Shown: one piece after another, positions 1 through 25,094 of the stretch | Position numbering within the stretch: position 1 is the first letter of the stretch | How the letters are laid out: the number at the start of each line of letters is the position of its first letter | NCBI GenBank assembly: GCA_945836835.1 | Contig: CAMAML010000001.1 | Location: 1-25,094 of the forward strand | DNA from: an uncultured cyanobacterium | GTDB taxonomy: Bacteria; Cyanobacteriota; Vampirovibrionia; Gastranaerophilales; Gastranaerophilaceae | Direction: 5' to 3' | DNA: 25,094 bases | The notes under the pieces: generated by a model | The model's input: only the letters and a program-made list of their open reading frames with translations | Databases searched by the model: none | Told to the model about the DNA's origin: nothing | Position numbers and translations under genes: made by a program

Positions 1-44
1 GGTTAAAAAATGTTAAAAAAGTGTTATAAATACAAGATTAGTGC

Positions 45-72
45 TTGCATTCAAATATTTTGCAAGTATTAT
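45..72 (+). promoter_or_regulatory. Possible sigma70 promoter for infA and the alpha cluster
   Basis: TTGCAT (45-50), 16 nt, TATTAT (67-72) in an AT-rich non-coding stretch, overlapped by the inverted repeat CTTGCA-N11-TGCAAG (44-66). Confidence 0.4.
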
Positions 73-138
73 ATAAGAGTGTCCCGTAAAATGGGACAAG
101 CATGCATATGTAGAAAATAGCCGAAAAAGAGGAAATAT

Positions 139-354
139 ATGTCTAAAGACGTAATAGAAATAGAAGGAACAATCATAGAATCCATGCCAAACGCGATGTT
201 TCGGGTGAAGCTGGAAAACGACCACGAAATATTGGCACACATATCGGGCAAGATTAGGAAGAATTTTATCAGAATTTTGCCGGGAGACAGGGTCAGGGTC
301 GAGATGACTCCTTACGATTTGTCAAGAGGCAGAATTACTTTTAGGCTCAAATAG
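139..354 (+). CDS. infA: Translation initiation factor IF-1
   Basis: 71 aa, [10 protein letters not shown]...MPNAMFRV...[19 protein letters not shown]...[11 protein letters not shown]; SD GAGGA. Confidence 0.99.
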
Positions 355-394
355 CGAAATCTCACGAATACAATTAAATATAAAGGAAAAAACA

Positions 395-508
395 ATGAAA
401 GTAAGATCATCGGTAAAGAAAATTTGCGATAAATGCAAATGTATCAAAAGAAAAGGAAGAATAGCAGTTATCTGCGAAAATCCCAAACACAAACAAAGAC
501 AAGGTTAA
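395..508 (+). CDS. rpmJ: 50S ribosomal protein L36, Zn-ribbon type; not in the ORF track
   Basis: Manual translation [37 protein letters not shown] (37 aa), CxxC...CxxxxH; SD AAGGA; canonical position after infA. Confidence 0.99.
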
Positions 509-630
509 GCCTTGTTATGAGGGGTGGGACGGTTAGCCGTTTCGCTGCTCGAGTGCTTTAGGCGAGGGCAAGAATTTTGGATTTATGCAAAAAATTTAAA
601 AGACTTACAGACCGCTTGGAGTGAAAATTA

Positions 631-694
631 AGGAAGTGCCTGACTTGCGGGCGTAAAACGGCAGGTGGTGAGGAAGTATTTATGCCTCATGTCA
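631..694 (+). promoter_or_regulatory. Candidate structured cis-regulatory RNA upstream of rpsM
   Basis: 223-nt spacer. Helices TGAC(641-644)/GTCA(691-694), TTGC(645-648)/GCAG(661-664), TGAGG(669-673)/CCTCA(685-689). Contains the 16S-like words GGGCGTAAA and GCAGG. Confidence 0.45.
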
Positions 695-731
695 AAAAAA
701 ATCTAACAACAAGTAAAGGAGAAAATTAAAC

Positions 732-1097
732 ATGGCAAGACTGGTAGGGGTAGACTTACCTCGTAACAAAAGAATGATAGTCGCTTTGACATACATTTAC
801 GGTATCGGACCGAAAAGAAGCGAAAACATATTGAAAGCAACGGGAATTTCCCCGGATTTGAGAACCGACGACTTGACGGAAGAAGATATTAAAAACCTTC
901 GTCAAGAATTGGCAAACTACCACATCGAAGGTGACTTGAGACGTGAAGTTTCGATGCACATCAAGCGTTTGCAGGAAATCGGGTCTTACAGAGGCATGCG
1001 TCACAAACGCAACTTGCCTTGCAGAGGTCAAAGAACAAAGACCAACGCAAGAACCCGTCGTGGCAAGAAAAACGGTGCTGTTGCAAAGAAAAAGTAA
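732..1097 (+). CDS. rpsM: 30S ribosomal protein S13
   Basis: [14 protein letters not shown]...LTYIYGIG...GDLRREV...[26 protein letters not shown]. Confidence 0.99.
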
Positions 1098-1147
1098 GAT
1101 TACAATAATATAAATAAAAATAAGCAATAAGAAAAAGGATAATAAAA

Positions 1148-1534
1148 ATGGCAAGACCAACTAAAACTAAGAAAAAGGAAAAGAAAAACGTATTGCAAGG
1201 TGTTGTGCATATACAATCAACCTTCAACAATACAATAGTAACTTCTACCGACACGCAAGGTAATGCTATTGCTTGGGCAACCGCAGGTGCAAGCGGGTTT
1301 AAGGGTGCAAGAAAAGGTACTCCGTTTGCTGCACAATCGGCAGCCGAAATGGTAGCTAAGAAATCCATCGACCAAGGCATGAAAAAGGTTGAAGTTTACA
1401 TCAAAGGACCGGGTTCGGGCAGAGAAACCGCAATCAGAGCAATCCAAGCGGCAGGATTGGAAATCACTCTTATCAGAGACGTTACCCCAATCCCTCACAA
1501 CGGATGTCGTCCTCCAAAGAAACGTAGAGTATAA
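1148..1534 (+). CDS. rpsK: 30S ribosomal protein S11
   Basis: [12 protein letters not shown]...[14 protein letters not shown]...[18 protein letters not shown]. Confidence 0.99.
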
Positions 1535-1550
1535 TCTTTGACGTTTCAAG

Positions 1551-1723
1551 GTTGTGCGTGCCACGAAATAAATTGGGCATGGCAGCCGAAAGTAAACCCC
1601 GTTTTCCGTTAAAAGTTTTGGGCGTAAAAGTTCCGAAATAGAAGGCGGGGGGGCGGGAAAAGAACAAGTGATAACGGTGGGGGCTTACGGTGTTAGCCGA
1701 CTCGTAAACCATAGATGCCCCAC
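1551..1723 (+). promoter_or_regulatory. Candidate S4 autoregulatory r-leader (16S rRNA mimic) upstream of rpsD
   Basis: 213-nt spacer with five 16S-like words in rRNA order. Helices TGCCA/TGGCA, CCCCGTTTT/AAGGCGGGG, GTGGGG/CCCCAC, TTACG/CGTAA. Confidence 0.65.
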
Positions 1724-1747
1724 AACAATGAAAAGGAGAAATTAAAA

Positions 1748-2350
1748 ATGGCTAGATATACAGGACCTTCAAACAAATTATTCAGAAATAAAAAGGTTAA
1801 GGATTTGTCAAACAGAAAATTGACATCATCCATGAGACAAAGTGCTTCGGGTCAACACGGTGCAGTCAGAAAGAAACTTTCCGAATATGCAATCCACTTG
1901 GCCGAAAAGCAAAAAATCAGATACACTTACCTCGTAAGTGAAAAACAATTTGAAAGATGCTACAATGAAGCAGCTCGCAGAAAAGGGGTTACGGGTACAA
2001 TCCTCCTCCAAATTATGGAATCGAGATTGGACAACGTTCTTTTCAGAGCAGGTTTCGGCATCACAAGAAAGCAATCGAGACAAATTGTTAATCACGGACA
2101 CGTTCTTGTTAACGGCAAGAAAGTTGATATTCCGTCATTTGCTGTTAAAGCGGGTGACGTAATCACTATTAAATCCAACAGCTCTCAATTCTTGAAATCC
2201 GTTATGGATATGATTGATATGGCTTGTGCTCCGGCTTGGATGACAATCGACAAAGAAGCTTTGAAAATCACTTTCGACAGAATTCCTGAAAGAGAAGAAT
2301 TGGATTCCGAAATTAAAGAACAACTCGTAATTGAATATTATTCTAAGTAG
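1748..2350 (+). CDS. rpsD: 30S ribosomal protein S4 (200 aa)
   Basis: MARYTGP...GQHG...KQKIRYTY...MESRLDNVLFRAGF...QIVNHGHVLVNGKKVDIPS...EQLVIEYYSK. Start set at ATG 1748 from SD AAGGAG and the family N-terminus. Confidence 0.99.
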   Translation: MARYTGPSNKLFRNKKVKDLSNRKLTSSMRQSASGQHGAVRKKLSEYAIHLAEKQKIRYTYLVSEKQFERCYNEAARRKGVTGTILLQIMESRLDNVLFRAGFGITRKQSRQIVNHGHVLVNGKKVDIPSFAVKAGDVITIKSNSSQFLKSVMDMIDMACAPAWMTIDKEALKITFDRIPEREELDSEIKEQLVIEYYSK

Positions 2351-2446
2351 TGGTTTAATTTAAGCTTTTTAATCGAAGCAAAGTTAATCCGAGTATCGCG
2401 GGTATAATCCCGAATAGTTATTAAAAAAAACTAGGAGATTAAAAGA

Positions 2447-3415
2447 ATGGAATTAAAAATTAAATGCGTTAATACTACAACAAGTTCAGACGGTTCTCAA
2501 TACGGAAAGTTCGTTATTGAACCTTTGGAAAAAGGGTTTGGTACGACAATCGGGAACTCTTTAAGACGCGTACTTTTGTCAAGTCTTGAAGGAACAGCCG
2601 TTACATCCGCAAGAATAGAAGGTATTACTCACGAATACACCGCTATTCCGGGCGTATTGGAAGACGTTATCGACGTAATGTTGAACTTGAAGGGGTTGGT
2701 TGTAAAGACCGATTCCAATGAACCTCAACATTTGCGTATAGACGTTGACAAACCGGGTGCTGTACTTGCCGGTGATATTCAATTACCTGCGGGCGTAAAA
2801 GTTGTAAACCCTGACTGGTTGATTTGTACGGTATCGGAAGGCGGAAGTTTCCACGCAGACATTATCGTAGAAACCGGTAAAGGTTACGAACCTCATGACG
2901 TGCCTCGTGATGCAAGAGGCGTTTCTATTGACGTTTTGCCTATCGACGCAACATTTATGCCTATCAAGAGAGTCAGCTACAACGTAGAAAACACTCGTGT
3001 AGGTGATTCTATCGACTTTGACAAATTGACTTTGGAAATTTGGTCAAACGGATCAATCGAAGTTACAACCGCATTGAGCCAAGCATCCAATCTGTTAATC
3101 GACCACTTCATGCAAATAGCCGCAATCACGGGGCAGCCTGTTGTTGCACCGGTTGCACCGGTTGAAGAAGTTGTTGAGGAAACGGAAACCGTTCCGACTA
3201 TGACAATCGAAGAATTGGAGTTGTCGGTCAGAGCCTACAACTGCTTGAAAAGAGCGAGCATCAACTCAATGGCGGAATTGTTGAAGAAATCGGAACACGA
3301 TTTGTTGAACATTAAGAATTTCGGTAAAAAATCTTCCGACGAAGTAATCGAAAGACTTCACCATTTCGGATTGGACTTAGCTCCAAACCCTGAAATCGAA
3401 GAAGAAATCGGTTAA
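2447..3415 (+). CDS. rpoA: RNA polymerase alpha subunit
   Basis: IEPLEKGFGTTIGNSLRRVLLSS...GVLEDV...DATFMPIKRVSYNVENTRVG; alpha-CTD IEELELSVRAYNCLKRA...IKNFGKKS. Confidence 0.99.
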   Translation: MELKIKCVNTTTSSDGSQYGKFVIEPLEKGFGTTIGNSLRRVLLSSLEGTAVTSARIEGITHEYTAIPGVLEDVIDVMLNLKGLVVKTDSNEPQHLRIDVDKPGAVLAGDIQLPAGVKVVNPDWLICTVSEGGSFHADIIVETGKGYEPHDVPRDARGVSIDVLPIDATFMPIKRVSYNVENTRVGDSIDFDKLTLEIWSNGSIEVTTALSQASNLLIDHFMQIAAITGQPVVAPVAPVEEVVEETETVPTMTIEELELSVRAYNCLKRASINSMAELLKKSEHDLLNIKNFGKKSSDEVIERLHHFGLDLAPNPEIEEEIG

Positions 3416-3470
3416 GTATTCGGGAAAATAAAGAAAACACAAAAACAAATAAATATAAGGAAAGACAAAA

Positions 3471-3899
3471 ATGAGACACATGACAAAAAAACATACGCTA
3501 AGCAAGGCAAAGGATCAAAGAGATGCCCTGTTGCGTGCATTGGCTACTGAACTTTTTGTACATGGTGAAATCAAAACGACAATGGCAAGAGCAAAAGCTT
3601 TGAAACCATATGCCGAAGCGATTATCACACTTGCTAAAAGAGGCGATTTGCACGCAATTCGTCAAGCGGCAAGACACATTTACAACAAAGAAACGGGCAA
3701 ATTCATCGACCTTAAGACGGGCGAAGTATTTGACGAAGCAGTTGCCGATAAAAAGTTAGCACCGCAAACGGTTTTGAGAAAGTTGTTTGTGGTAATCGGA
3801 AAGAACTACACCGACAGAAAAGGCGGATACACAAGAATTTTCAGACTTCCGCCACGTCGCGGTGATGCTTCCGAAATGGCTTTAATCCAGTTGGTATAA
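3471..3899 (+). CDS. rplQ: 50S ribosomal protein L17 with an internal insertion
   Basis: MRH...IKTTMARAKALK...IITLAK...VLRKLF...YTDRKGGYTRI...RRGDASEMALIQLV. Confidence 0.98.
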   Translation: MRHMTKKHTLSKAKDQRDALLRALATELFVHGEIKTTMARAKALKPYAEAIITLAKRGDLHAIRQAARHIYNKETGKFIDLKTGEVFDEAVADKKLAPQTVLRKLFVVIGKNYTDRKGGYTRIFRLPPRRGDASEMALIQLV

Positions 3900-3905
3900 G
3901 CCGTA

Positions 3906-4721
3906 ATGCGATATGCTTTAAGGGTTCAGTACATCGGAAAGAACTATGCCGGCTCGCAGTTGCAGTTGTGTAACGGAAAACCGATAGAGGGGCGTCCGAC
4001 AATACAGGGAGAACTCGAAAAAGCACTTTGTACTTTGATAAAAAACAACAATCGTAACTCTTGTGAAGAACCTTGCGGGACTTCGCAAGAAGGTACGGTT
4101 GGATATAAAAGACCGATAAAGGCAATCTTTTCCGGAAGAACCGACAGAGGTGTTAATTCAAAAGGGCAGATAATACATTTTGATACTGATGAACGTATTG
4201 TTGCTTCAAAGTTCCTGTACCAAATGAATGAAATTTTGCCCGATGATATTTCTGTCGACAGCTTAAGGGGAGTTGATGAAAAGTTTCACGCTCAAAAGTC
4301 CGCCAAAAGTCGTCATTACGTTTTCGAGTTTATCCACAGAAGATGTAAGGAGGCGTTTGACGGGGACTTGATGAGGATTAAGTATCCGATAGATATTGAT
4401 AGAATGCAAAAGTCTTTGGATTATTTAATCGGTGAACATGATTTTTCGAGCTTCAAAAGCTCCGGAACGCTTAACCCGAGCAAAGTTTGCACTATCACGA
4501 CCGCGACTTGTCGCAAGGTCGGTGATAGGGTTTTCATTGATATTGAAGGGAACAGGTTTCTTTATAATATGGTGAGAACGATAGTCGGCACGCTCCTTGA
4601 AATTGAGGGGCATAACTTACCTGCGGAACACATGAAAGAGGTTCTGGAGGCAAGGGATCGGACAAAAGCCGGTCAGACCGTCAGTCCGTACGGATTGACA
4701 CTTTTAGAAGTAACATATTAA
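3906..4721 (+). CDS. truA: tRNA pseudouridine(38-40) synthase
   Basis: [20 protein letters not shown], catalytic [45 protein letters not shown]. Confidence 0.97.
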
Positions 4722-4744
4722 ACAAATATAACGGAGTAAAAAGC

Positions 4745-5182
4745 ATGAAAACATATTCAGCAAAACCTCTACAAGTTGAAAGAAAATGGTATTTGATTGA
4801 TGCCGAAGGCGAAGTATTAGGTCGCTTGGCAACAAGAATTGCCAACATCTTGAGAGGAAAGAATAAACCTGAATACACCCCAAACGTTGACACGGGCGAC
4901 TTTGTTGTTGTAATCAACGCAGAAAAGGTTGTAGTTTCGGGTAAAAAAGAAACAGACAAAATCTATTTGCACCACACGGGTTATCCGGGCGGTTTGAAGA
5001 GTGCGTCTTTCAAGGAATTGATGGAAAAAGACGGCACTTTGGCTTTGACAAAGGCTGTAAAGGGCATGCTCCCTCACAACACTTTGGGTGCTGAACAGTT
5101 GACCAAGTTGAAGGTTTACGCAGGTCCGGAACATCCTCACGCAGCTCAAAAACCAATCGTTTTAGAAAAGGAGGCTAAATAA
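4745..5182 (+). CDS. rplM: 50S ribosomal protein L13
   Basis: [17 protein letters not shown]...[27 protein letters not shown]...VKGMLP...[16 protein letters not shown]. Confidence 0.99.
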
Positions 5183-5577
5183 TGGCAGATAAAGAAATTA
5201 TGGCAACAGGCCGTAGAAAGACTTCTATCGCAGTTGTTAAGCTGGTAAAAGGCAAAGGCAGAATTTTCGTAAACGGAAAGACTTTGAGAAACTACATCGG
5301 CAACAGACCTGCCGTTGAGATGTTGGTTTACAGACCGCTTGTTTTGACCGACAACCAAGAAAATTATGATGTCAGAGTAAAAGCAATCGGCGGCGGTGTT
5401 GTTTCGCAATGCGGTGCAATCAGACACGGTATCTCAAGAGCTTTGGTAAAAGCTAACGAAGAATACAGAAACGTATTAAGAATGGAAGGGTTGTTGACTC
5501 GTGACCCTAGGGTTAAAGAACGTAAGAAATACGGTAGAAAACGTGCAAGAAAACGTTTCCAATTCTCAAAACGTTAA
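5182..5577 (+). CDS. rpsI: 30S ribosomal protein S9
   Basis: ATGRRKTSIA...GGGVVSQCGAIRHGISRAL...LLTRDPRVKERKKYG...ARKRFQFSKR; TAATG overlap with rplM. Confidence 0.99.
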   Translation: MADKEIMATGRRKTSIAVVKLVKGKGRIFVNGKTLRNYIGNRPAVEMLVYRPLVLTDNQENYDVRVKAIGGGVVSQCGAIRHGISRALVKANEEYRNVLRMEGLLTRDPRVKERKKYGRKRARKRFQFSKR

Positions 5578-5612
5578 TCGAAATTGCCTATTGTTTGGCA
5601 AAAACAGGAAAG

Positions 5613-5646
5613 AAAAGCGAACCGTTTTCAGCGGTTCGCTTTTTTT
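5613..5646 (+). terminator. Intrinsic terminator of the ribosomal cluster, potentially bidirectional
   Basis: AAAAGCGAACCG-TTTTCAG-CGGTTCGCTTTT, with the T-run continuing to 5646. Confidence 0.9.
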
Positions 5647-5669
5647 GTAGGAAAAATTACACATTCATC

Positions 5670-5698
5670 TTGACATGGGATTTTGTTTCAGGTAAGAT
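5670..5698 (+). promoter_or_regulatory. Sigma70 promoter for the Met-rich leader
   Basis: Perfect TTGACA (5670-5675), exactly 17 nt, TAAGAT (5693-5698); predicted TSS near 5705. Confidence 0.8.
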
Positions 5699-5724
5699 TT
5701 TTGACGTAAGCAATTAAAAGGATA

Positions 5725-5820
5725 ATGATTTTGAAAAACGGTTCGACAAAAATGATGTCTATGGCTATGATGAGCATGCAAATGATGATGTGCATGCTGG
5801 CTTTGACGTGTCGAATGTGA
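5725..5820 (+). CDS. Met-rich short peptide, putative attenuator leader peptide; not in the ORF track
   Basis: MILKNGSTKMMSMAMMSMQMMMCMLALTCRM* has 12 Met in 31 aa. AAGGA SD at 5718-5722 is 8 nt from the in-frame TTG at 5731 (alternative start MKNGSTK...). Lies between a promoter and a terminator. Confidence 0.7.
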   Translation: MILKNGSTKMMSMAMMSMQMMMCMLALTCRM

Positions 5821-5847
5821 GTTTTTTGATTTACATAAGATGTTGTT

Positions 5848-5884
5848 AAAGTCGGATTTGAAGATTTTCAAGTCCGACTTTTTT
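5848..5884 (+). terminator. Intrinsic terminator, putative attenuator
   Basis: 15-bp stem AAAGTCGGATTTGAA (5848-5862), loop GATT, TTCAAGTCCGACTTT (5867-5881), then further Ts; 35 nt before the next start codon. Confidence 0.85.
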
Positions 5885-5919
5885 ATTGAGTACGAGTTTT
5901 TAAAAGGAATTATGAAGAA

Positions 5920-7257
5920 ATGACTATAAATTTAGATTTAAACAGACCACAGAACCATACTAATTTTTCTTTTGGGGCAAACCCTAATCCCAAAAGGCTT
6001 TCACGTGAATTAACGGAAAATTTAAGTAGAGGGCAAAAGTTTTTGTCCAAAGTTATCGATTTGAAGGAGGGTGATTCGGGGCTTTCACATTCAAGGTTTG
6101 CACAAGCTACTTTGACAAACTGGTTTCCGAAAGCGATTTTTTCAAGAAGTATTGCGGACTTGTCCGAGGTAACGTTTTTGGAGGTAATGGAAGGAGCGTT
6201 GTTCTTCTATTTGCCATCGATAGTCGGGGAGCATTTGTCGAGGCGAAAGATTTTTAACAAATTTTTGCCAAAAGAACTTCATGACAGCGTTTCCAAACCC
6301 GTTGCAGCTATTGTGAAGGAGGGCGGGAAAAACGCACAAAAATTACTTCCCGTAAAGGCTGCTATCGTGTTAAGTTGTGCGGCAATTCCGGCAGCGGAGT
6401 ACGGGTTAAGTTTTGCAAAAAACCTTTTTACGCTGAAGGTTTTCAAGAAGGCGGATTTTACTTCGGTTGTGAACCTCGACAAGAGCAAAAAGGTTGATGA
6501 AAAGACTTCACAGGAAAGAGTTGAGAAGAGTGCTAAATCTCATCTTAAAAAAGTCGGAATTTTTTCAGGGTTAACTTTTGCAAGCAGCTTGCTTTTGGGG
6601 ACTTTAGGGCAGAAGAGCAAGGGGGTAGCGAAGGCATGCGAATATTTCTTAAACCCCGGTGAGAAGTTATACAAGGGGCTTTCCAAGGTGGGGGTAAATT
6701 CGCAAAAGCTCGAAAAATTTTTGAACAAGTACCTTAACCTCGATTTTGCAAGAAAATCCGACGGCGGACTGGCTCTCGGGCATGGTCAGCTTGCGGTGAC
6801 TGTTTTGGCGGGCGTTAAGGGGTATTTCGACGCGGCACACGACAGGGGAAAACTTGATGTACAGGAAGTTGCGACAAGGGTGCCGATTATTGCTCTTTAT
6901 ACGATTTTTGGAAGTGCTTTGTTTGACGAAGGATTTAAAAACCTGCTTTACAAGAATAAAAAGTACGCCGATATTCTAACCAAAAACGAGAAAACGGGCG
7001 AGTTTAGGGTTGCGGGATTGGATGAAATTCCTGAAATTGCCAAACGCAAGGTAAATTCTACGGACAAGCAGGCGATGGAAAAAGAGGTTCAAAAGTTGTT
7101 TAAGGGAAAAGCCGTAATTTCACTGGTTCCGTTCCTGTTCAGCCTCGGGGTTGTCGGGGCATTATTATCCCTTGTCAGCAGAATTTGGACACAACACAGA
7201 TACGACAAGTTGCAGGCACAAAAAGCAGGGAACAATCAACTTAAAACAGGTGCCTAA
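5920..7257 (+). CDS. Hypothetical multi-helix membrane-associated protein (445 aa)
   Basis: Long ORF with SD AAGGA, about 5-6 hydrophobic Gly/Ala-rich segments, no Sec signal peptide, no family recognised. Confidence 0.8.
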   Translation: MTINLDLNRPQNHTNFSFGANPNPKRLSRELTENLSRGQKFLSKVIDLKEGDSGLSHSRFAQATLTNWFPKAIFSRSIADLSEVTFLEVMEGALFFYLPSIVGEHLSRRKIFNKFLPKELHDSVSKPVAAIVKEGGKNAQKLLPVKAAIVLSCAAIPAAEYGLSFAKNLFTLKVFKKADFTSVVNLDKSKKVDEKTSQERVEKSAKSHLKKVGIFSGLTFASSLLLGTLGQKSKGVAKACEYFLNPGEKLYKGLSKVGVNSQKLEKFLNKYLNLDFARKSDGGLALGHGQLAVTVLAGVKGYFDAAHDRGKLDVQEVATRVPIIALYTIFGSALFDEGFKNLLYKNKKYADILTKNEKTGEFRVAGLDEIPEIAKRKVNSTDKQAMEKEVQKLFKGKAVISLVPFLFSLGVVGALLSLVSRIWTQHRYDKLQAQKAGNNQLKTGA

Positions 7258-7309
7258 GCCTTTCACTACAAGCGTTTTAGGGTGGGGTTGCACTAAAAGA
7301 TTATGTTTG

Positions 7310-7318
7310 TGCTATAAT
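7310..7318 (+). promoter_or_regulatory. Extended -10 promoter for thrB
   Basis: TGCTATAAT (TGn-TATAAT); TTGCAC at 7288-7293 with a 19-nt spacer. Confidence 0.6.
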
Positions 7319-7350
7319 TTTAAAAGAAAGAATGAGGATTAGCACAAAGC

Positions 7351-8295
7351 ATGAAAGTTAGTGTAAAAGTACCGGCAACCATCGCAAACATCGGACCGGG
7401 GTTTGACTGCCTCGGATTGGCAGTCCCGATATATAATACGATTACCATTGAAGAAACCGTACTTCCGGGGACTGGGGTTGAGATAAACGTCTTGGCAAGC
7501 GAAGATTTGACGGACGAATTATCACTCGAACATATCCAGATGGACGAAAACAGTATTATTTACAAGGCGGTTGAGCTTTTGTACAATTCAATCGGACAAA
7601 CTCCGAGCGAATTAAAGATTACCATACACTCGGAAATCCCTATTGCAAAAGGCTTAGGAAGCAGTGCATCGGTAATCGTGGGCGGATTGATTGCTGCAAA
7701 CGAGCTTTTGGGACACCCTGCGGATGAGGCGGCTCTACTGTCAATCGCAACCGAGGTTGAAGGACATCCTGACAACATTACGCCTGCAATAGTCGGCGGA
7801 ATTGTGATTTCGTCAAGCGAAGATGACGGGAGCATTATTTACAGAAAATTAAACTGGCCCGAAGATTGGGTTTTAACTGTAGTCATCCCTGATTACGAGC
7901 TTGCTACGGAAATCTCAAGATCGGTGTTGCCTAAAGAAGTTCCGATGAAGGATGCGGTCTTTAACCTTCAAAGAATGGCTATGTTTACGACGGCATTGGC
8001 AAACAAAGATGCGGAATTGATGAAATTAGCCCTGAAGGATAAACTTCACCAACCGTACAGACAAAAACTCGTGCCGGGGTTTGACAAGATTACGGAAAAA
8101 CTTAAGCACGAGGACTCGGTTATGGGTTGTGTTTTGAGCGGAGCAGGACCTTCCGTTCTTGTAATTTCTCAAAAGAACGGTGCGGACAAGGTTCGAGAAA
8201 TCATCAAAGAAACTTGGAAAGATTTGGATATTAACGTTAAAGTTGTAACCCTCCCAATCGAGCAGAACGGTGCAAAAGTCGTCAGTGTAGTGTAA
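7351..8295 (+). CDS. thrB: Homoserine kinase (GHMP family)
   Basis: VPATIANIGPGFDCLGLA, PIAKGLGSSAS (GHMP P-loop), EGHPDN, DKLHQPYR, LSGAGPS. Confidence 0.97.
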   Translation: MKVSVKVPATIANIGPGFDCLGLAVPIYNTITIEETVLPGTGVEINVLASEDLTDELSLEHIQMDENSIIYKAVELLYNSIGQTPSELKITIHSEIPIAKGLGSSASVIVGGLIAANELLGHPADEAALLSIATEVEGHPDNITPAIVGGIVISSSEDDGSIIYRKLNWPEDWVLTVVIPDYELATEISRSVLPKEVPMKDAVFNLQRMAMFTTALANKDAELMKLALKDKLHQPYRQKLVPGFDKITEKLKHEDSVMGCVLSGAGPSVLVISQKNGADKVREIIKETWKDLDINVKVVTLPIEQNGAKVVSVV

Positions 8296-8357
8296 ATCGG
8301 CGGGCTAAAAAACTTTTGACATAAAAATTAACAACTCTTTGTTTAAAACTTTCCTCA

Positions 8358-8366
8358 TGGTAACAT
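8358..8366 (+). promoter_or_regulatory. Extended -10 element placing +1 on the dnaE start codon (leaderless)
   Basis: TGGTAACAT, 6 nt, then ATG at 8373; no SD upstream. Confidence 0.5.
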
Positions 8367-8372
8367 TAAATT

Positions 8373-11300
8373 ATGACACAATATGTTCCTCTACATTTGC
8401 ATAGTGAATTTTCTTTGCTGGACGGGGCGATTAAGCTCAAACAGCTCTGTCAGTTTGCAAAAGAAAACGACATGCCTGCCGTTGCTGTTACCGACCACGG
8501 GGTCATGTACGGGGTTTTGGACTTGTATTTGGAAGCTAATGCCGCAGGAATTAAGCCACTTATCGGGTGCGAATTTTACGTACACGACGGTCCTTTAGAC
8601 GAGAGAAACGCAGCACACAACCCTCGTTATCACCTTGTGCTTATCGCAAAGAATAACGAAGGTTATATGAACATGGTTAAACTTGCCTCAGACGCGGCAT
8701 GCAAAGGTTTCTATATGAAACCGAGAATAAATTGGGAGTTGTTGCAGGAACATCACGAAGGAATTATTTGCCTTTCGGCGTGCTTGGGTGGCGAGGTTTT
8801 GCAGCACTTACAAAAAGGGGAATACGAAGAGGCAAAAGCCGTTGCAAAACGCTATAAAGATTTGTTCGGGGAAGATTACTATATCGAGCTTCAAGACCAC
8901 GGGCTTGAAGAACAAAAACGCACAAACCCCGATTTGATTAGGATTGCCAAAGAATTAGACATCAAAATGGTAATCACCAACGACTCTCACTACTTGAGAA
9001 AAGAGCATGCCGACTGGCACGATACGTTGCTATGTATGCAAACCCAGTCAATGAAGAGTGAAGAAAATCGGTTCAGATTTCCTAACAACGAGTTTTACGT
9101 AAAGACGGTCGACGAATTGAGAGACGCGTTCAAGTGGCTTGACTCCGAAACTTTCGACGAATGCATAAAAAACACGGTCGAAATTGCCGACAAATGTCAC
9201 ATAACGATTGAGTGGAAAGCACCGTTGCCTGATTTTAAAGTTCCTGCGGGACATACGAACGAGTCTTACCTTGCGGAATTGGTAATGCAGGGGCTAAAAA
9301 GAAAATACGGCGAAGAAAACATTACGGACGAATTAAAAGAGCGTGTGGACTATGAACTCGGGATTATCGACAAAATGGGGTTTGCAGCGTACTTCCTGAT
9401 TACGTGGGACTTCATCCACTTTGCAAAAACTCACGACATCCCGGTCGGTCCGGGGCGTGGTTCGGCGGCGGGTTCGGTTGTAGCGTACGCACTCGATATT
9501 ACGGACTTAGACCCTATCCGCCACCATCTGTTGTTTGAAAGATTTTTGAACCCCGAACGTTTCAGCATGCCCGATATTGATACGGACTTTTGCATCGAAA
9601 AACGCGGCGAGGTTATCGACTACGTTGTCGAAAAATACGGTGCGGATAAGGTTTGTCAGATTATCACGTTTTCAACCTTGGCGGCAAAAAACGCGTTTAA
9701 GAGTGTTGCAAGAGTTTTCGGAATGGAGTATGCAAAAAGTAACCGTACGGCGTCTTTGATTACCGAAGAAACCATTGAAGCCTCCATGCCGGAAGGGTCT
9801 GAGCTTAAAAAATTGTACGACGAGGACGAGGAAATCAAACGCACGATAGACACGGCGGTGTGCGTTCAAGGGATTAAGTGCGGTATCGGCATGCACGCCG
9901 CAGGCGTCATTATTTCGTATAAGCCGCTCGATCAGATTGTTCCCGTCCAGCCTTCAAAAGACGGAATTATCATTACCCAGTACCACAGAGAAATCTTGGA
10001 AAAGATGAAACTTCTCAAGATGGACTTTTTGGGGTTAAGAAACTTGACGATGATACACAAGACCGTCAACTTAGTCAAAAAATGTCAGGGAATTGAGCTT
10101 GATATTAACCACATTCCGCTTGACGACAAACCGACTTACGATATGCTTGTAAAAGGTGAAACGGTCGGGGTTTTCCAGTTGGAATCTCAGGGGATGACGA
10201 ATTTGGTCAAGAAACTTAAACCCGACGTGTTTGAGGACTTGGGGGCATTGGTTGCGTTGTTTCGTCCGGGACCTCTTGGTTCGGGCATGGTGGACGACTT
10301 TGTCGAGAGAAAGCACGGGCGACAAGAGATTACCTATGCTCATCCTCGGCTTGAGCCTATCTTGAAAGACACCTACGGGACAATGGTTTATCAAGAGCAA
10401 ATTATGCAGATTTTCCAGATTATGGCGGACTATTCGCTCGGTCAGGCGGATCAGGTTCGACGTATGATGGGGCATAAAGATCCTGAGGCGATGGCGGCAC
10501 AGGAAGGCAAGCTCGTTGAAGGTTCGGCAAAATACGGGATGAAGGCGGAGGACGCAAAAAAACTCTTCACCCAAATCCAAAACTTTGCTGCGTACTGCTT
10601 TAACCGAGCCCACTCTTCGGCGTATGCGTTCGTTTCTTATCAGACGGCGTATTTGAAATGCCACTATCCCGTCGAATACTTGTCGGCACTGCTTTCAAGC
10701 GTTGCGGGCGATCAGGAAAAAACGCAGGCTTATATCGAAGAGGCACTAAAATATGGGATAAAAGTTTTGCCGCCGGATATAAACAAGTCATTTTTGGAAT
10801 ACGCACCTGACGGGCATAACATACGCTTTGGTTTGGCGTCGATTAAACAGGTCGGCGAAGCCGTTATCGAAGAAATTATAAAGGAACGGGAAGAAAACGG
10901 CGAGTATAAGTCGATTTATGATTACATAAAGCGTCTTGACTCAAAATGCTCAAACAAAAAGACTTTGGAAGGGCTGATTAAGGCGGGGGCGTTCTCTTCA
11001 ATCGAAAAGAGCCGTAAACAGCTTTGGGATAACATTGAATACCTGACAGCAACGGCATCTAAAGAGGCGAAGGCAAAAGAGTCGGGACAGACCAGCTTGT
11101 TTGATATGCTTGGAAGCAGTGCCGAAATTGAGGACGCAAAGTTTCATCTTGCAGGTTCTGACGAAGAGTACCCCGAAAGACAGCTCCAAATTTTTGAAAA
11201 AGAGTTTTTGGGATTTTACGTTACCAGCCACCCTCTCTCGACAATCAGGAGCAAGTTGCCGTTTTTGATGACGCATAAGATTTCAGAATTACCGAACATT

Positions 11301-11846
11301 GCAAACGATAAGGTCGTGACAATTTGCGGGCTTGTTACCGCGACAAAACAAATTCCGACCAAAAAAGACCCGACAAAATTTATCAGGTTTGTGACGATAG
11401 AAGATTTGACGGGGAAAATCGACGCAATAGCGTTTAACTCAAAGATTGCGGAATACGGCGACTTTTTGCAAAACGAACAACGAATAATCGTGTCGGGTAA
11501 AGTCAGCCGTCGAACGGACGACGAACCGCCTTCGGTTCTTATTGATACGGTCAAAACCGTTGATAATTCCAATATTTTCACGATTACGTTAAAGGATGAG
11601 TTGAAGTTTGAAGAGTTGGTTCTTTTGAAGGACAAACTTTGCGAACACCACGGCTCCGATCCCGTTATGTTCAAACTCGACGACGACGGAATAGACGCAA
11701 AAGTTCTTGCGGCGTCAATGTTTTGGGTTAACTCCTCAAACGATTTGGCAAACGATATACAAAGAATTTTTAAAGACAGAGTTTCTCTGAACATTAAATC
11801 CATAGACGAAAACGAGAGTAGGTCGGAAGCCGAAGAGGCGGCATAG
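8373..11846 (+). CDS. dnaE: DNA polymerase III alpha subunit, full length and intein-free
   Basis: PHP motifs HLH/TDHG/TNDSH, GPGRGSAAGS, FERFLNPER, catalytic MPDIDTDF, HAAGVII, KMDFLGL, YCFNRAHS, OB fold and C-terminal domain. Confidence 0.99.
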   Translation: MTQYVPLHLHSEFSLLDGAIKLKQLCQFAKENDMPAVAVTDHGVMYGVLDLYLEANAAGIKPLIGCEFYVHDGPLDERNAAHNPRYHLVLIAKNNEGYMNMVKLASDAACKGFYMKPRINWELLQEHHEGIICLSACLGGEVLQHLQKGEYEEAKAVAKRYKDLFGEDYYIELQDHGLEEQKRTNPDLIRIAKELDIKMVITNDSHYLRKEHADWHDTLLCMQTQSMKSEENRFRFPNNEFYVKTVDELRDAFKWLDSETFDECIKNTVEIADKCHITIEWKAPLPDFKVPAGHTNESYLAELVMQGLKRKYGEENITDELKERVDYELGIIDKMGFAAYFLITWDFIHFAKTHDIPVGPGRGSAAGSVVAYALDITDLDPIRHHLLFERFLNPERFSMPDIDTDFCIEKRGEVIDYVVEKYGADKVCQIITFSTLAAKNAFKSVARVFGMEYAKSNRTASLITEETIEASMPEGSELKKLYDEDEEIKRTIDTAVCVQGIKCGIGMHAAGVIISYKPLDQIVPVQPSKDGIIITQYHREILEKMKLLKMDFLGLRNLTMIHKTVNLVKKCQGIELDINHIPLDDKPTYDMLVKGETVGVFQLESQGMTNLVKKLKPDVFEDLGALVALFRPGPLGSGMVDDFVERKHGRQEITYAHPRLEPILKDTYGTMVYQEQIMQIFQIMADYSLGQADQVRRMMGHKDPEAMAAQEGKLVEGSAKYGMKAEDAKKLFTQIQNFAAYCFNRAHSSAYAFVSYQTAYLKCHYPVEYLSALLSSVAGDQEKTQAYIEEALKYGIKVLPPDINKSFLEYAPDGHNIRFGLASIKQVGEAVIEEIIKEREENGEYKSIYDYIKRLDSKCSNKKTLEGLIKAGAFSSIEKSRKQLWDNIEYLTATASKEAKAKESGQTSLFDMLGSSAEIEDAKFHLAGSDEEYPERQLQIFEKEFLGFYVTSHPLSTIRSKLPFLMTHKISELPNIANDKVVTICGLVTATKQIPTKKDPTKFIRFVTIEDLTGKIDAIAFNSKIAEYGDFLQNEQRIIVSGKVSRRTDDEPPSVLIDTVKTVDNSNIFTITLKDELKFEELVLLKDKLCEHHGSDPVMFKLDDDGIDAKVLAASMFWVNSSNDLANDIQRIFKDRVSLNIKSIDENESRSEAEEAA

Positions 11847-11855
11847 CGATTTTAG

Positions 11856-12110
11856 TTAGCCTTGTTTGGGGCGGAAAACATTGTCCCACCGTTTAATTGC
11901 ACCTAAGTGCCAAAGGGAGGACAAAATCGTGAGCCACCCGCAATATTTATGAAACTTATTTTTATGGGGTATTTTAACTGATTTTAAGCCCGTAATCCCG
12001 CACGCTGAACCTAAAGTCAAGGCGGTATAGCCCGAATATTTTATGTTCAAATATCGAGCTTTACTTTTTTGCGGTCTTTGAGAAGGTTGCACTGTTACAT
12101 TGCTAATCAT
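11856..12110 (-). CDS. Small hypothetical, probably membrane-associated protein (84 aa)
   Basis: Fills the gap between dnaE and rmlC without overlap; two modest hydrophobic segments; TATAAT 6 nt before the ATG. Confidence 0.6.
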   Translation of the reverse strand: MISNVTVQPSQRPQKSKARYLNIKYSGYTALTLGSACGITGLKSVKIPHKNKFHKYCGWLTILSSLWHLGAIKRWDNVFRPKQG

Positions 12111-12116
12111 ACCGAG

Positions 12117-12145
12117 ATTATAACCCGAGAGGGAAATTTTTTCTA
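12117..12145 (-). promoter_or_regulatory. Sigma70 promoter giving a leaderless transcript for the 84-aa ORF
   Basis: Minus strand TAGAAA, 17 nt, TATAAT, 6 nt, ATG. Confidence 0.55.
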
Positions 12146-12221
12146 ATTTTACAAAAATTAACGTTCAAAACATTTTTGCGGGAATGGGGTTTTGATTGTT
12201 ATTAATTTTTGTTTTTTAGGG

Positions 12222-12227
12222 TATAAT
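12222..12227 (+). promoter_or_regulatory. -10 element for the rml operon
   Basis: TATAAT upstream of SD AAGGAG (12236-12241); -35 weak. Confidence 0.45.
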
Positions 12228-12249
12228 GGTGATATAAGGAGTAGGGAAT

Positions 12250-12807
12250 ATGCCGTTTGAGTTTGAACCGCAAAGGATTAAAGATGTTATACTTGTTAGA
12301 CCGAAGGTTTTCGGGGACAGGCGGGGTTTTTTTATGGAAAGCTACAAAAAGTCAGAGTTTGCGGCTTTCGGGATTGACGTTGAATTTAATCAGGAAAACC
12401 ATTCAAAGTCATCGGCACACGTTTTAAGGGGGCTGCATTATCAGGCAAAACCTTACGGGCAGGCAAAGCTCGTACGCTGCGGGCGGGGCAGAATTTACGA
12501 CGTTGCGGTGGATATTCGTCCGAACTCTCCGACTTTTGGGGAATATGTCAAGGTGGAACTGTCCGAAGAAAACAAGCACATGCTCTTCATTCCCGAAGGG
12601 TTTGCACACGGGTTTGTCGTGCTGTCGGACGAAGCGGAACTTCTTTATAAAGCAAGCGGGGAATACGCCCCAAAGGCAGATAGAGGAATTTTGTGGTGCG
12701 ATAAGGACATCAATATCGACTGGGAAATAGATTTTGACCCGATTTTGAGCGAAAAAGACAAAGTTCAACCGAGATTACAGGAAATTAATAAAGAGGAGCT
12801 GATATAA
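12250..12807 (+). CDS. rfbC: dTDP-4-dehydrorhamnose 3,5-epimerase
   Basis: PKVFGDRRGFFMESY, QENHSKS, LRGLHYQ, GRIYDVAVDIR, FIPEGFAHGF, ILSEKD. Confidence 0.98.
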   Translation: MPFEFEPQRIKDVILVRPKVFGDRRGFFMESYKKSEFAAFGIDVEFNQENHSKSSAHVLRGLHYQAKPYGQAKLVRCGRGRIYDVAVDIRPNSPTFGEYVKVELSEENKHMLFIPEGFAHGFVVLSDEAELLYKASGEYAPKADRGILWCDKDINIDWEIDFDPILSEKDKVQPRLQEINKEELI

Positions 12808-13790
12808 TGACTACACTTTTAGTAACCGGCGGTGCCGGGTTTATCGGAAGTTGTTTTGTAAGGCACGAGTTAAAAAAACATCCCGATTATAAAATTATCA
12901 ACCTTGATGCACTCACTTATTGCGGGAATATCGAGAACCTTGACGACGTCAAAGATAATCCGAATTATACCTTTGTTCACGGAAACATTTGCGACAAAAA
13001 TCTTGTCAGAGAACTCGTCAGAGAAAGTGATTGCGTAGTCAATTTTGCGGCGGAAAGCCATGTGGATAATTCCATAAAACATCCCGGAATTTTTGTCGAA
13101 ACAAACGTGCAGGGAACGTTAAATCTTTTGCAGGCAAGTAAAGAACTCGGGGTTGAAAGATATTTGCAGGTTTCGACCGACGAGGTTTACGGAACGTTGG
13201 ATAAAACGGGGTATTTTTATGAAACAACTCCGCTTGCACCAAATTCACCTTATTCCGCAAGCAAAGCAAGTGCCGATATGCTTGTCAGAGCCTACAGAGA
13301 AACTTACGGAATGCCGACCCTGAACACCAGATGTTCAAACAATTACGGACCTTACCAGTATCCCGAAAAACTGATACCTTTTTTTATTTCGCAACTTTTA
13401 AAAAGCGAAAAAGTACCCGTCTACGGCGACGGATTGAACGTTCGGGATTGGTTGTACGTTTATGACCATTGTGAAGCGATTGACGTCGTTCTTCATAAGG
13501 GAAAAGTCGGGGAAGTTTACAATATCGGCGGACACAACGAAAAGACCAATATGGAAATTACGCACCTCATTTTAGAGGCGATGGGCAAGGACGAAAGCTC
13601 GATTAAGTATGTCGAAGACAGACCGGGACACGACAGACGGTATGCGATTTCTAACGACAAGATTACGTCGGAATTGGGCTGGAAACCTTCTATCACTTTT
13701 GAGGAAGGGATTAAACTCACGATTGACTGGTATTTGAAAAATCAAGATTGGATGAAGTCGATTGAAGAGAAAAAAGTTGCACTTGCTTAA
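12807..13790 (+). CDS. rfbB: dTDP-glucose 4,6-dehydratase
   Basis: VTGGAGFIGS, DALTYCGN, NFAAESHVD, VSTDEVYG, PYSASKAS, RCSNNYGPYQYPEKLIP, DRPGHDRRY. Confidence 0.98.
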   Translation: MTTLLVTGGAGFIGSCFVRHELKKHPDYKIINLDALTYCGNIENLDDVKDNPNYTFVHGNICDKNLVRELVRESDCVVNFAAESHVDNSIKHPGIFVETNVQGTLNLLQASKELGVERYLQVSTDEVYGTLDKTGYFYETTPLAPNSPYSASKASADMLVRAYRETYGMPTLNTRCSNNYGPYQYPEKLIPFFISQLLKSEKVPVYGDGLNVRDWLYVYDHCEAIDVVLHKGKVGEVYNIGGHNEKTNMEITHLILEAMGKDESSIKYVEDRPGHDRRYAISNDKITSELGWKPSITFEEGIKLTIDWYLKNQDWMKSIEEKKVALA

Positions 13791-13816
13791 GAAAATTTAG
13801 AGGGAAACGGCTTTTG

Positions 13817-15010
13817 ATGAAAAAATTGGTTTTAATTTTAGCGGGAATGTTGTTATTGACTTTGCCGAGTTTTTCCGAAGAACGGGATTTGACCTTTATA
13901 TATATAAACGGTTCAAACAACAACGACACCAAGATGAAGAACTGGTACATCAAGGGCGTGAACAAGCTACATCCCGTGATGAAAAAGAAGTTTGAAAAAA
14001 ATCCTTCAATAAAAAAATGGACAAAAGAAAATAAACTCGTGATAGACGACGAGCCGCAAATTTTCTTTTGGGGCTACAACAGCAAGACGGATTTAGATTT
14101 TGTCAAAGAAAGGCTGGATATTTCAAAGGCGTTCAGTTCAACTTTGGCGTATGAAATTCGGAGTTTGTTGACACAGTTTATGCACGACGCAATTTGGGTT
14201 CAAAAACCGCACAATATGCTTCCGCTTATTGACGAATTGAACGATATGGTAAAAGCCGAAACCTCAAAAGGGAAAAAGGTTATTTTGTTCGGGTATTCGG
14301 CGGGTACGTTTGTGAATTACCAATATCTGTTGTATAAAATGCCTTATATAAACCTCGAAAAACTCTTTGAGGCAACGACTTCCAACGAAGAGCTTGTGAA
14401 ATTCGTAAGAGAAAACCCAAGGAAGAACACCTGCCTTTCGGCACTTTCTTATGAGAAAGGAAATTTGGGGGTAATTTCCGAGACGGGGCATCTGGTTTTA
14501 AATCAAGATACGGATGAGTTGAAGAAGAATTATTTGGTATTGGACGAGGCAACGGAGAGGTACTGTTCGCCCGAAGGTGCCGTTAAAGGGGCGGTAAATT
14601 TTGCAAGCCCTATTCCGCTTTTTTACTCGGATTTGAGCGACCCGAATTATCAGGTAACTTTTTATAACAAATATTTGCTAAAATACATTTTTGAAAACGG
14701 AGTGTATTTTTTGACGGTTAATTTTAGGGAAGATCCTCTGGGATTTCCGAGTGGCAGAAATTTGACAATCCCACAATATGAAGAGGTATTAGACTTTACA
14801 ATCGAGAAGCCGAACGGGGTAATTTACGATTACTCGAGCGTTTGGTCGAAGCGGTCGGCACTTTTTGCACATACTTCCTACTGGTCTGCGAGAGGAACTT
14901 TTTCCAATGCCGTCGTCAAAAGTTTTGTGAACGGGACAAAATTTTTGTATGACGAAAATTATCAGAACAAAGTTTTGAAAAGAAAAAGTAAGAAATCCGA
15001 AATTTTGTAA
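13817..15010 (+). CDS. Secreted hypothetical protein, alpha/beta-hydrolase-like
   Basis: Signal peptide MKKLVLILAGMLLLTLPSFS; GYSAG nucleophile elbow after a hydrophobic strand; REDPLG and C-terminal HTSYW as candidate Asp/His; alternative TTG start at 13814. Confidence 0.7.
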   Translation: MKKLVLILAGMLLLTLPSFSEERDLTFIYINGSNNNDTKMKNWYIKGVNKLHPVMKKKFEKNPSIKKWTKENKLVIDDEPQIFFWGYNSKTDLDFVKERLDISKAFSSTLAYEIRSLLTQFMHDAIWVQKPHNMLPLIDELNDMVKAETSKGKKVILFGYSAGTFVNYQYLLYKMPYINLEKLFEATTSNEELVKFVRENPRKNTCLSALSYEKGNLGVISETGHLVLNQDTDELKKNYLVLDEATERYCSPEGAVKGAVNFASPIPLFYSDLSDPNYQVTFYNKYLLKYIFENGVYFLTVNFREDPLGFPSGRNLTIPQYEEVLDFTIEKPNGVIYDYSSVWSKRSALFAHTSYWSARGTFSNAVVKSFVNGTKFLYDENYQNKVLKRKSKKSEIL

Positions 15011-15038
15011 CGAGATGTTAAGCAATTTTCGAAAATAT

Positions 15039-15066
15039 TAAATAAATGCCTAAAACAGACCGATAA
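15039..15066 (+). promoter_or_regulatory. Possible sigma28 (FliA/SigD)-type promoter
   Basis: TAAA (15039-15042), 16 nt, ACCGATAA (15059-15066); consensus is TAAA-N15-GCCGATAA. Confidence 0.4.
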
Positions 15067-15109
15067 TACGATTAAGTGTAAAAGTGCATAAATTATCTTG
15101 AGGTTACGT

Positions 15110-18100
15110 ATGGCTCCGACGGGCAGAGTACAATTTGGAAACGGTTATTCATATGAAGTGGTGAACGGCAAAACCGTTTATTATAAAGGCAATCAAAAAA
15201 TTAACAAGTCTGTTTTTCTGTCTAATGCGGGGGCGGTCGAAAAGAACGGAAAGATTGTCGTAAATAACTCCAAAAATACTACTTTTATTGCCTCAAACGG
15301 CAAAAAATATACGATTATCGGAGTTGTACAGGGATCAAAGCGAGGACATTTGGTCGTTCGGGACGAAAAAGGCAACAAGGCTTATGCGTCTTCGGCAAAC
15401 CATACTTTGCTGTCGGAAAGTTATGTCAAAAATTGCCTGCATTATGACACATCAAAGGACAATGTAAAAGGGGCTAAAGGTGAAAGTTATGCCGTAATAC
15501 CTAAAGATCCGAAGTCGAAGAAAAATCCGTTCGGGCGGATTTATGCGGTAAATAAGTTTGGCAAACAGGTTGTATTGGGCAAGAACAAGAATGGGAGATA
15601 TGTTCCGATAGATGAGGGATACGCTCGTGCGACAGAATATGTTCATGAAATGAAATCCGAAATTTCCAAAGCCAAAAACGCAAAGAATAAAAAACGTCAA
15701 CAACAACTTGAAAATGAGATGAAATCTCGTTCTTCTTATTCCAATCAAAATGTAACGAGATATAAGAGTAAAGGAGGCAAGGTTTGGTATATCGACAACA
15801 AAACGGGTAAGCCCGTTAATCTTGTAACTCAGGAGGCAAAGGCTATTATTGCCGATTTGGATGATGCCGCAAGCGGATATTTGGGATTTATCGGTACGAA
15901 AGACGGCAAGCTGAAACGGGCAAACGCCGGAATTCAAGATCCTGAAGTTTTGAAAAAGATTAACGAACATTATTCCAAAGACAGTGATTATAAGAAAAAA
16001 TCCGATCCGAGGAGCGGAAAGTATAAGAGTTCTTATGAGGCGTTTTTGGCAAGCGAGATTAAAGACCATGAGGTTTACGGATTTAATCTTGATTTGGTCG
16101 CAAACGGTGCAATCCAAAGTCGGGAACGTAAGCAAGAAATTTTCTATACAAATTTAACTAAATACGGTGACAAAGCCGAAAACAGAAATGCGACAATGCA
16201 GACCATTAGAACTCGTGAAGAATTGAACGATTTGACGGAAGGGGTTACATACACTGACAGACGAGGCAAAAAACAGACCCGACAGGGATTAAGGCAATAT
16301 AATGCCGCAAACGGTATTAAACCTCAAAATTCCGAAACACCGATTGAAGCGTTGACGAGATCTAAGACCAAAGATAACCCGCAGGAAATTTATCTTGCGG
16401 TGCAGAATTTGACGGCAGGTAAACCGGAATTATTTACCGAGGGTGAGTCGGCGAACATTATGGGGCGTGCCGGAGCAAAAATGCTCGCGAGCGGAAATTC
16501 CGATAACGTCAAAAAAGCACTTTCTAATCGCGATAAGAAATACTATGCCGCTCTTAACAAATATTCGGGCGGAAAGCTCGAAAAGCATGCGTCAAAACTT
16601 GATTTAATGCTTGCCGATTACAAAAAATTCAGTAATACGGAAATTGCTGAAGTTGTCGTTCAAGAACTTAATAATGCTCGTTTAGCTGCTAAAAAAAAAT
16701 ATGCGGAGCGGAGCGAAATGAACAATCCTTATGCCGATGCGGCTACCACCGGATTTTCTTCGATGAGTGCTTCGGATAATTCTTACGAAAAAAATGAACA
16801 TATATCCAATGCTTATGCATTGATTAAAAATCCCGAAATCTTAGCGCTGGTCGAGAAAAAATGTCCGTGGTTTAAAAGCGTTGCGATAGACAAAACATAT
16901 CCTAAAAATGCAACCAATGAGGATAAAATCTTTTATAACACAATATTAAACGATCAACACAGAGATTTTTCAAAGTTGAACATGGTTTCCAATTCACCTA
17001 AGTTAAAACTGAGTTCGGAAGAAGTTCAAGAGAACAAAGCTTATGTTGAATATTTAAAGCAACTATACAAAAGTATGGAAACCGAACATGACATGACGCT
17101 TGCGTCCGAAGGTTGGAAACAAAAACTGGTTTCTTCTTTAAGGTCGGATATGTTTAAGGGAACGACAAAAGAAGATGTTACAAGACGACAACAGGAATAT
17201 CAGTCAATACTTAAAAAACTTGATGCGGCGGCGGAAGGAAAACTTGTTGACAAAAACGGGAAGCCCGTAAAATTTGAGGATGCCGTTAAACAGTATTCGG
17301 GAATGAATTTGGCGGAATTAAATCAGGCATATTCAACGCATCAACTATACGGAGAAATTGTACTGGATTTAAGTGTGGCTGCCGTTACAATGCCGATAGG
17401 CGGAGGTATCGGCAGAGGAATTTCTACTGTTGCAAATCTCGGCAAAGGTGCAAAACTTGTGACAACTGCATTGACAACGGGTGCTGTTGCGGGAACGGGA
17501 CAGCTGATTTTGGATGAAAGTGATATTGCAACGAGTTTGGCGGGTAACACGTTTGAAAGACGTGCCTTGGCAAAAGATAAAGCGATTATGACGGCGGAAT
17601 TTGGCACGCTTGGCACGGGTGTTGGCGGTGTAACCGGCATGGTGTCGAATAAGGTTGCAACAACGGCATCTACCCTCGGTAAAGCTCGTGCCGGGGTTGC
17701 TGCGGTTCAGGTTGCGGGCTTGGCGGCTGACGTCGGGGTCGGAATGGGTATTACCGAGATGAACGGCTCAGATGCGGTCGAATTTTTGCACGATCCGTTG
17801 GCTCTCGGGATGATGATTGTCGCTCACGGGCATTCCGCACTTTCATCCACAAAATCAATTCCGCAGTTGAGGGCGCAGGCACTTGCTAAATCTCATCAGC
17901 TTGCTTTGGCAAAAGAATATAATACGGGTATGCTGGGATCGGATGATATTGCACATCTCCAAAAGACAAATATGACAATTAATGAGGCTAAAAACTATCT
18001 TGCAAACAATGCAAAATTTAATCAAAACGGCAAAAACGGCGTAAGGTTTGAAGAAGGACATAATCAGCTTGTCGTTGTGGACGAAAACGGAACTCATACC

Positions 18101-20605
18101 TTCAAATTTGGCAAAGACGGTAAGGCGGCAGGATATTCAAAAGCTAAGCCGCAGGATTACAATTTGACGGTTGAACAGAGTTTGGAGCTGCAAAATTATG
18201 CAAAAGAGGGTAAAGCCGACCCGATTTTGGCAAACAATGCGGTTGAGAGGGCAAAAATCGTCGAGAACCAAAAAGTTCACCAAAAACTTGACGGCAAAAC
18301 TTTTGACGATATTTTCGGGAAAATTCGAGGAAAAGCTCATTTTGAAATTCATTCTCTTGACGGCAAAGGGCGTTTGATTAAGATTAAATCTTCAAGAGGT
18401 AAATTTGACGTTTACGAGTTTGACTCTGACGGCAAAATTAATAGATTTTCGAGAGGGATTAGCGAGAACGATTTTGCAAAAACGTACGCAGGGTTTAAGG
18501 ATGCAAAAGTAGCTCACTACCGTCCGACTTCGGGTCGTTTAGGAATGAATAATATTGTTCCCGATGACCCTACGCCCGGAGTTGCAGAAAACATCCGTCC
18601 GGAAGCGGTCAGTGACGGTGCAACATGGTATTTTTCAGTGGACATTCCTGAAACATCTCATGTGGTTGCCCCTGATCCAACTCCAACCCCACAAGGGCCT
18701 ACAATAATAACCCGTAAGGCTACTTGGTTCAGAAAAGGTATCAGTAACCTTAAAGTTACAACAGATGCTGACGGACAAGTGATTAAAAAGACTTATGACT
18801 CCAAAAAACTCGGCAGTGTCGAAGAAAACTATCTAGACGGCAGGATTTCGGAACGCATCAGCGAGAAAAAGGGCGTTCGGGTTGTTGAATCTTTTAACTC
18901 CAAAGGTAAACGTACATCGGTTTCCTTTGAGGCAAACGGCGTTGTAACCACCAATAAATTCCATAATGGGAAACGAACACAAAGAATTGTAGATAGTCAC
19001 GGGAAACAGGTAATAGAAGAATATCATGATAACGGTAGACTTGCAAAACAAACCGTATATGAAGGTACTACAGCAAAAATAGAATCCTTCGATAAAAAAG
19101 GTAACCTCACAAAGACTGATGTTACCGAAAACGGAAAAAGAGTTACAAACGATTTCTACGATAGTCTTACCATTGAGAGTGATTACTCGACAGACGCTGA
19201 TATATACACTTATCACCAAAAAGATGACAAGCGTATAAAAGTATCATTTGCCAATGAAGATCAAATAGTCTTAATCCGAGGTGAAAATGATGTTGCGGTC
19301 TACAAATATGATCCAAATTCCAAACGGTATCTTAGACCTGTTGATGATACCGGCAGTTATGTGCGAGATGACGGCTCGTTCTGTGAGGCAAAATTCGATT
19401 ATCAAAAGAAGCAATTTACATTTGAAAATCCTAATAAAAAGATAAAACCGTTTGAAGTGAAACCAACATCTTCAATCAAAAACCCTGACAAAAAAGGGGT
19501 AATTACTCGAAGTGCCGATACCCCTTCGGCAGCTCCGACGGTGGAACATTCCGAGGGAACGTCAACAACATCTTCGGGACACAAGGGTCTGAATCGTACC
19601 GCAAAATGGCTTCTCGGCGGAACCGTAATCGCAGGAATAGTCGGTCCAAACATTGAAGAAATCGAGAAAATGCTCGGAATTACGACAGATGAAGAAGGAA
19701 ACATTACGGAAGAACCAATCAATGAGGTCGAAGGCGAAGAAGAAGATGATGAAGGAGAAAGCGTTGTTAATGACGAACCTATCGACGACATTGAGACCTT
19801 GACGAGCGACGGCGAAGATGTGACGGATGACAGTGAAAACGCACCGCCTGCTGACGGAGGCGGGACAAGCACACCGGAAGAAACAAACGAAAACGGAGCA
19901 GGAGCAGTAACCGAAACGGAAGCTGAAACTGAAGAGGATGCAGGAACGGGCGCAGGTTCGGGCGCAACATCACCATCCGAAAACACCGATACCGACGAAA
20001 ATTTCTGGGAAGGAATGGATGATGTCGATATAGAACCGTCGACAAATACCCCCGTAACCCAAGTCACGCAAACGGGAAATCAGTCGAGTGTACAGGTTGA
20101 TGATGACGACGATGACCGAGACGATGATTCGGATAACGACATTGACACCGGAGCAATACAGGCAGACTCCGTTATTGAAGATAATCAGCCTCAGATTAAA
20201 CCGCCGGAAGATGTTACATTGGTTGATCCGATTGAGGTTGCGGAAACTCCCGTAACGATCGAGGTTGCTCAAACGGTTACCGCAAACGAGGGACAACCTA
20301 CGCTTGATGCGACGGAACGCCACGAAATAACCTCGCCTGCGATAGTCGAGCTTACGCAGAAAATACAAAATGCCAAAAACAAAGAAGAAATCAAAGAAAT
20401 TGTTGAAGAAATCTCTAAATATCAAGATTTCAAAGAGAAAAAAATGCTCCTTGGGGCCTGTGAAGATAAGTTAGACGAAATTGACGAAACCGAAGAGGCG
20501 GAGGACGTAATTATCAGAGAATTGAACCCGTTTGGGGATATGACTTATTCCGAAGAGGCGGACAAAAAACGACGGGAAAATCCCGACAATCCGTTTTTTG
20601 CTTAG
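15110..20605 (+). CDS. Giant modular orphan protein (1831 aa), effector/toxin-like
   Basis: Uninterrupted 5.5-kb ORF; SD GAGG 6 nt before ATG 15110. Basic N-terminal part, Gly/Ala hydrophobic helices, beta-hairpin (MORN/YwqK-like) repeats, short hydrophobic segment, very acidic tail. Confidence 0.85.
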   Translation: MAPTGRVQFGNGYSYEVVNGKTVYYKGNQKINKSVFLSNAGAVEKNGKIVVNNSKNTTFIASNGKKYTIIGVVQGSKRGHLVVRDEKGNKAYASSANHTLLSESYVKNCLHYDTSKDNVKGAKGESYAVIPKDPKSKKNPFGRIYAVNKFGKQVVLGKNKNGRYVPIDEGYARATEYVHEMKSEISKAKNAKNKKRQQQLENEMKSRSSYSNQNVTRYKSKGGKVWYIDNKTGKPVNLVTQEAKAIIADLDDAASGYLGFIGTKDGKLKRANAGIQDPEVLKKINEHYSKDSDYKKKSDPRSGKYKSSYEAFLASEIKDHEVYGFNLDLVANGAIQSRERKQEIFYTNLTKYGDKAENRNATMQTIRTREELNDLTEGVTYTDRRGKKQTRQGLRQYNAANGIKPQNSETPIEALTRSKTKDNPQEIYLAVQNLTAGKPELFTEGESANIMGRAGAKMLASGNSDNVKKALSNRDKKYYAALNKYSGGKLEKHASKLDLMLADYKKFSNTEIAEVVVQELNNARLAAKKKYAERSEMNNPYADAATTGFSSMSASDNSYEKNEHISNAYALIKNPEILALVEKKCPWFKSVAIDKTYPKNATNEDKIFYNTILNDQHRDFSKLNMVSNSPKLKLSSEEVQENKAYVEYLKQLYKSMETEHDMTLASEGWKQKLVSSLRSDMFKGTTKEDVTRRQQEYQSILKKLDAAAEGKLVDKNGKPVKFEDAVKQYSGMNLAELNQAYSTHQLYGEIVLDLSVAAVTMPIGGGIGRGISTVANLGKGAKLVTTALTTGAVAGTGQLILDESDIATSLAGNTFERRALAKDKAIMTAEFGTLGTGVGGVTGMVSNKVATTASTLGKARAGVAAVQVAGLAADVGVGMGITEMNGSDAVEFLHDPLALGMMIVAHGHSALSSTKSIPQLRAQALAKSHQLALAKEYNTGMLGSDDIAHLQKTNMTINEAKNYLANNAKFNQNGKNGVRFEEGHNQLVVVDENGTHTFKFGKDGKAAGYSKAKPQDYNLTVEQSLELQNYAKEGKADPILANNAVERAKIVENQKVHQKLDGKTFDDIFGKIRGKAHFEIHSLDGKGRLIKIKSSRGKFDVYEFDSDGKINRFSRGISENDFAKTYAGFKDAKVAHYRPTSGRLGMNNIVPDDPTPGVAENIRPEAVSDGATWYFSVDIPETSHVVAPDPTPTPQGPTIITRKATWFRKGISNLKVTTDADGQVIKKTYDSKKLGSVEENYLDGRISERISEKKGVRVVESFNSKGKRTSVSFEANGVVTTNKFHNGKRTQRIVDSHGKQVIEEYHDNGRLAKQTVYEGTTAKIESFDKKGNLTKTDVTENGKRVTNDFYDSLTIESDYSTDADIYTYHQKDDKRIKVSFANEDQIVLIRGENDVAVYKYDPNSKRYLRPVDDTGSYVRDDGSFCEAKFDYQKKQFTFENPNKKIKPFEVKPTSSIKNPDKKGVITRSADTPSAAPTVEHSEGTSTTSSGHKGLNRTAKWLLGGTVIAGIVGPNIEEIEKMLGITTDEEGNITEEPINEVEGEEEDDEGESVVNDEPIDDIETLTSDGEDVTDDSENAPPADGGGTSTPEETNENGAGAVTETEAETEEDAGTGAGSGATSPSENTDTDENFWEGMDDVDIEPSTNTPVTQVTQTGNQSSVQVDDDDDDRDDDSDNDIDTGAIQADSVIEDNQPQIKPPEDVTLVDPIEVAETPVTIEVAQTVTANEGQPTLDATERHEITSPAIVELTQKIQNAKNKEEIKEIVEEISKYQDFKEKKMLLGACEDKLDEIDETEEAEDVIIRELNPFGDMTYSEEADKKRRENPDNPFFA

Positions 20606-20613
20606 AATAAATT

Positions 20614-20647
20614 AAAAAATCTCTCGACAAAATCGAGGGATTTTTTT
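20614..20647 (+). terminator. Intrinsic terminator of the giant gene
   Basis: AAAAAATCTCTCGA-CAAAA-TCGAGGGATTTTTT plus T. Confidence 0.85.
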
Positions 20648-20652
20648 ATAAT
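20624..20652 (+). promoter_or_regulatory. Sigma70 promoter embedded in the terminator hairpin
   Basis: TCGACA (20624-20629), 17 nt, TATAAT (20647-20652), 18 nt before ATG 20671. Confidence 0.6.
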
Positions 20653-20670
20653 TAATTTGAGAGAGAAAAC

Positions 20671-21477
20671 ATGTCCGATATTCAAAAAAAAGAGCTTATA
20701 AAATACTGTAAATCTTTGGGGCTTGAGGTTCACACGACAACAAAAGCCCGAGGGCATTCGGGGTTCTTTTTAAAAAATCGGATAGATATTTCAAAAAATC
20801 TTCCCGAACAAAAGATAGTCCAAACCCTTTTGCACGAATTTGCCCACTATGTTCACTTTAAAATCAATCCGAACCTCCACCGAAACGGCGGAGGGCTTGA
20901 AGAATTATTTGGAACAAACGTCGCCAATTTGGAAGAAGAACTGTTTAAGGTGACAAATTTTGTGGACGAAAACTCTTTATGCGTAAGGCTGTACGAGCTT
21001 AAAGCAAGGAACAAAGAAAAACTTCTTGAATATGAAAAAATCGTCAAATCGGAATACCCGAAATTTCAACGCTCAAAAAAGTTCAAAGAGTTTGACAAAT
21101 TTATAAAAAAATCAAGGGCGAAATATCTTCTCAAATACGACCGAGTTCGTTTGGTGACGGGGGTTTTCAGAAAAACTGTTCAAAACATTTCGGTAGTCAA
21201 TTTGGAGCGGGATTTCCCGGAAATTTCCGAAAGTTTTTGTGCGTATATCCGACTTCGCTCATGCCTCAGACGTCAGGCGAGATTAAGCTCAAAAATCAAT
21301 CGGCTGCAAAAATATTACAAAAAGCCGACCGAACTTTTTGCCCGACTGGTCGAAGGGCTTTACCTTGACCGTGAGTGGGTTTGTGCAATCGCCCCTAATG
21401 CCACGAAAATCTTCTTTGAAAATTTGGACAAAAACTTTTATCCTAATCTTCTGCCCCTGAAGAATTATTTGAGCTGA
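20671..21477 (+). CDS. Putative zincin-like metallopeptidase (HExxH)
   Basis: IDIS...QTLLHEFAHYVH; distal PTELFARLVE as candidate third-ligand helix. Confidence 0.7.
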   Translation: MSDIQKKELIKYCKSLGLEVHTTTKARGHSGFFLKNRIDISKNLPEQKIVQTLLHEFAHYVHFKINPNLHRNGGGLEELFGTNVANLEEELFKVTNFVDENSLCVRLYELKARNKEKLLEYEKIVKSEYPKFQRSKKFKEFDKFIKKSRAKYLLKYDRVRLVTGVFRKTVQNISVVNLERDFPEISESFCAYIRLRSCLRRQARLSSKINRLQKYYKKPTELFARLVEGLYLDREWVCAIAPNATKIFFENLDKNFYPNLLPLKNYLS

Positions 21478-21487
21478 AATTTTTATA

Positions 21488-22417
21488 TTACAGCTCCAGC
21501 TCCAGCCCTTCTTGTGCAAGAATTGCGTTTTTGTCGATTAACGTAAATTTTTCTTTGAGTTGGTTAAGTTTTTCGTCCGAATACGAAGGGTCAAAGTGGA
21601 AAAATACGAGTTTTTTCGCTTTTGTTTTTTTCTTGCACTCAAGCGCCATCTCAAACGTCGAATGACCGTAGCCCTGTTTCGGGACAAACGCGTCCATATA
21701 ATCTTCCGTCGTATACTGTGAGTCGTGGATTAAAAGGTCACAACCTTGTGCAAACCTCTCGAGTTTTCTGTCCCCGCCAAAGTATGTTTCTTTGTCCGAG
21801 GCGTAGACAAGGCTCTTCCCTTTGTAGGAAATTTTGAAAATCAAAACGCCTTCCTGCGGGTGAGCGTACGAGCGGTAACAAGTGATTACGACGTCGTCTT
21901 TCTCTGTTGTCAAATCTTTTTCCGACTCAATTCGTTTTACAATCGGGCTTTGCCCTTTTTTGAGGATGATTGCGTCGGTTTCGCTAATCTCTCTGATGTT
22001 AAGGTTCCCCGCAATCGAACCTAAGTCAACGGGGAAAGACTTCCCGAACAACAAAGTCGCAAGCTCATCGGAGAGGCTTTCGCTGTAGTTTACGTTCCCG
22101 TAAACGTCCAAGACGGTTGATGGGATGTGCAAAGGTCTGAAAAAAGTAAACCCCTGGATGTGGTCTTGGTGGATGTGGGATAATAAAACAACCGCTTTAA
22201 TCGGGGTTCTTTCCTCTTTTGTCATGCCTGAGGTGAGGTAGTTTTTCATAAGCTCGTTGCCGATATTCACAAGCCCCGTTCCCGCGTCAATGATAATCAG
22301 ATGCCCGCCGACGTTAATCTCCGTACAAGCTGTGTTTCCGCCGTACTCAAGAAAATCCCTTTCAACCACGGGATAACTTCCTCTGACCCCTCTGAATTTT
22401 ACTCTAAAATCGCTCAT
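21488..22417 (-). CDS. MBL-fold metallo-hydrolase (RNase Z/PhnP/phosphodiesterase-like branch)
   Basis: FRGVRGSYP, YGGNTAC, IDAGTG, SHIHQDHIQG (HxHxDH), AHPQ, YASDKE, LIHDSQY, GHS, FHFDP. Confidence 0.92.
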   Translation of the reverse strand: MSDFRVKFRGVRGSYPVVERDFLEYGGNTACTEINVGGHLIIIDAGTGLVNIGNELMKNYLTSGMTKEERTPIKAVVLLSHIHQDHIQGFTFFRPLHIPSTVLDVYGNVNYSESLSDELATLLFGKSFPVDLGSIAGNLNIREISETDAIILKKGQSPIVKRIESEKDLTTEKDDVVITCYRSYAHPQEGVLIFKISYKGKSLVYASDKETYFGGDRKLERFAQGCDLLIHDSQYTTEDYMDAFVPKQGYGHSTFEMALECKKKTKAKKLVFFHFDPSYSDEKLNQLKEKFTLIDKNAILAQEGLELEL

Positions 22418-22434
22418 CTTTTCAAAATCCTATC

Positions 22435-23448
22435 TTATTTTTTGTTAATTTCGTACACTCCGTTTTGGTCTTTTTCTTCGCCCGTATAAATTGTCGAAGA
22501 CAGAACCATTATTTTTGCAAGGTTCCTTATGTTTGAAAGCCTTGTATCTTTTTGTTGAATATCAAACACAACTTTTTTTCGCTCGTTTTTGATGTTAATA
22601 ATTCTGAACGCATTCGGATAAGACACCAGAGACGGCGAGTTTACGTACAAAACGTTGTCGTGTTGCGTGATTTTGTTTGCGTGATAATGCCCCTGAAAAA
22701 CCGCAATCGGGTTCTTGTATTTTTCGATTACCGCCCGAACCTCGTCGGCATTGAGGAGCCTATGCCCCGCACTCGGAAACGGCTCAATAATCGGTACGTG
22801 CATAAAAATCAAAACAACATCGTTCTTTGAATTTTTGAGTTCTCCGTCAAGCCAAGTGAGCTGTTCTTTTGTAATTTCCCCGTTAGACGTGAGGCGTGAG
22901 GTGATAATCGTGTCAAGCCCTATGACTTTATACCCTTTTCTCGGGACAAACGAGTAGTACGGTTTTTCAAAATTAAAGTTTTCGTTGTGGGCTTTTAAGA
23001 TGTCCATATAGACCTCTTTTGTCAAAAATCCGCCGACACACGGGTCGTGGTTTCCGAAAACAAAATACCACGGGTACTTGATTTTTTCCACGTGCGGAAG
23101 TGCTGCATTAAGCTCCTTTTCAAACGGGCGGTCGATTAAGTCTCCCGTAAACATGACAAAATTAAGGTTTGGCGTCTCGTTGATTTGCTCCACAACGTCG
23201 TCCAAAATCCTCGGAGACTCTGCCGTCAGCTTAAACGAAGTGTTTACGTTTCGGGTTGAAAAATGGACGTCGGAAACTTGCGCAAAACTCAAATCGCTTG
23301 AAGAATAGCTTTGAAGCCCGTAAACCATTGCCCCCGTAAGTACAATCGTTACCATTCCGCTGAAAATTCTTGACAAAATCGACGGTTGTTTGTGTTTTGC
23401 TCGCTGTACTTTTTTCTTATTCTTCGTCCGATACGTTCTTTTCGCCAT
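22435..23448 (-). CDS. Membrane-anchored calcineurin-like metallophosphoesterase (CpdA/Icc-like)
   Basis: SDVH, TGDL, GNHD, MHVP, GHYH; basic N-terminus followed by one TM helix. Confidence 0.92.
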   Translation of the reverse strand: MAKRTYRTKNKKKVQRAKHKQPSILSRIFSGMVTIVLTGAMVYGLQSYSSSDLSFAQVSDVHFSTRNVNTSFKLTAESPRILDDVVEQINETPNLNFVMFTGDLIDRPFEKELNAALPHVEKIKYPWYFVFGNHDPCVGGFLTKEVYMDILKAHNENFNFEKPYYSFVPRKGYKVIGLDTIITSRLTSNGEITKEQLTWLDGELKNSKNDVVLIFMHVPIIEPFPSAGHRLLNADEVRAVIEKYKNPIAVFQGHYHANKITQHDNVLYVNSPSLVSYPNAFRIINIKNERKKVVFDIQQKDTRLSNIRNLAKIMVLSSTIYTGEEKDQNGVYEINKK

Positions 23449-24397
23449 AAATGCCTCTTACTTCATTTCTTGTCTCATTTTGAAGTTTTTCCGAATTTGT
23501 TTGTCTTATTATTTCTTTTATCTCATTATACTTCTGATTTAACTCGGGGTCATCATTAGATAGAATGATTGCTTTATCAAGGTTAAGCATGGCGTTGCTG
23601 TACTCTTTTTTGCCGAGATAACTCAACCCGAGGTACTTAAACACATCGGAGGTCTTGATGTTTTCCGCCAATTTGCTCAAAACTCCAATCGCCTTGTTAT
23701 AATTCCCCCGTTTATAAAGGATTTGCCCGTACAAAAGCTGATATACGTCGTCATCGTTCAACGCTATTGCCGTCACGATTTCGGTTTCCGCATCAACGAG
23801 CTGAGAGAGTGCATAGTATGCCTTTGCCCTGATTGCATAAGCGACATCCGACTGTTGATTGTAATAAAGAAACCTTTTGATAGGCTCGTTTACAAGTTCA
23901 TACTGCCCCGACTCCAGATAGCAATTTGCAATAGCAAGGAGCGCCTGCGTAAAAGAAGGCTCGATTTGGTAAGCGGTAAAGTATGCGTCGATCGCCTGCG
24001 TGTACTCTTTGTTTTCTCTGTAATAATCCCCTAAATAAGAATAAACCCAAAAGTTTGTCCCTTTTGCCGAAGTCTTGAGAACGTTCCCCTCGTTAAGCCT
24101 GTCCCCGTGTCGTTTATACGCCATTGCCTTATCCAAATCGGCGTTATATCCGGTTATAAACGAGGTTTGGTGTCTTGTGCCGAGCTGATAAAGAAGTTCT
24201 TTTAACTTAGGATACTCGGGGTTGTTCGGTGCAAGTTTTATTACCTTGTCAAGATAAATTACCGCATCCCGATAATCCCCCAAAATACAGTCGTTGGAAA
24301 CTATATCCATATAGTCCTCAATCATCTCGTTATCGTTGGCGAGAACGGGAATATTAAAAGCTAAAATAATCAAAACCGATAAAGCAAACTTCTTCAT
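23417..24397 (-). CDS. Secreted tetratricopeptide repeat protein
   Basis: Signal peptide MKKFALSVLIILAFNIPVLA; several TPR-like helix pairs (AVIYLDKVIKLAPNNP, YLGDYY...AIDAY, YLGLSYLGKKEYSNAMLNLDKAIILSNDDP). Confidence 0.9.
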   Translation of the reverse strand: MKKFALSVLIILAFNIPVLANDNEMIEDYMDIVSNDCILGDYRDAVIYLDKVIKLAPNNPEYPKLKELLYQLGTRHQTSFITGYNADLDKAMAYKRHGDRLNEGNVLKTSAKGTNFWVYSYLGDYYRENKEYTQAIDAYFTAYQIEPSFTQALLAIANCYLESGQYELVNEPIKRFLYYNQQSDVAYAIRAKAYYALSQLVDAETEIVTAIALNDDDVYQLLYGQILYKRGNYNKAIGVLSKLAENIKTSDVFKYLGLSYLGKKEYSNAMLNLDKAIILSNDDPELNQKYNEIKEIIRQTNSEKLQNETRNEVRGIYGEKNVSDEE

Positions 24398-24403
24398 ACC
24401 CTA

Positions 24404-24412
24404 ATTATACCA
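24404..24412 (-). promoter_or_regulatory. Extended -10 promoter giving a leaderless transcript for the TPR operon
   Basis: Minus strand TGGTATAAT, 6 nt, ATG. Confidence 0.6.
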
Positions 24413-24523
24413 TAAAAACATTAAGATTTGTAATGTTAAAAATAAAATTTTGGCAATTTTTTCTTTCCGCAAAACTTTATACAGATGTAGGGAAAATTTC
24501 TAACAAAAAGGAGAAAATAGAAT

Positions 24524-25094
24524 ATGAGTTTTGGCGTAAAACTATTTGGTGCATTGAGCAAAAAAGGGGCTACGGAAATTGTTGAACAGGTTGCAAGTAA
24601 GGGAAAGACATTTACCAAATTACCGAACAGGTTTTTCCAAGGATGGACACAGGTCGGGTATGTTGAAAGAACTCCGAGAGCAAATACCGTTGAAGAATTA
24701 AGAAGTTCGATTATGGCATATGCTCAAGAAAACCCCGAAATTGCAGAGTTTGCAAAACATCTTAACGAGATGAGCCCACGTCATTTGGGCGTTGCTCAAG
24801 ATATTATTGATCTTTCGCATGGTACGGTAATGAGTGGCGGTTGGACAAATATTAATTTACGACAACTATGCTCGGACGGCAGTGGCAGAACGATTATGGG
24901 CGATTTGCTACACAGACTGCCCGAAATCGGTAAGCGAAATCCCGAGGCGTTGAATACTTTGGAAAAAGTTTTCAACTATTCCGATCACACAAACGCAAAA
25001 TACTTTTTAACCCAAATGCTCGGCGGAAACAAGGTTGAAGAAATGGCTCATCTTGCACCGCAACTGAAAGCCTTTCAGGAGGTTGTGCCGACTG
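24524..25094 (+). CDS. Hypothetical protein, 3' end truncated by the window edge
   Basis: SD AAGGAG (24508-24513); MSFGVKLFGALSKKGATEIVEQV... stays open for 190 codons to the window end. Confidence 0.8.
   Translation, partial: MSFGVKLFGALSKKGATEIVEQVASKGKTFTKLPNRFFQGWTQVGYVERTPRANTVEELRSSIMAYAQENPEIAEFAKHLNEMSPRHLGVAQDIIDLSHGTVMSGGWTNINLRQLCSDGSGRTIMGDLLHRLPEIGKRNPEALNTLEKVFNYSDHTNAKYFLTQMLGGNKVEEMAHLAPQLKAFQEVVPT

Follow-up and report, generated by a model that had tools for sequence, protein, structure and literature searches.

Leaders through which ribosomal protein S4 acts are known or predicted in six bacterial lineages, the Gammaproteobacteria, Firmicutes, Fusobacteriales, Clostridia, Bacteroidia and Flavobacteria (Eckert and Weinberg 2020, PMC7247131). 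The S4 operator of E. coli is a nested pseudoknot at rpsM that overlaps the rpsM start (Alpha_RBS, RF00140; PMC7247131) and is confined to Gammaproteobacteria. The Firmicutes rpsD leader (Grundy and Henkin 1991/1992; PMC3849166) and the Fusobacteriales S4 leader regulate rpsD itself, and their conserved GUAA is the precedent for rRNA mimicry in such elements. In the Bacteroidia and Flavobacteria, the S4 leader is a hairpin placed immediately ahead of rpsD and shows no mimicry of rRNA (PMC7247131). No S4 leader is listed for Cyanobacteria or Melainabacteria (PMC7247131; PMC3849166), and a full-text search of the literature returned no paper pairing Melainabacteria with r-leaders. Leaders of this kind are valuable as natural experiments, in which one protein has come to recognise unrelated RNAs.

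The window analysed here is a 25,094-nucleotide stretch of DNA from an uncultured member of the class Melainabacteria/Vampirovibrionia in the phylum Cyanobacteriota. From the open reading frames and NCBIfam matches, it carries the alpha-operon genes in the order infA (139-354), rpmJ (395-508), rpsM (uS13, 732-1097), rpsK (uS11, 1148-1534, + strand), rpsD (uS4, 1748-2350, + strand), rpoA (RpoA, 2447-3415) and rplQ (bL17, 3471-3899). The infA and rpmJ assignments come from the open reading frame list, rpsM, rpoA and rplQ match equivalog models, rpsK matches the equivalogs NF003698 and TIGR03632, and rpsD matches NF003717 and TIGR01017. Between rpsK and rpsD is a spacer of 213 nt, in which the initial annotation had placed an internal S4 r-leader at the stretch holding five short words of 16S rRNA. 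A conserved leader does precede rpsD, but it lies at 1677-1723 rather than in the word stretch (1551-1630), and S4 as its ligand is our inference. For comparison we sampled 116 genomes of the family (Candidatus Gastranaerophilales) within 151 genomes of the order, and 100 further genomes from the rest of the phylum. There are 119 distinct orthologous rpsK-rpsD spacers, with lengths of 56-308 nt, and the set of 17 congeners has spacers of 88-222 nt.

The second hairpin that had been pointed out just upstream of the Shine-Dalgarno sequence (SD) turned out to be real, conserved and covarying, and the RNA at 1677-1723 on the + strand is a conserved folded RNA. It is about 47 nt long and has two helices, P1 (1677-1682 with 1718-1723) and P2 (1685-1689 with 1703-1707), which RNAalifold recovered from a plain MAFFT alignment of 18 species with compensatory changes at 7/13 pairs. 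Across 86 distinct sequences, double changes occur at 10/13 pairs and the paired fraction of cells is 93.6%, a level that 0/500 shuffles reach, while controls slid along the alignment are 31-55% paired. One P2 pair is G-U in 20 sequences, where the opposite strand would have C-A, which indicates that the + strand is the functional one. In the predicted fold, P1 would close a strongly asymmetric internal loop with GC (1683-1684) on one side and the one-sided 10-nt bulge ACCAUAGAUG (1708-1717) on the other, and P2 would be capped by a loop containing AGCC or AGUCC. In the window this loop spans 1690-1702, with AGCC at 1695-1698; across relatives it is 8-12 nt long, and the AGUCC form is found in one genus. 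The bulge reads ACCAUAGAUG in 64/86 sequences, with single changes in most of the others. The 3' strand of P2 is variable (GCAA, GUAA, GUGA and others), GUAA is not conserved in the hairpin, and the GUAA at 1592-1595 is species-specific.

Downstream of the hairpin, a linker and the rpsD translation initiation region occupy 1724-1747 on the + strand, with GGAG at 1735-1738. The distance from the end of P1 to GGAG is 8-11 nt in 84/86 distinct sequences, and the SD is not visibly sequestered by the hairpin. In most sequences the loop could form an AAGCC-GGCUU pairing, as a pseudoknot or an alternative hairpin, with a 5' partner that never varies. CCAU in the bulge could pair with AUGG at the start codon, a helix of 4 bp only and one constrained by coding. 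We rejected an upstream open reading frame or N-terminal extension starting at the invariant AUG of the bulge: among 100 spacers carrying this AUG the frame is not conserved, as 22 have it in frame with rpsD, 42 have it out of frame, and in 33 it opens a short reading frame. In sequence the hairpin does not resemble the family 16S significantly, since about 200/500 shuffles score as high.

A covariance model of the hairpin (R1), built from the 18-species MAFFT/RNAalifold alignment, matches window positions 1671-1750 at 79 bits. Matches were found in 98/151 genomes of the order and 94/116 of the family, spread over 17/44 genera, with one strong copy per genome that always ends at the rpsD AUG; the loci whose S4 proteins are closest all match as well (80/80). 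Three matches outside the family are marginal (E 0.002-0.008), and R1 found nothing in the 100 genomes sampled elsewhere in the phylum. The weak secondary matches of R1 were discarded as plain GC hairpins followed by an SD before rpoC, lacking the bulge motif. At the rpoB-rpoC junction of four relatives (L076, L077, L078, L079), a GC-rich hairpin of the form GCGGGGG-loop-CCCCCGC precedes AAAAGGAG and the rpoC start.

The hairpin with its SD is the only constant part of the orthologous spacers, and in all 16/16 congeners a stretch at about 1658-1747 is the sole conserved part of the spacer. Family genera that lack the hairpin, and the other families of the order, have unstructured spacers of 23-100 nt, often with a TTG start; one genus without the hairpin has an unrelated 170-nt spacer. 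The origin of the hairpin is sharply bounded within one family, and close relatives lack it. In G122, a repeat-like insert of about 115 nt lies between hairpin and SD, indicating that their proximity is not absolutely required.

The expectation that the leader belongs to a family not yet modelled holds for the hairpin at 1677-1723, which has no match in Rfam 15. At the gathering threshold no Rfam 15 family matches anywhere in the window, and a search of 1450-1850 at E up to 10 gave only two unrelated chance matches. The S4 leader families left unmatched include Alpha_RBS (RF00140), S4-Bacteroidia, S4-Clostridia, S4-Flavobacteria and S4-Fusobacteriales. The closest described systems are the Bacteroidia and Flavobacteria leaders, which likewise are hairpins placed directly before rpsD in an rpsM-rpsK-rpsD-rpoA-rplQ cluster, are restricted to their lineages, show no evident rRNA mimicry and have S4 assigned as ligand from position. 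The hairpin described here differs from them in its phylum and in having motifs of its own, the ACCAUAGAUG bulge and the AGCC loop, and the covariance models of those leaders do not match it even at E up to 10. With the E. coli operator it shares the operon and presumed translational feedback by S4, but it is a nested two-helix hairpin before rpsD and not a pseudoknot over the rpsM start. Like the Firmicutes and Fusobacteriales leaders it would regulate rpsD itself, although rpsD here is not monocistronic and their GUAA is not conserved.

A structure supported by covariation and a constant place ahead of an r-protein gene, on the strand of the mRNA, are two of the criteria for an r-leader, and both are found here. 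The hairpin is a well-supported new r-leader candidate, confined to part of one family of gut Melainabacteria. The covarying stems, the near-invariant unpaired nucleotides, the fixed distance to the SD and the single copy at rpsD together point to specific recognition by a protein that controls initiation. S4 is a primary binder of rRNA, and it regulates this operon or its own gene in other phyla, which makes it the obvious candidate for that protein. On balance we think it likely that the hairpin is a new S4 autoregulatory leader, and that it probably lets S4 limit its own synthesis in this one family; the ligand and the mode of repression are both parts of this reading that we infer. When free S4 exceeds free 16S rRNA, S4 would bind the invariant bulge and loop of the hairpin, held at its fixed 8-11 nt before the rpsD SD, and the bound hairpin, at the 5' edge of the 30S footprint, would then block or trap rpsD initiation. 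Only position ties the hairpin to S4; it has no significant likeness to 16S and none to any Rfam S4 leader, which counts against this reading. Three further observations count against an S4 sensor: the SD is unsequestered, an insert separates hairpin and SD in G122, and the operon has other conserved gene-proximal elements, before rpsM and before rpoA, such that gene-proximal leaders may be a general feature of the family. The hairpin is small and covaries strongly, and its near-invariant 10-nt bulge is an obvious target for mutation. Because its origin is so closely bounded, and close relatives do without it, the hairpin offers a suitable system for studying how an operator arises.

The spacer between rpmJ and rpsM (509-731, 223 nt) has the same two-layer layout as that between rpsK and rpsD. 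Its conserved part, at 637-710 on the + strand, is supported by covariation, has its own covariance model (R2) and consists of an H-type pseudoknot followed by a hairpin. The pseudoknot is formed by S1 (638-640 with 650-652) and S2 (643-648 with 661-666), with compensatory changes at 3/3 S1 pairs and 4/6 S2 pairs and 98% of cells paired; the hairpin (668-673 with 685-690) has the invariant loop AAGUAUUUAWS and is followed by an invariant run of seven A residues and AUCUAACAAC. R2 matches 88/116 genomes of the family, and the 12 genera concerned are precisely those with strong R1 matches; the genera g3 (where R1 is weak and diverged) and g4 have the rpsD hairpin without the pseudoknot. Against Rfam, the rpsM leader gave only sub-threshold matches to GP20-a and GP20-b, and RF00140 matches neither it nor the rpsD hairpin, although in position the rpsM pseudoknot is the closer analogue of the E. 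coli operator. The rpsM pseudoknot is a second undescribed leader that co-occurs with the rpsD hairpin. All other sampled Cyanobacteriota, together with the sister genera, have short, unstructured spacers. Tentatively, and as something we rate as a possibility worth stating more than as an expectation, the rpsD hairpin and the co-inherited rpsM pseudoknot could form a two-operator feedback circuit of the alpha operon that arose within one gut Melainabacteria family. If so, the origin of new r-protein operators could be dated on a phylogeny, and two unrelated folds would be recognised by S4, or by S4 and another protein of the operon.

We also noted that the initiation regions of rpsD (1724-1747) and rpsM (706-731) both read ACAAC-AAG-AAAGGAG-AAAUUAAA, a likeness with p < 0.001 against shuffles, and that the rest of the genome has few matches to this motif (4). 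The likeness may reflect duplication or a common constraint. The spacer between rpsD and rpoA (2351-2446; 19-360 nt within the genus, L002-L018) also has a variable 5' part and a conserved end, in which a small GGAUU...AAUCC hairpin is followed by AUAGUUAUUUUUAAAACUAGGAG, where UAGUU can pair with the SD-adjacent AACUA.

The strongest rival to feedback by S4, though one we consider unlikely, is that the rpsD hairpin serves mRNA processing, mRNA stability or translation initiation without being a feedback sensor. For instance, cleavage in the variable spacer could leave it as a protective 5' stem-loop, or a general factor could use it as a site, and in either case it would uncouple rpsD-rpoA-rplQ from rpsM-rpsK. 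The unsequestered SD would fit such a role, as would the structured state of the upstream variable region in most species (mean z = -2.4), the same succession of variable hairpin and conserved proximal element in the rpsM and rpoA spacers, and the simple GC hairpin with SD before rpoC. A stabiliser, however, would not need a near-invariant 10-nt bulge and a loop motif held over 14 genera together with covarying stems, and the fixed distance of 8-11 nt to the SD suggests control of initiation.

It is also conceivable, but in our view improbable, that S4 acts at the rpsM pseudoknot and that the rpsD hairpin binds S11, S13, L17 or another protein. The pseudoknot is well supported, heads the operon, is shared with the hairpin by the same 12 genera, and is the type of structure that S4 uses at rpsM in E. 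coli. However, a leader usually binds the protein encoded directly downstream of it, which for the hairpin is S4, and g3 and g4 carry the hairpin with no pseudoknot ahead of rpsM. To our knowledge, no leader bound by S11 or S13 has been described, which also argues against this arrangement. We regard it as very improbable that the hairpin acts as a small riboswitch or is targeted by a trans-acting RNA: its fold is compact and its unpaired nucleotides are invariant, as is typical of ligand pockets, but it has a single locus per genome, always before rpsD, matches no Rfam riboswitch, and no metabolite is logically tied to S4 alone.

The five words that first drew attention to the spacer all lie in its variable 5' part. 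They are present as described, namely GTGCCA (1558-1563), GCAGCCG (1582-1588), GTAA (1592-1595), CGTTAA (1607-1612) and TGGGCGTAAA (1619-1628), and had been taken to mimic 16S rRNA extensively from helix 18 to the 570 region; their E. coli 16S positions, in the 515-574 region, we take to be correctly assigned. The window's own assembly, which is 85% complete, has no 16S, nor do the assemblies of three congeners, and we used that of a complete genome from the same family (L070), which reads GTGCCAGCAGCCGCGGTAA...GCGTTGTCCGG...TTGGGCGTAAAG. In this 16S the words GTGCCA, GCAGCCG, GTAA and TGGGCGTAAA occur in the same order, but CGTTAA is absent, and CGTTGT stands at the site of the E. coli CGTTAA. 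The gaps between words, which had been called comparable apart from one 18-nt insert, are 18, 3, 11 and 6 nt in the spacer and 0, 2, 15 and 10 nt in the 16S.

In any spacer of about 140 nt, chance alone should yield ordered words of 4-10 nt in common with rRNA. Against dinucleotide shuffles of the 141-nt variable spacer, a gapped alignment to the family 16S joining all the words scores 126 (shuffle mean 139, sd 11; 912/1000 shuffles as high), and a chain of colinear exact words scores 59 (shuffle mean 61; 207/300 shuffles as high); chains limited to words of at least 5 or at least 6 bases likewise score at the shuffle mean. The sole piece that stands out against the family 16S is TTGGGCGTAAA-AGTTC, with p of about 0.01 to 0.09 depending on the scoring. 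When the test of likeness was applied to 89 orthologous variable spacers, 4.5% reached p<0.05, which is what chance would give, and this spacer ranks third. Nor are the words conserved in orthologous spacers: GTGCCA together with TGGGCGTAAA is found in one of the 119 distinct spacers, namely this one, GCAGCCG is found in 3/119, and the five words are absent from the spacer of the nearest relative (L007). As judged from these sequence comparisons, the words are a chance feature of the 5' spacer. That 1551-1630 is an S4-binding leader whose five words mimic 16S helix 18, the 530 loop and the 570 region can be set aside as having next to no likelihood. In its favour are the word order, the TTGGGCGTAAA-AGTTC match and the GUAA mimic that S4 leaders of Firmicutes and Fusobacteriales are reported to have (PMC7247131). 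These are outweighed by the lack of the words in the 118 other distinct spacers and the nearest relative, by chain and alignment scores at or below those of shuffles with a p-value ordinary among 89 spacers, by the missing CGTTAA in the 16S of the lineage, and by a fold that places GUGCC on one arm of a hairpin and GGCAG on the other, unlike the arrangement in helix 18.

The variable 5' part itself (1535-1675, + strand) makes up two-thirds of the spacer and is species-specific and structured (minimum free energy z = -3.2). Its predicted fold has a hairpin A at 1550-1587 (+ strand), with GUGCC and GGCAG(CC) on its two arms (-18.8 kcal/mol, z = -2.85; 1/200 shuffles folds equally well) and no run of U after it, and a hairpin B at 1598-1657 (+ strand) with UGGGCGUAAA near its tip (-23.5 kcal/mol, z = -1.73). 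The 5' parts of the spacers in 17 congeners are mutually unrelated, even between the window and L007, whose S4 proteins are 98% identical, and in a DNA search of 40 relatives similarity was confined to the last ~90 nt of the spacer. As a class, the 5' parts of 89 related species are nevertheless structured, 57% of them having z below -2. A stable hairpin right after the rpsK stop seems to be maintained or repeatedly replaced in these spacers despite their unrelated sequences.

Several origins and functions for this part were considered and rejected. A dispersed repeat of MITE or REP type was dismissed because 1535-1675 has no second copy in the window's own 85%-complete assembly; two exact-pattern scans of metagenome contigs found none either. 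A decayed rDNA fragment would show extended similarity, which is lacking, and paralogy with the rpsM leader was not upheld, as the GGGCGTAAAA common to both is not significant. The spacer contains no predicted promoter or terminator, and an intrinsic terminator or attenuator was rejected because the + strand has no terminator-like site and is A-rich after each hairpin.

We read the 5' part of the spacer as a zone of fast turnover of hairpins and insertions. In some congeners, the 5' parts hold inserts with inverted-repeat ends that are partially copied elsewhere in their own genomes. These inserts are about 110-135 nt long, their ends are inverted (GGATTTTG...CAAAATCC or AATAATCC) and they contain GCGAAG-like repeats; they recur in different alpha-operon spacers of different species (L009:1333-1467, L015, and L075 from G122), including the rpmJ-rpsM and rpsD-rpoA spacers of several congeners. 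The insert in the L009 spacer resembles a MITE, given that partial copies of it are found elsewhere in the L009 genome.

Follow-up and report, generated by a model that had tools for sequence, protein, structure and literature searches.

A putative methionine-codon leader attenuator upstream of an orphan membrane protein gene in Gastranaerophilales

Here, we describe a leader region that very probably acts as a ribosome-mediated transcription attenuator responding to the translation of methionine codons, an assignment which rests on sequence, covariation, and composition alone, no expression data being at hand. The window, by which we mean the whole stretch of 25,094 nucleotides that was analysed, belongs to a Gastranaerophilales (Melainabacteria) MAG that is 85% complete and has an assembly size of 1.46 Mb. 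In this window, a short open reading frame (ORF) dense in Met codons precedes an intrinsic terminator and the gene for a 445-amino-acid membrane protein without known relatives outside its own family. The original prediction had read this arrangement as a Met attenuator of the trp/his type, a reading now supported by conservation, covariation, geometry, the Met depletion of the downstream protein, and the existence of Trp-type paralogues. Ribosome stalling and a response to Met starvation remain inferences, made without RNA or starvation data. The parts of the putative regulatory unit and its neighbours are as follows.

5182-5577: S9 gene (rpsI), upstream of the leader unit
5613..5643, no strand assigned: hairpin terminator of the upstream rplM-rpsI operon, found by terminator scan, with a 12-pair stem; 5' boundary of the unit
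5670..5698, + strand: putative sigma-70-type promoter, TTGACA (5670-5675), 17 nt, TAAGAT (5693-5698), with 10/12 consensus matches
5719..5723, + strand: Shine-Dalgarno-like AAGGA, read from the sequence; an AGGAAA block is conserved here in alignment A1
5725..5820, + strand: leader ORF, 31 codons if read from ATG 5725, with stop codon TGA at 5818-5820
5752..5796, + strand: putative regulatory run, 10 of its 15 codons being Met, with a core, MMMQMMM(M), conserved across the order
5774..5797, + strand: inner hairpin in the Met run (GCAUGCA...UGCAUGC), a candidate pause or protector element from the RNAalifold consensus
5797..5808, + strand: 5' strand of the putative antiterminator (segment 2), within the ORF tail, supported by folding, covariation, and geometry
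5812..5817, + strand: CGA-AUG (Arg-Met) directly before the stop codon, present in 61/73 leaders
5844..5855, + strand: 3' strand of the putative antiterminator (segment 3), overlapping the base of the 5' arm of the terminator
5848..5884, + strand: intrinsic terminator (segments 3:4) with a 15-bp stem, a loop of 4, and a T run; hairpin stem 5848-5881, -18.4 kcal/mol
5920..7257, + strand: putatively regulated gene for the 445-aa orphan membrane protein, which has 5-6 hydrophobic segments and is Met-poor
7351-8295: thrB (homoserine kinase), 93 nt after the 445-aa gene

Because the S9 gene ends in its own terminator, the leader unit should be served by a promoter of its own. The TTGACA-17-TAAGAT promoter that had been proposed for it is present, and its TTGACA hexamer is unchanged in 12 relatives in the genus alignment. 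Over a wider set of loci, 68 of 73 have an exact TTGACA at 134-152 nt before the leader stop codon, the background frequency being 0.1 per 200 nt. Transcription is inferred to start near position 5705. From the end of the terminator up to the gene at 5920, a promoter scan found no promoter-like site, in line with the original prediction that this gene has no separate promoter. Three public RNA runs were uninformative on transcription, as they covered only conserved ribosomal protein genes and nothing over 5618-5913.

The leader ORF 5725-5820 translates to MILKNGSTKMMSMAMMSMQMMMCMLALTCRM and includes 12 Met codons, ten of them within codons 10-24. A 31-codon ORF with 12 ATG codons had been predicted, and it exists as such; the start assigned to it probably needs revision, since ATG 5725 is less likely than TTG 5731. 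In the genus alignment, a TTG (or ATG) start is conserved at the latter position, seven nt past the AGGA block. TTG 5731, itself seven nt after AAGGA (5719-5723), is thus probably the conserved leader start, as far as the alignment can tell, and it would give a leader of 29 codons. That the leader is translated is inferred; its ORF, Shine-Dalgarno motif, and frame are seen at the level of sequence only.

Such a Met-dense leader cannot be put down to chance, because ATG accounts for only 1.2% of trinucleotides, the leader ORF 5725-5820 is the one Met-dense short ORF in the 1.46-Mb assembly, and the arrangement is conserved in dozens of genomes. The leader is peculiar to this one gene in the assembly, and a search for further Met leaders elsewhere gave in-gene matches only. 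Within the genus, the leader was matched at the DNA level in 12/16 genomes, with the Met-coding part 85-90% identical, and these genomes encode leader peptides such as MNMMAMMSMQMMMCMPTLACRM. Searching species-representative genomes with the downstream protein yielded 80 related loci, 72 of which have a Met-dense upstream ORF, typically of the form ...NNTMMMQMMMMQSLxxGGHCxxNRMC. Among the others, four had too little upstream sequence, two (L043 and L044) have a leader with a shorter Met run that fell below the threshold (MKNNQVITTAMMMCSMHNLCRLCFSSRM), and two have a decayed leader in which Met codons have turned into Ile codons. With L043 and L044 counted, a leader ORF with a Met run is present in 74 of the 76 loci having enough upstream DNA. 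In 65 loci, the leader stop codon is followed at 16-32 nt by a strict intrinsic terminator. The recurring unit thus consists of a TTGACA promoter, a Shine-Dalgarno motif, a Met-run ORF of 24-33 codons, an intrinsic terminator, and a gene for an orphan membrane protein of about 445 aa. The reading frame and stop codon of the leader are conserved, and the Met run is its most conserved feature across the order. Homologous loci that failed to keep the Met codons or the alternative helix would have refuted the original prediction; this was checked and not seen, both being kept.

The 15-bp terminator at 5848-5881 and the alternative helix formed by 5797-5808 with 5844-5855, on which the predicted switch depends, were both found, and the terminator arm and the strand that pairs with it covary in relatives. 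The tail of the ORF is a near copy of the 3' arm of the terminator and can therefore pair with the 5' arm. Folding of 5700-5890 gave -52.7 kcal/mol (z = -4.0 versus shuffles). The MFE structure of this segment contains the core of the alternative helix, 5799-5808 with 5843-5852, and the centroid structure contains the complete terminator, which argues that the two competing structures are both real and do not differ much in energy. Nowhere in the window did a leader, riboswitch, or T-box family match at the Rfam gathering score, the families considered being Trp_leader, His_leader, Thr_leader, Leu_leader, Phe_leader, SAM riboswitches, and T-box. Matches over 5500-6000 with E-values of up to 10 were at chance level only, among them a Phe_leader match of 15.6 bits (threshold, 55) located on the end of rpsI.

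Covariation had been named as a check, and both the antiterminator and the terminator show it. In the genus alignment (A1), 86.8% of cells of the antiterminator are paired, with double changes in 5 pairs, compared to 19-49% in slid controls; in one genome, UCAGCUUUA in the ORF pairs with UAAAGCUGA, and in others, CCGACUUUA pairs with UAAAGCCGG. In alignment A4, which holds 41 leaders of a larger clade, the 8-pair core of the antiterminator is 94.4% paired with 35 double-change cells (slid controls, 27-65% paired), and its covariation score was reached by 0/500 shuffles. The terminator in the same alignment is comparably supported, being 90.6% paired with 54 double-change cells. Across 65 loci, the pairing energy of a tail with the arm of its own terminator is -15.65 kcal/mol, versus -10.76 with foreign arms and -8.36 for shuffled tails. 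Among the ORF positions that covary are the third base of a Gly codon, where the change is synonymous, and a site at which Gly is replaced by Ser, which implies that the RNA pairing is conserved and the peptide gives way. The peptide tails are diverse, among them PTLACRM, SALSCRM, LALTCRM, GGHCxxNRMC, and SGSHYLLRM, which vary in step with the terminator arm.

The positions of these elements fit the predicted geometry, in which stalling on Met codons and arrival at the stop codon have opposite effects. On average, the antiterminator strand reaches from 28 to 9 nt before the stop codon, and of 8.4 internal Met codons, an average of 6.9 are placed 13 nt or more upstream of that strand, so that a ribosome stalled on them would leave it free. 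This assumes a ribosome footprint of -15 to +12 nt around the A site. Under the same assumption, a ribosome at the stop codon would cover the 3' half of the antiterminator strand and separate both strands. The two structures have similar energies, -16.5 kcal/mol for the antiterminator and -15.7 kcal/mol for the terminator.

In the mechanism that we propose, the quantity sensed would be the supply of charged elongator tRNA-Met. Transcription would begin at the unit's own promoter near 5705, and a ribosome would translate the leader of 29-31 codons. With plentiful Met-tRNA, the ribosome would reach the stop codon at 5818-5820 and cover or split the ORF tail (5797-5815), the terminator (5848-5884) would form, and the transcript would end before the gene. 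With scarce Met-tRNA, the ribosome would stall in the Met run (5752-5796) and the free tail could pair with 5844-5855; this would remove the base of the terminator stem beside the U tract and allow RNA polymerase to read into the 445-aa gene. Folding with the ribosome footprint masked, a check proposed along with the original prediction, reproduced the expected switch in 31/65 loci but not in the remainder. This was equilibrium folding, in which the terminator forms in 55/65 loci with free RNA or with a ribosome at the stop codon. We infer that the loci without an equilibrium switch would need kinetic (co-transcriptional) trapping, as is usual for attenuators.

Less can be said for a protector element. 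The helix 5742-5748 with 5809-5815, to which this role had been assigned, is present in the window but only 67% paired in relatives (12 relatives), and a short 1:2 hairpin adjoining the Met run is 82% paired in alignment A4 with covariation no better than in shuffles. The inner hairpin at 5774-5797 reaches 99% pairing and shows one double change, from G-C to A-U, and it is conserved in the window's clade only. Judged from the aligned leaders, all structural criteria of trp/his attenuators that were examined appear to be met, except for the 1:2 helix. Another feature awaiting explanation is the end of the leader, where one Met codon stands directly before the stop codon or one codon earlier. 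A stall at this last Met codon would favour termination, and its role is unexplained, as is that of the preceding CGA, the rarest Arg codon here (7.9%). CAUUCG, the complement to CGA-AUG, is absent elsewhere in the leaders.

The protein encoded downstream has no match in Pfam or NCBIfam. Its relatives come from Candidatus Melainabacteria of the order Gastranaerophilales from gut and rumen, and the family is specific to Melainabacteria. A confident AlphaFold model (pLDDT 83.8) is all-helical and, in searches with Foldseek (PDB and AFDB clusters), VIA-align, and the ESM Atlas, matched only its own family. A resemblance to the type-IV ABC membrane domain and SbmA (Z 5-6.5) lies below the noise level stated for helical bundles and was not used. 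Distant relatives of 352-365 aa are found inside operons and have no leader.

The composition of the protein bears on the signal. Low content of the cognate residue is expected in proteins made during that residue's scarcity, a cognate bias familiar from biosynthetic enzymes. The 445-aa protein contains 2 internal Met in 445 residues, placing it at the 1.4th percentile of the genome's long ORFs, and 70 family members have a mean Met content of 0.71% versus 2.24% for the genome. This depletion supports Met as the signal, since the protein would have to be made when Met is scarce.

Neither a terminator nor a promoter was predicted between the 445-aa gene and thrB. As a possible regulated target, thrB was rejected, as it adjoins the 445-aa gene in 0/80 related loci. 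Adjacency to rpsI, thrB, and dnaE recurred in none of these 80 loci, and by gene order, the conserved unit appears to be the leader together with the 445-aa gene.

A profile search with the family revealed a second tier of paralogues in many Gastranaerophilales. All of the 20 paralogues that were fetched have a short upstream ORF with WW or WWW, for example, MNYIQQNKTQNWWWLQKRAGTFCWR and MNKINLLNLNFSWWRL, and 17 of these 20 Trp-type leaders are followed by strict terminators. As in the Met-type loci, tail and arm match within each locus: own pairing amounts to -15.9 kcal/mol, foreign arms to -12.1, and shuffled tails to -6.6. Trp is absent from 19/20 paralogue proteins; it accounts for 0.01% of their residues (genome, 0.69%), and Met for 1.45%. 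In the Met-type proteins, the Trp content is near normal at 0.56%. This reciprocal pattern, in which Met runs precede Met-poor proteins and Trp runs precede Trp-free proteins, is what amino-acid-specific sensing predicts. A search for His-run leaders (six CAY codons, five genomes) found only a coding low-complexity stretch. A tree was built from 24 Met-type proteins, taken as every third row of alignment A3, together with the 20 Trp-type proteins and four of the distant relatives without a leader. In it, the Met type is a single clade (100/100) nested in a Trp-type grade. This topology points to the duplication of a Trp-type ancestor and the re-coding of its leader to Met, an inference whose order of events depends on the outgroup rooting.

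These observations also bear on other ways of reading the locus. The leader might sense translation but not Met, such that a general slowdown or a ribosome-targeting antibiotic would induce a transporter or efflux protein. The drug-induced attenuators of ermC, bmrCD, and vmlR share an upstream ORF, an antiterminator, and a terminator with the unit described here, and a membrane protein of unknown function with a sub-threshold resemblance to an ABC-exporter membrane domain is compatible with such a target. Drug-sensing leaders, however, need no run of a single codon, whereas the Met run is what is most conserved here, and the specific Met poverty of the target, along with the pairing of Trp runs with Trp-free proteins in the paralogues, is what sensing of a particular amino acid predicts. 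We therefore regard this possibility as improbable.

It is harder still to believe that the leader peptide itself is the functional product, that is, a small Met/Cys-rich metal-binding peptide or RiPP precursor with its own terminator, next to a separately expressed partner gene. Met-rich motifs are known to bind Cu(I), which would favour a metal-binding peptide, and parts of the leader peptide are conserved (MQMMMC, two Cys, and the C-terminal R-M). Yet its tail changes freely in step with the terminator arm, the supposed partner gene lacks a separate promoter, no modifying enzymes are conserved near the leader in the 80 related loci, NCBIfam has no match for the peptide, and the paralogues carry classical Trp-run leaders. 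That the AUG triplets form an RNA site for a TRAP-like attenuation protein, which would choose between antiterminator and terminator, is the least credible reading, as the likeness of AUG repeats spaced three nt apart to TRAP-bound (G/U)AG repeats is superficial, whereas the run is always in frame with a Shine-Dalgarno-preceded start and with a stop codon whose spacing to the terminator is fixed, indels are multiples of three, the interspersed codons vary with the frame kept, and the paralogues swap AUG for UGG in the same ORF architecture.

Taken as a Met-codon attenuator, the leader is most readily compared to trpL-trp and hisL-his of E. coli and Salmonella. Like these, it has a short leader with a run of cognate codons and mutually exclusive antiterminator (2:3) and intrinsic terminator (3:4) structures, with a stall freeing segment 2, and the Trp-type paralogue leaders use tandem WW, as does trpL. 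In contrast to these systems, Met is sensed, the target is a single orphan membrane protein and not a biosynthetic operon, a 1:2 element is not established, and the host is a non-photosynthetic relative of cyanobacteria. Moreover, the Met leader bears no sequence relation to the Rfam leader families. Mycobacterial short polycysteine ORFs are said to be leaderless, cysteine-responsive attenuators (bioRxiv 10.1101/834739). They have in common with the Met leader that a short ORF rich in a sulfur amino acid controls downstream genes by the supply of that amino acid, but the Met leader is led by a Shine-Dalgarno motif, uses Met codons, and has a covarying terminator and antiterminator.

Apart from the mycobacterial Cys-rich ORFs, known cases of leader-peptide attenuation respond to Trp, His, Thr, Leu, Ile/Val, or Phe, and Met genes are thought to use MetJ, S-box riboswitches, T-boxes, or protein regulators. 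Where RNA regulates the Met genes of Gram-positive bacteria, it usually does so through S-box (SAM-I) riboswitches and Met T-boxes. These resemble the proposed mechanism in attenuating transcription through competing antiterminator and terminator structures in response to methionine status. However, they bind SAM or uncharged tRNA, whereas the sensor in the Met leader would be the translating ribosome reading charged tRNA-Met, and no riboswitch or T-box fold was detected. His leader peptides were found upstream of hisS/hisZ paralogues in bacilli, in a study that reported no Met case (Naville and Gautheret 2010, PMC2965389). As in bacilli, the attenuators described here lie outside the Proteobacteria, emerged from comparative genomics, and precede paralogous genes; the amino acid and the target are different. 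Full-text literature searches found no published Met leader-peptide attenuator, and nothing relevant on Gastranaerophilales and methionine, in keeping with the original view that a poly-Met leader attenuator would be unusual. Of what has been published, the mycobacterial polycysteine ORFs and the His leaders of bacilli come nearest.

What the regulated protein does can only be approached through the physiology of its hosts. Searches of five genomes, three of them at least 98% complete and one a single chromosome, detected neither MetE nor MetQ, nor the homocysteine methyltransferase domain of MetH. MetK, which served as a positive control for the search, was detected in 4/5 genomes. True PLP enzymes of Cys/Met metabolism were found in only 2/5 genomes, and TrpA in only 1/5. 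As far as gene content can indicate, imported Met is probably a requirement of these bacteria, and imported Trp of most of them, which makes a role in uptake plausible, if unproven, for both protein types. It is possible, though less likely than not, that the 445-aa protein is a Met uptake protein in a Met auxotroph. Its function is unknown, and therefore the loop expected of an attenuator, from sensing an amino acid to governing its supply, cannot be closed.

With a well-supported Met version of leader-peptide attenuation in relatives of the cyanobacteria, this mechanism gains in chemical as well as taxonomic breadth. It also provides the genes with a built-in functional tag, since the leaders assign one clade to times of Met shortage and its sister genes to times of Trp shortage. 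The Met/Trp pair shows how the specificity of an attenuator may change by the re-coding of a few codons after gene duplication. An orphan family without annotation, Pfam domain, or structural relative thereby becomes a testable candidate for a new amino-acid transporter in uncultured gut bacteria. We tentatively speculate, without considering it the likelier outcome, that the orphan membrane proteins of about 400-460 aa in Gastranaerophilales constitute a new family that takes up or scavenges specific amino acids and whose substrate could be read from the leader, that the Met type arose from the Trp type by duplication and re-coding, and that Met would thus join the amino acids sensed by attenuation.

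The short Met-run ORF preceding the gene for the 445-amino-acid orphan membrane protein, proposed as the leader of a Met attenuator, has a recurrent ending. CGA-AUG-stop or CGA-AUG-UGU-stop terminates the Met leader in 61 of the 73 loci scored for it (window 5812-5820), and CGA is the rarest Arg codon of the window's genome. No sequence complementary to this ending was detected within the leaders. The regulated gene itself is flanked by two further features:

window 5912-5923, micro-ORF ATG-AAG-AAA-TGA, overlapping the start codon of the 445-amino-acid protein gene
window 7258-8295, a 93-nt gap 3' of the regulated gene and then the homoserine kinase gene (thrB)

The N-terminus of the protein (window 5920-5990) reads MTIN...NFSFGA, matching the pattern M-x-I-N ... 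S/N-F-x-G. Neither a terminator nor a promoter was predicted between the regulated gene and thrB, and this adjacency was found at none of the 80 related loci. It is possible that thrB is co-transcribed under the Met attenuator in the window's genome alone.

Duplicated and degenerate forms of the Met leader were found at related loci in other genomes:

L047, ~2650-3000, and L111, ~1100-1490 (genome G029), tandem Met leaders, the first MNSVSKTNNMMSMMMQSMFVNDRLSLFLQK, the second MNNKYKNMMTMMMGCMCLTCRPGLFFRM
L063 and L091, ~2700-3000, decayed leader LPSYKSILIMQDTIMCSL

The two tandem leaders precede a single gene and each has its own terminator. In the decayed leader, most Met codons are replaced by the Ile codons ATA or ATT and the U tract of the terminator is weak; this form may represent lost regulation or a shifted specificity.

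Paralogues of the 445-amino-acid protein in other Gastranaerophilales genomes (L115-L117, L119-L138, and L143-L162) are preceded by Trp leader peptides (WW or WWW), frequently ending in FCWR or LSWQ, and by terminators. Trp is absent from 19 of 20 paralogue proteins encoded behind such leaders. The distant family relatives at L139-L142 (352-365 amino acids, 43-57 bits) are likewise almost devoid of Trp (0-1 residues); no leader was found at these four loci, where the genes lie directly 3' of another gene. A threonine-type leader may also exist elsewhere in genome G000:

G000 contig C119, ~3611, minus strand, short ORF starting MKNLIKITATTTNTTVSTVSF..., with a T run 3' of the ORF

Genes for Met and Trp supply were surveyed in five genomes (G000, G002, G029, G050, and G061). 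None of them yielded MetE, MetQ, or the methyltransferase domain of MetH, and only one yielded TrpA, which together suggest that these bacteria are Met auxotrophs, and mostly Trp auxotrophs as well, without the usual Met ABC importer.
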